Source: an uncultured Candidatus Saccharibacteria bacterium (GTDB lineage: Bacteria > Patescibacteriota > Saccharimonadia > Saccharimonadales > JAGQNJ01). From it: a DNA stretch of 64,000 nt. Below the pieces are notes generated by a model. That model was not told the DNA's origin. It saw only the letters and a program-made list of their open reading frames with translations, and made no database searches. Shown here piece by piece: positions 1-64,000 of the stretch. The translations under genes and the position numbers were made by a program. How positions within the stretch are numbered: position 1 is the stretch's first letter; every line of letters begins with the position of its first letter. The stretch lies in contig CAZBGZ010000003.1 of the NCBI GenBank assembly GCA_964491925.1, positions 22,234 to 86,233 on the forward strand, in the 5' to 3' direction.

Positions 1-228
1 AAACCAGTTATTGCAGTAACATCGGACCAGATTATAGCCAACCAGCTAGCTTTAGTGTTTGGGGTTAAAAGCTATTGCCGTCCAGTCGACAAGTTTGCAG
101 CCACAAAACTAACCAATTGGCTGTTAGAGCACAAAGTGCTAAAAAAAGACGACACCGTCATAACAGCATCAGGACATTACCCAGGGGTAGTTGGTACAAC
201 AGATACAATAAAGGTGAGGGTATTGTGA
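1..228 (+). CDS. pyk: pyruvate kinase, C-terminal fragment (5' end lies outside the window)
   Basis: Frame 1 is open from the window edge to TGA 226-228. The translation KPVIAVTSDQIIANQLALVFGVKSY...GHYPGVVGTTDTIKVRVL resembles the C-terminal domain of pyruvate kinase. The stop overlaps the pgk GTG (GTGA). It is absent from the ORF track because no start codon falls in the window. Confidence 0.6.
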   Translation, partial: KPVIAVTSDQIIANQLALVFGVKSYCRPVDKFAATKLTNWLLEHKVLKKDDTVITASGHYPGVVGTTDTIKVRVL

Positions 229-1514
229 GTTTTCATAAAAAATCAGTCAGAGACATCGACCTAAAAGGCAAAACAGTTCTTCTGCGCAGCGATTTTAACG
301 TGCCCTTAATGCCAGATGGCGAAATTAGGGACGATTACCGCATAAAACAGGAGCTGCCAACCATGGATTTTTTATTAGAGCAAAACTGCAAAATTATTAT
401 TTGCGCACACTTGGGCCGCCCTAACGGCAAACCAGACTCTCAGTATTCAATCAAACCAGTAGCAAAAACTCTGGAAAGACTTCTAAAAACCGGAGTAAAG
501 TTTTCCCCAGATTGCATAGGTGGTGAAGTAGAAAAACAAGTCAAAAATCTGAAAGCAAAAGATATATTATTGCTAGAAAATCTACGTTTTCACCCAGAGG
601 AAGAAGCTAACGATGCCGATTTTGCCAAAAAACTAGCTGGTTTAGCCGATGTTTTCGTCCAGGACGGTTTTGGCAATGCCCACCGCAAGCATGCATCAAT
701 GGATGCGATTACAAAGTTTTTGCCTAGCGTTGCTGGACTATTACTGGAAAAAGAATACTTGGCAATTACCGAAGCCATGGAAAAACCAGATCGTCCATTG
801 ATGGCAATCGTGGGGGGAGCAAAAATTGCCGACAAAATAGAAATATTACGGAAATTTATCGCAAAAGCCGACTTTGTGGCTGTGGGTGGTGCAATGGCCA
901 ATACATTTTTACTTGCAATAGGAATGGAAGTTGGCAAAAGTCTAGTAGATAGGGATGACTTGGAGCTTGCTAGAAAAATAATCGAGGAAGCTAAACAAGA
1001 ATCCAAAAAACGACAATTTACGTTTTATTTACCACAGGACAGTGTGGTTGCAACTTCGCTAGAAAAGACAGCTACAACCAGGATCGTAGACTGGGACGCC
1101 CATGTAATTGCCGCCATAGAAAACTACCCCAGGCAGGCTCCTGGACGAGCAGGTCAAGTCCAAGAGAATGAACGAATTCTCGACCTAGGGCCATTTTCAG
1201 GTGCTTTTATCGCGGGCAGCATGCAGTTTTGCGGTACCGTAATATGGAACGGAGTGATGGGCGTTACGGAAACCCCTGGTCTGCATGGTCCTGTTGGTCC
1301 CTTTGCCCACGGCACTGAGTTAATTCTTGATTCTATGATGGGTCAGTACGGACACAAACCATATAGTTTGATAGGCGGCGGCGATACATCTAGCTATGTA
1401 GAACATCGTGGACTGACAGAATGTTTTGATCATGTTTCGACTGGTGGTGGTGCTTGTCTAGAACTGATGACCGGTAAAAAACTACCCGCAATTGAAGCCT
1501 TGACGGCAAAGTAA
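225..1514 (+). CDS. pgk: phosphoglycerate kinase
   Basis: Part of ORF 75-1514. PGK-like sequence begins at VSFHKKSVRDIDLKGKTVLLRSDFNVPL. GTG 225 is in frame and preceded by GGTGAGGG. The region upstream of 225 belongs to pyk in another frame. Confidence 0.9.
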   Translation: MSFHKKSVRDIDLKGKTVLLRSDFNVPLMPDGEIRDDYRIKQELPTMDFLLEQNCKIIICAHLGRPNGKPDSQYSIKPVAKTLERLLKTGVKFSPDCIGGEVEKQVKNLKAKDILLLENLRFHPEEEANDADFAKKLAGLADVFVQDGFGNAHRKHASMDAITKFLPSVAGLLLEKEYLAITEAMEKPDRPLMAIVGGAKIADKIEILRKFIAKADFVAVGGAMANTFLLAIGMEVGKSLVDRDDLELARKIIEEAKQESKKRQFTFYLPQDSVVATSLEKTATTRIVDWDAHVIAAIENYPRQAPGRAGQVQENERILDLGPFSGAFIAGSMQFCGTVIWNGVMGVTETPGLHGPVGPFAHGTELILDSMMGQYGHKPYSLIGGGDTSSYVEHRGLTECFDHVSTGGGACLELMTGKKLPAIEALTAK

Positions 1515-1559
1515 GGTAGAAATTATAAAAGTCCTATATAATAAACATAAGCAAATATC

Positions 1560-2351
1560 ATGAAACGTTTACTTATTGTCGCAAATTGGAAAATGAACCT
1601 GAATACATCTCAGGCTAGCTTGTTATTGCACAGATTACACGAACGAATAAAGATATATCGAAATATAGAAGTTGTGCTAGCACCAAGTATGCTCGTGTTG
1701 CAGCCACTGAGCTTGCAGATTGATCGCAGAAAGTTTCGACTTGCTGCTCAAAACGCTTATCACAAAGACGAAGGCGCTTTTACCGGTGAAGTGTCATTTA
1801 CACAACTCCGTGACCTGGCACATTACGTCATTATTGGTCATTCTGAGCGTCGCGTTTATTTTGGCGAGAGCCTAGACATGATTCGTGAAAAAGTAACGGC
1901 AGCGGTGCGCAACGAAATTACCCCAATCTTGTGTGTAGGGGAAACAACCGCGCAGTTCAGGGCAAAAGAGTCTAAGCAGGTGTTACATGACCAGTTGGTT
2001 ACTGCACTTCACAACCTTACTGCTCGAGAAGTGAATGACATAGTTTTGGTGTATGAACCACAGTGGACAATAACCAGCTTTAATGGCCGTCCAGCGAAAC
2101 CAGATGAGGTAAAATCAGCGATAGATTACATAAGGTTACAAGTAAGTGGGTTGTACGGAAAAAAAGCTGCCAAGGATATCAGAGTTTTATATGGTGGTAG
2201 CGTTGATGAGAATACAGCCAGGGCGTATATGGATATCGATGGTTGTGATGGCGTCTTGGTTGGTAGTGCCAGCCTGAATTATCACAAGTTTTCAGAAATA
2301 GTTAAAGCCGGTTTTCGTTCACAAGCAACAGAGGAAAATCAAGATGTTTGA
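1560..2351 (+). CDS. tpiA: triosephosphate isomerase
   Basis: 263 aa with ANWKMN, IIGHSERR and the YEPQW(AIGTG-equivalent) region. It follows pgk as in the classical glycolytic operon. Confidence 0.9.
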   Translation: MKRLLIVANWKMNLNTSQASLLLHRLHERIKIYRNIEVVLAPSMLVLQPLSLQIDRRKFRLAAQNAYHKDEGAFTGEVSFTQLRDLAHYVIIGHSERRVYFGESLDMIREKVTAAVRNEITPILCVGETTAQFRAKESKQVLHDQLVTALHNLTAREVNDIVLVYEPQWTITSFNGRPAKPDEVKSAIDYIRLQVSGLYGKKAAKDIRVLYGGSVDENTARAYMDIDGCDGVLVGSASLNYHKFSEIVKAGFRSQATEENQDV

Positions 2352-2892
2352 TGAAGAAAAACCAAAAGATGAAGCCAAGCAGAAAATTATAGTAAATCAC
2401 GAAACGCGCGCCGAAAACCCAAGTGAAAAGCAAACCGATAGTGATGAAAGTGCAGAAATCATACTACCACAAACTACAAAAGAACTCGGTGATGAATCCA
2501 GCGCCAACAAAACAGTAATAGAGCCAGATAAAACCCCGGATGAAGTAGACTCAAAAGAACTAGACGAAGATGAAGTTCAGCCAAAAGAAGTCAAAAATTC
2601 CGAAGAAGTCGATGATAAACCAGATGATCATAGCGAAAAAAGTGCAACTCACGAGGGAAGTGACAATATTGTCAATGAGCTAGCAGAGGCAGCCGCAAGC
2701 AAAAAGCAAGAAAAAACCGATAATGATCACGAGCAGGCGTATATTCAGAGCTTAGAAAAACTAGTAGAAGAAAAAACCTACAACGTCCCTATTGGCCAAC
2801 TAACCCACAAACGCAACACAAGAATTATCGTTGCAGTATTCATTGTCATCACGGTTATGGTTGCAGTAACTATAATGTCCTTTGTCTTGTAG
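2344..2892 (+). CDS. hypothetical acidic protein with C-terminal transmembrane anchor
   Basis: 182 aa, very D/E/K-rich and low complexity. It ends in the hydrophobic helix IIVAVFIVITVMVAVTIMSFVL. The start overlaps the tpiA stop by 8 nt. Confidence 0.55.
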   Translation: MFDEEKPKDEAKQKIIVNHETRAENPSEKQTDSDESAEIILPQTTKELGDESSANKTVIEPDKTPDEVDSKELDEDEVQPKEVKNSEEVDDKPDDHSEKSATHEGSDNIVNELAEAAASKKQEKTDNDHEQAYIQSLEKLVEEKTYNVPIGQLTHKRNTRIIVAVFIVITVMVAVTIMSFVL

Positions 2893-2955
2893 GCTTTATC
2901 AGCGTTATCTGTAAAATTACGAAAGAATCTAACATAAATGCATTGTTTCTAGAGC

Positions 2956-2964
2956 TGTTATAAT
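2956..2964 (+). promoter_or_regulatory. extended -10 promoter (TGtTATAAT) of pcrA
   Basis: TGTTATAAT lies 6 nt upstream of GTG 2971, with no Shine-Dalgarno sequence between them. Confidence 0.45.
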
Positions 2965-2970
2965 TGATTA

Positions 2971-5127
2971 GTGAACGACCTATTTGTTGGACTGAATGAC
3001 GAGCAAGCACGAGCGGTAAAAACTGTTGAAGGCCCATTGCTGATTTTGGCCGGGGCAGGTAGTGGAAAAACAAAAACCCTGACCCATCGTATCGCTCATA
3101 TTATAGATAGCAAACTGGCGACCCCATACAATATTTTGGCTGTAACCTTCACGAACAAGGCCGCGGGCGAAATGCGCCAACGCGTAGCTGAACTACTAGG
3201 CTTCGATTCTAATAATCGAAATTTTATGCCGTATATGGGGACCTTCCACAGTATCTGTGTGCGTTTGCTGCGCCAAGACGGTGACTTCGCCGAGATACCC
3301 AAGAACTTTGTTATTTTTGACGAACTAGACCGAACAAGTGTTATAAAGAAAATCAGCAAACAACTATCAATAGACGAAAAAGCTTTCCCGGCCAGATCTC
3401 TTGGGGGACTTATTAGTAGTGCAAAAAACGAACTGATAACCCCTAGCGCCTACGCTTCTATGGCTAACAGCCCGGCTCAGACTCACGCATCTAGAGTATT
3501 CCCACTTTATGAAAAAGCATTAAAAGATGCTGGCGCACTAGACTTTGATGATCTGATTGCAAAAGCTGTAAAGATGTTAGAGAAAAACCAAGAACTGCGA
3601 AAAAAATGGCAACAGCAATTTTCATACGTCATGATTGACGAGTACCAGGATACTAACGCTGCTCAGTACAAACTGATAAAATTACTAACCAACGAAAAAA
3701 ATAACATTGCAGTAGTCGGCGACGACTGGCAAAGCATATATTCTTGGCGTGGAGCAGATTTTCGGAATATTCTAAATTTTGAAAAAGATTATCCTGGAGT
3801 GACGGTTATCAAACTAGAACAAAACTATCGCAGCACCAAGTCAATTTTGGATGCCGCGCATACCGTAATTACAAAAAACCAACAACGCTCGGATAAAAAG
3901 CTCTGGACTGCAGCAGGGGAAGGTATGCCGGTTCAGGTTTTGCAGGCCAGTAGCGAGAGGTCTGAAGCTGAATCAATTGTGCGTAGAATAAGGAATACAG
4001 TGGACGCCAAGATCAGTGAGTATAAAGACTTCGCTGTTTTGTATCGTACCAACGCCCAAAGCCGATCGATTGAAGAAGTTTTTATTCATTATTCAATACC
4101 TTATCGCATAGTTGGTGGAGTCCGGTTCTACGATCGCAAAGAGATAAAAGACATCATGGCGTATTTGCGTCTAATGTATCAACCCCAGGATCTGAGTAGT
4201 TTTGATAGGATTGTTAATGTTCCATCCAGAGGCATAGGTGCAAAATCGTTACTAACATTTAACGATTGGCGAGAAGCATCGGGCATGACACTACAGGGTG
4301 CCATGCAACAAATCAATGACTGTACAGGCCTGACGCCGAAAGCAAAGTCAGCATTCTCGTCACTTGGTGATATGCTTGAATCCCTAAGAATCGTTATGTC
4401 TGACGAGAATGTTAGCAATGTTATAAACTCGGTTGTTAATCGTTTGGATTATCTTAACTACCTAGATGATGGGACCCCACAAGGAGAATCACGACAAGAA
4501 AACGTACGCGAACTGCTCAGCATGGCATTGCATTATCAAGATTTGGGCATGGACGGATTTTTAGAGGAAGTAGCACTGCTTAGCGATGTCGAAACAGGCA
4601 AACAGACCGGAGACAGTGTTACATTGATGACGCTTCACGGCGCAAAAGGACTAGAATTTCCAGTGGTATTTATGGTGGGTATGGAGGAAACTATCTTTCC
4701 TCATTCTCGTGCTTTATATGATAGTCAAGAAATGGAAGAGGAGCGCCGGCTATGTTATGTCGGCATGACCAGAGCCCGAGAAGAGCTATACATGCTATAC
4801 GCTACTGGCAGAATGTTGTACGGGGCCCCACAGCACAACCCACCCAGTCGCTTCATTAGTGATATTGCAGGGGACTTGATGCGCGAACAAAGCGCAGGAT
4901 TATCTTATGATTACAATAACCAGCCAGCCAGACCGCCACAACCAAAGATGGATTCGACTGCCCCTCGCTATGTACCGGATTTAGAGGAAGGCGATGGCGT
5001 AAAGCACCAATTGTTTGGAGTCGGCACGATAGTTGAGATGAACGGGGATATAGCTACTATCTACTTCAAAGGCAAAGGAACCAAGCAGCTAGATATCAGC
5101 ATTGCGCCACTGGAGAAGCTGGAATGA
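2971..5127 (+). CDS. pcrA: ATP-dependent DNA helicase PcrA/UvrD (SF1)
   Basis: 718 aa with Walker A AGAGSGKT, DEYQDT, QNYRST, VLYRTNAQSR and TLHGAKGLEFPVVF motifs. Confidence 0.9.
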   Translation: MNDLFVGLNDEQARAVKTVEGPLLILAGAGSGKTKTLTHRIAHIIDSKLATPYNILAVTFTNKAAGEMRQRVAELLGFDSNNRNFMPYMGTFHSICVRLLRQDGDFAEIPKNFVIFDELDRTSVIKKISKQLSIDEKAFPARSLGGLISSAKNELITPSAYASMANSPAQTHASRVFPLYEKALKDAGALDFDDLIAKAVKMLEKNQELRKKWQQQFSYVMIDEYQDTNAAQYKLIKLLTNEKNNIAVVGDDWQSIYSWRGADFRNILNFEKDYPGVTVIKLEQNYRSTKSILDAAHTVITKNQQRSDKKLWTAAGEGMPVQVLQASSERSEAESIVRRIRNTVDAKISEYKDFAVLYRTNAQSRSIEEVFIHYSIPYRIVGGVRFYDRKEIKDIMAYLRLMYQPQDLSSFDRIVNVPSRGIGAKSLLTFNDWREASGMTLQGAMQQINDCTGLTPKAKSAFSSLGDMLESLRIVMSDENVSNVINSVVNRLDYLNYLDDGTPQGESRQENVRELLSMALHYQDLGMDGFLEEVALLSDVETGKQTGDSVTLMTLHGAKGLEFPVVFMVGMEETIFPHSRALYDSQEMEEERRLCYVGMTRAREELYMLYATGRMLYGAPQHNPPSRFISDIAGDLMREQSAGLSYDYNNQPARPPQPKMDSTAPRYVPDLEEGDGVKHQLFGVGTIVEMNGDIATIYFKGKGTKQLDISIAPLEKLE

Positions 5128-5152
5128 TCGAAAAGGTAAAAGAAAAGATCGA

Positions 5153-5608
5153 ATGAGAAAACTTTGGATATTTTTAGGACGAATCGCTGGGTACATGTCT
5201 TGGCCGCTAGTTTGGATTGTTATCAGGCAAACAACCAGAACTCGTATATTGTTAAACTCTGGCGATAAAATTTTGGTCACAAAAGGTTGGCTGAGTACTG
5301 GCAAATGGTCATTGCCTGGTGGTGGAATGCATCGGAGAGAAAAGCCAGCAGATGCAGTTCTCAGGGAACTCCGAGAGGAAACAAATATAGAACTGAAAGA
5401 AACCCAGCTCAAATACCTGGGGACAAAAAAACAAACTAAAGGATTGCCCATTAGCTACCACCTTTTTTCGGCCTCTGTGTCAGAAGAATTAGCCTTCAAA
5501 AGACAGAGATTTGAAATTGCGGATATACAGTGGTTGAATCGACGAGAATTATTAAGTAAATCTGTAGAGCAACACGTGCGCGAAGCATCCCAAGCGATGG
5601 AATCATAA
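5153..5608 (+). CDS. NUDIX hydrolase
   Basis: Nudix box GKWSLPGGGMHRREKPADAVLRELREETNI. ATG 5153 is chosen because the ORF-track start at 5102 overlaps the pcrA 3' end. Confidence 0.75.
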   Translation: MRKLWIFLGRIAGYMSWPLVWIVIRQTTRTRILLNSGDKILVTKGWLSTGKWSLPGGGMHRREKPADAVLRELREETNIELKETQLKYLGTKKQTKGLPISYHLFSASVSEELAFKRQRFEIADIQWLNRRELLSKSVEQHVREASQAMES

Positions 5609-5696
5609 GCGGTGATTTGCTACACTGATAACGGCTCTATAGGGAGTAGCTTTTCTTTATGTTACAAAAACTCTCAATATATGAGCCGTCTAAAAT

Positions 5697-6899
5697 ATGA
5701 GTAAAAACAACAATTCGAGCCGTCATAAACTGCTGAGACTAAAAAGCCATCCTTTTGTTGTTCCTGTAATAACTTTGGTGCTACTTTTTTTCGTTACGAT
5801 TGTGGCATTCGTTGGTTTTAATGCTACGACTATTGGTCCCGGAGATTCCAGAGTTGTTCAGCTTTTTGTTGATGGTGAATCGCAAACCCTGCCAACTAGA
5901 GCAAAAACAGTCGGGGATTTGCTAAAAAGACTCGACATTAAGATAAACGAGGGTGACGTTGTTGAACCTAAAGCCAATGCTCAAATTTTAGAAGATAATT
6001 TTACGGTTAATGTATATAGGGCCAGACCAGTCACGATAATAGATGGCAAGAAAAAAATAACAACTCTTTCGGCTTCGCAATCGTCTGAGGGCGTTGCCCG
6101 AAGTGTGGGTATAAAATTATTCCCAGAAGATATAGTAAAGGTTTCTACGCCCGATAATTTGATAGAAGAGGGAGTGGTGGCGGAAAAGTTTGTAATCGAC
6201 CGCTCCGTTCCAGTCAAACTGGTGCTATTTGGAAAATCATATGATGTTAGGACGCATGCGAAAACTGTTGGTGACCTTATTGTAGAGAAACAACTTAATC
6301 CGAACGAAATTACGGTATTCCCAGCCACAAATAAAAAATTAAGGCAGAACGACGTCGTTTTTGTGACTTCGCCTGGCAGGGACATAGTAATTAAAGAAGA
6401 GTCCATACCAAATAGAGAAGAAACAATCGAAGATCCAGATATGCCGCTAGGTGAATCGAAAATAAAAGAAGCCGGAAAACCTGGTAAAAAAGTCGTAATT
6501 TACGAAATTGATAAAAAGACAAAGAAGAAAAAAGCTTTACAAACAGTTATTGCGGCAAAACCGGTAAACAAAATAATTGCTAAAGGTTCAAAAATCGAGG
6601 CAGTAAAGTTAACTGGTAGTAAGGCAGATTGGATGCAAGCGGCGGGGATAGATCCTTCGCAGTATCAATATGTTGATTATATTATTGGGCGCGAGTCCGG
6701 ATGGAACCCGGCCAGTGTTAGTGCTAACCGATGCATTGGGCTTGGTCAAAAATGTAACGCCGGCAGTCTAATCGCAGCTTGCCCATCATGGCAAACTGAT
6801 CCAGTATGTCAGCTTAATCATTTCAGCGGTTACGCCAACGGGCGTTACGGGAGTTGGCAGGGGGCTTGGCAGTTCTGGAGCGTCAACCACTGGTGGTAA
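5697..6899 (+). CDS. DUF348/G5 domain cell-wall-associated protein (YabE-like) with C-terminal Cys/Trp-rich muramidase-like module
   Basis: 400 aa with an N-terminal TM helix. It has repeated AKTVGDLL...L modules typical of DUF348 and a G5-like segment (IKEAGKPGKKVVIYE). The C-terminus is YIIGRESGWNPASVSANRCIGLGQ. Confidence 0.7.
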   Translation: MSKNNNSSRHKLLRLKSHPFVVPVITLVLLFFVTIVAFVGFNATTIGPGDSRVVQLFVDGESQTLPTRAKTVGDLLKRLDIKINEGDVVEPKANAQILEDNFTVNVYRARPVTIIDGKKKITTLSASQSSEGVARSVGIKLFPEDIVKVSTPDNLIEEGVVAEKFVIDRSVPVKLVLFGKSYDVRTHAKTVGDLIVEKQLNPNEITVFPATNKKLRQNDVVFVTSPGRDIVIKEESIPNREETIEDPDMPLGESKIKEAGKPGKKVVIYEIDKKTKKKKALQTVIAAKPVNKIIAKGSKIEAVKLTGSKADWMQAAGIDPSQYQYVDYIIGRESGWNPASVSANRCIGLGQKCNAGSLIAACPSWQTDPVCQLNHFSGYANGRYGSWQGAWQFWSVNHWW

Positions 6900-7031
6900 G
6901 CGCGGCATATGCACCCGAATCATTTCATAATTATCTATCTTGTATGCATTCAATCTAGTGATATTGAATCTCTTTAGCTTGCTTTGAGAAGATAAAATAA
7001 GTACTGAGTAATATATTATTAGGAGATTGTT

Positions 7032-7541
7032 ATGTCGCGTAGTTATTTAGTTCCGGGTTCTAATGAGGTGGCTGCCGATGTTATGGTTGCGGTGGTTATT
7101 GGCCCAGGGCAGTATTTAATGAGTGATCTAGCTACCAAATTTGGCATTCTACACTCAACAGTAAGTCGTGAAACAAAGCGATTGGCAGGCGAGGGGTGGA
7201 TCGGGAACTCAGATAGGCAAACCCAGGATCTAGCGTATAAACCACTAGTTCCACTTCCAGGTTTTTGGAGGGCATACAATCAGGCAGTGAATGCCGCCCA
7301 CAATGTCGGACCACAACTAGTGTCTGTTTTTGAGGATTCTATTGATGAACGATATGAAATGGAGCAGTTAGAACCGTCAACTTATGATTTTTACAGAGCA
7401 CAAGCGATATATTTAGGGGGTGCAGCAGTTTTGGGTGAGGAATTTGATCTAAACGTTAACACATCAGGTAATTGGTTCGCAGGGGTTCCTGGATGGCGCG
7501 CTCTAATTGATATCCAAGTTTCGCAGATTCCTGCTTCATAA
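7032..7541 (+). CDS. hypothetical protein, possible winged-helix DNA-binding N-terminus
   Basis: 169 aa with an AGGAG SD at 7021-7025. The segment LMSDLATKFGILHSTVSRETKRLAGEGWI looks like an HTH. Confidence 0.5.
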   Translation: MSRSYLVPGSNEVAADVMVAVVIGPGQYLMSDLATKFGILHSTVSRETKRLAGEGWIGNSDRQTQDLAYKPLVPLPGFWRAYNQAVNAAHNVGPQLVSVFEDSIDERYEMEQLEPSTYDFYRAQAIYLGGAAVLGEEFDLNVNTSGNWFAGVPGWRALIDIQVSQIPAS

Positions 7542-7565
7542 GAATTTTTGTTAAGCTGTTGATAT

Positions 7566-7631
7566 ATGGGCGAAACTATACCAAAGAAATCACTAGGCCA
7601 ACACTGGCTCCATGATGACATTAATGAATGA
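7566..7631 (+). pseudogene. 21-codon remnant of an rsmA/ksgA N-terminus
   Basis: ATG..TGA translates to MGETIPKKSLGQHWLHDDINE*. The 12 residues KKSLGQHWLHDD are identical to residues 5-16 of the intact RsmA at 15269. The DNA differs at most synonymous positions. Confidence 0.6.
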
Positions 7632-7658
7632 GCTGTTAAAAAAGTAAATATAATCGTC

Positions 7659-8492
7659 TTAGAGTATGATCAAGATTAGTCCAGCGACGATAAGGATCCC
7701 AGTTAAAATTTTTTGCAGTAAAGCTTTCTCCTCAAAGTATCGTTGTCCGAAGACTACTGACCAAAACATCGCAGTCGTTCGTTTTAATACTGTAATTATT
7801 GAAGTAGGAGCGAAGTAAAATGCAAAGCTAATCATTACAGTCTCCATCGCAGAGGCTATTGATTGCAAACCAGTAACGGATTTGACTAAAAGTTTTAAAT
7901 CGATCGGTTTATTCTTTACAATTGAAGCGATAAAAAAGTATACAACTACTATTAAAGTAATAATAAATTGTTCTGCAGCTACACTGTTGAACTTTGTAAT
8001 ATCATACTTGAATAATGATAGAGTGATTGAAGCCATCATCGCACCAACGATTACCACCCAAGCTCCTTTTTTAGATTTTGGATTTCGAAAAAATAACAAT
8101 AATAGACCGCAGAACATAGCCGTAACCCCGATTATTTGGGTCAAACTCAGAGAATTACCCAAAGCAATATCGATACTTAGAACTAAAGGTATGGTTAATA
8201 ATCGTAGATAGGCAAACGTGCTACGCTCTGCTTTGATAATCCCAACAACCATTATATGAGAAAGGATAATTTCGAGTATGACTCGAGGTATAAAAGTCGG
8301 TAATGAGGCAGTGTTAAAAGTAAAATCTGCACCAAATCCAATTGTTATTAAAAAAAATACTGACACCCAAAAGGCGTTTAAAAACCCTAATGAATATATA
8401 TTTTCACGAGCTTTTTGAACTTGCATTTTGCCGATAGATTCAGAAATCTCTCCAAACAGTGAACCCAACAAGATTAATAGTCCTGCAAACAT
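7659..8492 (-). CDS. DMT/EamA-like multi-pass membrane transporter
   Basis: 277 aa, about 10 hydrophobic helices, internally duplicated architecture. The family call is tentative. Confidence 0.6.
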   Translation of the reverse strand: MFAGLLILLGSLFGEISESIGKMQVQKARENIYSLGFLNAFWVSVFFLITIGFGADFTFNTASLPTFIPRVILEIILSHIMVVGIIKAERSTFAYLRLLTIPLVLSIDIALGNSLSLTQIIGVTAMFCGLLLLFFRNPKSKKGAWVVIVGAMMASITLSLFKYDITKFNSVAAEQFIITLIVVVYFFIASIVKNKPIDLKLLVKSVTGLQSIASAMETVMISFAFYFAPTSIITVLKRTTAMFWSVVFGQRYFEEKALLQKILTGILIVAGLILIIL

Positions 8493-8607
8493 ACCCTCAA
8501 TTAAAACATAAAAATAAGGTATTTGTGTTTCAGCTTTTTGTGTATTTATGTTTGATTATTTATACGGGGGGTTATAATAAATCCTAAATAATAAGCGTGA
8601 GGGTTTT

Positions 8608-10503
8608 ATGAAAGTTTATTTTTCTAGGCGGTCGTATATACCATATTTGCTAGCACTACTAGTAGTAGCTTTATGTATGTTCGCCGTATTTCCAACAAAG
8701 GCTTTTGCTGCTACCACATACACCGTTAATTCAATAGGTGATGACCCAGATGCTACTCCTGGTGACTCAGTCTGTGAAACCGCTACACCAGACGAATGCA
8801 CACTACGGGCTGCCATACAAGAAGTAAATGCCGGCAGTGGTGGTGACACCATCAACTTCAACATCTCTGGCACCGGCGTGCATACACTTACTCCAGCCAG
8901 TGCTTACGACACTATTACCCAAAGTGTAACTATAAATGGCTACTCACAACCTGGGTCAGCTGTAAACACAGCTGTAGCCCCAGCACCACTCAATGGTACT
9001 TTGACGATTGAGATTGATGGTACGAATGCGGGGGGTGTAGATGGGTTGGGTATTAACGCTAATAATGTCACAATTCAAGGCCTTGTTGTTAATAGATTTA
9101 ATCAGAATGGTATTGTAAGTTCGTCTGATAGCGATACGGTTATTAGTGGCAATTACATTGGTACCGATACTATGGGAACTTCTGATTTAGGAAATCAAAA
9201 TAATGGGATACGAGTAGAAAGACATGCTACGATTGGTGGTACCGCAGCTGCTTCGAGAAACTTAATTGCAGGCAACAACAACCGTGGAATTTATGGTGCT
9301 AGTGGAACGAATGTCATTCAGGGCAACTACGTTGGCCTTGCAGCTGATGGAATTACCAGGCTCAAAAATAGTGGCAGGGGGGTAGAAGCTACGGGCGGAA
9401 ACAATACTATTGGGGGGACTTATACAGGAGCTATGAATGTTATATCGGGCAATGGCGATACCGGATTGATTATAGGTGATGGCGACGGTGATACTGTAAG
9501 AGGTAACTATATTGGATTAGATTATACCGGCATATCTTTACTTGGGAATGATGGACCCGGTATCTTTCTTATAGGTGGTACAAATTCTATAATCGGTGGC
9601 ACTTCTACAGCTGCTCGGAATTTTATTGCTGGTAATGCGATTGCCCAAGTAGCTGTATATGCAACATCTGGCGCAGTTGTGCAGGGTAATTATATTGGCT
9701 CTGATAAAGATGGAAATAGCGTCAGCAACCCTAATGGCAGTTATGGTGTAGCGGTTTATAATAGCAACGATAACAACTTAATTGGTGGCACGGGCGCTGG
9801 CGAAGGTAATAAAATAGCCTTTAATAAAGCTAATGGAGTTGTGATCGCTAACTTACCCGGCTTTGGCGGCAATGCACCACTTAACACCTCTATAATAGGC
9901 AACGATATCGAACAAAACGCACTAAGCGGCATTCGTTTATGTACTGATGATAATGCCGACTTTGTCTGTGACACCCCCGAGCCTTATTCTAACGATGCCG
10001 GTGACCCAGACGAAGGGCCTAATATGTATATCAACTTCCCAGTAATCAACTCTGCCAACAAAGGTAGTGGCCAAGTAACTGTTAATTACGATTTAGATAT
10101 TAACCCTGCAGAGGTTGGTGCGACCGGCTATAGTGTAGATTTCTATGCGAATAGCACCAATGCTCGTGAAGGCGCCATCTATTTAGGCTCAGACACTGTA
10201 GCCGGTTCAGTTACTGGCCAATCGGCTACTCTTACTCTGCCAGGCTCTGTACCAGCCGACTATTATGTAACAGCTGTAACCACCATGACCGATGCCTCTG
10301 TTGACGGCTTTGGGCACAGCTCAGAGTTCTCAGCCCCAGTACTAGCTGTTGTTGGATCAGCTGGTAGTACTATCTCAACCACAACCGACTCCTTAGCCAA
10401 CACCGGTGATAACACCCATTTGATTGAGGTTATGGCGTCTATGTTCTTAGTTACGGGGTTAGTTGGTAGTGTGTTCTTACTCAACAATGGGAAGATGGTC
10501 TAG
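8608..10503 (+). CDS. secreted parallel beta-helix repeat surface protein with CSLREA-like N-domain and LAxTG sorting signal
   Basis: Signal peptide ending AFA/ATTYTV. CTLRAAIQEVNA motif. Many GNYIG/IxGN beta-helix repeats. C-terminal LANTG followed by a hydrophobic helix. GAGGG SD upstream of the ATG. Confidence 0.75.
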   Translation: MKVYFSRRSYIPYLLALLVVALCMFAVFPTKAFAATTYTVNSIGDDPDATPGDSVCETATPDECTLRAAIQEVNAGSGGDTINFNISGTGVHTLTPASAYDTITQSVTINGYSQPGSAVNTAVAPAPLNGTLTIEIDGTNAGGVDGLGINANNVTIQGLVVNRFNQNGIVSSSDSDTVISGNYIGTDTMGTSDLGNQNNGIRVERHATIGGTAAASRNLIAGNNNRGIYGASGTNVIQGNYVGLAADGITRLKNSGRGVEATGGNNTIGGTYTGAMNVISGNGDTGLIIGDGDGDTVRGNYIGLDYTGISLLGNDGPGIFLIGGTNSIIGGTSTAARNFIAGNAIAQVAVYATSGAVVQGNYIGSDKDGNSVSNPNGSYGVAVYNSNDNNLIGGTGAGEGNKIAFNKANGVVIANLPGFGGNAPLNTSIIGNDIEQNALSGIRLCTDDNADFVCDTPEPYSNDAGDPDEGPNMYINFPVINSANKGSGQVTVNYDLDINPAEVGATGYSVDFYANSTNAREGAIYLGSDTVAGSVTGQSATLTLPGSVPADYYVTAVTTMTDASVDGFGHSSEFSAPVLAVVGSAGSTISTTTDSLANTGDNTHLIEVMASMFLVTGLVGSVFLLNNGKMV

Positions 10504-10582
10504 CCAACAAAGGCTACAACAAGCTATATTTGACAGGGTTGTTTTAAATGATATAATCCAAAATATTAGTTTTTGAACGAAC

Positions 10583-11242
10583 ATGATCGGAGCAGACATT
10601 AAAACTTTCTTTATCCGGGCTAGTTTAGTCTTAGCAACTCTTGCACTGAGTATTGCTTTTATCCAGCCTATTTATGCTTTTACTCCGATCATGACAGATG
10701 ACGTTATGGGCGGGAATCAAAAGCCCTTCGAATCCTCCACTGAATCTACCAATTTAATTCGTTGGAAGCCATGCGGTACAATTGAATACGTCATCGACGT
10801 GACTGATGCACCAATTGGTTGGGTGCATGACATCCATGATGCTTTTAGAGCAGCCTCCGTGGCTACCGGCATACCTGTGCGCTATGCTGGGCGTTGGCCA
10901 CACGGACAGTCGCATAGCAGTCGTGACCCTGTGCTCGTCTATTATAAATACGATAAAGGGTTCCCTCAGCATAACGCAATAGCCTACACTCAGATGGATA
11001 AAGATTTAAGTGGACATTGGATAATTGGTGGATATATTATTGTTGATCCTGAGATTGCACAATTTAATCATCGATACCACAGAAGAACAATTTTCCATGA
11101 AGTTGGTCATGCATTTGGTTTGCCTCATCCAGGCTCGAGATACTACGGTGTTAGTGTTATGGGATATGCGAACGCACCTTACAAGCCCTTTGATCTTTGG
11201 ATGTTTAAATTTGTGGGGCGTCAGCCTATCGAATGTAGATAA
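10583..11242 (+). CDS. secreted zinc metalloprotease (metzincin, matrixin-like)
   Basis: 219 aa with an N-terminal signal/TM and the HEVGHAFGLPH (HExxHxxGxxH) zinc-binding motif. Confidence 0.75.
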   Translation: MIGADIKTFFIRASLVLATLALSIAFIQPIYAFTPIMTDDVMGGNQKPFESSTESTNLIRWKPCGTIEYVIDVTDAPIGWVHDIHDAFRAASVATGIPVRYAGRWPHGQSHSSRDPVLVYYKYDKGFPQHNAIAYTQMDKDLSGHWIIGGYIIVDPEIAQFNHRYHRRTIFHEVGHAFGLPHPGSRYYGVSVMGYANAPYKPFDLWMFKFVGRQPIECR

Positions 11243-11334
11243 TATAATTTCGTTAAACAAATACACTTGTGTTTGAGCTTATGCTATAATGTCCCCAGTT
11301 AAGCAGGTGAGCGGATACGCTTTATTATGGGAAA

Positions 11335-14300
11335 ATGAAAAACTTACGGAAAATCATAGCCTTAAACATTGTTTTTATTGCTGTTTTTGGCGTCTTTTTA
11401 CTGTTGGGCTCTCACAACGCCTTTGCAGCAACTTACACAGTTACGAATACCGATGATTCGGGGGCTGGATCGCTGCGCCAAGCTGTAGATGATGCTAACA
11501 ATAACGTCGGTCATGACCAGATAGATTTTAATATTGGTGCCGGCGTGCAAACCATAACCTTAGGGTCAACTATAAATGTTTCAGACCCTGTGAAGATTAA
11601 CGGTCTTTCAGCATCTGGCTCTGCGTGCAATGGCACGAGCTCAACGCTGAAAGTAGTTATAGAAAATAATGTCATAGGGTTAGGAGTCGGCGCAGCAGGC
11701 ACCGAAATAAACGGATTGGTTTTTGGCCAAGGCAACGCACTAATTGCGGATAGTGCAGATAACGCAATAATTCGGTGTAACTTTTTCGGCACGAACGCTG
11801 CTGGGACTGCAGCCGTAAGTAGCGGTAGTCATGGTGGGGTGTATACATACGGAGTCAGTGGAACAACTATCGGTGGTGATGCCGTGACTGATATGAATTT
11901 ATTTGGAAAGTACGCCATACACATCGAAGGCACCTCTCAGACTATAAAAAACAACATTGTAGGCACCGATATTACCGGCACTATGGCTCTCGGTATAGAT
12001 GACTACGGAGCTATTTTGCTCACAAATGTGTCGAATACAGTTGTCAGTAACAACCTGGTATCTGGAGCTACCGGTAGTGGAATACATTTTTATTATGGTA
12101 CAGACAGCGGCAATACAATTAAGGGAAATAAAATTGGTACAAATTATGCTGGTACTGCTGCGCTCCCAAATTCGGGTGCTGGTATCTCATCATGGGCTGC
12201 ACACAGTAATGAAATGATCGGGGGTCCAAACGAGGCAGATAGAAACATAATATCCGGCAATAGCGACTACGCTATTAAAGGCCTAAGCATAGGCGTAACG
12301 ATTCAAAACAACTTTATTGGTACAAATGCCGCAGGCGATGCGGCAATACCCAATGCCGTTGGTGTAGGAATTGATTGTGGGGATGCAGACTGTAGTAGTG
12401 CTCACATAATAGACAACGTCATTAGTGGTAATGGTAATAACGGGCTGTATCTTGGCGGAATCGGAAACCATCTTGGGGCGGTTGTTCAGGGCAATCACAT
12501 CGGCACCGACATAACTAACACTTTAGATCTCGGTAATGAACTAGATGGAATATTTGTAGGTACTGGAGGCGATAGTGGACGATTTCTCATTGGTGGTACT
12601 GGCGCAAACGAAGGTAACACCATTAGGTTTAATGGAGGTCATGGTATTGGTGTGAATTATTTCTCTGGCGGAAAAGCTAGTTTGCTAGGAAACAGTATAT
12701 CGGACAACGGTTTACTTGGCATAAGCCTAGGTAGTTTTGGAAGCCTTGAGAATGGTCTCAACCATACTGTCAACGACTCGGGGGATGGTGATACTGGACC
12801 AAATGATTTGCTTAACTATCCGATTGTTACGCAGGCTACAGATGTTTCTGGCCATACCAACCTTAATTTCGACCTTGACGTCCCTGCGGGTGATTACCGC
12901 ATAGAATTCTTTAGTAACACCGAGGCTGATCCTAGCGGTTATGGCGAAGGAGAGACATATTTGGGATACGAGGATATAACCAGTACAGGTACAGGTTCAC
13001 AAAGTTTTACCACTAGCGTGAGTGGCACAGGGCATACTCATTTAGCAGCCACAGCCACTTTAATAGATGGCGACAGCCCAAGTGGTTTCGGCCCAACTAG
13101 CGAATTTGGCAAGTTTGAACCAGTAACTGATCTAGAGGTTGCTAGTGACGACGGCGTAACAACAGTTCATTCAGGAGATAGCAATACTTACACTTTTACT
13201 GTAACTAACAATGGACCATCAGCTATTGATCACTTTAGGCTCAATAATGGCGATTTTATGGATGAACCGACATTTGAAGTTATTGCTGAAGGCTCTACTG
13301 CCTCGGATACCGGTAGCTTTAGCGGAAATGCCTGGGAAAAGGATTGGGACGGTACACTAGAGACCGGGCAAACCTTAGTTTTTCAAATCCACGGCGTAAT
13401 AGGTGGTGATAACTACGGCGATATACATTCTAGTCGTGCGTGCGTAGCTAACCTGGAGTTTGAAGGTAATAACACATCGGATTCTAACGAAGAAAACAAC
13501 TGTGGAACCGATGATGATACTAACTTTCCTGCTCCAGTCGCGGATGGAGAAATTACAAAAACATTGAATTCACCAGGCACAATTACAAACGGTCAGCAAG
13601 CTACCTATAAACTTACATATACTAATCATGGGCCAGATGTTGGTGGAGTAAACCCATTTTATATATATGACCTTTTGCCTCCAGGCTTAACGTTTGCTTC
13701 CGCGACTGACGGCGGAATACATCCTTTGGGCGATGACGGTATATACGTACCTTGTGATAGTAACCCCGAACAATCTTGCTGGATTATTGGTTCAGCCGGT
13801 TCTTCCCCTTGGGCTTCTCATCCTGGCTCGCTGATATATGCTGTATATATAGGCGGGCAAACCATTGGCCAAACCATTGGTGTAGGAGAGTCAGTAAGTC
13901 TAAACATCACGGTTGATGTTGCAGACCAAGAAGACGGTGCAACTGTTATAAACTGGGCTCTGTTGTTTGCCCCTAGCGACAGTGACCCAGAAGCAGGTGC
14001 TATTGAAGATTCATATGAGACCGAAGGTGGACCATTTGACCTTGTTAACAACGATATCACCCATCATACTTATAACCCTAATGTTCCTCCAGATGGCGAC
14101 CTAGATGGAGTAACTAATGCGGTAGAAAGCGCAGGACCAAATAATGGTGACGCCAATGACGATGGTATAACTGATGCCGACCAGCCAAATGTGGCGAGTT
14201 ATGTAGACAGTGTTACTGGGCAATATGTTGTAGTCGAATCTAGTTGCCCTGTTGTCTCAGGTGCGGGCGTGGTGGCTGAGTCTAGTGACGACCCAGATGC

Positions 14301-14784
14301 TGATTACAGCTATCCCGCAGGGCTCGTTAATTTCACCACAAACTGTAGTACGCCAGGCTCCGAAGCAACTATTACTCAGTATTATTATGGTTCATTTGAT
14401 CCAACCAAATTGGCACTGCGCAAATGGAACCCTAACACGCACACGTATACTTCACTAGAAGATGTAGACTTATCCAGCGTAACAGTTGGTGGTCACAGCG
14501 CCATCAAAGCCGTCTACCAAATCACCGATGGCAGCAGTCTCGACCAAGACGGTATAGCCAATGGGACAATTGTTGACCTGGTTGGGCCAGCATTATCGGC
14601 TGACGGGAGCTCTAGCGGTTCATCAAACGAATCAAGGAGCACTAGCTCAGCAAAAAATTCAAGTGACGACCTTGCCGATACAGGTGATAACACGGGGGTT
14701 GTGATAACTGCCGGTGTGGTCTTGCTTCTGGCGGGTGTAACAAGTTTGACCTTATGGGTTAAAACTTCTTCTCCAAGAAAGTAG
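11335..14784 (+). CDS. large cell-wall-anchored surface protein (beta-helix repeats, DUF11-like repeats, LAxTG signal)
   Basis: 1149 aa. Signal peptide ...AFA/ATYTVT and a GSLRQAVDDANNN motif paralogous to the 8608 protein. NNxIGTN beta-helix repeats. TVTNNGPS and TYTNHGPD repeat-domain motifs. C-terminal LADTG, a hydrophobic helix, then KTSSPRK. Confidence 0.75.
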   Translation: MKNLRKIIALNIVFIAVFGVFLLLGSHNAFAATYTVTNTDDSGAGSLRQAVDDANNNVGHDQIDFNIGAGVQTITLGSTINVSDPVKINGLSASGSACNGTSSTLKVVIENNVIGLGVGAAGTEINGLVFGQGNALIADSADNAIIRCNFFGTNAAGTAAVSSGSHGGVYTYGVSGTTIGGDAVTDMNLFGKYAIHIEGTSQTIKNNIVGTDITGTMALGIDDYGAILLTNVSNTVVSNNLVSGATGSGIHFYYGTDSGNTIKGNKIGTNYAGTAALPNSGAGISSWAAHSNEMIGGPNEADRNIISGNSDYAIKGLSIGVTIQNNFIGTNAAGDAAIPNAVGVGIDCGDADCSSAHIIDNVISGNGNNGLYLGGIGNHLGAVVQGNHIGTDITNTLDLGNELDGIFVGTGGDSGRFLIGGTGANEGNTIRFNGGHGIGVNYFSGGKASLLGNSISDNGLLGISLGSFGSLENGLNHTVNDSGDGDTGPNDLLNYPIVTQATDVSGHTNLNFDLDVPAGDYRIEFFSNTEADPSGYGEGETYLGYEDITSTGTGSQSFTTSVSGTGHTHLAATATLIDGDSPSGFGPTSEFGKFEPVTDLEVASDDGVTTVHSGDSNTYTFTVTNNGPSAIDHFRLNNGDFMDEPTFEVIAEGSTASDTGSFSGNAWEKDWDGTLETGQTLVFQIHGVIGGDNYGDIHSSRACVANLEFEGNNTSDSNEENNCGTDDDTNFPAPVADGEITKTLNSPGTITNGQQATYKLTYTNHGPDVGGVNPFYIYDLLPPGLTFASATDGGIHPLGDDGIYVPCDSNPEQSCWIIGSAGSSPWASHPGSLIYAVYIGGQTIGQTIGVGESVSLNITVDVADQEDGATVINWALLFAPSDSDPEAGAIEDSYETEGGPFDLVNNDITHHTYNPNVPPDGDLDGVTNAVESAGPNNGDANDDGITDADQPNVASYVDSVTGQYVVVESSCPVVSGAGVVAESSDDPDADYSYPAGLVNFTTNCSTPGSEATITQYYYGSFDPTKLALRKWNPNTHTYTSLEDVDLSSVTVGGHSAIKAVYQITDGSSLDQDGIANGTIVDLVGPALSADGSSSGSSNESRSTSSAKNSSDDLADTGDNTGVVITAGVVLLLAGVTSLTLWVKTSSPRK

Positions 14785-14790
14785 CTACTA

Positions 14791-15231
14791 TTATTTTGCC
14801 GGTGCTTTGAATTTTGGCGCAGCGAGCACCGTTATATGCCGTGCGTTGTTTTTGTTGGCTTCTTCGGGGTAAATAATAACCAGCAGGCCCTTTTTAACGG
14901 TGTCTGTGTTAGTCTTTTTGCTATTAAGGTATATCTCGGTGTCTTTTGTTATAGCAAATGTACTCGACTTCTTGCTTTTTATAGTAGTGACCGTGATAGA
15001 TGTTTTAGAAATGTCACTAACTTTACCAATAAAACTTGGGTTCGTAATTTGGCCAGATGTGTGGGCTTTAGCCCAAGCTTGGTCTTGCTTTTTTTGCACA
15101 TGACTACCAAGCTTATAACCAGTCGAGACTAGTGCTAACGAAATAACAATAACACTGAGTATAATGACCTTTTTTGATTTTTTTACAGATTTTTTTACTA
15201 TTAAATGTTCCACTAACCTAGTATACCTCAA
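14791..15231 (-). CDS. small N-terminally membrane-anchored protein, unknown function
   Basis: 146-aa ORF with a K-rich N-terminus followed by one TM helix. A TATACT box 6 nt before the internal GTG at 15213 suggests the real start may be there. Confidence 0.5.
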   Translation of the reverse strand: MRYTRLVEHLIVKKSVKKSKKVIILSVIVISLALVSTGYKLGSHVQKKQDQAWAKAHTSGQITNPSFIGKVSDISKTSITVTTIKSKKSSTFAITKDTEIYLNSKKTNTDTVKKGLLVIIYPEEANKNNARHITVLAAPKFKAPAK

Positions 15232-15251
15232 CTTGGGATTACAAAATTGTT

Positions 15252-15260
15252 TGCTACACT
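15252..15260 (+). promoter_or_regulatory. extended -10 promoter (TGcTACACT) of rsmA
   Basis: Lies 8 nt upstream of ATG 15269 with no SD sequence. Confidence 0.45.
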
Positions 15261-15268
15261 GATCTAAT

Positions 15269-16054
15269 ATGACTGGAGTTAAAAAGAGTTTGGGTCAGCA
15301 TTGGCTGCATGATGATAACGCACTTAGGGCTATGGTAGAGTCATCTTTAGTTAAAAAAACAGATAACATTCTCGAAATTGGACCAGGGCTTGGGACTTTA
15401 ACGGATGAACTCTTGAAAACTGGCGCAAAAGTGACTGCCTTGGAGTTTGACCATGAACTAGTACTGAAACTGCAGAAAAAATATTCAGGAAATGCCCAAA
15501 TTGACGTCAGAGAGGGTGACATTCGCAGGTTTGATTTTTCGTCTATGGCCCCCGGCTACAAAATAGTAGCGAACATTCCATACTATTTAACCGCTAACTT
15601 GCTGCGATCGTTGATCGATACAGACAACAAGCCGGTCATTGCATCGTTACTAGTGCAAAAAGAAGTTGCCGTGAGAATCGCCGCAAGACCTGGCCAGCTG
15701 TCTTTTATATCTGTTGCAACCCAAGTTTTTTATGATGCAATTCTCAGCGATTTAGTCCCGGCCCATTTGTTTGACCCACCACCAAAGGTGGATTCTCAGA
15801 TACTGATATTAGTGAAACGAGATCAGCCGTTGTTCAATAACCTAGATACAGCGGTATTTTTCAGGCTATTAAAGGCAGGATTTGATCAAAAAAGGAAAAA
15901 GATAAAAACCAGCCTAGCTGGTGGGCTGGGAGTAGGCAAGGGCGAAGTCACGAAACTGTTAGCCACTGCCAACATTCACAGCGATCTGCGCCCGCAAGAA
16001 CTAACCCTAGAACAATGGCACAAACTGTATTCTGTCTACCTGGCTTCCCTTTAG
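15269..16054 (+). CDS. rsmA: 16S rRNA (adenine1518/1519-N6)-dimethyltransferase
   Basis: 261 aa with SLGQHWLHD, the SAM motif LEIGPGLGTLT and NIPYYLT. Confidence 0.9.
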   Translation: MTGVKKSLGQHWLHDDNALRAMVESSLVKKTDNILEIGPGLGTLTDELLKTGAKVTALEFDHELVLKLQKKYSGNAQIDVREGDIRRFDFSSMAPGYKIVANIPYYLTANLLRSLIDTDNKPVIASLLVQKEVAVRIAARPGQLSFISVATQVFYDAILSDLVPAHLFDPPPKVDSQILILVKRDQPLFNNLDTAVFFRLLKAGFDQKRKKIKTSLAGGLGVGKGEVTKLLATANIHSDLRPQELTLEQWHKLYSVYLASL

Positions 16055-16189
16055 TCCCCCTACCCTACTGTTGTAAAAATAAAACACCTTCAAATAATTT
16101 ACCGTGTTTTCCGCTAATAGAATTTTCCATAATACTCCCCTATTTTTGATTTTGACACTTCCCCACTTTCATTTCCTAAAATAGCGCAA

Positions 16190-16207
16190 TTGTGAGATAT
16201 CTCACAA
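16190..16207. promoter_or_regulatory. perfect 18-bp palindrome TTGTGAGATATCTCACAA (operator-like)
   Basis: Read directly. The half-site AATTGTGAG matches the half-site of the symmetric lac operator. It lies just downstream of a TTGACA ... TAAAAT promoter-like pair at 16152-16182. Confidence 0.4.
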
Positions 16208-16219
16208 AAAGGGAGTAAT

Positions 16220-16262
16220 AAAAAAAGCACCAGTAAAACTGATGCATTTTTGGTGGAGCACC
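16220..16262 (-). repeat. duplicate of the tmRNA 3' end (GCTCCACCA) plus terminator
   Basis: Minus strand reads GGTGCTCCACCAAAAATGCATCAGTTTTACTGGTGCTTTTTTT. Compare the tmRNA end, GCTCCACCAAAAACGCATCTCAAAAGAGGTGCTTTTTT. The hairpin stems differ by compensatory changes. Confidence 0.55.
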
Positions 16263-16392
16263 TAGAAAAAAGTTCACCCCTCATCTTTGCAGAAATAGAA
16301 AGATGGCGTTATTTACTCTGGGACGAGTATATTGAGTTCAAGAGGGGACAAGAACCACGAAAGAAGTTACTTATCCCCTGAAGGTATACGCC

Positions 16393-17037
16393 CTAGGCAG
16401 CTATTTGATTAATGACTGTCTCAGCACCATCTGCATATACCAATAGTCGTTTCCGTGATGTGGAGCCTACGCCAACTACTCCATGGGGTTTTGTAGCAAA
16501 ACCAAACCCTTTATCTTCGTTTGGTGGCAGAACCAGACCATCGATAGCTACGAAGTCGGCACAACCGCTTATGACGATTATTTCATTGGAGTCAATTTTG
16601 GGCCTGCGACCATTTATTGTGTAGTGTAAATCTCCCTGTACATCCCAGTTAAATATCACTGCATGACCATCTAAAAAGTCTCTGTGCTCGTCAAGCACCA
16701 TGTCTTGCCTGGCTTCATGTCGCAATGAAACTTGTATCTTATTTGCGTCTGGACTATTTATACGATTAAAAAGCGATATGCGACCCATAGTGCGTGCCAG
16801 TGGACCAGCAACAGGATGTTGCTCCACTATGTCAGTAGAGCATTTGCCATTAGGAGGAACTGGTAACTTATCCATCAAGGCTAGAGCTTCAGGAGTCAGC
16901 ACGTCAGATATGTGAGCATAGTGGCCCTCGACAGGAGCTTTTGTGTATTCATGAACCCACAACATGTCCAAGTCTATAGGGTGCTGCAAATATGGTTCTA
17001 AAGCAGGGTCTGGATGAGCAAACTCTCTGATTAACAT
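16393..17037 (-). CDS. hypothetical protein (weak HxD...H pattern, possibly cupin/2OG-oxygenase-like)
   Basis: 214 aa. Its own TGgTATAAT box (17045-17053) sits 7 nt before the ATG. There is no recognisable family; DEHRDF...KPHGV is only suggestive. Confidence 0.55.
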   Translation of the reverse strand: MLIREFAHPDPALEPYLQHPIDLDMLWVHEYTKAPVEGHYAHISDVLTPEALALMDKLPVPPNGKCSTDIVEQHPVAGPLARTMGRISLFNRINSPDANKIQVSLRHEARQDMVLDEHRDFLDGHAVIFNWDVQGDLHYTINGRRPKIDSNEIIVISGCADFVAIDGLVLPPNEDKGFGFATKPHGVVGVGSTSRKRLLVYADGAETVINQIAA

Positions 17038-17107
17038 AATGTTTATTATACCATAAGAGATTTAATCTGTCGATAAGCTATAGTGTCCTACTTTAGGTTT
17101 CTGTGAA

Positions 17108-17138
17108 ACAAAAAAGCACCTCTTTTGAGATGCGTTTT
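17108..17138 (-). terminator. intrinsic terminator of ssrA
   Basis: Minus strand GCATCTC-AAAA-GAGGTGC followed by TTTTTT, immediately after the encoded CCA. Confidence 0.7.
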
Positions 17139-17546
17139 TGGTGGAGCTGCCGGTTACTGCCACCGGGTCCGCGGGATTATCTTTGTTAGTCGTCTACAGG
17201 TATATTCTGCTTAGTTGTCTTAGAAACCTCGTCTTTAAACAGACAAAATAACGAAGAATCGCAATCCTAAAGTCTTAGTCCAACTTACGGATCGTAAGCT
17301 GGAAGCAACCCTGGAATATAGCGCGTCGCATCACTACCAAGATATCGTGATAGACACGGCTTAAATAATTAAACTTAAGCGGTTGTGGCTACAGGTGCCT
17401 CGAAAGCAGTTTTTAGGCTGTTTACGAAAGCAACTGATAGACCACGTAATTTAGAATTTGCATCTAAAAAAGTTTACCTATAACGCTGATAAGCGACCTG
17501 CTGATCTAACTGATAAAGTCCTACGTCGAGCTTGAAATTCAGCCCC
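17139..17546 (-). ncRNA. ssrA: tmRNA (ssrA), one-piece, CCA encoded
   Basis: The 5' end GGGGCTGAATTTCAAGCTCGACGTAGGAC matches the tmRNA 5' consensus (GGGGCUGA...UCGACG). The 3' end CAGCTCCACCA pairs with it, giving the G3:U alanine identity pair. The putative tag ORF at 17461-17375, after TTTTTTAGAT, reads ANSKLRGLSVAFVNSLKTAFEAPVATTA*. Confidence 0.8.
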
Positions 17547-17603
17547 GTATCTGAGCTAGCGAAAATACACTAATACTCATAAGCTACCTCTGTAACTAAC
17601 TAT

Positions 17604-17612
17604 ATTATACCA
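17604..17612 (-). promoter_or_regulatory. extended -10 promoter (TGgTATAAT) upstream of ssrA
   Basis: The minus strand reads TGGTATAAT about 58 nt upstream of tmRNA G1. This implies a 5' leader removed by RNase P. Confidence 0.4.
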
Positions 17613-17700
17613 CTTATGCCATAAAATATGAACCTTATTACTTTTTTGAGGTAAATTATCCATAACCATATATAAAGCCCAGAAAGTCCTTGAGCCCATC

Positions 17701-17709
17701 TGCTACAAT
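17701..17709 (+). promoter_or_regulatory. extended -10 promoter (TGcTACAAT)
   Basis: Lies 9 nt upstream of ATG 17719. Confidence 0.45.
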
Positions 17710-17718
17710 GAAGACTCG

Positions 17719-18372
17719 ATGGATAACCACCCTACAAATCCTAAACTGAATAGAATTGCTTGGGCTCTCGGCATCTTTGTCTCATTGGTGGCAGTTCTTA
17801 ACTGGGGTCAGGGGATTGATTGGCAATTTTCTACAATAACAGCATATAGTCTATTCCCTCTTTTTGGATTACTAGCTTTTAGCCTGATGTGGACCCATTA
17901 TATCCTTGGTGCGATGCGGCGAAAAATGGCCGTAAACAAATCTGTTGTCAAAGACTATTTTACAATAACAGGTTGGGTTGTTCTGCTATTAATCTGTTTG
18001 CACCCAGGCCTACTTTGGTTTCAGTTATGGCGTGATGGTTTCGGCTTTCCGCCCAGCAGTTATCTGAATAATTATGTCGCGCCAACGCTAAAATGGGCAG
18101 CAATGTTAGGCACTGCGAGTTTGCTTATGTTTTTGGCATTCGAGTTCAAGCGTTGGTTTGGCAAGAAAAAATGGTGGGTTGCTATAGAATACGCTAATGT
18201 TGCTGCCATGTTTGCAATCTTGGTGCACAGCCTGAAGCTGGGCACAAATCTGCAAACCGGAGCACTAAGATTGGTATGGATTTTTTACGGCATAACATTG
18301 GTCATTTCTGTAGTTTATATTTACAGTGGTAAACATAGTGATAAAATAACGAAATTGAAAGGAAACCAATGA
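17719..18372 (+). CDS. integral membrane protein (about 6 TM helices, conserved His residues; possibly heme-b/ferric-reductase-like)
   Basis: 217 aa, hydrophobic, with His residues in several helices (MWTHYILG, CLHPGLLW, LVHSLKLG). The 4-nt overlap with the next ORF suggests an operon. Confidence 0.6.
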   Translation: MDNHPTNPKLNRIAWALGIFVSLVAVLNWGQGIDWQFSTITAYSLFPLFGLLAFSLMWTHYILGAMRRKMAVNKSVVKDYFTITGWVVLLLICLHPGLLWFQLWRDGFGFPPSSYLNNYVAPTLKWAAMLGTASLLMFLAFEFKRWFGKKKWWVAIEYANVAAMFAILVHSLKLGTNLQTGALRLVWIFYGITLVISVVYIYSGKHSDKITKLKGNQ

Positions 18373-18788
18373 AAAAAATAGTAGCAATAGTAGCCATAGT
18401 AATTTTCGTATTGATCGGCGGAGTTTTTATGTTAACTAGGGGTTCAAATGAAACGGTCGCACCAGAAACATCACCGGCCGAAAAAACTAAAGATATACCA
18501 GCAACAGGGGTTGATTCCGCAACATCAACGATTACCTATACTAATGATGGTTTTAGCCCTTCAACAATAACTGTATCTGCGGGTACGACGATTACTATAA
18601 AAAATGATTCATCTAAGAGCCTACAATTTGCATCCAACGACCACCCTACTCATACAAAAAATCCAGAACTAAACGGGTCAACAATCGACGCGGGGCAGTC
18701 ACAAACCATAACTGTCACCAAAACGGGGACGAGCGGTTATCATAATCACTTGAATCCCAGTGACACTGGTACAATTGTTGTCCAATAA
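18369..18788 (+). CDS. membrane-anchored extracytoplasmic beta-sandwich (cupredoxin-like fold) protein, no Cys ligand
   Basis: 139 aa with an N-terminal TM helix. The domain ITYTNDGFSPSTITVSAGTTITIKN...GYHNHLNPSDTGTIVV resembles cupredoxin-like domains but lacks cysteine. Confidence 0.5.
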   Translation: MKKIVAIVAIVIFVLIGGVFMLTRGSNETVAPETSPAEKTKDIPATGVDSATSTITYTNDGFSPSTITVSAGTTITIKNDSSKSLQFASNDHPTHTKNPELNGSTIDAGQSQTITVTKTGTSGYHNHLNPSDTGTIVVQ

Positions 18789-18833
18789 TCACTAGCAATA
18801 TTTTGTAACTACTAATAATGCTATAGTTATGGC

Positions 18834-19097
18834 ATGAATACCTCGGTGGAGTCTGGTTTCGCAGATCTAAATTTCGCTAACCATGAGGCTAGCTGGGGCT
18901 TGACGGGCGCAGCAGGGGCGTTAGTAGTAGACGGTATTGCTGGCGCTAAACAAATATATCATTTGCTAGCCGGGCATCCGGAACTAACGCGAGCTGATGA
19001 GGTGGCTTTTGTTGTAGCAAGCGCTGCGGTTCTGGCATGCACTGCTATTTGGTCCCATGGAGTTAATCGGGCACGCCAAGTAGTTTCTGTCAGGTAG
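18834..19097 (+). CDS. small hydrophobic hypothetical protein
   Basis: 87 aa. TGcTATAGT at 18819-18827 lies 6 nt before the ATG, which supports expression. Confidence 0.45.
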   Translation: MNTSVESGFADLNFANHEASWGLTGAAGALVVDGIAGAKQIYHLLAGHPELTRADEVAFVVASAAVLACTAIWSHGVNRARQVVSVR

Positions 19098-19110
19098 GGT
19101 ATATATGCAT

Positions 19111-19140
19111 TTGACTACTGTAGTCCGCTCGAACTACACT
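19111..19140 (+). promoter_or_regulatory. sigma70-type promoter TTGACT-N18-TACACT of the trehalase gene
   Basis: Read directly. The -10 box ends 8 nt before ATG 19149. Confidence 0.5.
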
Positions 19141-19148
19141 GTTAACAC

Positions 19149-20411
19149 ATGTTCGAAAAAGCAAAAAAAACCATAAAACGAGTTACTTTTCATAAGCCCT
19201 ATATGGACCTTGACTCTGATGATGTAGTCAAAGCGCGCGAATATATAGCCGGTTATTGGAAAAAGCTAGAGCGCTACCACCCCAAAGATGACGAGACATT
19301 GCTTGGTCTGCCTAATACATACCTAGTCCCAGCCAGCGAAGAGGGCCATGCCTTTGACTTTAACGAAATGTATTATTGGGATAGTTATTTTATGGTCCAG
19401 GGCATGTTAGACAAAGAGCACCAGGAATTAGTCGAGGGGATTCTAGAGAACCTGATTTATATGCAAAAACGGTTCAAAATAATTCCTAATGCCTCGCGCA
19501 CCTATCTGATGGGGCGTTCTCAGCCACCCTTTCTAACCAGTTTTATATTTGATGTCTACGATGCATACCACAAAGATAAAAAATGGTTAAGAGAGCATAT
19601 TGCAGTGGCTCATAACGAGTATTCGACCGTTTGGCTAGGAACAAAAAAACCTAATTGGCGCGAAGTTTATATGGGTCTCAGCCGTTATTACGATATAAAT
19701 ATGCTCAATGATCTGGCCGAGGCCGAGAGCAGCTGGGATATGACTACCAGATTTAATCGGCGGGCACTTAACTATCTACCGATAGATCTAAATACACTGC
19801 TTTACAAATACGAGTCAGACTTTGCTCGGGCAGCAAAAATATTAGGCAACGACCAGGACGCAGGTGTTTGGCTAAGCCGTGCCCATGCTCGCAAGAAAAC
19901 CATAGATCAGCTGATGTGGAGCACGGTACACGAGTTTTACTATGATTATAATTTTGTTAAACGCAAAAGGGGAAATGTGACTTCCCTAGCCGGATTTTTC
20001 CCACTGAACGCTGGAATGGTAGATGACGAACGGGCAGAGAAGCTGGTCAAAGCCCTCCGTCGTTTCGAGAATAAAGGTGGGCTTAGCACAACAGACATGC
20101 AAGCAGTCAATCAAATGCTGCCAGGCAGCTTGCCAGTTCAGTGGGCGCATCCCAACGGTTGGGCGCCACTACATTACGTTGTCATAAAGGGGCTAGAGCG
20201 ATACGGATATCACGAAGACGCCAAGAGAATAGCTTTGAAATGGCTACACACAAATCTAGAGTGGTTCAATAAACACGGCGTGTTTTTAGAAAAATATAAT
20301 GTTGTAAATCCTACAAAACCACCACAAAAAGGTGTGTACCCATCGCAAACCGGTTTCGGCTGGACTAACGCCATTTTTGAACGCCTATGCCAAGACTACA
20401 TTGATAACTAA
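19149..20411 (+). CDS. treA: alpha,alpha-trehalase (GH37)
   Basis: 420 aa with trehalase signatures FNEMYYWDSYF, RSQPPFL and QWAHPNGWAPLHY. Confidence 0.85.
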   Translation: MFEKAKKTIKRVTFHKPYMDLDSDDVVKAREYIAGYWKKLERYHPKDDETLLGLPNTYLVPASEEGHAFDFNEMYYWDSYFMVQGMLDKEHQELVEGILENLIYMQKRFKIIPNASRTYLMGRSQPPFLTSFIFDVYDAYHKDKKWLREHIAVAHNEYSTVWLGTKKPNWREVYMGLSRYYDINMLNDLAEAESSWDMTTRFNRRALNYLPIDLNTLLYKYESDFARAAKILGNDQDAGVWLSRAHARKKTIDQLMWSTVHEFYYDYNFVKRKRGNVTSLAGFFPLNAGMVDDERAEKLVKALRRFENKGGLSTTDMQAVNQMLPGSLPVQWAHPNGWAPLHYVVIKGLERYGYHEDAKRIALKWLHTNLEWFNKHGVFLEKYNVVNPTKPPQKGVYPSQTGFGWTNAIFERLCQDYIDN

Positions 20412-20450
20412 CTGCGCGGCACATAGCATCGTTGCAAATTCCGCCACTCC

Positions 20451-20474
20451 TGAGCTGTATGCACATACAGCTCA
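20451..20474 (+). terminator. 10-bp perfect hairpin (TGAGCTGTAT-GCAC-ATACAGCTCA) downstream of the trehalase gene, no U-tract
   Basis: Read directly, 40 nt after the stop codon. Its function as a terminator is inferred. Confidence 0.35.
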
Positions 20475-20600
20475 GTCCGGTGCTCGTTTGCGCCTTGCTC
20501 TGTATCCACGCAGTTACTTATCAACGTTTGTCATCAAATACAGTCATTCGATTATAGACAAGGAATTTAATAATTTATTTAGTGTGTATACTTTTATTTA

Positions 20601-21248
20601 ATGCAACGCAAATATACTGATGTACCGCCTCAAGCAATTTATGGATTTGCAGAATATCTGACTGAAAAAGCGGTTATTTATAGAGAAGAACCGTTTCAAT
20701 TGAGGGCTGGTCCTGAATCAAATTGGTATCTCGACGTAAGAATGCCACTGGGGTTAGTTAATGCTTCTTTGTTTGTTGGCGAACTGATTGTGGCAAAAGC
20801 AGAAATACTGGGTATTGAGTGGGATGTTATGGCCGCGTCAGGCATTGGCGGTAAACCACCAATGTTTGGGGCAAGATGGGCGAGTCGCTCTCGAATTGCG
20901 GAAATTAATGATAACGATAAAGAAAGAACACTCGCAGACGACAACTATCCATACGGTTTACACCCGCCAATTTCTAGCGGAGATAGGGTACTAGTAATCG
21001 ATGATACCCTGACCAGTGGTGACTCTGTTATAACATCGATCAAAATGTCCCGAGGAATACGTAAAGATATAGAAGGAGATGGAGAATTCACTATTGCGGG
21101 CGAGCGTGGTGTTGTTGAACACGCTTTTGTGGTGGTTGATAGAAGCCAGGGAGTAGGGATTGAGGCTGTCGCTGCATATGGGGTAGAGGTCCATCCTTTG
21201 TTTGAATTTAGTGAAGAAACAGGATTGATTACTCCCATTGGGTTGTAG
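20601..21248 (+). CDS. phosphoribosyltransferase (orotate-PRT-like) with an internal insertion
   Basis: 215 aa with the PRPP-binding motif VLVIDDTLTSGDS. TATACT lies 8 nt before the ATG. Confidence 0.65.
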   Translation: MQRKYTDVPPQAIYGFAEYLTEKAVIYREEPFQLRAGPESNWYLDVRMPLGLVNASLFVGELIVAKAEILGIEWDVMAASGIGGKPPMFGARWASRSRIAEINDNDKERTLADDNYPYGLHPPISSGDRVLVIDDTLTSGDSVITSIKMSRGIRKDIEGDGEFTIAGERGVVEHAFVVVDRSQGVGIEAVAAYGVEVHPLFEFSEETGLITPIGL

Positions 21249-21268
21249 CAGTGCTGTAAACTAATAAT

Positions 21269-21583
21269 ATGAACTTGCCAGATAAGCCCACGTTGGCTGA
21301 TTACCAAAAGCTAGGTAAACAACTGATTATTGAGCGTGGTTTTGATAAAGAGACTGTGCCAGAGGTCTTCACAATTTTTGTTGAAGAAGTTGGCGAGTTG
21401 GCGAAGGCTATCCGTAAGGCTAACGGGCAAAAAACAGACAAGAACTCTAAGCACCATGATGTCGAAGAAGAGGCAGCTGATGTTTTCTGGTTGCTAATTG
21501 ACCTTTGTAACAGACTAGATATTGACTTAGAAAAGGCATTCAGGGAAAAAGAAGAAAAAAATAAAACCAGAAATTGGGAATAA
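21269..21583 (+). CDS. MazG-like nucleoside triphosphate pyrophosphohydrolase
   Basis: 104 aa with the EEVGELAKAIRK ... EEEAADVFWLLIDLCNRLDIDLEKA pattern (EExxE ... ExxD). Confidence 0.75.
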   Translation: MNLPDKPTLADYQKLGKQLIIERGFDKETVPEVFTIFVEEVGELAKAIRKANGQKTDKNSKHHDVEEEAADVFWLLIDLCNRLDIDLEKAFREKEEKNKTRNWE

Positions 21584-21602
21584 CTAAAAAGGTTAATTAG
21601 CC

Positions 21603-22103
21603 ATGCCGGTTCAGACTGCAGGAATACTAGTTTATAGACGAAAATATAACCAATTAGAGGTATTTTTGGTACATAACGGGGGGCCATATTTCGCTAAACG
21701 CGACAAAGGCTTTTGGACTATCCCAAAGGGTAAAATTGAGGACGGTGAAGATGCTTTAACCACCGCCAAGCGGGAATTTGAAGAAGAAACCGGCCTGGGG
21801 ATGCCAGATGGGAAACTGTTAGACCTTGGTAAAATAAAACAAGTTAATAACAAGGAAGTCCAAGCCTGGGCCGTTGAAGGTGACCTGGACCCTACTAAAA
21901 TCAGCAGTAATACATTCGAGATTGAATGGCCGCCAAAAACAGGCCAAAAACAATCTTTTCCAGAAATTGACAGAGGTGAATGGTTCGACCTGCACCAGGC
22001 TGCCATAAAAATAAATGCTGGGCAGGGGGATTTACTGCGCCGTTTAGCCGACCATTTCGGCGAAACCAAGCCAGAAATCCCCGAACAAGTCCCTCTCTTT
22101 TAA
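21603..22103 (+). CDS. NUDIX hydrolase
   Basis: Nudix box GKIEDGEDALTTAKREFEEETGL. Confidence 0.8.
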   Translation: MPVQTAGILVYRRKYNQLEVFLVHNGGPYFAKRDKGFWTIPKGKIEDGEDALTTAKREFEEETGLGMPDGKLLDLGKIKQVNNKEVQAWAVEGDLDPTKISSNTFEIEWPPKTGQKQSFPEIDRGEWFDLHQAAIKINAGQGDLLRRLADHFGETKPEIPEQVPLF

Positions 22104-22348
22104 AAATTAACTTTTTAATATTCAATTTACCTCTGAATGTGTTCGACCGGACACAAATTGGGGTAAATTTGCTATGTCTAGGGCTAGGGGAAGATAGCCG
22201 TTCCATCAGCCTGACGGTGGTGATATACTGATAAATGAGATGACAAACGCATATACGATACGAACCATGCGGATGATGCCCTAGGGCAGACTACTTTTAC
22301 TTTGATTTTTATATTTAATACAATTAATAACGAATACTTGAAAGACTA

Positions 22349-23806
22349 ATGATGAAATACTACGTAACTACTTCAATTCCATATGTAAATGGTGACCCTC
22401 ACATTGGGTTTGCTATGGAATTATTGCAGGCTGACGTTCTGGCTAGGTATGCCCGCCAGCAGAAAAAACCAACTATCTTTAGCACGGGAACAGATGAGCA
22501 TGGTGGTAAAATATCCGAAAAGGCTAAAGAATTAGGCCTAGACACAAAAGAATTCACCGACCAAATCAGTCAAAAATTCCGTGATCTTCAGAAATCTTTA
22601 AATATCAGCAATGACCGGTTTATCCGCACTACTGATGCTGGGCATGAACAGCGCGCCCAAATTGTCTGGAAAAACCTGGCAAAATTCATTTATAAGGGCA
22701 GTTACGAGGGCTGGTACTGTACGGGATGCGAAACGTTCATAACAGAGGCCGTCGCAAAAGAAAACAAAGGTGCATGCCCAAACCACAACCGCCCTTACGA
22801 AAAGCTGAAAGAAGATAATTATTTTTTTAAACTTAGTGTTTTTGCAGATCAAATCAAGAAAGTTATAGATAACGGTAGCTTCAAGATAATTCCTACCACT
22901 CGTAAAAACGAGATTTTGCAGGTTATAAATGACGGTTTAGATGACATCAGTATATCTAGGCCTAAAGAGACGATCTCTTGGGGTATTCCAGTCCCCGGCG
23001 ACCCTAGTCAGGTTATGTACGTGTGGTTTGAGGCGCTAATGAACTACATTACTGTTCTGGGTTACCCTGAACACAAAGACTTCAAAGATTATTGGCCAGC
23101 CAATGTCCAGGTTATCGGCAAAGACATCATCCGTCATCACGCTGCTATTTGGCCAGGAATGTTGTTAGCGTTGGGCTTACCGTTACCAAAAATGTTATTT
23201 GTTCATGGATTCGTGAACGTTGATGGCAAAAAGATGAGTAAATCTCTAGGAAACGTTATTTCACCACAAGAAGTCATTAGTAAATACGGTACTGACCCAT
23301 TTCGCTACTTTTTCTTACGATATATTCCTAGTTACGACGATGGAAGCTTTTCTTGGGCAAAATTTGAAGAGGTTTACAACAACGAGTTAGCTAACGAGCT
23401 AGGAAATGCCGTTCAGCGAACACTAGCTATGATTGTCCGCTACCAAAACGGCGTAATCGGTGAAATCCCAGAATCGGAACACGACACTAGCCAGTACAAC
23501 CAGGCGCTCGAACTGTGCAAATTTGACCGAGCATTCGACGAGGTGTGGGAACAAGTACGTGGCCTAAACCAGTACATAGAAGAACAGAAACCGTGGGAAA
23601 TTGCCAAAAACGACGACGATGGACATCTACGCGATGTCCTGGCTTACCAAGTTAGTTGTTTGCTGCAAATCGCTGACATGCTAGAACCATTTATGCCTAC
23701 TACTGCCGTTAAAATCCGTCATGTATTTCAAGAAGGTGTGATTCGCAGCCCAGAAAGTACTCTTTTCCCGAAAGCTGATGAAGCAAAAACCCCAAAACAG
23801 GCTTGA
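22349..23806 (+). CDS. metG: methionine--tRNA ligase
   Basis: 485 aa with a HIGH-type motif (PHIGFAME), KMSKS and a CxxC...CPxH zinc knuckle. Confidence 0.9.
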   Translation: MMKYYVTTSIPYVNGDPHIGFAMELLQADVLARYARQQKKPTIFSTGTDEHGGKISEKAKELGLDTKEFTDQISQKFRDLQKSLNISNDRFIRTTDAGHEQRAQIVWKNLAKFIYKGSYEGWYCTGCETFITEAVAKENKGACPNHNRPYEKLKEDNYFFKLSVFADQIKKVIDNGSFKIIPTTRKNEILQVINDGLDDISISRPKETISWGIPVPGDPSQVMYVWFEALMNYITVLGYPEHKDFKDYWPANVQVIGKDIIRHHAAIWPGMLLALGLPLPKMLFVHGFVNVDGKKMSKSLGNVISPQEVISKYGTDPFRYFFLRYIPSYDDGSFSWAKFEEVYNNELANELGNAVQRTLAMIVRYQNGVIGEIPESEHDTSQYNQALELCKFDRAFDEVWEQVRGLNQYIEEQKPWEIAKNDDDGHLRDVLAYQVSCLLQIADMLEPFMPTTAVKIRHVFQEGVIRSPESTLFPKADEAKTPKQA

Positions 23807-23813
23807 AAGCCAG

Positions 23814-24602
23814 ATGAAATTTTTTGACACGCATGCTCATATTCACTTTGATGACTACGGCTTGGACCCCGATGTAGTCATAGAGGATGCTCGAAAAGCA
23901 GGAGTCACGCGGCTGTTATGTGTTGGTTGTACGTTGGATGATAGCAAACTAGGAATAGAAATGGCAGCCCAGAACAATAACATTTGGGCATCGATAGGCC
24001 TCCATCCGCACGAAGGCGCGGAGTATATAGATGACCCACTGGCCATAAAAGAATTTCAGAGCTTGGCTCTGTCCCCAAAAGTCGTTGCTGTTGGTGAAAC
24101 AGGCTTAGACTATTACTACGAGCACTCGCCGAAAGAAGTGCAGAAAAAGCTGTTAATTATACAATTAGCGCTGGCCAAAGAACATAACTTGCCAGTTATT
24201 TTTCATTTGCGAGGGGCAAAAGACAATCCAGCCGACGTATTTGATGATTTTTTTGCCATTGTAGCCAATTTTGAGGGCATTAGGGGCGTTGTTCATAGCT
24301 TTACTGGTACAAAGGCGCAACTTGACAAAATACTTAACCTAGGGCTTTATATTGGCTTAAACGGCATCATGACATTTACCAAAGACCAAAAACAACTAGA
24401 AATGGCTAAAGCTGTCCCGTTGTCAAAACTACTGCTAGAAACAGATGCGCCGTTCTTGACTCCTAGCCCGTTTCGTGGTACTATCTGTCAGCCTAAGCAT
24501 CTGGTGCTGACGGCGGAGTTTTTAGCGACCTTGAGAGGAGAATCCCTTGAGCAGCTTGCAGAACAGACGACCGAAAACGCACGGGAGCTATTTAACCTTT
24601 AA
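23814..24602 (+). CDS. tatD: TatD family metal-dependent hydrolase/DNase
   Basis: MKFFDTHAHIHF start, then GETGLDYYY, HSF and ETDAPFLTP. ATG 23814 is chosen to avoid overlapping metG. Confidence 0.85.
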   Translation: MKFFDTHAHIHFDDYGLDPDVVIEDARKAGVTRLLCVGCTLDDSKLGIEMAAQNNNIWASIGLHPHEGAEYIDDPLAIKEFQSLALSPKVVAVGETGLDYYYEHSPKEVQKKLLIIQLALAKEHNLPVIFHLRGAKDNPADVFDDFFAIVANFEGIRGVVHSFTGTKAQLDKILNLGLYIGLNGIMTFTKDQKQLEMAKAVPLSKLLLETDAPFLTPSPFRGTICQPKHLVLTAEFLATLRGESLEQLAEQTTENARELFNL

Positions 24603-24609
24603 GAGAGAC

Positions 24610-25068
24610 ATGACAATTTTAGACGATTTTTTTACTACTTTTATTCCCGGAATTGGCGGCGAAACAGCGCCCATCGAAACACATCCTAGCGTTAGCGCCG
24701 AGATGAAGGGAGTAGTCGATACTCGAATTGCAGAATTTGTAGCGGGTGTGGCGGGGCTCGGTGACGAAGTAGCAAGATTGCCAGCAGTAAAACCAGTACC
24801 AGTTTCACCAGAAGTTCTAGCACACATAACAGGGATGAATGACCAACCAGGAACTCCTGCAGTTGGACCCGAATTAACCCCAGTCGCGCAAGAAGCAGTG
24901 TCAGCCGATATTCTAGAAGAAATAACGGGTATCGACGGCCAGGGTGTTCTGAACGCAGAAATAGCAAACTTGACGCCCGAACAACGAGCAAAAATCGCGC
25001 TTGATGAAGCCAATGCACTGGCTATAGAGATTGCTCAAGCACCAAACGAGGATGCCCTAAATGTTTAA
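24610..25068 (+). CDS. hypothetical acidic A/V/P/E-rich protein
   Basis: 152 aa counted from MTILDDFF. No motif recognised. Confidence 0.45.
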   Translation: MTILDDFFTTFIPGIGGETAPIETHPSVSAEMKGVVDTRIAEFVAGVAGLGDEVARLPAVKPVPVSPEVLAHITGMNDQPGTPAVGPELTPVAQEAVSADILEEITGIDGQGVLNAEIANLTPEQRAKIALDEANALAIEIAQAPNEDALNV

Positions 25069-25444
25069 AGACCTTATAAACACGCTAGTGTCTCAGTCGC
25101 ATGCCTCAAAAAAACAAGAGCGACTAAACGAACTTCGCCTAGGCCTAATTAGGCACGAGGCGAAAGTTGGTGGTCGCGTTTTCGGTGATGTTCCAAAAGG
25201 CCACAGCCGAGACTTTTTTTGCCTAGATAGACACACGTGGGTATGGCACGAAGAATGGACGGATGAAAATGGTCAAAGACAAATCTTAGCTACTCGCTAC
25301 GACGTCCGACCTGGAAATGGTGTTCTAAAGTCACAAAATGGCGGACATTACCAACAGGCCAGCCCAGATGAAGTCCGCCGGTTATACAAAGCCGCGAAAC
25401 TGTACGAAACAAGAGTTAAAAGAGAAGTTTATAACTTCGCCTAA
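25061..25444 (+). CDS. hypothetical basic protein
   Basis: 127 aa. The start overlaps the upstream stop by 8 nt, suggesting translational coupling. No motif recognised. Confidence 0.5.
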   Translation: MFKDLINTLVSQSHASKKQERLNELRLGLIRHEAKVGGRVFGDVPKGHSRDFFCLDRHTWVWHEEWTDENGQRQILATRYDVRPGNGVLKSQNGGHYQQASPDEVRRLYKAAKLYETRVKREVYNFA

Positions 25445-25462
25445 TGAACGGATAGACCAGAG

Positions 25463-25987
25463 ATGAAGGAGCGTATTGAGATTACTCCTTTGTGGGCACG
25501 AAACTTTTTAAGCGAAACCGTTGGTATTGAGAAACCAGATTTACCCCGAGTGTACTGCTACGGAGATATTTACCCATGGGGTGGTCACATGGGGCAGACT
25601 TTAATTCGTTGTGCTATGCAGGAAGCCAACGGCACATCCTTCGACTTACGAAAACTTTATAGAAGTGTTTGCAGGCAATATGTAAATGCATACGAGGATG
25701 TTTGGCATTTAGAAGGTTTTGGACTAGAAGATGAAATGAAGCATTTTGAGATGGCAGTTGATGCCGGTGATAGAAATCTAAACGAAATAGTTAGACAGAG
25801 ACTGAATGGGCAAGCGATTAGTGGTTCATTGCCAACCCCTTTTTTGGAGTGGATGGCAGGAGTTGATGCAGGCGATACCATTGCGGCTAGTCGCATGTAT
25901 TATGCGGGCATCCCACAGCCAGCAGAGCCATACCCAGCAACTGAACAAGAACAAGTTATTCTTAGATTAAGTACTGCGTTAAGATAA
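25463..25987 (+). CDS. hypothetical protein
   Basis: 174 aa. No motif recognised. Confidence 0.5.
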   Translation: MKERIEITPLWARNFLSETVGIEKPDLPRVYCYGDIYPWGGHMGQTLIRCAMQEANGTSFDLRKLYRSVCRQYVNAYEDVWHLEGFGLEDEMKHFEMAVDAGDRNLNEIVRQRLNGQAISGSLPTPFLEWMAGVDAGDTIAASRMYYAGIPQPAEPYPATEQEQVILRLSTALR

Positions 25988-25996
25988 AGGCAAGCA

Positions 25997-27148
25997 ATGA
26001 AGTACCCAAAAACAATATATTTAGATTACGCCGCTACAACCCCCGTTGATCCAGCTGTTTTAGAAGCTATGCTGCCGTATTTTGCGGATAATTTTTATAA
26101 CCCATCTGCCAGTTATTTAGCAGCAAAATCTGTCGCTGATGATGTTAAAAAAGCGCGAGAGTCTGTGGCATTTTGGTTGGGGGCAAAACCTTCCGAGATT
26201 ATTTTTACAGCTGGGGGGACAGAGGCCAACAACCTAGCAACTTCTGGAATTGTGGACCAATATCCGGATGGGAATGTAGTAGTTAGTGTCATAGAACACG
26301 AATCTATCCTAGAGCCTGCCAACAAATATAATAATAAAGAGGTAAAAGCTACCAAAGACGGTATTGTGGATGTTAGTTATTTAGAGAAAATTGTCGATGA
26401 TAAAACTGTTCTAGTTAGCGTAATGTACGCTAATAACGAAATCGGAACCATCCAACCAATCAAGGAAATTGCGAAACTGTTGCAAAAAATTAGAAAATCC
26501 CGTGCAAACAGTAATAACAAGCGCCCTATATATCTGCACACTGATGCCTGTCAGGCAGGAAATTACCTAGATTTGCACACTGCAAGTCTTGGCGTAGACC
26601 TCATGACGCTCAATAGCGGGAAAATATACGGCCCGAAGCAATCTGGCGCACTATATATACGAACAGGTGTTGTGATATCAGCGCAAATACTAGGTGGCGG
26701 ACAAGAGCGCGGACTTCGTAGTGGCACAGAAAATGTTTCCAGTATTATTGGTTTTGCAAAAGCCCTAGAAATTGCCCAAGAAATGCGGCCAGTCGAAGCC
26801 AAAAGGCTGGCAGAAATCAGAGACGACTTTATCCGCCAGTTAATTAAAAATTTCCCTGATTGCGAAATAAATGGTTCATTAAAAAAAAGGTTACCGAATA
26901 ACATCAGCGTGACTTTCCCCGGTGTTGATAACGAACGATTAATGATGCAACTAGACGAAAAAGGGATCATGTGTGCCGTTGGCTCGGCCTGCAGTGCTAG
27001 CAACGACGAGCCATCACATGTCCTAAAAGCAATTGGGCTATCAGACAAACGAGCCCAATCCACGCTTCGTTTCAGCCTCGGTAGAAAAACTACTAAAAAA
27101 GACGTAAATACTGTAATCCAAGCGTTGAAAGAGTTACTGTATGTCTAG
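25997..27148 (+). CDS. cysteine desulfurase (NifS/IscS class V aminotransferase)
   Basis: 383 aa with TAGGTEANN, HTDACQA, the PLP-lysine region SGKIYGPK and the catalytic-Cys loop GSACSAS. Confidence 0.85.
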   Translation: MKYPKTIYLDYAATTPVDPAVLEAMLPYFADNFYNPSASYLAAKSVADDVKKARESVAFWLGAKPSEIIFTAGGTEANNLATSGIVDQYPDGNVVVSVIEHESILEPANKYNNKEVKATKDGIVDVSYLEKIVDDKTVLVSVMYANNEIGTIQPIKEIAKLLQKIRKSRANSNNKRPIYLHTDACQAGNYLDLHTASLGVDLMTLNSGKIYGPKQSGALYIRTGVVISAQILGGGQERGLRSGTENVSSIIGFAKALEIAQEMRPVEAKRLAEIRDDFIRQLIKNFPDCEINGSLKKRLPNNISVTFPGVDNERLMMQLDEKGIMCAVGSACSASNDEPSHVLKAIGLSDKRAQSTLRFSLGRKTTKKDVNTVIQALKELLYV

Positions 27149-28184
27149 AACTGTTTATGTTGGAATGAGTGGCGGAGTTGATAGCTCTGTTACGGCGGCA
27201 CTTCTTAAAGAGCAGGGGTACAATGTTGTCGGAGTCTATATGAAAAACTGGACAAAGAACTTGCCTGGTTTCGACTGCCCATGGAAAGAGGATTTCCAGG
27301 ATGCCAAACGCGTGGCAGTGCAGCTCGGAATAGATTTTAAGGTGTTTGACTTCGAGAAACAGTATAAGCACAAAGTTGTTGATTATATGATCGACGAGTT
27401 TAAAGCCGGTCGGACACCAAACCCCGATATTATGTGTAATCAAGAGGTAAAGTTTAAACTGTTTCTGGAAACATGCCTACAGGACGGCGCCGATTTTATC
27501 GCTACCGGCCACTACGCAAAAGTTAAGGATGGCAAAATGTATCAGGCAAAGGACAAAAATAAGGACCAAACTTACTTTTTGTATCGCGTTACGGAAAATG
27601 CGCTAAAGAAAACGCGCTTTCCGCTAGGCGAACACACAAAGCCAGAAGTACGAAAATTAGCCAAGAAATTTGGTCTTGCCACGGCCGAGAAGAAAGAAAG
27701 TATGGGTATCTGTTTTGTCGGCAAGGTTGGTATTAAAGAATTCTTGAGTCAATACGTTAAATCAAAACCAGGCAAAATAATCGATCAAAATAAAAGAGTA
27801 ATTGGTGAGCACGATGGTGCGATTTTCTACACTATCGGTCAACGTTCGGGCCTTGGTATAGGCGGCGGTTTGCCGTACTACGTAGTCGGTAAAGATATGG
27901 GTAAAAATGAGGTATACGTTACGACTAACCTAGACGACAAAAACCTCTGGTACAAAAAAATACAATTAACAGATACGCACTGGATAAATAACGTACCGAA
28001 AGATAAATTAATAGTACAGATCCGCACTAGACATAGAGCTCCTTTGACGGACGCAACACTACATGTGGTGTCCAAAAACTGCGCAGTCATTCAACTAAAG
28101 GACGAAATAAGAGCGATAACGCCTGGTCAATCAACTGTTATTTACGATGGTGATTTAGTCCTTGGCGGAGGGGTGATAGTTTAA
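27141..28184 (+). CDS. mnmA: tRNA 2-thiouridine(34) synthase
   Basis: 347 aa with the PP-loop VGMSGGVDSSV, plus NPDIMCN and KDQTYFL. It overlaps the desulfurase gene. Confidence 0.9.
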   Translation: MSRTVYVGMSGGVDSSVTAALLKEQGYNVVGVYMKNWTKNLPGFDCPWKEDFQDAKRVAVQLGIDFKVFDFEKQYKHKVVDYMIDEFKAGRTPNPDIMCNQEVKFKLFLETCLQDGADFIATGHYAKVKDGKMYQAKDKNKDQTYFLYRVTENALKKTRFPLGEHTKPEVRKLAKKFGLATAEKKESMGICFVGKVGIKEFLSQYVKSKPGKIIDQNKRVIGEHDGAIFYTIGQRSGLGIGGGLPYYVVGKDMGKNEVYVTTNLDDKNLWYKKIQLTDTHWINNVPKDKLIVQIRTRHRAPLTDATLHVVSKNCAVIQLKDEIRAITPGQSTVIYDGDLVLGGGVIV

Positions 28185-28573
28185 TGGGCTTCTTCCCTGA
28201 AAGTGGTCCAAACCGAAGTGATATCTCGTGTGATGATTGCTCCGCGGCTTGTTGCCGCGCAGGTATGGGCATTACGTTATCTAAGACAGAAGTCGTACTA
28301 AATTCGCTGAAAATCAAAAGGAAAGTAGTGATACCAGCTGAGCCAAATGAACGAAGTTTTACGGTGCATGAACCAGATAGTTACCCTGAGCCCTTCACGG
28401 CTGTAATCCCTGCTAACATAGAAGTATCAACGCTTGTTGAGGACTGTGGACATCTGGACGGTAACAGGTGTTTAATATACGATTCACCAACAAGGCCTGA
28501 AGCTTGTGATGTTATGGAGGTTGGATCAGACGAGTGCCTTAATGCCAGAAAAGTTGCTGGTTTTGTAGACTAA
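28184..28573 (+). CDS. YkgJ-family Cys-rich zinc/iron-chelating domain protein
   Basis: 129 aa with a CDDCSAACCRAG (CxxCxxCC) signature. Confidence 0.5.
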   Translation: MGFFPESGPNRSDISCDDCSAACCRAGMGITLSKTEVVLNSLKIKRKVVIPAEPNERSFTVHEPDSYPEPFTAVIPANIEVSTLVEDCGHLDGNRCLIYDSPTRPEACDVMEVGSDECLNARKVAGFVD

Positions 28574-28583
28574 AGATTATATC

Positions 28584-28592
28584 TGGTAGAAT
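28584..28592 (+). promoter_or_regulatory. extended -10 promoter (TGgTAGAAT) of alaS
   Basis: Lies exactly 7 nt upstream of ATG 28600 with no SD sequence. Confidence 0.5.
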
Positions 28593-28599
28593 ATAACAG

Positions 28600-30492
28600 A
28601 TGAATGCACAAGAGATACGAGCGGCTTACTTAAAGTTTTTTGAAAAACGTGGGCACAAAGTGATTCCACGTGCTCCTTTGGTCCCCGACAATGACCCGAC
28701 GACGCTATTTACTGGTAGTGGTATGCAACCGTTGTTGCCATATTTGCTCGGCGAGAAACACCCAGCTGGTGTGCGACTGACCGATAGCCAAACAGTTATT
28801 CGCGTGCAAGATATTGAAGAAGTAGGCGACAATCGACACGACACTTTTTTCGAGATGTTGGGTAACTGGAGCCTAGGTGATTACTTCAAGAAGGAACAAA
28901 TCCCTTGGTTTTGGGAATTACTAACAGAGGAAATTGGCCTGGAACCTGACAAGCTTTTTATAACTTTGTTCATTGGGGATGAAAAATACAATGTCCCCAG
29001 AGACGCTGATTCTGCGGGTATTTGGAAAGATGTTTTGGGTGAAAATGATATCAAGAAAATTGAGGCCGACATGGGTAGCGAAGACGAAGCCGCCAAAAGA
29101 GGCATGAAACCGGGTGAGAAAATATTTTTCTACGATGGTTCGAAAAACTGGTGGAGTCGCTCTGGGCAGCCAGAAAATATGCCAGCTGGCGAACCGGGTG
29201 GGCCAACGACAGAAATTTTTTACGAATTTGACTTCGTAGAACATGACACAAATTACGGGAAAAATTGTCATCCAAACTGTGACTGTGGGCGGTTTGTTGA
29301 AATTGGCAACTCGGTGTTCATGGAGTATCTCAAAACAGAAAAAGGTATCGAGAAACTACCTAAACAAAACGTAGATTTTGGTGGAGGGTTGGAGCGTATC
29401 GCGATGGCTGCAATAAATAGTCCTGATGTTTTCAAGATCAGCATAATGTGGCCAATTATCGAAAAGCTAGAGAAAATTAGCGGAAAAAATTACGACTCTC
29501 ACACAACCGCTATGCGCGTAATCGCCGATCACTTACGTAGCGCAACGTGGCTAGCTGTGGACGGTGTCACGCCTAGTAACAAAGAACAGGGTTATGTTAT
29601 GCGTCGACTGCTACGCCGTGCTATTCGATTCGCCTTTGAGCTGGGTGTCGAGCAAAACTTTTTGCAAGAAGTAGTGCCAGTCATTACTCAGTTATATGAA
29701 AATGATTTTCCAGAGGTAAAGGCCAAAAAAGACGATGTAATCGAGATATTGGTACGAGAAGAAAAAGTCTTTCGCCAGACATTACGGAAGGGTGTCCGTG
29801 AGTTAAAAAAGATGTCCGAAGGCGGAAAACTGAACGGTGGCCACATATTTACACTTTACGATACTTATGGCTTCCCATCAGAACTCAGTATTGAAGAGGT
29901 GGCAATGCAGGGTTATGAAGTATCAAAAAATTGGAAAACAGAATTTGGTGAGAAGATGAAAGAACAGCGCGAGCGGAGTCAGACTGCTACGAAAGGTACG
30001 TTTAAAGGTGGCCTTGGTGGACAGACGCTGCAACACAAAAAGTACCATACTGCTACGCACTTGATGTATCAGGCCTTGCGAGATGTTTTAGGCGATCACG
30101 TTATTCAGCGCGGATCCAACATCACTGAAGAGCGACTGCGATTTGACTTTAGCCATCCTGAAAAAGTGACCCGTGAACAACTGGACAAAGTTGAAAAAAT
30201 AGTCAATGAACAGATCAAAAAAGACTTAAAAGTTACATGGCACGAATACCCTACAAAAGTTGCTCGTGAGGGAAAAGGTGCTCTGGGGCAGTTTGGTGAT
30301 CGTTACGGCGATACTGTAAAAGTCTACAAAATGATCGCCGATGGCGCCGAAAAACCATTTAGCTTTGAAATTTGCGGTGGTCCGCACGTAGACCATACTC
30401 TCCAGCTAATAGAAGACGGAAAAACTTTCAAAATCATAAAAGAAGAATCCTCATCCGCTGGAATCCGACGCATCAAAGCAGTTTTGCAATAA
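28600..30492 (+). CDS. alaS: alanine--tRNA ligase (short form lacking the C-Ala domain)
   Basis: 630 aa with an FTGSGMQP class II core and editing-domain HTATHL ... CGGPHV motifs. It ends shortly after the editing domain. Confidence 0.9.
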   Translation: MNAQEIRAAYLKFFEKRGHKVIPRAPLVPDNDPTTLFTGSGMQPLLPYLLGEKHPAGVRLTDSQTVIRVQDIEEVGDNRHDTFFEMLGNWSLGDYFKKEQIPWFWELLTEEIGLEPDKLFITLFIGDEKYNVPRDADSAGIWKDVLGENDIKKIEADMGSEDEAAKRGMKPGEKIFFYDGSKNWWSRSGQPENMPAGEPGGPTTEIFYEFDFVEHDTNYGKNCHPNCDCGRFVEIGNSVFMEYLKTEKGIEKLPKQNVDFGGGLERIAMAAINSPDVFKISIMWPIIEKLEKISGKNYDSHTTAMRVIADHLRSATWLAVDGVTPSNKEQGYVMRRLLRRAIRFAFELGVEQNFLQEVVPVITQLYENDFPEVKAKKDDVIEILVREEKVFRQTLRKGVRELKKMSEGGKLNGGHIFTLYDTYGFPSELSIEEVAMQGYEVSKNWKTEFGEKMKEQRERSQTATKGTFKGGLGGQTLQHKKYHTATHLMYQALRDVLGDHVIQRGSNITEERLRFDFSHPEKVTREQLDKVEKIVNEQIKKDLKVTWHEYPTKVAREGKGALGQFGDRYGDTVKVYKMIADGAEKPFSFEICGGPHVDHTLQLIEDGKTFKIIKEESSSAGIRRIKAVLQ

Positions 30493-30520
30493 AAGCAAAT
30501 CAGTTATAAAATAGGCGTAT

Positions 30521-31330
30521 ATGAGTTTAGAGAGTGACTTAATATCAATACGATATGTGCGAGAGCATGGTGTCCACCAGTTCGGGGCAGTCAATGGAGT
30601 GGAAGTAACCGGTATTTCTGTTCCCACCTGGGAAGATTTTGAAACTGCCCTGGATGAACTGCCACCAACAGATGGTTACATTGTTTCGCCAGAATTAATT
30701 ACATCACCAGTCCCCCTAGATCAAGTTGCAGGCATGCAAAAAACTATCGAAGAGCGAACAGAGTGGGTTCGTGACATATCCGCGCGGCATCGTTGGGCCC
30801 GCATACTTCTGGGAACAGCAACTTTTGACCCAGTAGAAGAATTACCACGAAACAGTGTTCTGTCTTTGTTCGGGGGCAACGAGATAGGCAGACAACATAA
30901 AATCGGTGCCGCACAAGGCGAAGGTACATATTTTCATTACGACTGGAATCTAGAAAAGCCAGGTAGAGCACTTGATATTGATAGCCAAAGACTACTAATT
31001 TGTGCAGATATGGCCGAGGCGGCAGGAGCGGCCGTACTAGCCAGTCAACCAAATTTTGGTCACAGGCGAGAACGGGCAGACAGAATTATTCCTCCGGCAG
31101 CAAGGACTATAATCGCTGTTAACTGTTGGGCTGTTCCGATATCAGATAGGAGAATAACTGCGTCACCACGGGTTATTGAAAATGTATGTCAGAAATCACT
31201 AGACGGTGTCACCAGAACTATCTTTGCTTCATTCCCTGCGCTTAGAGAATTAATTATGGTCGATCGGGCAATCCCAGAATTAGGGACCCGCCCATTTAAT
31301 GCCCATTTTAAACGTTTATCCATTAACTAG
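30521..31330 (+). CDS. hypothetical protein (weak nitrilase-superfamily-like pattern)
   Basis: 269 aa. RQHKIG and LLICADMAE weakly recall the K and C of the CN-hydrolase triad. Low confidence. Confidence 0.45.
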   Translation: MSLESDLISIRYVREHGVHQFGAVNGVEVTGISVPTWEDFETALDELPPTDGYIVSPELITSPVPLDQVAGMQKTIEERTEWVRDISARHRWARILLGTATFDPVEELPRNSVLSLFGGNEIGRQHKIGAAQGEGTYFHYDWNLEKPGRALDIDSQRLLICADMAEAAGAAVLASQPNFGHRRERADRIIPPAARTIIAVNCWAVPISDRRITASPRVIENVCQKSLDGVTRTIFASFPALRELIMVDRAIPELGTRPFNAHFKRLSIN

Positions 31331-31366
31331 ACTGTTTGTGCTCATGGTATAATTACCACAGTAGTT

Positions 31367-32662
31367 ATGCTTGATAAAATAAAGAAGTTAAAACATTCTG
31401 CGCTAGGACACACGCCGTCGAAACCGAGCTCGGATAAATATATCGTTGCCCTCGACGTAGGCACAGAGTATGTAAAGGCATTGATTGCCAGAATGACCAC
31501 CGAAGGCGGCGCCGAGATAATCGGAGTCGGACGGGCACACCAGGGCCTGGGCGACATGCAGGCCGGTGCTATTGCTGATATTTCCGGGGTTGTAGCTAAC
31601 TGCGACAAGGCGCTGTCGATTGCTGAGCAACAGGCCGGTGTTAGCGCAAGAACAGTCATTATTGGTATTGCTGGCGAGTTAGTAAAAGGAACCACGACCA
31701 CCGTCAGATGCAAGCGGGTAGATGCTGAAAAACCACTAGATATTGAAGAAGTCGAAAAAATTATCAAAATTGTTCAAAAACGAGCCGAAGAAAAGGCCCG
31801 CAAACAATTGGCCTGGGAATTAGGTGGAAAAGAAGTAGAAATTCGCTTGGTTAACAGCGCATTGGTAGGAATCGAAATAGATGGCTATAAGGTTACTAAT
31901 CCACTGGGTTTTCAAGGCAAAGACGTAGTTGTTCAGCTATATACTGCATTTGCTCCGTTGATACACATTGGGGCTTTAGAAAGAACCAGCCAAGAATTGG
32001 ACCTTGATTTGCTGGCTGTAGCAGCCGAGCCCTTTGCCGTTGCAAGGTCTGTCATTGGCGACGATGGCAACACGAATATGAGTGCAATACTTATGGATGT
32101 GGGCGGTGGTACTACCGATATAGCTGTTATTAACGATGGCGGGGTACAGGGCACTAAAATGTTTGGTATTGGCGGCCGGGCTTACACTAGGTCAATAGAG
32201 CGCGAAATGGATATTCCTTTTGATAAAGCCGAGAACCTGAAAATGGCATTGGCTGACCCCAATCACCCTGCAAAAGAAAACAAGAGCGTCGTAAATGCAC
32301 TAGAAAAAACACTAGGTGTCTGGATCAAGGGCGTAGAGTTAGCACTGAGCGAATTTGACCAATTAGATCATTTGCCGCAGAAAATGCTACTGTGTGGCGG
32401 TGGATCATCACTAGAAATGCTGGTCCATGATTTGAATAATACTGATTGGTATCGCGGTTTACCATTTACTAAAAAGCCCAAAGTCCAACATATTCAGCCT
32501 AATCAGGTGGTGGGGATTATTGACAAAACAGGCGATGTAACTGATCATACTTTCATAACCGCTATGGGGTTGCTGCGCGTCGGATTGGACACACTACAAC
32601 AAGAATTAGATGGACCCAGCGGTTCAGTAAAAGAACGCATTGATAGGATTCTAAAGGTTTAA
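31367..32662 (+). CDS. ftsA: cell division protein FtsA-like (actin/HSP70 fold)
   Basis: 431 aa with IVALDVGTEYVK, VIIGIAGELVKG and MDVGGGTTDIAV phosphate-binding motifs. Confidence 0.7.
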   Translation: MLDKIKKLKHSALGHTPSKPSSDKYIVALDVGTEYVKALIARMTTEGGAEIIGVGRAHQGLGDMQAGAIADISGVVANCDKALSIAEQQAGVSARTVIIGIAGELVKGTTTTVRCKRVDAEKPLDIEEVEKIIKIVQKRAEEKARKQLAWELGGKEVEIRLVNSALVGIEIDGYKVTNPLGFQGKDVVVQLYTAFAPLIHIGALERTSQELDLDLLAVAAEPFAVARSVIGDDGNTNMSAILMDVGGGTTDIAVINDGGVQGTKMFGIGGRAYTRSIEREMDIPFDKAENLKMALADPNHPAKENKSVVNALEKTLGVWIKGVELALSEFDQLDHLPQKMLLCGGGSSLEMLVHDLNNTDWYRGLPFTKKPKVQHIQPNQVVGIIDKTGDVTDHTFITAMGLLRVGLDTLQQELDGPSGSVKERIDRILKV

Positions 32663-32665
32663 CAG

Positions 32666-34324
32666 ATGGCTGATAGCTCTAAAGATACAATCTACATAGA
32701 TGTTGACGACGAAATCACGGCGATAATAGACAAATTACAGTCTAGCGATTCTAAAATCGTAGCACTTGTCTTGCCAAAACGTGCCGTGGCGTTGCAGAGC
32801 ATCGTTAACATGAAGCTGTTAAAGAGAACGGCCGATGAGTCTGGAAAGCATCCGGTGCTTATTACCTCTGAAGCTGGACTTTTGCCTATCGCTGGCGCTA
32901 CTGGGCTGTATGTTGCCAAAAATCTCCAATCAAAGCCCGAAATACCGAATGCTCCTGATGACCGGATTGATGAAAACGAAGAGATAGAAGCTGATGTTGA
33001 GGATCCTGTAATTGATAGAAAAGCACCTGTTGGAGTTCTAGCGGGCGCAGCAGCTGCAGGGGCAATAGACATGAACGAAGAACAGGTATCTGCTGCAAGT
33101 GAACCAGCTACTAGTCCACCGAAAACTGCTAAAAAAAGCAAATCCAAGGGTGCAAAGAACCCTAAAATACCCAATTTTGAGAAGTTTCGTAAAAAACTGT
33201 TCATAATAATTGGTGCAGGTATTGCATTGATTGTTTTGTGGTATCTGGCGTTTTTTGTTGCTCCTAGCGCATCTATAACGATAGAAACAGATGCCCAACC
33301 GATTGATACTAGTCTAGAAATTACCGCTAGCCCATCTACTACCGAATTAAACGAGTCTGACAACATTGCCCCATCAAAACTAGCTGAGAAAAAAGAAGAG
33401 GATTCTCAGGAGGTCCCAGCTACTGGCCAGAAAGACCTCAGCGCTAAAGCATCGGGAGTCGTCACGATACGTCAACGGTGCGATGATGTAGGCAACGGAT
33501 TTATAACGGTGCCAGCAGGAACAGGTGTTAGTGCAAATGGTCTTACATACATAACCCAATCAAACACAACTATAAACAATACAGACGTCGGCGGTGGAAA
33601 TTGTTTTTCAGGATTAACAAAAGTTGTTGCACAAAAAAACGGTGAACAATACAATGTCGGTGCTGCAAGCTACACAGTATCTGGATACTCTAGCCTTAGC
33701 GCTACTGGAACAGCAATGACAGGCGGAATCAGTAAAACAATAAAAGTTGTTAGTGATCAGGATGTTGATTCGGCTAAGGGCAAAATGGACGTTAAAGACG
33801 ATGCTATAAAAACAGATTTGAAACAACAACTAGAGGATGCCGGCTATTACGCAATCACAGATAGCTTCAAAAAGTCTAATGAAAACACTGACGTTAGTCC
33901 CGGGGTTGGGCAAGAAGCAACCAATGTGAAAGTAAGCTATAGTGCCGACTTTAGTATGGTTGGAATAAAACGAGATGATTTGAAAAAACTCATCACTGCC
34001 AGCATGAAAGACAAAATCGATACAGAAAAACAGACTATTCAGGACGATGGTATCGATACTGCCAAGTTTGTAATCAAAGAAACCAAGCCCAACGGAGATA
34101 CGGTTATTGCGATAGATACCACTGCTTTGGTTGGCCCAGATATTGATCAAGAGCAGCTGAAAACCGACATAGCTGGTAAAAAGAGCGGCGAAACAGAGAA
34201 CATCATCAAAGAATTCCCAGGAGTCAAAGAGGCTCAAGTCAAATATAGTCCGTTCTGGGTTTCGCGTACACCAAAGAAAGTTGCCAAGATTAATTTAGTT
34301 TTCACCTCCACAAAAAACAACTAA
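32666..34324 (+). CDS. hypothetical single-pass membrane protein downstream of ftsA
   Basis: 552 aa. Cytoplasmic N-domain, then the TM helix LFIIIGAGIALIVLWYLAFFV, then a large extracytoplasmic part. Confidence 0.55.
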   Translation: MADSSKDTIYIDVDDEITAIIDKLQSSDSKIVALVLPKRAVALQSIVNMKLLKRTADESGKHPVLITSEAGLLPIAGATGLYVAKNLQSKPEIPNAPDDRIDENEEIEADVEDPVIDRKAPVGVLAGAAAAGAIDMNEEQVSAASEPATSPPKTAKKSKSKGAKNPKIPNFEKFRKKLFIIIGAGIALIVLWYLAFFVAPSASITIETDAQPIDTSLEITASPSTTELNESDNIAPSKLAEKKEEDSQEVPATGQKDLSAKASGVVTIRQRCDDVGNGFITVPAGTGVSANGLTYITQSNTTINNTDVGGGNCFSGLTKVVAQKNGEQYNVGAASYTVSGYSSLSATGTAMTGGISKTIKVVSDQDVDSAKGKMDVKDDAIKTDLKQQLEDAGYYAITDSFKKSNENTDVSPGVGQEATNVKVSYSADFSMVGIKRDDLKKLITASMKDKIDTEKQTIQDDGIDTAKFVIKETKPNGDTVIAIDTTALVGPDIDQEQLKTDIAGKKSGETENIIKEFPGVKEAQVKYSPFWVSRTPKKVAKINLVFTSTKNN

Positions 34325-34325
34325 T

Positions 34326-34751
34326 ATGAGTGTCGGCAACCTTCTGGCTTTGGATATTGGTGAAAAGCGGATTGGCATTGCCCGGGCTAACGGAGTAGCG
34401 TTGATAGCTGAGGCTTTGGTAACTTTAGGCAATGACAAAAGCTTTTCGACTAAGTTACAAGAACTAGTTAGCAGTGAAGGCGCCACTACATTAGTCATCG
34501 GACTGCCGCGCAATCTGAATGGTCAAGATACTGCACAGACGCAATATGTCCGGGAATTTGTGTCTAATATGAATATTGATTCTGGCGTTAAAGTCGTGTT
34601 TCAGGATGAAGCTACTAGTTCTATTAAGGCCGAAGATTTCCTGAAATCACAAAAAAAGCCGTACTCAAAGGCCGACATCGATTCTCAGGCCGCTAAGGTG
34701 ATTTTGCAAGATTACATGGATTCAGTCATACTTACAGGGGCCAGCCGGTAA
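34326..34751 (+). CDS. ruvX: Holliday-junction-resolvase-like pre-16S rRNA nuclease YqgF
   Basis: 141 aa with LALDIGEKRIGIA and GLPRNLNGQD. Confidence 0.85.
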   Translation: MSVGNLLALDIGEKRIGIARANGVALIAEALVTLGNDKSFSTKLQELVSSEGATTLVIGLPRNLNGQDTAQTQYVREFVSNMNIDSGVKVVFQDEATSSIKAEDFLKSQKKPYSKADIDSQAAKVILQDYMDSVILTGASR

Positions 34752-35801
34752 ATGATTATGAAGAAATTGAATTCTAAACGAAACTCAAGAAAAAAAACTC
34801 TACTTGTCGGCGTTATTTTTCTATTTATAGTTTTGGTGATTGGTGCAGCTGCTTTTGTACACAATATTTATAACCAAGCTCTAAAACCTGTCAGTAAGTC
34901 TCAGAATATTGTTCTGGTCGAGATCCCATCTGGTTATTCTACCCAGGCTATATCAAAAACTTTGAAAGAAAAAGGTGTAATAAAGGAGAGTTGGGCCTTT
35001 GAATGGTACGTGCGCAATAGCCCATTGCGAGAAGATCTCAAAGCCGGTAGTTATGCACTCCGACCCAGCCAAACTGTACCAGAAATTGTAACAATACTAG
35101 CGAAAGGGATTGTTGCCACTGATCTAGTAACAATTTTGCCAGGGCAACGTATAGATCAGGTTGAGGCGACTCTAATCAACAGCGGCTTCAAGCCAAAGGA
35201 CGTAGTTGAGGCATTGCGACCACAGAACTACAAGAACCATCCAGCACTTGTTGATAAGCCAGTGAAGGCAAGCCTGGAAGGCTATTTGTACCCAGAATCT
35301 TTTCAAAAAACTGCTCAAACGTCAGCCAAAGACATAGTTACTGCGTCTCTAGACGAGATGCAAAAAAGACTCACCCCTGCAGTACGCGAAGGTATTACGC
35401 GCCAGGGCCTAACTGTTCATGAGGGCATTATCCTCGCATCAATAATTGAGCAAGAGGTAGCAAAAGATACAGATAGGGCAGTTGTGGCGCAAATATTCTT
35501 AAAGCGCCTACGGTCTGGTGGGCCATTACAGTCAGATGTTACGGTACTGTATGGTGCCATAGCTGATGGAAAAACTCCTAGCTTAACTTATGACTCTCGT
35601 TATAACACCTTTAAACACACTGGACTTCCGGTCGGTCCAATTAGCAATGTAACTGATCACTCACTTGATGCGGTAAGGAAACCAGCCAAAACAGATCATT
35701 TATATTTCGTTGCTGGCGATAATGGCAAGACCTATTTTGCTGACACGCTAGAACAGCATCAAGCAAATGTTGATAAATATTGTAAAATACTGTGTAATTA
35801 G
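34752..35801 (+). CDS. mltG: endolytic murein transglycosylase MltG (YceG-like)
   Basis: 349 aa with an N-terminal TM, plus LASIIEQEV and YNTFKHTGLPVGPISN. Confidence 0.85.
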   Translation: MIMKKLNSKRNSRKKTLLVGVIFLFIVLVIGAAAFVHNIYNQALKPVSKSQNIVLVEIPSGYSTQAISKTLKEKGVIKESWAFEWYVRNSPLREDLKAGSYALRPSQTVPEIVTILAKGIVATDLVTILPGQRIDQVEATLINSGFKPKDVVEALRPQNYKNHPALVDKPVKASLEGYLYPESFQKTAQTSAKDIVTASLDEMQKRLTPAVREGITRQGLTVHEGIILASIIEQEVAKDTDRAVVAQIFLKRLRSGGPLQSDVTVLYGAIADGKTPSLTYDSRYNTFKHTGLPVGPISNVTDHSLDAVRKPAKTDHLYFVAGDNGKTYFADTLEQHQANVDKYCKILCN

Positions 35802-36018
35802 TATATTTACAGGGGTAGAATTAGCTCAAAAAGCATTGCTTTTTGTTGACCGAGTATGCTATAATCGGGGTTACGATTTAAAACTGAAGTTATATGTTTT
35901 AACAGAGGTAAGAATCGTCTACAAACCGATAATTAGCGAAAAAATTAGAGAAACCCTTTTTAGGTCGAGTTTCTCGAGAAAAGTCATTAACAACGGTTTA
36001 TAGTGTAAGGCGTAAGCC

Positions 36019-37173
36019 TTGGAGGCTGGTATTCGTACCACTGAAGCTCTCAATCAAGAAATTTCAGCTCGTTTGAGCACAATACAGACAGATATCAAGC
36101 ATAACCGCTGGTATCGTAGAATGCTTGCCAAAAAGAATCGGGGCAAACTGGTTCGCTATTCCTTATTGGCTAGTAATGCCTTATTGCTTGTGGTTGTAGT
36201 TGCATTTGTTGCCCAAAATCCACAGACCAGTGGTACTGGCGTAAGTAACGCTATTTTGAATACTTCTCAGTCTGAGGAAGTCGTAAATCCGCTAGACGCA
36301 TTATCGTCTGCGGATATTGCCGTAAATATCGCGAAAACTGCTGGCCTACCAGAAACAAGCTCGGTAGCGAATAAAGCCGACACCGTTAACGCCCAGTTGG
36401 CAATAGCTCCGTCAGACAATATAGTCGCTGCAAAACCTCAAGTAATTGCAACGGCGCTAAAATCTCGTGCCGATATCCAATTTTATACTGTTCAAAAAGG
36501 TGACACCGTACCAAGCATTGCTGAAAAATTCGGCGTTACGTCTGACACAATACGTTGGTCTAATGACTTGGATGGTGACACCGTTAGTGTCGGCACAAAA
36601 CTCGTAATTTCGCCGATAGATGGTATTGCCTACAAGGTCCGTCCCGGGGAATCCGTAAACGAAATTATCTCTAAATACAGAGTAGATAAAGCTCAGGTAG
36701 TGACTTTTAACGATATTGAAACTGGTGGTTTACCAGTAGGGCAGTACATAATTCTGCCAAGCGCTAAGCCCGCAACCGTGGCGGCTACTCCGTCCGTAGA
36801 AAACGTTGCCTCAACTGGCGGTTTTGCTTGGGGCGGCTTCTCTGCCCAATATGATAAAAGCAACGGCTATGATTATGGTTACTGTACATGGTACGCAAAA
36901 ACCCGTCGTCCTGATTTGCCTAACAACCTAGGTAATGCCAGTACCTGGAAGATATTGGCTCAGCGTGCAGGATTTAGTGTTGGTAACAGCCCAAGAGCCG
37001 GTGCTGTCATCTGGACCCCACCTCGCGACTATTATGGTCATGTTGGATATGTCGAAAGGGTAAACTCTGACGGTAGTGTTGAAGTGTCAGAAATGAACGT
37101 TGCCGGTTTCGGTGTTTTGTCCCACAAGAAACTTTCTGCTTCTCAAGCCGCTGCATACGGCTACATATACTAG
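36019..37173 (+). CDS. LysM + CHAP domain peptidoglycan hydrolase
   Basis: Two LysM repeats (YTVQKGDTVPSIAEKFGV; YKVRPGESVNEIISKY). C-terminal CHAP domain (GYCTWYAK ... GHVGYVE). The start is uncertain: TTG 36019 or ATG 36121. Confidence 0.75.
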   Translation: MEAGIRTTEALNQEISARLSTIQTDIKHNRWYRRMLAKKNRGKLVRYSLLASNALLLVVVVAFVAQNPQTSGTGVSNAILNTSQSEEVVNPLDALSSADIAVNIAKTAGLPETSSVANKADTVNAQLAIAPSDNIVAAKPQVIATALKSRADIQFYTVQKGDTVPSIAEKFGVTSDTIRWSNDLDGDTVSVGTKLVISPIDGIAYKVRPGESVNEIISKYRVDKAQVVTFNDIETGGLPVGQYIILPSAKPATVAATPSVENVASTGGFAWGGFSAQYDKSNGYDYGYCTWYAKTRRPDLPNNLGNASTWKILAQRAGFSVGNSPRAGAVIWTPPRDYYGHVGYVERVNSDGSVEVSEMNVAGFGVLSHKKLSASQAAAYGYIY

Positions 37174-37197
37174 ATCACTGATATACTTAAGTGAGCA

Positions 37198-37650
37198 ATG
37201 AGAACAATCAAAAGAGATATAGTCGGGGCGTTTATTTTTTCCAAAGATAATAAAATCCTATTAGGAAAGAGTATAAAGGGTGGCGTATACCCGGATTTAT
37301 GGGTTGTACCTGGGGGCGGAATAAATCACGGTGAAAAAAAGATAGATGCAGTAAAGCGCGAATTAAAAGAAGAGGTCGGTTTATTAATAAAAAATGAACA
37401 GATTACTGAGGTAGGAGGACATTCTACTGGTAAAAGTGAAAAAACATTGCGCGACACCAAGGAAAGAGTGATGGTGAACATGACTTTTTACGATTACATT
37501 ATTGATTTACCTATTAACTCTGAAGATGCAAAGGTAGTCTGCGATGATGACTTCGTGAGTGCGAAGTGGTTTTATGCTAGTGAAGTTAAAGCCATGAAGT
37601 TGGGACCAGCCACAATGGCTCGATTGAAAAGTATCAATTTTATAGACTGA
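37198..37650 (+). CDS. NUDIX hydrolase
   Basis: Nudix box GGGINHGEKKIDAVKRELKEEVGL. Confidence 0.75.
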   Translation: MRTIKRDIVGAFIFSKDNKILLGKSIKGGVYPDLWVVPGGGINHGEKKIDAVKRELKEEVGLLIKNEQITEVGGHSTGKSEKTLRDTKERVMVNMTFYDYIIDLPINSEDAKVVCDDDFVSAKWFYASEVKAMKLGPATMARLKSINFID

Positions 37651-37719
37651 TCCAGGTAAACTACATGCATTTGCCGCCCTCTGGACAACAGAGGTGGATG
37701 ATGAGACACTAGGGATAGT

Positions 37720-38991
37720 ATGTTTGTTGATAATGTAGAAATGACGCTGAAAGCAGGTGATGGCGGTAATGGAATCGTTAACTTTAGACATGAAAAATTT
37801 ATAGAAAAAGGTGGGCCTGATGGTGGCGATGGTGGTAAGGGTGGAGATATCGTAGTTCTTTCTAGCTACAATCAAGATACGCTAGCGACCTATCGTTATA
37901 AAAAAGAAATGACAGCGATCTCTGGTGATGGTGGTAGCAAGCGTAAACGTCATGGCAGAAACGGTCAAGATCTAGTACTGCACGTGCCCGTCGGGACTGT
38001 GGTAATGGACGAAGAAGGCAAGGTTTTGGTTGACCTAGTACAAGACAACCAAAAGGCCATAATTTGCAGAGGTGGTAGAGGCGGGTACGGTAACGCCCAT
38101 TTTACTAGCTCTGTTCGTCAGGCTCCTAGGGTCGCCGAAAAAGGTGAAAAAGGTGAAAAAAGACATATAAGACTAGAGCTAAAGATGATAGCTGATGTCG
38201 GTTTAGTGGGACAACCTAATGCTGGTAAATCTACTCTACTGGCTAGCATTAGTAATGCTCGACCAGAAATAGCTGATTATGCTTTCACTACCCTTTCTCC
38301 GAACTTGGGTATGGTGGATACTGACAATACTTCGCTGTTATTCGCCGACATTCCTGGTCTAATAGAAGGCGCAAGTGAAGGGAAGGGTCTGGGCGACGAG
38401 TTTTTGCGACACATCGAGCGAACTTCGGTATTATTGCATCTGGTCGATGCTTACCAGGACGAAGTTGGCCCAATATATAAGGTCATCCAGGCAGAGTTAA
38501 AAAACTATTCAAAGAACCTGGCTAAGAAACCGCAGATAGTTGTACTGAATAAAATAGACGGTTTAGATGACGAAATAATCGCTGACAAAATCCAACAATT
38601 ACGAAGAGTTGTGCCTAAAACTACTATAATATTGGCAATATCGGCAAAAAGCAAACAGGGCCTACAAGAGCTACTCAGAACGACCGTAATGATGGTCGAC
38701 AAATACAAAGCAAAAATCAAGAAAACTAACAAAAAAGAACTACCAGTAATCCGTTTACAGGCCCAGGATTTGCCTTGGCAAGTCGTTAAAGAAAAGAAAT
38801 ATTTTTTAGTTACAGGTGGGAAAATAGAAAAGTTTGCACACCGAACAGACTATGAAAACTCGCATGGTATTCGCCGGTTGCGTGACATTATGAAAAAAAT
38901 GGGGATAATGCACGAGCTAGAGAAACAAAACATCGAGCCAGGAACAAAAATTAAATTTGGTAAAAATGGAGATTACGAGATTGAGTACTAG
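37720..38991 (+). CDS. obg: GTPase Obg/CgtA
   Basis: 423 aa with the glycine-rich Obg fold (GGDGGKGGDI) and G1 GQPNAGKST, DIPGLIEGA, NKID. Confidence 0.9.
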   Translation: MFVDNVEMTLKAGDGGNGIVNFRHEKFIEKGGPDGGDGGKGGDIVVLSSYNQDTLATYRYKKEMTAISGDGGSKRKRHGRNGQDLVLHVPVGTVVMDEEGKVLVDLVQDNQKAIICRGGRGGYGNAHFTSSVRQAPRVAEKGEKGEKRHIRLELKMIADVGLVGQPNAGKSTLLASISNARPEIADYAFTTLSPNLGMVDTDNTSLLFADIPGLIEGASEGKGLGDEFLRHIERTSVLLHLVDAYQDEVGPIYKVIQAELKNYSKNLAKKPQIVVLNKIDGLDDEIIADKIQQLRRVVPKTTIILAISAKSKQGLQELLRTTVMMVDKYKAKIKKTNKKELPVIRLQAQDLPWQVVKEKKYFLVTGGKIEKFAHRTDYENSHGIRRLRDIMKKMGIMHELEKQNIEPGTKIKFGKNGDYEIEY

Positions 38992-40420
38992 TGGGACGAG
39001 CTCCGATTTAACTTTTTACTTTTATGACCTAGAAACTAGTGGTTTTAACCCCAGGACTGATCGCATCATGCAATTTGGCGGACAGCGCGTTGACATGAAC
39101 CTGCGGGCCATAGGTGAGCCAGATGACATGCTAATCGCGCTTTCTGATGATATTTTACCTAGCCCTGATGCCATTTTAGTAACTGGAATTACACCGCAAA
39201 AAACAAAAAGTGAAGGCTACACCGAAGCAGAGTTTTTAAAAATATTTCACGAAAAGATAGCAGTCCCTGGGACTATTTTTGTTGGTTATAACACTGTGCG
39301 TTTTGACGATGAATTTGTAAGATTTTTGCAGTACAGGAATTTTTATGATGCCTATGAATGGCAGTGGAAAGATAACAGGGGTAGATGGGATATGCTTGAC
39401 GTCGCAAGGATGACCCGAGCTCTACGTCCTGAAGGCGTAGTTTGGCCTTTTGACAGTAGCGGCAAACCCAGTAATCGACTGGAATTGTTGACTTCAGTCA
39501 ACAAGCTAGATCATGCAAATGCTCATGATGCACTTAGTGATGTGAACGCCACTCTGTCGTTAGCTAGGCTACTTAAATCCAAACAGCCAAAATTATTTGA
39601 TTATTTATTTACGATGAGGGACAAGAAAAAAGTGGCCAGTCTGGTCGATAATGGTCAACCGTTCATTTACGTGAGCGGCAAATTCGCTCACGAATTTGAG
39701 AAAGCTACAATTGCTATCAAGATTGCTGATCATCCTAAAAAGCAAGGTTCTCTTGTCTATGATCTACGCCATAATCCAGATGCCTTCACTAATTTGTCAC
39801 CGGAAAAACTGGCGGATTTATGGAAGTATAAAAAAGATCATACAGATCCACAATTACCCGTAAAAACTCTGCAGTACAATCGCTGCCCAGCGGTTGCCCC
39901 GATAAGTGTTCTGGATAAGGCTTCACAAAATCGGCTGGATATTGACATGGAAGTCATTGAAAAAAATAAAGGCAAATTAAAAACGAATCCACAATTTGTT
40001 GATAACCTCATGAAGGCACTAGAAATATTAGATAAACAGCAGCAGACTCGTTTGATGGAAAACGAAAATGATGTAGATGGTAGGCTTTATGATAGTTTTT
40101 TACAGGATGCAGATCGGAATTTGCTGGGAAGAGTGCACAATGCTAGCCCAGATAATCTAATACAAGACCAATTTGGCTTTAATGATGATCGCATGGTAAA
40201 ACTTTTACCCCTGTATAAAGCCCGAAATTTCCCCAAAAAGTTATCAGATTCAGAACGCGCAGAATGGGAAACGTTCAGGGATGGAAAAATTTCTAAACAG
40301 ATGCCAGGATATCTAAAAAGATTACAAGAATTACTACTAGTTACAAAAGATCAAGAAAAGCTATATCTTCTGGAAGAACTTCGACTATATGCTGAAAGTA
40401 TTAGCCCCGCGCTAGATTAG
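38966..40420 (+). CDS. sbcB: exodeoxyribonuclease I
   Basis: DEDDh motifs YDLETSGFNP, YNTVRFDDEF and HDALSDV. The length is about 480 aa. The start is uncertain and overlaps the obg 3' end. Confidence 0.8.
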   Translation: MEITRLSTSGTSSDLTFYFYDLETSGFNPRTDRIMQFGGQRVDMNLRAIGEPDDMLIALSDDILPSPDAILVTGITPQKTKSEGYTEAEFLKIFHEKIAVPGTIFVGYNTVRFDDEFVRFLQYRNFYDAYEWQWKDNRGRWDMLDVARMTRALRPEGVVWPFDSSGKPSNRLELLTSVNKLDHANAHDALSDVNATLSLARLLKSKQPKLFDYLFTMRDKKKVASLVDNGQPFIYVSGKFAHEFEKATIAIKIADHPKKQGSLVYDLRHNPDAFTNLSPEKLADLWKYKKDHTDPQLPVKTLQYNRCPAVAPISVLDKASQNRLDIDMEVIEKNKGKLKTNPQFVDNLMKALEILDKQQQTRLMENENDVDGRLYDSFLQDADRNLLGRVHNASPDNLIQDQFGFNDDRMVKLLPLYKARNFPKKLSDSERAEWETFRDGKISKQMPGYLKRLQELLLVTKDQEKLYLLEELRLYAESISPALD

Positions 40421-40583
40421 ATTTTTTAGAGTTTTTTACGCCGGTTTTTTCTGTGTTTTGGTGGCTAGAATGAAACCGCATATCAGCCCAGATTAAAACA
40501 CCTAGTACCGAAAAGACGAACCAAGCTAGCGTAATTTGAAGATGTGTGCCAGGGATTTCCCCTAACACGATGAATTCGATCAT
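40401..40583 (-). CDS. small membrane protein (hypothetical)
   Basis: 60-aa ORF with one hydrophobic helix. It overlaps the sbcB 3' end convergently. Weak support. Confidence 0.3.
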   Translation of the reverse strand: MIEFIVLGEIPGTHLQITLAWFVFSVLGVLIWADMRFHSSHQNTEKTGVKNSKKSNLARG

Positions 40584-40660
40584 ATCCTTACCTCAAGATA
40601 AATGTTTAATTCAAGTATTACACTTTATTGATACAAAGTCAATAATATTCTAAATAAAGC

Positions 40661-41062
40661 TCAAGCTTTTGTTCTAAAATATGCTAGAATTTTCTTAAGT
40701 CGTTGTCGATTGCCCAAGAAAAGTGTGATTCCGAATAGAACAAATATCAATGAAACAGTTTGGGTGAATCCGGTTAGTTTTACTAATAAATACACTCCGA
40801 AAGCAAACATCGCTATCGCTAGCGAATCATAGAGTATTTTAACGATAGGATGGTCTACAAATATTCTGTCAAAAAATTTAAATCCGTAAGTTTTTATGTT
40901 GTGTAGTATTTTTCTAGCCCATTCGTGATTAATCGACAATAGACCGATTCCAGCTAACAACAGCGGAATGCCCCCAGGTCCGGGCAGCCAACCAGTTAAT
41001 ATAGCTAAAACTACTAAACCTAACCCCGCTAAATCAGTAATTATTATTTTAAATAATTTCAA
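40661..41062 (-). CDS. PGPGW-motif membrane protein
   Basis: 133 aa with WLPGPGGIPLLLAGIGLL and 3-4 TM helices. There is a 4-nt overlap with pheA. Confidence 0.6.
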   Translation of the reverse strand: MKLFKIIITDLAGLGLVVLAILTGWLPGPGGIPLLLAGIGLLSINHEWARKILHNIKTYGFKFFDRIFVDHPIVKILYDSLAIAMFAFGVYLLVKLTGFTQTVSLIFVLFGITLFLGNRQRLKKILAYFRTKA

Positions 41063-41895
41063 CTTTCGTCTCTTTTATAACTTCCTAACACTCTGACATC
41101 ACAACCCATAACTTTTAGTTGCGATAACGCATGCTCAAAACGTTTTTGATCGTCACCAATATCAAGGTCAATATAAAACATATAGTGCCACTTTTTTCCT
41201 ATAACTGGTCTTGAATTCAGAGAAGAAAGGCTGATGTGTTGTTCTGCTAGTGCCCCCAAGGCTTTGTGTAGCGAGCCTGCAGATTTGTCTGCCGGTGTTT
41301 GCAAAACAATCGAGGTCTTATTGGGCTCACTGCCAACCGGTCTTTTTTTGGATAGTATTAAGAATCTAGTTGTGTTGTGGGGACTATCCTCAATATCCCG
41401 AGCAAGAACTTTCATGCCGTGAAGCTCTGCGGCTTCTTTGCTGGCAATAGCAGCTTTTGTATTATCTCCAAGTTTTTTGACCATCTCGACGCTGGCAACG
41501 GTATCATGGTAATCAATCTTTTTTGTGTTTGGAAGATTTTTGTCCAAATAGTTTTCGCACTGGGCTAGTGCCATAACCTGTGAATATATTTCTTGCAATT
41601 TTTCTTTTTCAGCCCCAGGCAAACCGATTAGACAGTGGTGCACTTGTAAATTGACCTCGCCGTTTATAAATAAACTTTTCTTGAGCAATAGGTCATAGAC
41701 GGGGTTTATAGCCCCATAGAGGGAATTTTCAACTGCCACGATTCCGTATTCGGATATTCCGTTTTCAACAGAACTAAAAACATCCCTGAAGATGTTACAT
41801 GGATGTATCTGTACATTTTTGCCAAAAAACTTCTGAGCCGCTTGATGGTGATAAGAAGTGGGTTGGCCCTGTATTGCGACTTTTTTAATATTCAT
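41059..41895 (-). CDS. pheA: prephenate dehydratase
   Basis: VAIQGQPTSYHHQAA, TRFLIL and a C-terminal ACT domain. ATG 41895 is chosen because TACAAT (41902-41907) lies 6 nt upstream. Confidence 0.85.
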   Translation of the reverse strand: MNIKKVAIQGQPTSYHHQAAQKFFGKNVQIHPCNIFRDVFSSVENGISEYGIVAVENSLYGAINPVYDLLLKKSLFINGEVNLQVHHCLIGLPGAEKEKLQEIYSQVMALAQCENYLDKNLPNTKKIDYHDTVASVEMVKKLGDNTKAAIASKEAAELHGMKVLARDIEDSPHNTTRFLILSKKRPVGSEPNKTSIVLQTPADKSAGSLHKALGALAEQHISLSSLNSRPVIGKKWHYMFYIDLDIGDDQKRFEHALSQLKVMGCDVRVLGSYKRDES

Positions 41896-41977
41896 CTTAC
41901 CATTGTATAGTATTTTGATATTTGCAATACTGAGCAAGTAAATAGCTAAAGATAAAAAGTAGTGGGCAGAGGAAAAT

Positions 41978-42703
41978 GTGCCAAGAAATAATGGTTATGC
42001 AGCTAGGTCACACTCACGAAGACAACGAAGAGTTAACCCTACGAGTCTTCGAATTTATCATAAGGTTGAATTTGATGCGCCTCGGGCGGACAGCGATGAC
42101 CTACTATTCTTGAGATCAGGATTGCAAGAGAGCTTTAGAGCGGAGGGTGAACGCGCACCAATACGAGTATATGTAGAAGAAATGGCTGATGATCGTGCTG
42201 ATGATCGTAATCTCATGAAACTGACATTACTTAATAATGATGTACCGTCAACTTACAGAAGACCCGCAAATAGAGGATACCAAATGAGAGGTATTGGTAG
42301 GATTCGTGGTGAAATAGAAGATGGACTAGACCAACTACAATTTCCGAGAGTCGGGTTGGGAATTAAATTCAATAGAGTTGCATTGTTGTCGGAAGTTGTC
42401 GAAAAGCCAAAACCTTCCGACAGCCGAATAATCACATTGATACCTGACCCAGAACATCCATCAACAGCCATACTATATAGGGCTCATGAACTTTGCTTAG
42501 GTAAGGTATACCATCGAAAACGCGAAAAAACTGGTGATGATGCGTTCGTGCCTAATATGCCCGTCGCTGAAGTGTGGAATGGGCAAACAGAGGTTACGCC
42601 CAGGGACGTTATTCAGTTTGTCGAAAGGCGTTTGGACGTTTCAGCGGTTCTAGCCCCGCCGACATTCGTGTCCGAGCAACGACTCCGAGCGTGGGATAAC
42701 TAG
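41978..42703 (+). CDS. hypothetical protein
   Basis: 241 aa with an R-rich N-terminus. No motif recognised. Confidence 0.5.
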   Translation: MPRNNGYAARSHSRRQRRVNPTSLRIYHKVEFDAPRADSDDLLFLRSGLQESFRAEGERAPIRVYVEEMADDRADDRNLMKLTLLNNDVPSTYRRPANRGYQMRGIGRIRGEIEDGLDQLQFPRVGLGIKFNRVALLSEVVEKPKPSDSRIITLIPDPEHPSTAILYRAHELCLGKVYHRKREKTGDDAFVPNMPVAEVWNGQTEVTPRDVIQFVERRLDVSAVLAPPTFVSEQRLRAWDN

Positions 42704-42741
42704 CCGTATCACTCTATACCCTAGAAATTTCCCCTGTTTTT

Positions 42742-42750
42742 TGCTATAAT
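42742..42750 (+). promoter_or_regulatory. extended -10 promoter (TGcTATAAT) of uvrA
   Basis: Consensus extended -10 box, 11 nt upstream of ATG 42762. Confidence 0.5.
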
Positions 42751-42761
42751 CTGGGGACTTT

Positions 42762-45572
42762 ATGAGTGAGAAAATCGTAGTAAAAGGCGCCCGTGAACAT
42801 AATCTAAAAGATATTTCTGTTGAAATTCCCAGGGAAAAGCTAATTGTCATCACTGGTTTGTCTGGCTCTGGCAAGTCAAGTCTAGCCTTCGACACGATTT
42901 ACGCCGAGGGTCAGCGGCGATATGTTGAATCGCTGAGCTCATACGCACGTCAATTCCTCGGATTAATGGAAAAACCCGACGTTGACCAAATAGACGGCCT
43001 ATCGCCAGCAATTAGTATCGACCAAAAATCTACATCTCGTAATCCCCGTTCAACTGTCGCAACCGTTACGGAAATTTATGATTATCTACGTCTATTGTTT
43101 GCGCGCATTGGTGTGCCCCATTGCCCGCAGTGCGGCAAGCCGGTCACCAGGCAAACGCCGGCTGGGATTATTGACCAAGTAAACTCTGGGACAAAAGATG
43201 CAAAATTAATTATTTTGGCACCCGTAGTAATAGATAAAAAAGGCGCTTTCGAGCATATCCCAGAACAGTATATGCGAGCAGGGTTCGCTCGAGTACGGGT
43301 TGATGGCGTTATCTACGCTCTTGACGAATTCCCAGATTTGGATAAGGCAAAAAAACACACCATTGAGATAATTATTGACCGTCTCGTTAATAACGACAGC
43401 AGCTCGAACAGGATGGTGCAGTCCATAGAACAGGCGCTCGACATTGCTGATGGAAAACTAATAATACACAACGCCGACACAAAAACGGATGCAGCATACA
43501 GCCTGATGTATGCCTGTATCGACCATCCCGAAGTAGCTATTCCTGAGTTAGAACCTCGTACTTTTAGTTTTAATTCGCCTCATGGTGCTTGTCCTATTTG
43601 CACTGGTTTAGGTACTAGGATGGAGGTAGACCCGGACCTAGTTATTCCGAATGGTCGACTGACTATTGCGGAAGGGGCTATACGTCCATATAACCGAATC
43701 AACACAGACGCATGGTACATGAAGAAAATGCTTGCTGTTGCAGATGCTCACGGGTTTAGCCTTCATGTTCCAACAGCACAGTTAAAACAGTCCGACATCG
43801 ATAAATTAATGTACGGTACGGGCACTCAAACATACAAAGTCGCTCTTGGCAGTGGTCGATCGTTCGAAAGTACGTACGAAGGAGTAATCCCTAACCTAGA
43901 GCGTAGACACAAGGAAACCGAAAGTGACTTTATGCGGCGTGACATCGAAAGGTTTATGCAGGAGAGACCTTGCCACGCTTGCAAGGGCAAACGATTAAAG
44001 CCAGAAGTTTTAGCAATCACAGTTAACAGGACCTCTATAATTGATATTTGTGAATACTCTGTCGACGAGGCAGTTGAATTTTTTAAGGCCCTAAAACTAA
44101 CTGACAAAGAAAAACATATTTCTGCCCAGATAATAAAGGAAATCTGTGCAAGAATCAGCTTTCTGAAAGAAGTAGGTCTTAGCTATCTAACGCTAGCCCG
44201 AGGAGCAAAAACACTATCTGGTGGGGAGGCCCAACGTATACGCTTGGCTACTCAGATCGGGTCCGGATTGATGGGCGTGTTGTATGTTCTGGATGAGCCA
44301 TCTATTGGGTTGCATCAGCGAGACAATGAACGCCTCATAAAGACATTAAAGCACCTGCGAGACTTGGGCAACACAGTAATCGTGGTCGAGCACGACGAGG
44401 ACACCATAAGGACAGCTGATTATTTGCTGGATATTGGTCCCGGGGCAGGGATTCATGGAGGTCACGTTGTAGCAGAGGGAACTCCAGAAGAGGTTGCAAA
44501 AAACCCAAAAAGCATTACAGGTCAGTATTTGCGAGGTGAGAAAACGGTACCGGTACCAAAAAAGCGCCGAACAGGTAATGATAAAGTAATTGCTATCAAG
44601 GGCGCGCGCGAACATAATCTCCAGAATATTGATGTCGACATACCACTCGGCATGTTAGTTGTGGTTAGCGGTGTTTCAGGCTCTGGCAAGTCATCGTTAA
44701 TCAACGACATTTTGGCAAAAGAGTTATCTGCGCAACTCCATAGAGCCAGCACTGTGCCAGGCAAACACGATGACATTGTCGGGATTAAGCAACTAGATAA
44801 AGCGATTGTTATCGATCAGTCTGCAATTGGTCGAACACCACGTTCCAATCCGGCCACATATACTGGACTTTTTACGCCAATACGTGAACTTTTCTCAAGC
44901 GTGCCAGAGGCCAAAATTCGCGGTTACAATCCCGGTAGGTTCAGCTTTAATGTTAAGGGCGGACGTTGTGAGAACTGCTCGGGTGATGGAATTATAAAAA
45001 TCGAAATGCATTTTTTGCCTGATGTATATGTTCCCTGTGAAGAATGCAAAGGAAAGCGATATAACAAAGAAGCGCTGGAGATACATTACAAAGGAAAGAC
45101 TATTAGCGATGTTTTAGAAATGACCTGTGAAACAGCCTTAGAATTTTTTAGTAACATTCCATCAATTTCCAGAAAGTTGCAAACATTGGTTGATGTTGGC
45201 CTAGGTTATATTGCACTTGGACAACCTGCGACGACATTGTCGGGCGGCGAGGCGCAGCGAATAAAGCTTGCTACAGAGTTATCAAGACGTCCTACTGGTA
45301 GAACTTTGTACATTCTGGACGAACCAACAACTGGATTACATATGGACGATGTTAATAAGCTACTTCAGGTTCTTCATGCGTTGGTTGATACGGGGAACAG
45401 CATGATAGTTATCGAACATAATCTAGATGTTATAAAATCTGCTGATCACATAATAGATATGGGGCCAGAGGGCGGGTCTGGGGGCGGCCAAATTATTGCT
45501 CAGGGCACCCCTGAGCAAATTGCAAAAAACAAGAAAAGCTACACCGGACAGTATTTGTCTAATATGCTTTAA
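42762..45572 (+). CDS. uvrA: excinuclease ABC subunit A
   Basis: 936 aa with [23 protein letters not shown], two ABC modules, zinc-finger Cys clusters and LSGGEAQRI twice. Confidence 0.95.
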
Positions 45573-45585
45573 ACCGCAAAAAGAG

Positions 45586-46257
45586 TTAGTCTATTTTTTT
45601 ATTAAGAAAAACTTGGCGTGCGGATAGTTTTATTTTTGCAATTAGAGCTTTCCGCGTTTTTTCGTCTCTGATAATGTGCAGCAAAGATCCACCAAGGCTA
45701 AGCACAATAATGCCAATTAACACGTACTCGATATAATTACTCAAGCCGGGGATTTTGCCCCCTAACCAATATCCTAGAAGAGTCATAGAAAAAACCCATA
45801 ATACACCACCTATGATGTTAAAAAACATAAATCGCTGACGAGACATTTTACCGGCTCCTGCCACTACGGGGGCGAAGGTTCGCACCACTGGCACAAACCT
45901 AGCAATTGTTATTGCTTTGCCACCATGTTTCTCATAGAATTTTTCCGCTTTTATTAAGTGGTCTTTGTGAAATAGTATGCCATCATCTTTCTTGAATATT
46001 CGTGGGCCTGCTCGTCGGCCAATGCTATAACCGACATTATCTCCAACTATTGCAGCAATGGAAGTGAACAACAACAGTAATGGTAAAGAAGGTGATCCTT
46101 GGGAAGCCAAAAGGCCAGCGCTGAATAAAAGGGTGTCGCCCGGCAAGAAGAACCCAACCAAGAGCCCGGATTCAGCGAAAACTATTGCAGCTACAATCAG
46201 TATTCCTCCGCTGGCGACAATGTGTTCTACATCAAACATGTCGTATAAGTATAACAT
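45586..46257 (-). CDS. DedA family membrane protein
   Basis: 223 aa with FLPGDTLLFSAG and KAITIARFVPVVRTF motifs. Confidence 0.8.
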   Translation of the reverse strand: MLYLYDMFDVEHIVASGGILIVAAIVFAESGLLVGFFLPGDTLLFSAGLLASQGSPSLPLLLLFTSIAAIVGDNVGYSIGRRAGPRIFKKDDGILFHKDHLIKAEKFYEKHGGKAITIARFVPVVRTFAPVVAGAGKMSRQRFMFFNIIGGVLWVFSMTLLGYWLGGKIPGLSNYIEYVLIGIIVLSLGGSLLHIIRDEKTRKALIAKIKLSARQVFLNKKID

Positions 46258-46328
46258 TCCTCTGGGTAACAGCGATAATTTTTGATATACTAGTATGTAC
46301 TATTTACAGATTCCACTAGGAGGAAATT

Positions 46329-46994
46329 TTGAGCAACGATCAAATTGCGGTAACGCTAAAAAAACGCGAGACAGTGGGCAAAGGGCTGGGCGAGCTAAAA
46401 CGCTCTGGAAAAATACCAGCTGTTATCCATAACCACGGCCAAGATTCCGTTATTGTTGAAGGCGATTATCTTGACATTGTCAAAATGTACAACAAGGCCG
46501 GCAAACATCACGCGGTTGATGTGACCGTAGATGGTAAAAAATTTCTAACTATTATCAAGGACGTCGATTTCGAGCCAAAGAAAAATCAAATTCGTCATGT
46601 GGTGTTCGGTGCAATACGCCAGGATGAAAAAGTGGAGACAGAAGTTCCAGTCATTTTCACAGGCGATTCACCCGCGGTTAAAGCGGGGCTATTAGTTATA
46701 CGTCAACTCGATAATATAAAGGTTGAAGCACTGCCACGTGATCTCGTAGACGAAGTAACTGTGAGCATCGAAAGTTTGGCTGAAATTGGCGACAAACTGA
46801 CTGTAATTGATATTGAAATTCCAGAAAAAGTTACATTACTAACAGAACCAGAACACGCTGTAGCGGTGGTAGAAGAAACTAAAGCACAGCTATCCGAAGA
46901 GTCTGAAGAAGAGGCAGCCGAGTCCGAAGAAGATGCTGAGGCCGAAGACGGCGAAACAAAGCCAGGCGATAAAGACGCCGGTGAAGAAGAGTAA
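46329..46994 (+). CDS. rplY: 50S ribosomal protein L25/general stress protein Ctc
   Basis: TTG start with an AGGAGG SD at 46318-46323. GKIPAVIHNHG motif and an acidic C-terminal tail. Confidence 0.85.
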   Translation: MSNDQIAVTLKKRETVGKGLGELKRSGKIPAVIHNHGQDSVIVEGDYLDIVKMYNKAGKHHAVDVTVDGKKFLTIIKDVDFEPKKNQIRHVVFGAIRQDEKVETEVPVIFTGDSPAVKAGLLVIRQLDNIKVEALPRDLVDEVTVSIESLAEIGDKLTVIDIEIPEKVTLLTEPEHAVAVVEETKAQLSEESEEEAAESEEDAEAEDGETKPGDKDAGEEE

Positions 46995-47003
46995 TTGGCC
47001 TGC

Positions 47004-47810
47004 TTAGGTTATCTCTAGTGATTGTAGTATAGCCATCGCTTGTTTGTAGGCGTTAGTCGTTTTAAACCAGTCTGTCGGTACAGCGTTGGTTGCCAAGTCG
47101 TCTTTTAGGTCCTCGCTAGAGTACCCGCCAGCAATAATTATAGTTTCAGCCTCTTTGCCATAATCAGGTCCAAGAGTATCGCCTTTCTTTAGCTCGTAGT
47201 TGCCTGCAATCAAGAAGAATGCAAAGTTGTCAGGCGTATTCATGCCAAATTGAGATAGGTTGGTTTGTTTGCGCTGAGACGGGGTTGGATTATCATATTT
47301 TAGTTTTTCTGAAGGCTCTATGGCTACGCCCTTACCTATGATTGATCCGTCTTGGTCTCGTCCACCTTTTCTAATATAGATTCGAAAATTGCCAGTTGTT
47401 GTAGATCCATCAGATTTTGTGTAACTAAATTTTTTCGATTCGACTCTAATACCGTTATCGCTTGCCTCAGTTAACATCCATGTTTTTGGATATGAAAAGG
47501 TGATTCGGTACGGGCTACTTGTATAAGATTCTGTGTTGTTTGCTTCGGGCACATCACTTGTTTGTGCGGGCTGTTGTGAGGAATTGTTGGTAACTGGGCT
47601 AGCACTACTGTTGTTCGACACTGGTTTGTCGGGAGTTTTTAGTAACATTACTATGACTACAGCTAGCCCAATGACTAATAAAAATACAAACAATCCAATT
47701 AAAAACTTTTTAGGTTTTTTCTTTTTACTTTGTACCCCTTTATGCGGCAGTGGGTTTTCGCCGCCAGGCAGTTCTAGGGGTTGGTTGAGAATCGGATCAT
47801 CATCGTTCAC
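47004..47810 (-). CDS. hypothetical membrane-anchored extracytoplasmic protein
   Basis: GTG 47810 is chosen because AAGGAGG lies 8 nt upstream on the minus strand. One TM helix (FLIGLFVFLLVIGLAVVIVMLL). Confidence 0.55.
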   Translation of the reverse strand: MNDDDPILNQPLELPGGENPLPHKGVQSKKKKPKKFLIGLFVFLLVIGLAVVIVMLLKTPDKPVSNNSSASPVTNNSSQQPAQTSDVPEANNTESYTSSPYRITFSYPKTWMLTEASDNGIRVESKKFSYTKSDGSTTTGNFRIYIRKGGRDQDGSIIGKGVAIEPSEKLKYDNPTPSQRKQTNLSQFGMNTPDNFAFFLIAGNYELKKGDTLGPDYGKEAETIIIAGGYSSEDLKDDLATNAVPTDWFKTTNAYKQAMAILQSLEIT

Positions 47811-47907
47811 GGCGACTACCTCCTTGTTGATGAGTGTATTATGCTCCTGTGTGGTTATGGTTACAAGATGTATTGTGGTATAGTTGGTCGGCACATTAAT
47901 TAAATAC

Positions 47908-48028
47908 GTATCAAGAGTGCAGCGAGAGATCTAGCTCTATGACCTGCCGGCAACCACAACGAGCTAAAGGTTTATCCTGAACTTGTTGAAGGGTGCCCCT
48001 TCTAGCCTTTTAGCACAAGGGAAGATGT
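47908..48028 (+). promoter_or_regulatory. SAM-I (S-box) riboswitch aptamer upstream of metK
   Basis: Core elements read by eye: TATCAAGAG, GAGAGA, TGA, GGCAACC, GGGTGCC, and AGATG closing P1. P3 looks enlarged. Downstream, CTCCTT (48043-48048) can pair with the metK SD AAGGAG (48087-48092). Confidence 0.7.
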
Positions 48029-48100
48029 AGGAACACCGAAAACTCCTTATTCTTTCCCCGTATGTAGAACGGCAGGACTGATACGAAAGGAGTATTTTTT

Positions 48101-49060
48101 ATGCCAACATATAAAACAGCCGAAAGTGTTTCCCCAGGCCACCCAGACAAACTCTGTGATCAGATTTCTGACGCTATTTTGGACTCATACCTAGAGGGAG
48201 ATAAAAATTCGCGAGTAGCCATTGAGACTGTCGGCGGTCACGGAAAAGTATTTGTTGTTGGCGAGGTAACGTCAAATGCGGTTGTGGACATAGCCCCAAT
48301 AGTAAAGCGCCTTGCTGGAGACGTAGATTTGGACGAATTGATTGTCAAACAAAGCCCAGAGATTGCCCAAGGAGTGGATACTGGCGGTGCAGGGGACCAA
48401 GGAATAATGGTTGGCTATGCCTGCAGTGATACGTCAGAGTTATTACCAACAGAGGTTGTTTTGTCTAGGAAACTAAATCAATTTTTATATAAAAAATGGC
48501 CATATGATGGGAAGACCCAAGTAACGCTCAAAGATGGCAAAATCGACTCCGTCGTCGCTAGTTTTCAGCATGCTCCAAAAAAAGAACTTGCTCGTGCTGT
48601 CCAGGAATGGCTAAATTCTATAGATAGTTCTGATAAACCAAAAGTCCACGCTAACCCAGCAGGCGACTGGGACCAAGGAGGGTTTGATGCTGACACTGGA
48701 CTGACTGGAAGAAAATTGGTAGTAGATAATTATGGGCCTAGTATTCCGATTGGCGGAGGCTGTTTTAGCGGAAAAGACCCCAGCAAAGTAGATCGTTCAG
48801 CTGCATATATGGCCCGTAAAATTGCCGTAGATTACCTAAAAATGCACAAAGCCAAGGAAGTATTTTGCCATCTAGCATACGCTATTGGAAAAGCGGAGCC
48901 ACTGGAGGCGACCGTTACCGTAGACGGGGTACAACACGTAGTCGAGGGTTATGACTTGACGCCTCACGGCATTATAAAATCTTTAGATTTGCGTAAGCCT
49001 CAGTACGAGAAAACCGCCCGCTGGGGGCACAGCGGAAACGATTTTCCCTGGGACAAATAG
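48101..49060 (+). CDS. metK: S-adenosylmethionine synthetase (compact form)
   Basis: 319 aa with ESVSPGHPDKLCDQISDAILD, GAGDQGIMVGYA, DTGLTGRK and GGGCFSGKDPSKVDRSAAY. Confidence 0.9.
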   Translation: MPTYKTAESVSPGHPDKLCDQISDAILDSYLEGDKNSRVAIETVGGHGKVFVVGEVTSNAVVDIAPIVKRLAGDVDLDELIVKQSPEIAQGVDTGGAGDQGIMVGYACSDTSELLPTEVVLSRKLNQFLYKKWPYDGKTQVTLKDGKIDSVVASFQHAPKKELARAVQEWLNSIDSSDKPKVHANPAGDWDQGGFDADTGLTGRKLVVDNYGPSIPIGGGCFSGKDPSKVDRSAAYMARKIAVDYLKMHKAKEVFCHLAYAIGKAEPLEATVTVDGVQHVVEGYDLTPHGIIKSLDLRKPQYEKTARWGHSGNDFPWDK

Positions 49061-49065
49061 AAACC

Positions 49066-50853
49066 TTAGTCTTCCATGAATCCACCGGATTGGTGGTTCC
49101 ATAGGTCAGCGTATTTACCGTTTGCACGTATTAGCTCTTTGTGTGAACCCTGTTCTACGATTTCCCCTTTTTCTAAGACAACAATTCTGTCCATTCGTTG
49201 GATTGTGCTCAGTCGGTGAGCAATGACAATTGCGGTCCTGCCTTCCATTAGCTTCCATAGCGCGTCTTGGATTAGCCCCTCGCTCTCAGAGTCGAGAGCA
49301 CTAGTTGCTTCATCTAAAAGCAGAACAGGAGCATTCTTGAGCATTGATCTGGCAATAGCAACGCGCTGTCTTTGACCCCCGGATAGTTTTACACCTCTCT
49401 CACCGACAAGGGTTTCATATTTTTCTGGCAGTTCTTCAATGAACTCGGCTGCATTGGCGAGTTTCGCGATGGCAATAATCTCTTTTATGGATGCTTGTGG
49501 TCTCGCGTAGCTTATGTTTTCTGCCAATGAACGATGGAATAGCAGAGGTTCCTGTGGAACATAGGTTATATTAGTCCTTAGTTTTTTCTGTGAAATATCT
49601 CGGATGTCATAACCATCTAATTCTATCGATCCCTTGTCTATGTCTGCAAACCTTAACAGAAGACTGGTTAGAGATGTTTTGCCTGATCCAGAATGGCCCA
49701 CCAAGCCAACTTTTTCTCCAGCTTTTATCCTTAGATTCAGATTTTTGAACAATGGCTTTTGCTTGCCTTTGTGTGTGTAAGTTACGTTTTTGAACTCTAT
49801 CATGCCTCGGTTGATTTTTGCATTAACAGGTTTCTCGATGTCTTTTATAGCCGGCTCGATTTGTAAAATTTTTACCATATCACTAGAGTCACCCAATGCT
49901 CGATTAAATTGTCGTAATACGTTTTGAAACTCCCAGAGTCTCATCCCAATATGACTGGTATAAGAAACTATCAAAAAGAGTGTAGCGATATTAGCACCGA
50001 AGTATTTAGTACCGAAAACCGCAATAAACAGTGCGCCTATTCCGATAGCCGAAGTCAGAGTAGAGGAAAAAGTTTCGCGATACGTTGTTGTGACCATTGA
50101 CTTCTCAGTCGCACGCATCGTTTTAGTGGCTTCTTCCCAATATCGTTTAGATTCATGATCTTCAGCCGCAAAGCTTTTCACTGCCATGATATTAGAAATA
50201 CTGTCAGCTAACTGGCCAGTTTGTTTGCTTTCTTGCTCGGCCTGGTGCCTGTTTGCTTCACGGACAGGCCTAGAAAAGTAGACTGTACCAACCATGTATA
50301 TGACGCTTAGCACAATCAGGCCAAATGCATATATTGGAACGCGAGGTCCTAATATTATAATGGTAGCAACCATTCCTATGACTAGTGTGTACAGATTAAA
50401 AACAAAGGCATCAGCGAAACGAATATAACTACCAACAAGTTTATTTGTTTGAGAAACGAGTGATCCGCCGAATCTATTAGCGTGGAAGTCCGCATCGAGC
50501 CGAATAAGGTGGTTAAATACTCTCTGAGCAATATCTCTAAGGACTCGCATTTCCAGATTCCAAATCAACCAAATATTTATACGCCATCCAACTATACCGG
50601 TCATTATGACCGCGAGTGCGTAGCTGATTAGTTCTTTGTTAAAGCTTTGCCAAAGATTATGAACGTCATAATTTCCGTCGCTTATCTTTTGTAAAACCTG
50701 CGCTTGGATATAAGGTTGCAAGTAGTCCATCACAATTACTGTGGCTACCACTGTGAATAATAAAGTCACTGCGTAACGTTTGTATTTAAACGCATGGTGT
50801 ACGAACAAACCTATAGTTAGGGAATTAGTTGATTTATTATTCTTATTTTTCAT
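49066..50853 (-). CDS. ABC exporter, fused permease/ATPase (MsbA-like)
   Basis: 595 aa. Six-TM N-domain. Walker A GHSGSGKTS, LSGGQRQR and LLLDEATSALD. GGAGG SD. Confidence 0.85.
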   Translation of the reverse strand: MKNKNNKSTNSLTIGLFVHHAFKYKRYAVTLLFTVVATVIVMDYLQPYIQAQVLQKISDGNYDVHNLWQSFNKELISYALAVIMTGIVGWRINIWLIWNLEMRVLRDIAQRVFNHLIRLDADFHANRFGGSLVSQTNKLVGSYIRFADAFVFNLYTLVIGMVATIIILGPRVPIYAFGLIVLSVIYMVGTVYFSRPVREANRHQAEQESKQTGQLADSISNIMAVKSFAAEDHESKRYWEEATKTMRATEKSMVTTTYRETFSSTLTSAIGIGALFIAVFGTKYFGANIATLFLIVSYTSHIGMRLWEFQNVLRQFNRALGDSSDMVKILQIEPAIKDIEKPVNAKINRGMIEFKNVTYTHKGKQKPLFKNLNLRIKAGEKVGLVGHSGSGKTSLTSLLLRFADIDKGSIELDGYDIRDISQKKLRTNITYVPQEPLLFHRSLAENISYARPQASIKEIIAIAKLANAAEFIEELPEKYETLVGERGVKLSGGQRQRVAIARSMLKNAPVLLLDEATSALDSESEGLIQDALWKLMEGRTAIVIAHRLSTIQRMDRIVVLEKGEIVEQGSHKELIRANGKYADLWNHQSGGFMED

Positions 50854-51078
50854 ACTAGCAGCCTCCGCTGCTTTTATATTATTGGTTGAAAATTTAGTTT
50901 TTTTAGTTTTAGTTAATAAACGAGAATAAGGAAGCAGTTACCTTGCTACGGCGGTAAAGCCAACTTTATCTGTATAGTCTGTGATTGGAATCATTGTTTT
51001 ATCGCCTTTCCTTTAATTTTATACAATCTAACCATTGTACCACTTATGTCAATAGTAGGCAAAAATCTGTAAAAAGTA

Positions 51079-51107
51079 TTGACACGGGTATAGGCAGGGT
51101 ATATATT
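51079..51107 (+). promoter_or_regulatory. near-consensus sigma70 promoter TTGACA-N17-TATATT with no annotated gene
   Basis: Read directly. It is followed by a GAGGTG SD, a 12-codon ORF (including stop, 51134-51169, MNNHSNIFIHR), a hairpin and a terminator. Confidence 0.5.
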
Positions 51108-51197
51108 TGGAATTGTCATTCGTGAGGTGACAAATGAATAACCATAGCAATATATTTATTCATCGTTAGCAAAACTCCCGCAGTCTTGCTAACAAAT

Positions 51198-51226
51198 AAA
51201 AAAGGACCCTAGTGGCCCTTTTTTAT
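51198..51226. terminator. bidirectional intrinsic terminator
   Basis: AAAAAAGGACC-CTAGT-GGCCCTTTTTT. It lies between the small plus-strand unit and the 3' end of the minus-strand gene 51246-51674. Confidence 0.55.
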
Positions 51227-51245
51227 ATACAATTTTTTGTGCAGT

Positions 51246-51674
51246 TTATCGGACTCTTTCAACAAAAGTACATACTTCTGCATGAGTATTTTGATTAATT
51301 GTGCAAAGCTGGTACTTTATTCGCATTAAATGTCTAGATGCCGGTAGGTTCCTAATTACACCAGCTTCAGTGTTTGAAGACCTTTTCCAGCCACCATAAC
51401 CATCACCAGAGTCTAACTTTAATGAGACATTTTTACAGCTGGCACCAACTGCTTTAATGCTAGTTACTTGACGTCCATTGGCTACCCAATAACGGATTTT
51501 ACCCTGGCAGTCCATGCCGCCATTTGGTACTCGGAATTGGCAAAAAGAGTTGCTGAAACTAATAGTATGATTTGGGTTGGTTATGCACTGCGATGCAGCA
51601 CTTACGGGCGCTGCTGAGATAATAGACATTACTATTATTGAAAACGATGCTAAAAACATGTGTAAAAATTTCAT
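51246..51674 (-). CDS. secreted Cys-containing hypothetical protein
   Basis: Signal peptide MKFLHMFLASFSIIVMSIISAAPVSA and six Cys in the mature part. The start is set at the MKF methionine. Confidence 0.55.
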   Translation of the reverse strand: MKFLHMFLASFSIIVMSIISAAPVSAASQCITNPNHTISFSNSFCQFRVPNGGMDCQGKIRYWVANGRQVTSIKAVGASCKNVSLKLDSGDGYGGWKRSSNTEAGVIRNLPASRHLMRIKYQLCTINQNTHAEVCTFVERVR

Positions 51675-51842
51675 AGACACATATGCTAACACACATCTGA
51701 TAAAAAAGCAATACCCTGCATATAATATAGAACCACAAACTAAGTTTTCTAGAGGAGAGTACTCTAAAGGTGTAAATTTGTCATTACTTTAACTACAGGC
51801 TTTTGAGTGTGTTCGTTCGGAGTTTATTTTACAGGGGTGGGG

Positions 51843-51851
51843 TGTTATAAT
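51843..51851 (+). promoter_or_regulatory. extended -10 promoter (TGtTATAAT) of trhO
   Basis: The ORF-track ATG at 51850 lies inside this box. The next in-frame ATG, at 51859, is 7 nt downstream. Confidence 0.5.
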
Positions 51852-51858
51852 GCCAGAG

Positions 51859-52758
51859 ATGAATAAGGTTATTTTGTATTATAAGTTCGTTCCAGTATCT
51901 GACCCGGCAATCACCATGAGATGGCAGAGGGAATTGTGTAACCGTTTAAATCTAAAAGGTAGAGTAATCGTCAGTGTACACGGCATTAATGGGACTCTTG
52001 GTGGCAACATAGAGTCACTACGTGAGTACAAGCGCGAAATGAATCGATCGGTACTTTTCAAGGGCATTATGTACAAATGGAGTGATGGAAATGGCGGAGA
52101 ATTTCCCAGACTGAGTGTAAAAGTTAAGCCCGAACTAGTAGCTTTTGGTGTACCCAATGACATTTTGGTTGATGAAAAAGGGGTTGTGGGTACCGGCAAG
52201 CACCTGAAACCTGAGGCCTTGCACAATCTAGTCAAAGAACGGGGTGAAGACGTGGTGTTTTTTGATGGCCGCAATGCTTACGAGGCTGCAGTGGGTAGGT
52301 TTAAGAACGCGGTAGTCCCAGACACAAAAACAACACATGATTTTGTTACTGAACTGAAAAAGGACAAGTATAACGATATCAAAGATAAACCCGTGGTAAC
52401 TTATTGCACCGGCGGAGTGCGCTGCGAAATCCTTAGCTCTATTATGAAAAAAGAGGGATTTAAAGAAGTTTATCAAGTAGATGGTGGCATAGTGAAATAT
52501 GGCGAAAAGTTCAAAGATGATGGATTGTGGGAGGGCGCTCTCCACATATTTGACGACAGAATGACACATAGATTTTCTGACAAGTCCAAAGATATAGGAG
52601 AATGTGTTCATTGCCACAGCAAAACCAGCAACTACGAAAATTGTGATAACGTTTCTTGTAACAAATTAGTTTTGATATGCAAAAACTGCACACAAAAAAC
52701 TTTTTGCGACAAATGCGCAAAAACCAAAAATCTCAAACCCAGTAGAATAAAAGCGTGA
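51859..52758 (+). CDS. trhO: rhodanese-related sulfurtransferase / tRNA uridine(34) hydroxylase (YceA/TrhO family)
   Basis: UPF0176 N-domain, rhodanese active-site loop CTGGVRCE and a C-terminal Cys cluster. Confidence 0.8.
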   Translation: MNKVILYYKFVPVSDPAITMRWQRELCNRLNLKGRVIVSVHGINGTLGGNIESLREYKREMNRSVLFKGIMYKWSDGNGGEFPRLSVKVKPELVAFGVPNDILVDEKGVVGTGKHLKPEALHNLVKERGEDVVFFDGRNAYEAAVGRFKNAVVPDTKTTHDFVTELKKDKYNDIKDKPVVTYCTGGVRCEILSSIMKKEGFKEVYQVDGGIVKYGEKFKDDGLWEGALHIFDDRMTHRFSDKSKDIGECVHCHSKTSNYENCDNVSCNKLVLICKNCTQKTFCDKCAKTKNLKPSRIKA

Positions 52759-54248
52759 ATAAAATACAAAAGAAATTAAAGGAGCTTCCTAGAGATCCGG
52801 GGGTTTACCTGTACAAAAATGATAGTGGCGAGATTATTTATGTCGGTAAGGCGGCGGTACTAAAAAACCGGGTCCGCCAGTATTTTCAGAAAAGTCGCCC
52901 CTTTGAAGCAAAAACAGAAGCCCTGGTGGCTGATATATGCGATATAGACTGGATAACAGTTGAAACAGAGCTAGACGCACTGTTTTTAGAGGCCGAATTA
53001 ATCCGTCGTTACATGCCCAAATACAACATTCTGCTGAGGGACGATAAGAGTAGCGGTTATATAAGGGTAACTTATAGTAGCGATCACCCAACTGTCACAA
53101 TTACTAGACGTCCACTAGATGATGGGGCTCAATACTTTGGCCCCTATTACAATGTCAATAGTATCCGCAAAGCTCTGACCCATCTACGCAAGGCTTTTCC
53201 GTTTTCTACCCACGAACAAAGTATTCCCAAGCGTGCATGCCTGCAATATCACTTGGGGCTTTGCCCAGGCCTAGAAGAGAATAAAACCACCCTTAAGGAT
53301 TACCGAGAAAACCTTAAAAAGCTAACAAAATATTTCAAGGGAGAGCGAAAGAGCTTGATAGTCGCAGTCGAGAGGTCAATGCTCCTGGCCGCAAAAAAGT
53401 CAGAATTCGAAGAAGCTGAAAAATTAAGGAAACAACTTTTTGCATTAAAGGGTTTGACTAGGCAAGTCGTATTTAGCGACAGCGAGTTCATGGACCTCAG
53501 CAAAGACGCCGGATTGTCAGGTATAGCAGACTTATTGGGTCTAGAGAAACCACCTATGAGAATAGAAGGTTATGATATTTCCCATATGAGCGGAACTGAT
53601 ACCGTCGCCAGTATGGTCGTGTTTACTAATGGGTTGCCCAACAAGGCCGAGTACCGAAAGTTCAAAATGCGAGTACCAGGGAATGATGATTTCGCCCACA
53701 TGAATGAGGTCATTGCCAGGCGATTGAGTCAAAAAAATATAAAACAGTGGGGTGTCCCGGATTTATTCTTGATTGATGGGGGAAAAGGACAGCTAGGGGC
53801 TGCGATAAAAGCCAGGGATGAGGCGGGACAAAACCATATCCCAATGATTGGGCTGGCTAAGCGCGAGGAAGAAATAGTAGTCGCGAAGTCTAGTAATTTT
53901 AATATTTGTTTGCCAAAAAATTCTTACATAACTAAATCAGATCAGTTCGAAGCTATATTACTTCCGAAGACCTCACATATCGTTATGTTGTTGCAGAGAA
54001 TTCGTGACGAATCACATCGTTTTGCAGTGAGCTATCACACCGTATTAAAGCGCACAAGGCAAACCGATAGTCTACTAGACGACATCCCAGGGATAGGGCC
54101 AGCCACTAAAAAACAATTACTAAAGTCATTTGGATCTATAAAGCGGGCGTCGGAAGCATCAGCTAAAGATATAGAAAAAGTAGTCGGAAAGAAAAAAACA
54201 GTTATACTAGAGAAATATTTATTAGCTAATAAAAAAGGGAAATTGTGA
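52755..54248 (+). CDS. uvrC: excinuclease ABC subunit C (short form)
   Basis: GIY-YIG domain (GVYLYKNDSGEIIYVGKA...RVRQY), an endonuclease V-like domain and a C-terminal HhH (IPGIGPATKKQLL). 497 aa. Confidence 0.85.
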   Translation: MNKIQKKLKELPRDPGVYLYKNDSGEIIYVGKAAVLKNRVRQYFQKSRPFEAKTEALVADICDIDWITVETELDALFLEAELIRRYMPKYNILLRDDKSSGYIRVTYSSDHPTVTITRRPLDDGAQYFGPYYNVNSIRKALTHLRKAFPFSTHEQSIPKRACLQYHLGLCPGLEENKTTLKDYRENLKKLTKYFKGERKSLIVAVERSMLLAAKKSEFEEAEKLRKQLFALKGLTRQVVFSDSEFMDLSKDAGLSGIADLLGLEKPPMRIEGYDISHMSGTDTVASMVVFTNGLPNKAEYRKFKMRVPGNDDFAHMNEVIARRLSQKNIKQWGVPDLFLIDGGKGQLGAAIKARDEAGQNHIPMIGLAKREEEIVVAKSSNFNICLPKNSYITKSDQFEAILLPKTSHIVMLLQRIRDESHRFAVSYHTVLKRTRQTDSLLDDIPGIGPATKKQLLKSFGSIKRASEASAKDIEKVVGKKKTVILEKYLLANKKGKL

Positions 54249-55456
54249 ACGCGGATTTTTTCATTGATAACCGCCAAAAAATTTTAGGCAAGGCAGGGTG
54301 CGACATAATAGTTCTGACAGCTAATAGCCGAATGCAACGGAATGGAGATAACACCTACGCATTTCGACAAGATAGTAATTTTTGGTATTTTTGTGGGATA
54401 AACGAACCAGATTACGTCCTTGTTTTTTCTTCTTCTAATTCTTTTTTGATAGCCCCAAAACGGTCAGATGTGGAAATTTTCTTCGATGGTCAGCTCAGTG
54501 ACGCAGAGTTAAGAAGAACTTCAGGTGTAGATAAAATCTACGAAAACGATGCTGGTTGGGAGTTACTCGCCCAAATGCTCAGTGACGCGCATTACGTTGG
54601 CCATATTTCACCTGTTACTAGAAAAAATATTGATTTTGTTCCTAATGATGCGCGTTTTCGTCTTCGAAAGAAGATAAAACAACATATGTTACCAAAAACT
54701 AGACTGAGGACAATTAACGCATCTATTGTGCAGGCTAGGATGGTCAAGCAACCTATCGAGCTAAAGCAGATAAAGAGTGCAATTAATATCACCACCCAAG
54801 CATTCAGAGAAATTTTAAACCAGGGAACACTTAAAAGTTATAAATATGAAAACGAAATAGAAGCAGAATTTAATAAGATTTTTACAAGGAAAAAGGCTAA
54901 ACATGCCTATGCACCAATTGTTGGTAGCGGAAAAAGATCATGCACCTTGCACTACAATAAAAATAATCATTTTATAAAAAATAATGAAGTTGTATTAGTT
55001 GACGTGGGGGCAGAAACTAATAACTATGCTGCGGATATTACTAGAACTGTAGTAATGGGCAGTCCAACCGATAGGCAGTTACAAGTTATTGAAGCTGTTA
55101 AACAAATTCAGAAATATGCTATATCCCAGATAAAGCCAGGTATGACTCTGTTACAAAGCGAGCAAAATGTTGCTAATTATACTGGTCAGGTATTGATCGA
55201 ATTGGGCTTAATACAATCCGCAACCAAAGAGTCTATGCGAAAGTATTCGCCTCACGCAACTTCGCACTTTTTGGGGCTTGATGTGCATGACGTTGGCGAC
55301 TATCGGACTTTGCTCAAACCGAATATGGTCATAACAGTTGAACCAGGCATTTATATACCAGAAGAAAGTATCGGTGTTCGCATCGAGGACGATGTATTGA
55401 TTACAAAAGACGGTTGCCGGGTTATGAGTGGCGGCTTGCCGGCGATACTAGAATAA
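54245..55456 (+). CDS. pepP: Xaa-Pro aminopeptidase (M24B)
   Basis: 403 aa with DVGAETNNYAADITRT, HATSHFLGLDVHD and VEPGIY...GVRIED metal ligands. Confidence 0.85.
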   Translation: MNADFFIDNRQKILGKAGCDIIVLTANSRMQRNGDNTYAFRQDSNFWYFCGINEPDYVLVFSSSNSFLIAPKRSDVEIFFDGQLSDAELRRTSGVDKIYENDAGWELLAQMLSDAHYVGHISPVTRKNIDFVPNDARFRLRKKIKQHMLPKTRLRTINASIVQARMVKQPIELKQIKSAINITTQAFREILNQGTLKSYKYENEIEAEFNKIFTRKKAKHAYAPIVGSGKRSCTLHYNKNNHFIKNNEVVLVDVGAETNNYAADITRTVVMGSPTDRQLQVIEAVKQIQKYAISQIKPGMTLLQSEQNVANYTGQVLIELGLIQSATKESMRKYSPHATSHFLGLDVHDVGDYRTLLKPNMVITVEPGIYIPEESIGVRIEDDVLITKDGCRVMSGGLPAILE

Positions 55457-55480
55457 ACTACAATAAACGTAAGTATTAAT

Positions 55481-55846
55481 ATGAAAAACTCTTTTAGCCG
55501 ATTTTTAGTTAGATGGTTTGTCTGTGGACTTGGTCTGTGGATTGCTGCTAGCGTGCTTGGGGATGGTAGAATCACATATCAGGACAAATTAGGTGTGATT
55601 GTCGTCGCTGGGCTAATCTTGGCAATTATCAACACTATAATAAAGCCTATTGTTGTTCTTCTATCCCTGCCTGCTCTGTTATTTTCGCTTGGCTTCTTTA
55701 TGATTATCATCAATGCCTTGATGGTGCTACTGGCTAGCAAGTTCTACGACAAGCTAGAAGTGGCCAACTTCGGCACGGCATTACTTGCCGGTATCATCAT
55801 AGGACTGGTAAACTACCTAGTGACCGCAATTTTGGAGGAAAGATGA
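55481..55846 (+). CDS. DUF360/phage-holin-4-like membrane protein (YvlD family)
   Basis: 121 aa, 3-4 TM helices, with typical GLWIAASVL ... IIKPIVVLLSLP sequence. Confidence 0.65.
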   Translation: MKNSFSRFLVRWFVCGLGLWIAASVLGDGRITYQDKLGVIVVAGLILAIINTIIKPIVVLLSLPALLFSLGFFMIIINALMVLLASKFYDKLEVANFGTALLAGIIIGLVNYLVTAILEER

Positions 55847-56058
55847 ATTTAATCAATATAGTTACCATAGTCAGCGCAATATTCATGATCATTTTGATTT
55901 TGGTGCAAACTCGTGGGGCAACTCTCGGCGCAGGTTTTGGCGGTGGTGCTGAAATAAACACTGTTCGAAGGGGCTCCGACAAAACTATATTCCAAATGAC
56001 AATAATCACTGCATTTATATTCGCAGGTTCGATTATTTTAAACGTTGTTCTAGCGTAG
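55843..56058 (+). CDS. secG: preprotein translocase subunit SecG
   Basis: 71 aa, two TM helices and the LVQTRGATLGAGFGGG motif. Confidence 0.75.
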   Translation: MNLINIVTIVSAIFMIILILVQTRGATLGAGFGGGAEINTVRRGSDKTIFQMTIITAFIFAGSIILNVVLA

Positions 56059-56077
56059 GTAAAATCTAAGGGGTTAA

Positions 56078-57868
56078 ATGGCAGCGGATAAACTACGAAA
56101 GTTACGTTTGGGACATAGGTTCAAGAAGAGCCAAAAACACGTTGAGAATATTGGCCAACAAGCCGAAGCAGGCTTGGAGAGGCATTTTTTTGGCCGATTG
56201 AGTCGTTTTGTAGGCGTCAGGAGGTTTGTTTTTGCCTGGATAATGCTCTTAGCATTGTTGGTAGGAGGCGTAGTTGTTCAAGTGCGCGGATTATCTCAGT
56301 ACTATCAGCAATTAATGCCGGCAGAGGGCGGCACATACATCGAAGGAGTGCTGGGTTCTTTTACCAATGCCAACCCAATATACGCAACTGGTCCGGTAGA
56401 CTCGACAGTAGCCAAGTTACTTTTCTCGAGCATCATGCAATACGACAGCAATAATAAGCTGGTGGGCGATTTAGCATTAAAACTAGATTCCAACCCCCAG
56501 GCAGATGTATATACAATAAAACTTCGTGATGACGTACATTGGCATGATGGCAAGCCACTGACAGCTGAGGACGTCGTTTTCACCTATCAAACAATTCAAA
56601 ATCCTGATGCTCAATCACCACTTTTGCCTAACTGGAGAGGGGTGAAAATAAAGGCAATTAACAACCATACCGTCGAGTTTGATTTACCGCATGCCCTTGC
56701 CTCTTTCCCGCATTCTTTGACTTCGGGAGTTGTGCCGAAACATTTACTCAGCAACATTCCGGCTTCGCAACTTCGTTCTATATCATTCAACACCGCTAAC
56801 CCCGTTGGCTCAGGGCCATTCAAGTGGGGCTCTATACAGGTTGACGGTTCTACTCCTGACACGAGAGAAGAACAGGTTGGTCTTGTTAAAAATGAACAGT
56901 ATTACCTCGGTGCACCAAAATTGGATAGATTCACGGTTCGGGCTTTTAGGAGTGACGAAGCATTAGCTACTAGTATTAATAACAAAGAAGTTGCTGGTGC
57001 GGCTGGCTTGGACGCAATGTTGGCAAGCAAATCCAATGATCTTTCCACGAAGGAATACAGTGTGCCGTTGATGGGTGAAATAATGGTCTTTCTTAAAAAC
57101 TCTGACGAAATCCTAAAGGATGCCAACGTAAGGCGTGCGCTAACCAAAGGTACGGATGTTGACGAAATAGTTGCCGGTCTAGGATACCCTGTTATCAAAT
57201 CAGACAGCCTGTTATTGCGTAGTCATACAGGTTACAACAAAAAAATAATTCAGCAGGCATATAACCCCAAGCAGGCTAAACAACTACTAAAAAAATCTGG
57301 CTGGGTAAAAATAAATGACAAAGGAATCAGAACTAAAAAAGGCAAAGAGTTGACGGTTAGAATGTTCTCTCGGAGTAATAGTCAGTACTCGTATGTAACC
57401 AGTGTTCTGCAAAAACAATGGCGAGCAATAGGAGTAAAGCTAGATGTTGCCTTGCAGTCGGATGAAGAGCTTCAGTCAACGATTGCCTTTCATAACTATC
57501 AAGCTCTTTTGTATGGCATTAGCCTGGGCAACGATCCTGACATCTATGCTTATTGGCACAGCTCACAGGCAGATGCCGGGTCATCTGGCAGGCTTAATCT
57601 AGCAGAATACAAATCAAATATTTTGGACCAGGCTCTCGAGGGTGGACGTAGTCGGGTTGACCCGAAACTTCGGGCTACAAAGTACAAACCAATGCTTGCC
57701 CAGTGGCGGGCAGATGCGCCGGCGATAGCACTTTACCAGCCCAGGTATTTGTACATTACAGCAGACAGCGTTCAGGGATTTATGCCCACAAAATTCGTTA
57801 GCCCCACTGACAGATTTGCAAACATAGTCAATTGGACTATTAAAGAAGCGCCGAAAACACAGGATTAA
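56078..57868 (+). CDS. ABC transporter substrate-binding protein, family 5 (peptide/nickel type)
   Basis: 596 aa, N-terminal TM anchor, with RDDVHWHDGKPLTAEDVVFTY typical of SBP_bac_5. No cognate permease genes are adjacent. Confidence 0.8.
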   Translation: MAADKLRKLRLGHRFKKSQKHVENIGQQAEAGLERHFFGRLSRFVGVRRFVFAWIMLLALLVGGVVVQVRGLSQYYQQLMPAEGGTYIEGVLGSFTNANPIYATGPVDSTVAKLLFSSIMQYDSNNKLVGDLALKLDSNPQADVYTIKLRDDVHWHDGKPLTAEDVVFTYQTIQNPDAQSPLLPNWRGVKIKAINNHTVEFDLPHALASFPHSLTSGVVPKHLLSNIPASQLRSISFNTANPVGSGPFKWGSIQVDGSTPDTREEQVGLVKNEQYYLGAPKLDRFTVRAFRSDEALATSINNKEVAGAAGLDAMLASKSNDLSTKEYSVPLMGEIMVFLKNSDEILKDANVRRALTKGTDVDEIVAGLGYPVIKSDSLLLRSHTGYNKKIIQQAYNPKQAKQLLKKSGWVKINDKGIRTKKGKELTVRMFSRSNSQYSYVTSVLQKQWRAIGVKLDVALQSDEELQSTIAFHNYQALLYGISLGNDPDIYAYWHSSQADAGSSGRLNLAEYKSNILDQALEGGRSRVDPKLRATKYKPMLAQWRADAPAIALYQPRYLYITADSVQGFMPTKFVSPTDRFANIVNWTIKEAPKTQD

Positions 57869-57942
57869 GCGTTGCCTAGCTATGTTATTATTAGAAAAAG
57901 AAATGCTAATGTTTTAACGCACTAAGGGAACAGAAAAAATCT

Positions 57943-59580
57943 ATGAATAAGGTCGCTCATTATTTGCAGGAACATTTATTAGGCGAGGTCGTGACGTCTG
58001 CTGATGCTAGGAAGTATTTTTCGACGGATGGGGGTGTTTTCCAATTAATGCCGGCAATGGTTGTCTATCCACAAAATGAAAATGATGTGAGGAAAACAGC
58101 TAAATTTGCTTGGCAATTAGCAGAGAGAGGCCGTCCACTAGGCATCACTGCACGTGGGCGCGGTAGCGACCAGGCAGGGGCAGCTATTGGCGAGGGGATA
58201 ATATTGGTTTTCCCGGCGCATATGAATAAGCTTATCGAGCTCGATTCTCGCTCTGGTGATGTTGTTGTAGAGCCCGGCCTTGTGTACGCCAAGCTGCAAC
58301 AAGCATTGCACACTCATGGGCGTTTTTTGCCTCCATTTCCATCATCAATCGAGTTTTCGACTCTTGGTGGTGCAGTATCTAACAATGCTGGGGGCGAAAA
58401 AACCCTAAAGTACGGCAATACCCGCAATTACACGAGGTCACTCAGAGTTGTTCTGGCTAATGGAGAAGTGATTGAGACCGGTCGATTGACAAAAAGAGAA
58501 CTCAGCAAAAAAATGGGTTTATCGACTTTCGAAGGCGAAATATATCGTGCCCTAGATGGGCTAATAGATGACAACAAAGATATTATCAATAATATGACCC
58601 TTAACGTCAGTAAAAATTCTGCCGGTTACGATATTCAAGACATCAAACAGAAAAATGGTTCGTTTGATCTAACGCCGTTGTTCGTAGGATCGCAGGGAAC
58701 ACTAGGAATAGTTACCGAGGCTGTACTGGGGACAGAACCTTACAACCCCAACACTACACTTATAGCTGCATTTTTTGATGATATCGATTCAGCTCAAAAA
58801 ATAGTTATGGAGATTAATAAGTTGCCTGATCAACCCTGCGCCTTAGAAGTGGTAGACGATAATCTGCTAAATTTATTGGACAACATCAACCCTAACCAGT
58901 TAAAGGGAATAGTCGAGAAACCATTCCATAAATTAATTGTTTTAATAGAATTCGATAACCAGAGTGACCGCGTACAAAAGCGAATGAGCAAACGTACGAC
59001 CAAGATTTTGCAAAAACATGGTGTGACATTCCAGTTAGAAACTAATAGTGCCGCCAAAGATAAGCTGTGGAAGATTCGACACAGTGCCGCGTCTGTTATT
59101 ACTCATACGGAGGGTAAATCAAAAGCATTGCCGATAATCGAAGACGGAATTGTTCCATCTGAAAGATTGGCAGAATATATGGACGGTATTTATAATATAT
59201 TTGATAAGTATCATCTAAAAGTTGCTATTTGGGGTCATGCCGGCAATGCCAACTTACACATGCAGCCATTTTTAGATTTGTCAGCTGTCGGCGACCGCCA
59301 AAAAGTATTTAATATCATAGATGATTATTACAACTTGGTTATTGGCCTAGGTGGCAGTACGAGTGGCGAACACAGTGATGGACGTTTGCGTGCTCCATAC
59401 CTAAAACAATTATACGGTGATGAGGCCTATGGTTTGTTCGAAAAAATTAAAACAATTTTTGATCCGCACAACATTCTAAATCCTGGCGTTAAAATTGGCG
59501 TAACTATCGAGGACATAAAGCCGCTACTACGCGAAGAATACTCAATGGATCATCTTTATGACCATCTCCCCAGGAGCTAA
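57943..59580 (+). CDS. FAD-binding oxidoreductase (GlcD/D-lactate dehydrogenase-like)
   Basis: 545 aa with an FAD_binding_4-like N-domain (ARGRGSDQAGAAIG, GGAVSNNAGGEKTLKYG) and C-terminal HAGNANLH ... GEHSDG. Confidence 0.8.
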   Translation: MNKVAHYLQEHLLGEVVTSADARKYFSTDGGVFQLMPAMVVYPQNENDVRKTAKFAWQLAERGRPLGITARGRGSDQAGAAIGEGIILVFPAHMNKLIELDSRSGDVVVEPGLVYAKLQQALHTHGRFLPPFPSSIEFSTLGGAVSNNAGGEKTLKYGNTRNYTRSLRVVLANGEVIETGRLTKRELSKKMGLSTFEGEIYRALDGLIDDNKDIINNMTLNVSKNSAGYDIQDIKQKNGSFDLTPLFVGSQGTLGIVTEAVLGTEPYNPNTTLIAAFFDDIDSAQKIVMEINKLPDQPCALEVVDDNLLNLLDNINPNQLKGIVEKPFHKLIVLIEFDNQSDRVQKRMSKRTTKILQKHGVTFQLETNSAAKDKLWKIRHSAASVITHTEGKSKALPIIEDGIVPSERLAEYMDGIYNIFDKYHLKVAIWGHAGNANLHMQPFLDLSAVGDRQKVFNIIDDYYNLVIGLGGSTSGEHSDGRLRAPYLKQLYGDEAYGLFEKIKTIFDPHNILNPGVKIGVTIEDIKPLLREEYSMDHLYDHLPRS

Positions 59581-59588
59581 AGGCTAAA

Positions 59589-59870
59589 ATGTCATCGATA
59601 GTGGAAATACTGGGGGTTATTGGGGGAGTATTTTACCTAATCGCATTTGTTGAAGTATCTGCTGGCGAGTGGAATGGACGATCTTATCGATATGAGATAT
59701 TCAACCTAATCGGCGGCATATTGCTGTTGTACTATTCGATAGCGAAGCATGCCTACACTAATATAGTCCTCAACATTATCTGGATAGTAGTCGCGCTGTA
59801 TGTGATAAGAGCGATAATAAAACGACATAAAAAACGTCGGATTATCAGAAAAACTAGGAAGAAACGATAA
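59589..59870 (+). CDS. small two-TM membrane protein with K/R-rich tail
   Basis: 93-aa ORF with hydrophobic helices and the C-terminus KRHKKRRIIRKTRKKR. Confidence 0.45.
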   Translation: MSSIVEILGVIGGVFYLIAFVEVSAGEWNGRSYRYEIFNLIGGILLLYYSIAKHAYTNIVLNIIWIVVALYVIRAIIKRHKKRRIIRKTRKKR

Positions 59871-59878
59871 ATCCTAAA

Positions 59879-59898
59879 TGGTGTGCGAGAGAGGATTC
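59879..59898 (-). pseudogene. 20-nt fragment of the tRNA-Leu 3' end (T-loop to CCA)
   Basis: The plus strand TGGTGTGCGAGAGAGGATTC matches 60056-60075 at 19/20 positions. The sequence diverges completely beyond that. Confidence 0.55.
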
Positions 59899-59961
59899 CT
59901 TCATCTTCCGCTAGCGACAAAATTACTTTTAGTAATTGCGCATGCGGGCAAGTAAGTAAAA

Positions 59962-59987
59962 CGGAAACAGCCATTGGGCTGTTTCCG
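59962..59987 (-). terminator. 11-bp hairpin CGGAAACAGCC-CAAT-GGCTGTTTCCG followed by TTTT (minus strand), downstream of tRNA-Leu
   Basis: Read directly. The T-run follows the hairpin on the minus strand only. Confidence 0.55.
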
Positions 59988-60055
59988 ACCCGAGGGTTCG
60001 AACCTATTCGATCAAAATTCTTCATGGTCCTGCCAGAAAACAGAACAACGAAGAA

Positions 60056-60139
60056 TGGTGCGCGAGAGAGGATTCGAACCTCCACACCTTGCGGCACCAG
60101 TCCCTCAGACTGGCGTGTCTACCGTTCCACCACTCGCGC
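60056..60139 (-). tRNA. tRNA-Leu(GAG), type II, CCA encoded
   Basis: Manual cloverleaf. Acceptor GCGCGAG/CTCGCGC. Anticodon arm CCAGT-CTGAGGG-ACTGG. 13-nt variable arm. T-arm GGAGG-TTCGAAT-CCTCT. Confidence 0.9.
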
Positions 60140-60149
60140 ATCGGATATA

Positions 60150-60178
60150 AGCATACTGGGGACAGCGGACTTTTTCAA
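60150..60178 (-). promoter_or_regulatory. candidate promoter TTGAAA-N17-TATGCT for tRNA-Leu
   Basis: Read on the minus strand. The -10 box ends about 10 nt before the mature tRNA 5' end. Confidence 0.35.
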
Positions 60179-60187
60179 GAAGCCAGC

Positions 60188-60216
60188 TTGAATTTATCTC
60201 TGTTGTAAGCTATTAT
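60188..60216 (+). promoter_or_regulatory. candidate promoter TTGAAT-N17-TATTAT for the tRNA-Val/Phe cluster
   Basis: Read directly, 23 nt upstream of tRNA-Val. Confidence 0.4.
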
Positions 60217-60239
60217 TCTGCGGTACCATTAATCGTAAT

Positions 60240-60316
60240 GGGCGGTTAGCTCAGTTGGCTAGAGCACCTCGTTTACACCGAGGGGGTCACAGGTTCGAGT
60301 CCTGTACCGCCCACCA
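60240..60316 (+). tRNA. tRNA-Val(TAC), CCA encoded
   Basis: Manual cloverleaf. Acceptor GGGCGGT/ACCGCCC. Anticodon loop TTTACAC. T-arm ACAGG-TTCGAGT-CCTGT. Confidence 0.9.
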
Positions 60317-60368
60317 TTAACAATTTATTGCGCAAAACTATTGCGGCTCTTTAGCTCAGTTGGTAGAG
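60317..60368 (+). repeat. 52-bp direct repeat, copy 1 (28-nt spacer plus first 24 nt of tRNA-Phe)
   Basis: TTAACAATTTATTGCGCAAAACTATTGCGGCTCTTTAGCTCAGTTGGTAGAG is identical to 60424-60475. Confidence 0.9.
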
Positions 60369-60423
60369 TTTGAAGAGCATGTAAAATCTGGTTGGTCCCT
60401 AGGGACACAAAGAGACTGCACAT
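60345..60423 (+). pseudogene. decayed tRNA-Phe paralogue
   Basis: The acceptor/D-arm is identical to tRNA-Phe. CAGAGGC (the 5' anticodon stem) is deleted. The degenerate T-arm CTGGTTGGTCCCTAGGG is not followed by a matching acceptor 3' strand or CCA. Confidence 0.6.
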
Positions 60424-60475
60424 TTAACAATTTATTGCGCAAAACTATTGCGGCTCTTTAGCTCAGTTGGTAGAG
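60424..60475 (+). repeat. 52-bp direct repeat, copy 2
   Basis: Identical to 60317-60368. The period is 107 bp. Confidence 0.9.
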
Positions 60476-60527
60476 CAGAGGCTTGAAGAGCCTTGTGTCC
60501 CCGGTTCGAGTCCGGGAGGAGCCACCA
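60452..60527 (+). tRNA. tRNA-Phe(GAA), CCA encoded
   Basis: Manual cloverleaf. Acceptor GGCTCTT/AGGAGCC. Anticodon arm GAGGC-TTGAAGA-GCCTT. T-arm CCCGG-TTCGAGT-CCGGG. Confidence 0.9.
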
Positions 60528-60590
60528 ATATAAATATAGTGTGTCAGTATTTTCTGCTGACCATTTTTTGTTAGGGCACAAAGCCTTGTT

Positions 60591-60676
60591 GTCACGTCCC
60601 GCGACCCCGTAGCAACATCTTTGCAAACCAGTTTGCAAGAGTTGACTACCTTGCGAACTGCCACAGGCAATTCTCA
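60591..60676 (+). other. conserved structured module, copy A (unknown function)
   Basis: GTCACGTCCCGCGACCCCG, then 39 nt containing a hairpin, then CCTTGCGAAC and the hairpin GAACTGCC-ACA-GGCAATTC. Homologous, with identical spacing, to minus strand 63880-63797. Confidence 0.4.
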
Positions 60677-60704
60677 CCCGGTTCGAGTCCGGGAGGAGCC
60701 ACCA
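60677..60704 (+). pseudogene. exact duplicate of the tRNA-Phe 3' end (T-arm, acceptor strand, ACCA)
   Basis: CCCGGTTCGAGTCCGGGAGGAGCCACCA is identical to 60500-60527. Confidence 0.75.
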
Positions 60705-60719
60705 CCGTGAATACATTTC

Positions 60720-60750
60720 AAAACTCTCATAATTTTTGTGAGAGTTTTTT
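60720..60750 (+). terminator. intrinsic terminator after the tRNA-Phe mosaic
   Basis: CTCTCA-TAATTTTTG-TGAGAG followed by TTTTTT. Confidence 0.7.
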
Positions 60751-60793
60751 AATATACTACAAAAGCGGTTATGTTATACAATAAATATAAATC

Positions 60794-61594
60794 ATGAATA
60801 AAAATAATACAGAGGAACATTTAGAAGCATTTCTTTCTTATTATAGTGGGGATGTGTCAGCTGCAACGGCAGCCCTGCGCTCCTTCGCAATTAAAAAACA
60901 AAAACCCAAACACGAAGCAACTGGTCCAGTGGTTGTCTCGTTAGAAAATGTATCAAAAAAGTATAAATTAGGACGAGAAAATGTGAATGCTTTAAAAAAT
61001 GTTTCTTTAGAAATAAAACAAGGCGAGTTCGTTGCAGTTACAGGCTCTAGCGGTAGTGGCAAAAGTACGCTTTTGCAGTTAATCGGCGCGCTAGATAAAC
61101 CTAGTGAAGGACGAATCGTCGTCGACGGACAAGATATAAGCACGCTCAGTGACGGTAAATTGTCAGTTTTTCGCAACAAGACAGTTGGGTTTGTGTTTCA
61201 GTTTTTTTACCTACAGCCTTTCTTGGACATACAAACCAACATAGAGGTTCCCGCAATGTTTGCGCGAACAAAAAAATCAGAACGGATTGAAAGGTCCACA
61301 GAACTAGCAACGGCAGTAGGCTTAGTCGATAGGGTCGGCCATAAGCCAAAAGAACTTTCTGGTGGTCAGATGCAACGAGCAGCGATCGCCAGAGCGCTTC
61401 TTAACAAGCCAAAAATTTTACTAGCTGATGAGCCTACTGGTAATCTGGACAGCAAGAACGGCATGGCCATTATTGACTTGTTTGAAACTGCAAGGCAGAA
61501 ATTTGGAACTACTGTAATAATGGTTACTCATGATCCGAAGATTGCATACCATGCCGATAGGGAAATAGTGCTTCATGATGGAGAGATAGCATGA
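60794..61594 (+). CDS. ABC transporter ATP-binding protein (MacB/LolD/FtsE-like)
   Basis: 266 aa with Walker A GSSGSGKST, LSGGQMQR and LLADEPTGNLD, plus an N-terminal extension of about 45 aa. Confidence 0.85.
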   Translation: MNKNNTEEHLEAFLSYYSGDVSAATAALRSFAIKKQKPKHEATGPVVVSLENVSKKYKLGRENVNALKNVSLEIKQGEFVAVTGSSGSGKSTLLQLIGALDKPSEGRIVVDGQDISTLSDGKLSVFRNKTVGFVFQFFYLQPFLDIQTNIEVPAMFARTKKSERIERSTELATAVGLVDRVGHKPKELSGGQMQRAAIARALLNKPKILLADEPTGNLDSKNGMAIIDLFETARQKFGTTVIMVTHDPKIAYHADREIVLHDGEIA

Positions 61595-63528
61595 TTACAC
61601 TGAAAGATGCCAGTGTTTTGGCTGTGACAAAATTACGTACGCGTAAGGTCCGATTATCCGTGACGGTCATTATTTCTGGCCTATTGTTTTGTGTCCTGTC
61701 TACAACCTCATTTGTTGCACGAGGAGCCTTCAAGAGTTTGAATAGTTTTTCTCAAGAAGGTCTTGGTGACAGATTCTTGACTTCGGCCACCACAATGACA
61801 AATTTTGATGCTCCCTCAAATAAAGAGGTTGTTCGACGTGCCGAGGATTTGCAGAAAAAGATAATCACTCAAAAGAAACTAGAAGCAAAACGTCTTGGGA
61901 TCGAATATGATGATAAAACAGAACCCAGGGTCATAGACGAATTCGACGGTCAAAATGGCAAAGAAAAAGTCGTTAATTCGCAGACTGTTATCGGCCAAAA
62001 AGTAATTAACGATTATTTAACAGAGCATCCCCTGCCTGGGAAGGCTGATTTAGCCAAACTGTCGCGTTCATATAACCCGAGTAATTATTTCGAGATCACG
62101 CCTATCAATATGCCTATTTCTGTTTCAAGCGGTGTGCCATCCTCGCTACAGGTATTGAAAGGGGGCGAAGAGCGTTTTGATCAATCACAGCAGCCTCAGG
62201 ACCCATACACCGCAACCGGGCTTAGTTCGTTCACATCTTCTTGGAATTTGGCAGACCCTAGCCTACTCAGCCCGTTTCTTCTTCAGGGAAGTAGTCTGGC
62301 TATTAGCAAAGACGGAAGATTACCGGTTTTGGCGCCCTACACTGCGGCCGAAGAACTATTGGGTCTCCGGCCTCTGCCTAGCACAGCCGAATCAACAGAA
62401 AAAATTGAACGAATTAGGTTTGTCCGTGAAAAGATAAAAGACAATGCTTTTAGCGTGTGCTATCGCAACGGTGAATCAGTATCTATTATTCAAGATGTTG
62501 TTGCTACAAACTCTGAAATAGAAAAAAACAAAAATGATAAAACATACCAAAAGCCAGCTTTTATTAAATCGTTGCCATCGAAGCCTTGTGGAAATGTTGG
62601 CGTCAAGCAAGACACTAGGACATTCGGTGAGAAAACACTGGCATCTAAACAAGCACAGTTTGATAAAATTTTCGGCAAGGAAGACCCTAAAAGCCAAGTT
62701 TTTAACTTCAAAGTTGTTGGAATCGTGCCCGATCCACCTAGCAATGCCACGTCAGGTATACAGCAGCTACTGGGCGGGATACTGGGATCGACAATCGGTA
62801 GCGGTTGGTACTCGCCGACAGAAATTATTAAAAGTAACACAACCATAGGTTCAATCTTCAAACCCACTGGCCAGCCTAACGGTATGCCACATCAATACAT
62901 TGTAGAGTTTAATTCGGCAGACGATGCAAGAGGATTTATAGAGAATGGAAACTGCAAATTGGATTTTGGCACAGGCCTCAATGGGGAAGACCCTATGAAA
63001 CAGTGCGTAAAAGATGGTAAATATTTTTCCATCACACCCTTCGGCAGTAGTAGCTTGGCCCTGAACGATATCAAAAAGGGTTTTAGCAAGTACTTTAAAG
63101 ACGCTGCAATAGGTTTTGCAGTTATTGCATCGATAATAATGATGGGTACGGTAGGCCGAATTATTGCGGATAGTCGCCGCGAGACTGCAGTCTTTCGTGC
63201 AATCGGCGCCAAACGCAAAGACATATCGCAGATTTACATAGGGTATGTAATGTTGCTCTCAGGATTGATTGGGTCTTTTGCGTTAATAACAGGGTCGGTG
63301 ATAGCATTTATCGCTAATTCTAGGTGGACAGAAAACCTAACAGTTTCTGCTCTAATTAATTTCAATTCGCAAGATCTTACTAGAAAATTTACGATTTTCG
63401 CTCTTGACCCTAGGGACATATTCGTTCTGCTGGGAGTCATACTATTAGCAGGGCTTGTTAGCGCAGTGTTGCCTCTACTCAGCAATCTTCGACGTAACCC
63501 GATAAAAGATATGCGAGACGAAAACTAA
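61591..63528 (+). CDS. ABC transporter permease, FtsX/MacB-type with large extracytoplasmic domain
   Basis: 645 aa. TM1, then an extracytoplasmic region of about 450 aa, then a C-terminal FtsX domain (AVFRAIGAKRKDI plus 3 TM helices). There is a 4-nt overlap with the ATPase gene. Confidence 0.8.
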   Translation: MITLKDASVLAVTKLRTRKVRLSVTVIISGLLFCVLSTTSFVARGAFKSLNSFSQEGLGDRFLTSATTMTNFDAPSNKEVVRRAEDLQKKIITQKKLEAKRLGIEYDDKTEPRVIDEFDGQNGKEKVVNSQTVIGQKVINDYLTEHPLPGKADLAKLSRSYNPSNYFEITPINMPISVSSGVPSSLQVLKGGEERFDQSQQPQDPYTATGLSSFTSSWNLADPSLLSPFLLQGSSLAISKDGRLPVLAPYTAAEELLGLRPLPSTAESTEKIERIRFVREKIKDNAFSVCYRNGESVSIIQDVVATNSEIEKNKNDKTYQKPAFIKSLPSKPCGNVGVKQDTRTFGEKTLASKQAQFDKIFGKEDPKSQVFNFKVVGIVPDPPSNATSGIQQLLGGILGSTIGSGWYSPTEIIKSNTTIGSIFKPTGQPNGMPHQYIVEFNSADDARGFIENGNCKLDFGTGLNGEDPMKQCVKDGKYFSITPFGSSSLALNDIKKGFSKYFKDAAIGFAVIASIIMMGTVGRIIADSRRETAVFRAIGAKRKDISQIYIGYVMLLSGLIGSFALITGSVIAFIANSRWTENLTVSALINFNSQDLTRKFTIFALDPRDIFVLLGVILLAGLVSAVLPLLSNLRRNPIKDMRDEN

Positions 63529-63611
63529 AGTTCGCCTGTTGAGATAACAGTGTTGAGTTTGGTTACAAAACTCTTTATAATATTCCTCTGTTCAGCGAGA
63601 TAAGTATTTAC

Positions 63612-63639
63612 CAAATTCGAGAGAGGATTCTCGAATTTG
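63612..63639. repeat. 11-bp perfect inverted repeat CAAATTCGAGA-GAGGAT-TCTCGAATTTG containing a 13-mer of the tRNA-Leu T-arm
   Basis: CGAGAGAGGATTC (63618-63630) is identical to 60063-60075 and 59886-59898. It lies 4 nt upstream of tRNA-Gly. Confidence 0.5.
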
Positions 63640-63643
63640 AAAA

Positions 63644-63720
63644 GCGGGTGTAGCTCAGTTGTTTAGAGCGCGTCCTTGCCAAGGACGAGGCCAGGGGTTA
63701 GAGTCCCCTCACCCGCACCA
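63644..63720 (+). tRNA. tRNA-Gly(GCC), CCA encoded, non-canonical elbow (U19/A56)
   Basis: Manual cloverleaf. Acceptor GCGGGTG/CACCCGC. Anticodon arm CGTCC-TTGCCAA-GGACG. D-loop AGTTGTTTA. T-arm AGGGG-TTAGAGT-CCCCT. Confidence 0.85.
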
Positions 63721-63723
63721 ATC

Positions 63724-63750
63724 AAAAGACGTCCCGATGGGGCGTTTTTT
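63724..63750 (+). terminator. intrinsic terminator after tRNA-Gly
   Basis: ACGTCCC-GAT-GGGGCGT followed by TTTTTT, with an A-run upstream. The hairpin is weaker on the minus strand. Confidence 0.65.
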
Positions 63751-63796
63751 GATTGGTATGATGGGGTTCAAACTCCTGCCCAAAAGGCCAGGGCGA

Positions 63797-63880
63797 GAAC
63801 AGCCTTTTGGCTGTTCGCAAGGCAGCCATCCGGTGCAGCTGTGCTGCTAGCCGCGATGTTGCGGGGTCGCGGAACGTTAC
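63797..63880 (-). other. conserved structured module, copy B (unknown function), inside a GC-rich 63754-63900 segment
   Basis: The minus strand reads GTAACGTTCCGCGACCCCG, then 39 nt with a hairpin, then CCTTGCGAAC and the hairpin GAACAGCC-AAAA-GGCTGTTC. It is followed by another hairpin and a tail ending ACCA at 63754. Confidence 0.4.
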
Positions 63881-63965
63881 TAGAGTCCACATTACCCAAC
63901 CAAGCATAAGAATTATGCTCTCGATATTTGGTATTATTGTTATGCTATAATTTAGTGAATTAATT

Positions 63966-64000
63966 ATGAAAATAAACAAACATGCATTATTCGCATCTTT
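63966..64000 (+). CDS. start of an ORF truncated by the window end
   Basis: ATG 63966 (MKINKHALFAS...) lies 14 nt downstream of TGcTATAAT (63943-63951). Only 11 codons are visible. Confidence 0.3.
   Translation, partial: MKINKHALFAS

Follow-up and report, generated by a model that had tools for sequence, protein, structure and literature searches.

Two members of an uncatalogued family of three-hairpin elements in duplicated tRNA gene fragments of Saccharibacteria

Two modules beside tRNA-Phe and tRNA-Gly

The window, meaning the whole 64-kb stretch of DNA that was analysed, carries intact genes for tRNA-Phe(GAA) and tRNA-Gly(GCC), each accompanied by a small non-coding module. The similarity of these modules, here called copies A and B, was pointed out in an initial annotation of the sequence and is far above chance expectation. 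Block 1 (CCGCGACCCCG) was found at 60599-60609(+) and 63862-63872(-), the only two sites in the window at up to one mismatch, with 0.34 expected by chance. Block 2 (CCTTGCGAAC) lies at 60649-60658(+) and 63813-63822(-), in each copy exactly 50 nt after block 1. The hairpins GAACTGCC/GGCAATTC and GAACAGCC/GGCTGTTC were confirmed together with their T:A to A:T swap, as was the GC-rich composition of the copy B segment (0.565 at 63700-63899 vs ~0.42 in the background). Copies A and B both belong to one family of small non-coding elements, termed E, and represent different subfamilies of it. The features of the locus are as follows.

59879-59898 (-): repeated tRNA-Leu(GAG) 3' end bordering module C (direct repeat D3)
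59899-59988 (-): module C, an insert resembling E, diverged or decayed, 3' of tRNA-Leu(GAG) (10.5 bits, filters off)
60312-60368 (+): duplicate of the Val-Phe spacer and tRNA-Phe 1-24 (direct repeat D2, 96% over 57 nt)
60452-60527 (+): tRNA-Phe(GAA), intact, parent gene of unit A (ARAGORN, Rfam)
60543-60571 (+): tRNA-Phe terminator hairpin and T-run (terminator scan)
60591-60676 (-): E copy A, hairpins P1, P2 and P3; the minus strand reads TGAGAATTGCC…GGGACGTGAC
60677-60704 (+): tRNA-Phe 49-76 in duplicate (T-arm, 3' strand of the acceptor, ACCA), directly adjoining copy A (direct repeat D1)
60712-60756 (no strand): inverted repeat I10 (21-nt arms, 81% complementary) then a T-run, terminator-like, 3' of the tRNA-Phe fragment
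63644-63720 (+): tRNA-Gly(GCC), intact, parent gene of unit B (ARAGORN, Rfam)
63723-63752 (no strand): bidirectional terminator hairpin (A-tract, stem, T-tract) after tRNA-Gly (I11, 89% complementary; sequence reading)
63754-63781 (+): antisense degenerate copy of the tRNA-Gly 3' part (TGGT…; local alignment to the reverse complement)
63786-63793 (+): short sense copy of tRNA-Gly 45-52 (GGCCAGGG), directly 5' of copy B
63794-63880 (+): E copy B; the plus strand reads CGAGAACAGCC…GGAACGTTAC
63881-63902 (+): degenerate sense tRNA-Gly 3' end (T-loop remainder to CCA), abutting the 3' end of copy B (D5, 71% over 31 nt)

Unit A, behind tRNA-Phe, is a rearranged unit in which the element is inverted. 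Its fragment at 60677-60704 is identical to the tRNA-Phe 3' end (60500-60527) at 28/28 positions, which bears out the T-arm reported for this copy. The upstream duplicate at 60312-60368 stops at G24, a position that holds E in other genomes; E is absent here. The closest relative of copy A comes from another genome (L013), where it lies at tRNA-Leu(tag).

Unit B is a typical unit behind tRNA-Gly. Its antisense piece matches the reverse complement of the tRNA at 17/23 positions (-9 to -31 from the 3' end), and the GGCCAGGG piece pairs with the end of this antisense piece in a fold-back hairpin. The sense fragment at 63881-63902, which follows copy B on the plus strand, had been missed in the initial annotation. 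In genome L021, whose contig begins at the tRNA, an E copy occupies the same tRNA-Gly position and the sense 3'-end copy is intact.

The ACCA tails described earlier are present at 60701-60704(+) and 63757-63754(-), with I10 and I11 adjoining. They were rejected as termini of an RNA or of the element, being copies of tRNA 3' ends: in A the tail belongs to the direct duplicate of tRNA-Phe 49-76, and in B to the degenerate antisense 3' part of tRNA-Gly, mirrored across the terminator. A hairpin downstream of tRNA-Leu, once likened to that of copy B, belongs to a third unit, module C, in which GGAAACAGCC/GGCUGUUUCC is P1-like; the model match is weak (10.5 bits). A type-2 E follows tRNA-Leu(GAG) at the corresponding position in L026.

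Distribution and fold of the family

E is a previously uncatalogued three-hairpin element of ~87 nt, present in dozens of Saccharibacteria genomes. A two-block scan with one genome per species gave at least 119 stretches, mostly from Saccharibacteria MAGs. A covariance model built from relatives had just two matches across the 64-kb window: copy A at 60579-60688(-) (94.4 bits, E=3e-22) and copy B at 63782-63892(+) (88.7 bits, E=8.1e-21). In ~0.88 Mb of sampled 8-kb loci, nearly all from Saccharibacteria MAGs, the covariance model found at least 100 copies, and a duplication private to this genome is thereby rejected. Density reaches 3-4 copies per 8 kb in those loci vs only 2 in the window. 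Two matches on viral contigs were hit by the model in neither case and both look like chance; the one inspected (L120) is high-GC coding sequence. Rfam 15 holds no family matching E, which agrees with the novelty proposed in the initial annotation.

Copy A was aligned with 53 relatives. A single strand of E folds into three helices with strong covariation support, joined by invariant nucleotides; ~33 nucleotides are near-invariant. P1 has the invariant base GAGAAC/GUUCGC, P2 is long and variable, and P3 is GGUCGCG-GAA-CGUGACC with an invariant G.U pair. The consensus ends are 5'-TGAGAAC…CGTGAC-3', and the common form measures ~87 nt (86-87 nt in the window). Variants (type 2 and an Elusimicrobiota variant) carry additional peripheral hairpins on the constant core. 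Within the helices, 96.4% of cells are paired vs 82.0% in shuffles (0/500 shuffles as high), and double-change cells number 216 vs 55.9; slid controls gave 25-41% pairing. The E copies that L005 and L009 carry at one shared tRNA-Lys position differ by a compensatory A:U to G:C change. The alignment holds 29 G.U pairs (+54 invariant) vs 8 A.C mismatches, and this excess identifies the folding strand. The structure is carried by the reverse complement of the strand originally read, and the CGCGA/TTGCG pairing suggested for it lies outside the supported fold.

Insertion sites in tRNA genes

E has fixed ends, follows directly after a G and replaces 2 nt of the tRNA at unpaired positions of the cloverleaf. 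Four classes of site have been found, mostly T-loop 54/55 and also 25/26, the D-loop and 37-39, in ~20 different tRNAs. A same-strand tRNA lies within 400 nt of 61/82 E cores and an opposite-strand tRNA in 2/82; the folding strand thus coincides with the tRNA sense strand in 61/63 cases. Almost every E-bearing tRNA copy is a truncated or decayed duplicate adjoining an intact paralogue. The usual unit runs from the intact tRNA through a terminator, an antisense piece (~76 to 44), a sense piece (44-53), E, positions 56-76 and a second terminator. A mirror-image unit is also seen upstream of tRNA genes. In ~36/42 downstream units the sense piece stops at G53 and the right flank begins at C56. The antisense piece corresponds to the tRNA of its own locus, and the median antisense score behind tRNAs is 23 where E follows vs 14. 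None of the tested models accounts for the origin of this sense-antisense-sense arrangement.

Two observations bear on the route of insertion. The duplications in L039 and L088 take in promoter sequence, which argues against a purely RNA-mediated route. The orientation of E tracks the tRNA (61:2) much more than the GC-skew strand (52:30), which argues against a simple lagging-strand single-stranded-DNA model.

A second insert family, F2, unrelated to E, occupies T-loop position 57/58 with the same architecture. F2 and E can occupy one T-loop together.

Candidate explanations and known systems

With slightly less than even confidence, and judging from sequence, E is proposed to be a non-autonomous element that inserts specifically into tRNA genes, likely as a small mobile parasite of them. 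Several features point to mobility, beginning with the ~20 tRNAs and four site classes that E occupies. A given tRNA can bear distinct P2 subtypes from genome to genome, and a given P2 subtype occurs at different tRNAs; P2 of copy A matches that of the L013 copy at tRNA-Leu(tag) at 36/39 positions. The syntenic Leu(GAG), Val, Phe, Gly tRNA cluster of L026 differs from the window in the presence and absence of E. Double insertions occur in dead tRNA copies of L054 and L081. A putative trans-acting factor would recognise the conserved E fold, and the tRNA target may be recognised as a folded single strand. Insertion would be coupled to, or survive only with, a local fold-back duplication that spares one intact tRNA. 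Later spread and P2 swapping between tRNA loci and genomes could proceed by recombination through the conserved tRNA flanks. E has neither terminal inverted repeats nor a target-site duplication and therefore matches no known transposition chemistry. The loci examined yielded neither a mobilising enzyme nor a circular or excised form of E, nor any orthologous position that is empty in one genome and filled in another, and the 671 ORFs of 84 loci include no recurrent protein family.

Rickettsia palindromic elements, REP/BIME, Correia elements and MITEs are small structured repeats that insert into bacterial genes. Like them, E is ~100 nt long, non-coding, multi-copy, hairpin-forming and lineage-restricted, and can sit in RNA genes. 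Unlike them, it lacks terminal inverted repeats and target-site duplications, is strictly specific in target and orientation for tRNA loops, and has three covarying helices, invariant joiners and a sense-antisense-sense target duplication. PATEs are miniature elements derived from IS200/IS605 and moved by HUH single-strand transposases. E shares with PATEs the lack of inverted repeats and target duplications, strand-specific hairpins at or near both ends, and insertion in one orientation. It differs in having no fixed 4-5-nt target motif on the left, in hairpins that stand at the very ends, and in an orientation that follows the tRNA rather than the replication strand (61:2 vs 52:30). No TnpA was found near E in the sampled loci.

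A fairly unlikely alternative is that E would be a host-beneficial small RNA (a ribozyme, a protein-binding or a regulatory RNA) made by read-through of, or co-transcription with, tRNA genes. Spare tRNA fragments would then provide promoter, processing sites and terminator, and local duplication and gene conversion would generate new copies. The ~33 near-invariant nucleotides, the L005/L009 compensatory change and the peripheral hairpins around a constant core (type 2, Elusimicrobiota variant) resemble a functional RNA and fit this explanation also, as do the covarying helices with their invariant G.U pair and a folding strand that is the tRNA sense strand in 61/63 cases. The core is kept while tRNA flanks decay: for copy B of the window, identity is 71% in the flank vs ~93% in the element, compared with L021. 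However, in the commonest arrangement a terminator separates the tRNA from E, one dead tRNA copy can hold two E, and the T-loop can be shared with an unrelated insert. Copy number and location also differ among related genomes, and module C appears decayed. The undescribed tRNA-linked family envisaged in the initial annotation proved half correct: such a structured family is real, widespread, tied to tRNA genes and absent from Rfam 15, but it folds on the opposite strand and the ACCA ends are tRNA-gene fragments.

Tyrosine-integrase islands, including CIMEs and tycheposon arrays, leave attachment-site duplications at tRNA genes. It is rather improbable that the units are CIME-like miniature integrative elements or scars, formed and mobilised by tyrosine integrases with tRNA loops as targets, with E as the conserved arm beside the attachment site. 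The scars of integrative elements proposed in the initial annotation account for nothing but the duplicated tRNA ends: each unit is flanked, as by attL/attR, by directly repeated tRNA 3' ends (or 5' parts with promoter), next to an intact tRNA and sometimes in tandem arrays. L039 has both an E unit and an element with an integrase (ORF 3428-4543, motif LGHKSVTTTLQVYTH), and each of the two follows a tRNA-Leu(tag) copy ending in the anticodon loop, after position 37 and ~position 40, respectively. The Elusimicrobiota locus L053 has tandem tRNA-Gly 3' fragments alongside E. Unlike integrase-island duplications, the insert of an E unit is ~150-260 bp, is integrase-free, interrupts the loop itself (between G53 and C56, not beside an intact core) and comes with an antisense tRNA piece, which att sites lack. 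One integrase specificity would not yield identical E ends at four tRNA sites, and double-stranded arm sites are not expected to show strand-specific, RNA-type covariation. No integrase cluster recurs among the 671 ORFs of the 84 loci.

It is very improbable that E is a present or recent tRNA intron of a new type, cut from a precursor, with the E-bearing copies being genes or retired genes. Mobile tRNA introns of Thermoproteales archaea form a bulge-helix-bulge and occupy non-canonical positions of functional genes, from which the EndA endonuclease splices them. This splicing system is not known from bacteria. E resembles these introns in being short and non-coding, in placing related sequences at many unpaired positions (D-loop, 25/26, 37/38, T-loop) of many tRNAs and in sometimes occurring more than once per gene. 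In L031, E follows G37 of a tRNA-Pro(GGG)-like gene that is full-length, has a perfect 7-bp acceptor stem and stands with no other tRNA within 8 kb, but the T-loop of this gene is disrupted too. Unlike Thermoproteales introns, E lies in defective host copies, nearly all of them truncated, with an intact paralogue adjoining, and a bulge-helix-bulge is not evident. When the flanks of 82 copies were joined again, in 66 junction variants per copy, ARAGORN recognised no genuine tRNA; its one match (L055) is a boundary-parsing artefact. Group I introns occur in tRNA genes of Patescibacteria and also hide genes from tRNA finders; they are at least 200 nt long, match Rfam, interrupt functional genes in the anticodon loop and are self-splicing (PMC13011429). 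E shares the phylum and the kind of host gene and differs in its ~87-nt length, its lack of an Rfam match and its place in dead copies.

That A and B, inverted and 3.1 kb apart (I2, I6), bound a mobile or invertible 3-kb cassette with the ABC transporter and tRNA-Gly, as once suggested, is hardly credible: copy A is part of a tRNA-Phe unit and copy B of a tRNA-Gly unit, the P2 subtypes of the two are unrelated, unit B is present at tRNA-Gly in L021, and the intervening genes are an ordinary ABC_tran/FtsX pair with no recombinase. The inverted placement of A and B around the transporter genes is coincidental; elsewhere units occur singly, at many tRNAs.

Two elements beside tRNA genes in the window

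The initial annotation described two homologous modules with ACCA tails around a segment carrying an ABC transporter and tRNA-Gly. Each module holds one copy (A or B) of an element of about 87 nt with three helices (P1, P2 and P3), here called E, and both copies read TGAGAAC…CGTGAC. The shared block 1, CCGCGACCCCG, occurs in the window only at 60599-60609(+) and 63862-63872(-), where 0.34 matches are expected by chance, and its spacing to block 2, CCTTGCGAAC, is exactly 50 nt in both copies. The hairpins, the ACCA ends, the adjoining inverted repeats and the raised GC content at copy B were all found as first described, and the duplicate of the tRNA-Phe T-arm by copy A is identical at 28/28 positions. 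A covariance model of E matches the window at just two places, 60579-60688(-) with 94.4 bits and 63782-63892(+) with 88.7 bits. The elements and the tRNA pieces around them are as follows.

Elements and tRNA pieces in the window
59879-59898, minus strand: copy of the tRNA-Leu(GAG) 3' end, direct repeat
60591-60676, minus strand: copy A of E
60677-60704: copy of the tRNA-Phe 3' end, direct repeat
63644-63720: tRNA-Gly of unit B, followed by a bidirectional terminator
63754-63781: antisense tRNA piece of unit B, the ACCA tail of the initial annotation when read on the minus strand
63786-63793: sense tRNA positions 45-52 of unit B
63794-63880, plus strand: copy B of E
63881-63902: degenerate copy of the tRNA-Gly 3' end (positions 55-76), direct repeat

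A copy of the tRNA's own 3' end lies 150-180 nt past each nearby tRNA, and the modules therefore sit between a tRNA and a fragment of the same tRNA. Unit B is a typical unit, and the same one was found at tRNA-Gly in another genome (locus L021), with the tRNA fragment intact. In unit A, which comes after tRNA-Phe and the tRNA-Phe terminator (60543-60571), the element is inverted and abuts a perfect copy of tRNA-Phe 49-76. Only one other element in opposite orientation was found. Such a layout could result if the antisense and the sense tRNA piece had recombined and inverted the segment. This simple model can explain copy A but not the copy at locus L056, where E lies inverted inside a sense tRNA copy, in its antisense T-arm hairpin; the L056 case hints at a DNA hairpin as the target of E. 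Neither of A and B is a recent duplicate of the other. P2 belongs to a different subtype in each, and P2 of copy A matches that of a copy at tRNA-Leu(tag) in another genome (L013) at 36/39 positions.

A third, diverged unit (module C) lies behind tRNA-Leu(GAG). Its layout is that of the other units, and its match to the model (10.5 bits, filters off) is too weak for it to be called a member. At the corresponding position behind tRNA-Leu(GAG) in locus L026, a type-2 E is present, a variant with an additional hairpin in the P3 loop.

The window also contains a duplication of the Val-Phe spacer with tRNA-Phe 1-24 (96% identity over 57 nt). At 60312-60418 the tRNA-Phe copy stops at G24, which is an E site in other genomes, and is followed by T, tRNA-Phe 32-40 and the perfect palindrome GTCCCTAGGGAC (60395-60406). 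The duplication may mark a place from which an element was lost. A standard tmRNA gene at 17139-17546(-) (64.4 bits) and a SAM-I riboswitch at 47905-48031(+) (46.9 bits) were also found, and no E copy lies near the tmRNA.

Structure and position of the family

Scanning for blocks 1 and 2 in one genome per species returned at least 119 stretches. The low-GC matches, nearly all from Saccharibacteria MAGs, have E in common. The covariance model, built from an alignment of 54 copies, has at least 100 matches across the roughly 0.88 Mb of loci that were fetched, and two to four per 8 kb are frequent. A form with longer P1 and P3 was found in an Elusimicrobiota MAG. RNAalifold predicts three helices.

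Helices of E
P1: invariant base GAGAAC/GUUCGC with one A.G mismatch
P2: long variable hairpin
P3: GGUCGCG-GAA-CGUGACC

Double compensatory changes were found in 19/32 pairs of this structure. Paired cells amount to 96.4% on the structure and to 82.0% in shuffles, a level reached by 0/500 shuffles, and double-change cells number 216 against 55.9 in shuffles. Slid controls of the structure are 25-41% paired. A G.U pair in P3 is present in 54/54 copies, and elsewhere 29 G.U pairs stand against 8 A.C mismatches. This excess identifies the folding strand as the reverse complement of the one first proposed (A on the minus, B on the plus strand). The proposal of a novel tRNA-linked family held as regards the many relatives and the lack of any Rfam match, and was reversed as regards the strand.

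Same-strand tRNAs lie within 400 nt of 61/82 E cores, with the tRNA upstream in 42 and downstream in 19. Opposite-strand tRNAs were found at 2/82 cores, and none was called at 19/82, several of which are near a contig or locus edge. The 42 units downstream of a tRNA show a regular pattern, with the following boundaries in about 36 of them: a short piece of the tRNA in sense, up to G53, is followed by E and by a flank running from C56 to CCA, which sometimes carries the same terminator. Since the sense piece stops at G53 and the flank restarts at C56, E replaces T-loop positions 54/55. Other copies replace positions 25/26, past the D-stem (Gly, Leu, Lys, Ser, Gln, Phe), or are found within the D-loop of Glu or behind position 37 of Leu and Pro. 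In these cases the intact gene lies downstream and its 5' half is duplicated, sometimes with a -10 box.

The stretch from the terminator of the intact tRNA to the short sense piece contains the local tRNA in antisense, from about position 76 to 44 and with an uninterrupted T-loop. This antisense copy is best conserved at ACCA, the T-loop and 44-52, and worst at the acceptor strand and the 3' strand of the T-stem. The antisense and sense pieces often join as a palindrome without a spacer. Where E follows a tRNA, antisense pieces behind that tRNA are enriched (median score 23 vs 14). The host of E is a defective tRNA copy beside an intact one, in a sense-antisense-sense layout. E itself has fixed ends, a preceding G, 2 nt replaced, targets unpaired in the cloverleaf and tRNA-sense orientation. 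Its subfamilies are common to different loci and genomes, gain and loss occur between related genomes, and dead tRNA copies can hold two E elements.

A second insert family of about 75 nt, F2 (GCGTAGYGCAG…GAAAAAGTGTTTACATTTTTTC…AGCGGAGGAG…GGCGAT), unrelated to E and not found in the window, lies between T-loop positions 57 and 58 of spare tRNA 3' copies, with the same sense-antisense-sense layout. It was found behind tRNA-Arg-tcg in L023 (3144-3220, minus strand) and in L101, L117, L019, L060 and L077; in L077 it lies directly 3' of E within one T-loop. F2 shares the architecture of E and can occupy one T-loop together with it, so that the phenomenon extends beyond a single element.

Identity of the element and rival explanations

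No Rfam 15 family covers either window element at gathering thresholds, with tRNA, tmRNA, SRP, 6S, RNase P, self-cleaving ribozymes and group I/II introns among the families covered, and none matches the region at E<=10. Neither the consensus-like copy at L092 nor the Elusimicrobiota variant at L053 gave a match. The only nearby matches are weak, miRNA-like and on the tRNA-terminator-antisense palindrome. In its insertion sites E is similar to mobile archaeal tRNA introns; in its size and number of copies it recalls Rickettsia palindromic elements and MITEs. Like IS200/IS605 miniatures it is without inverted repeats or target duplications, and the flanking repeats of its units are like those of att scars, yet it lacks a defining feature of each. 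Group I introns have been described in Patescibacteria tRNAs (PMC13011429), and in open-access text nothing else was found for these tRNAs and nothing on E.

The reading favoured here, tentatively and somewhat short of probable, is that E inserts into tRNA genes as a non-autonomous element. Its conserved fold would be recognised in trans, and its insertion would be coupled to a fold-back duplication, or would survive only with such a duplication. Later spread and exchange of P2 could proceed via the conserved tRNA flanks. If E is mobile, it shows how a parasite can invade essential RNA genes without host death, and may point to an enzyme or RNA activity not yet known. A search for a partner protein by all-against-all clustering of 671 ORFs from 84 loci returned housekeeping families only; the Pfam domains of the window neighbours are SBP_bac_5, FAD oxidase, ABC_tran and FtsX.

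Several known types of mobile element were compared with E. Its two ends, TGAGAAC and CGTGAC, do not form an inverted repeat, and the target loses 2 nt without duplication, unlike that of a MITE. The left flanks (GGAGG, GTGGG, TAGAG, GACG, TAACG, TTAGG) have only the final G constant, unlike the fixed tetra- or pentanucleotide 5' of an IS200/IS605 miniature. The folding strand is the G-rich strand in 52/82 cases by 8-kb local skew, a weak bias in a weak proxy for replication direction, as against 61:2 for tRNA sense. By eye, the junctions fit neither integron attC sites nor serine-recombinase, IS91/Helitron, hammerhead or hairpin-ribozyme, or group II boundaries. RNA-mediated origins of the antisense piece (twin priming, tRNA-primed reverse transcription) were set aside because the antisense copy lacks E and the 5' duplications include a -10 box. 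Among 2.9 million IMG/VR contigs there were two pattern matches, neither matched by the model; the one inspected (L120) is high-GC coding sequence, and both look like chance.

It is also possible, if doubtful, that E and F2 form a new class of structured insertion element, or that E is a ribozyme-like RNA on spare tRNA fragments. E and F2 would then recognise the folded tRNA or tDNA cloverleaf and enter its loops with fixed ends, and the target would be triplicated as sense-antisense-sense with one working gene preserved. If true, either reading implies a mechanism outside the known transposon, intron and integrase chemistries.

That E is a host ncRNA is rather unlikely, and is favoured by its depth of conservation and its orientation. 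It would then represent a conserved new RNA class in a phylum with little known RNA biology. A tRNA- or tmRNA-type domain was rejected: ARAGORN and Rfam call just the four intact tRNAs, and the antisense piece at 66-72, a possible 5' acceptor strand, is its least conserved part (identity 0.45-0.71).

An origin of the units as integrase-made mini-elements, or as att scars or CIMEs, seems improbable. Their direct repeats agree with it, as tRNA-end repeats of 10-62 nt are present and are 21/21 identical in many loci, but no recurrent recombinase cluster was found among the ORFs of 84 loci. A tRNA intron is very improbable, since no genuine tRNA was restored when the two flanks were rejoined in 82 copies, at 66 variants of the junction per copy; the single match, at L055, is a boundary-parsing artefact. 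The only near-complete tRNA host gene, at L031, has a disrupted T-loop. E is also no group I intron, being 86-87 nt long, lying mostly at 54/55 and having no Rfam intron match; group I introns of Patescibacteria tRNAs have a P3-P9 core, measure at least 200 nt and occupy 35/36 or 37/38 of functional genes. The suggestion that A and B are repeats delimiting a cassette is barely credible, as a plain ABC_tran/FtsX pair lies between them.

Saccharibacteria genomes are about 1 Mb in size, and most of their tRNA genes are thought to be single-copy. That many of their tRNA loci carry E units, in places several per 8 kb, is an unexpected load. These units make tRNA fragments, long palindromes and repeats at which assemblies break, and can mislead the annotation of tRNAs, islands and prophages. 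The sole public contig with an identical permease (L122, Logan, 3202 nt), which corresponds to about 60472-63673 of the window, ends inside tRNA-Phe on one side and inside tRNA-Gly on the other. This suggests that assemblies break at the repeated tRNA pieces.

Individual loci in other genomes

L031 (2960-3140) holds a full-length tRNA-Pro(GGG)-like gene. Its acceptor stem is perfect (CAGGGTG/CACCCTG), E follows G37, and a second insert, a hairpin of 26 nt, lies in the T-loop; across the whole 8-kb locus, no tRNA is called by ARAGORN. The contig is labelled Burkholderiaceae and looks Saccharibacteria-like. Two adjacent copies of a promoter and the 5' part of tRNA-Leu(tag) lie at L039 (3070-4543). 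E comes after the first copy (positions 1-37). After the second (1 to about 40) comes an island that begins with a tyrosine integrase gene (ORF 3428-4543, minus strand, motif LGHKSVTTTLQVYTH). This integrase thus adjoins a tRNA-Leu copy other than the one with E, which likewise stops within the anticodon loop, and the 3' half of tRNA-Leu(tag) is not within the 8-kb locus.

In the Elusimicrobiota MAG BIN6 (L053 2540-2862, L040 7310-7577), tRNA-Gly(CCC) is followed in tandem by three to four copies of its 3' end, GGGTTCGATTCCCATCGCCCGCT, at a spacing of 33 nt. At L040, two E-like elements are arranged head to tail, and no tRNA piece separates them. Dead tRNA 3' fragments downstream of E hold further hairpin inserts, of 28 nt at L105 (4122-4175) and of about 44 nt at L088 (about 2640-2690), both between the 3' strand of the T-stem and the acceptor strand.

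Upstream E-bearing copies of three tRNA-Leu genes (L055, L032, L054) have the order E, CAAGTCC, a common TATAAT…TTGAACC and the intact tRNA; the -10-like box may be a promoter of the intact gene. A segment …GACAAAATGTATTCCATTTTGCC…GAGAAAACCGTAGG…GTCTC is common to L018, L114 and L031 upstream of tRNA-Met or tRNA-Pro, and may belong to a further small RNA gene as its 3' part.
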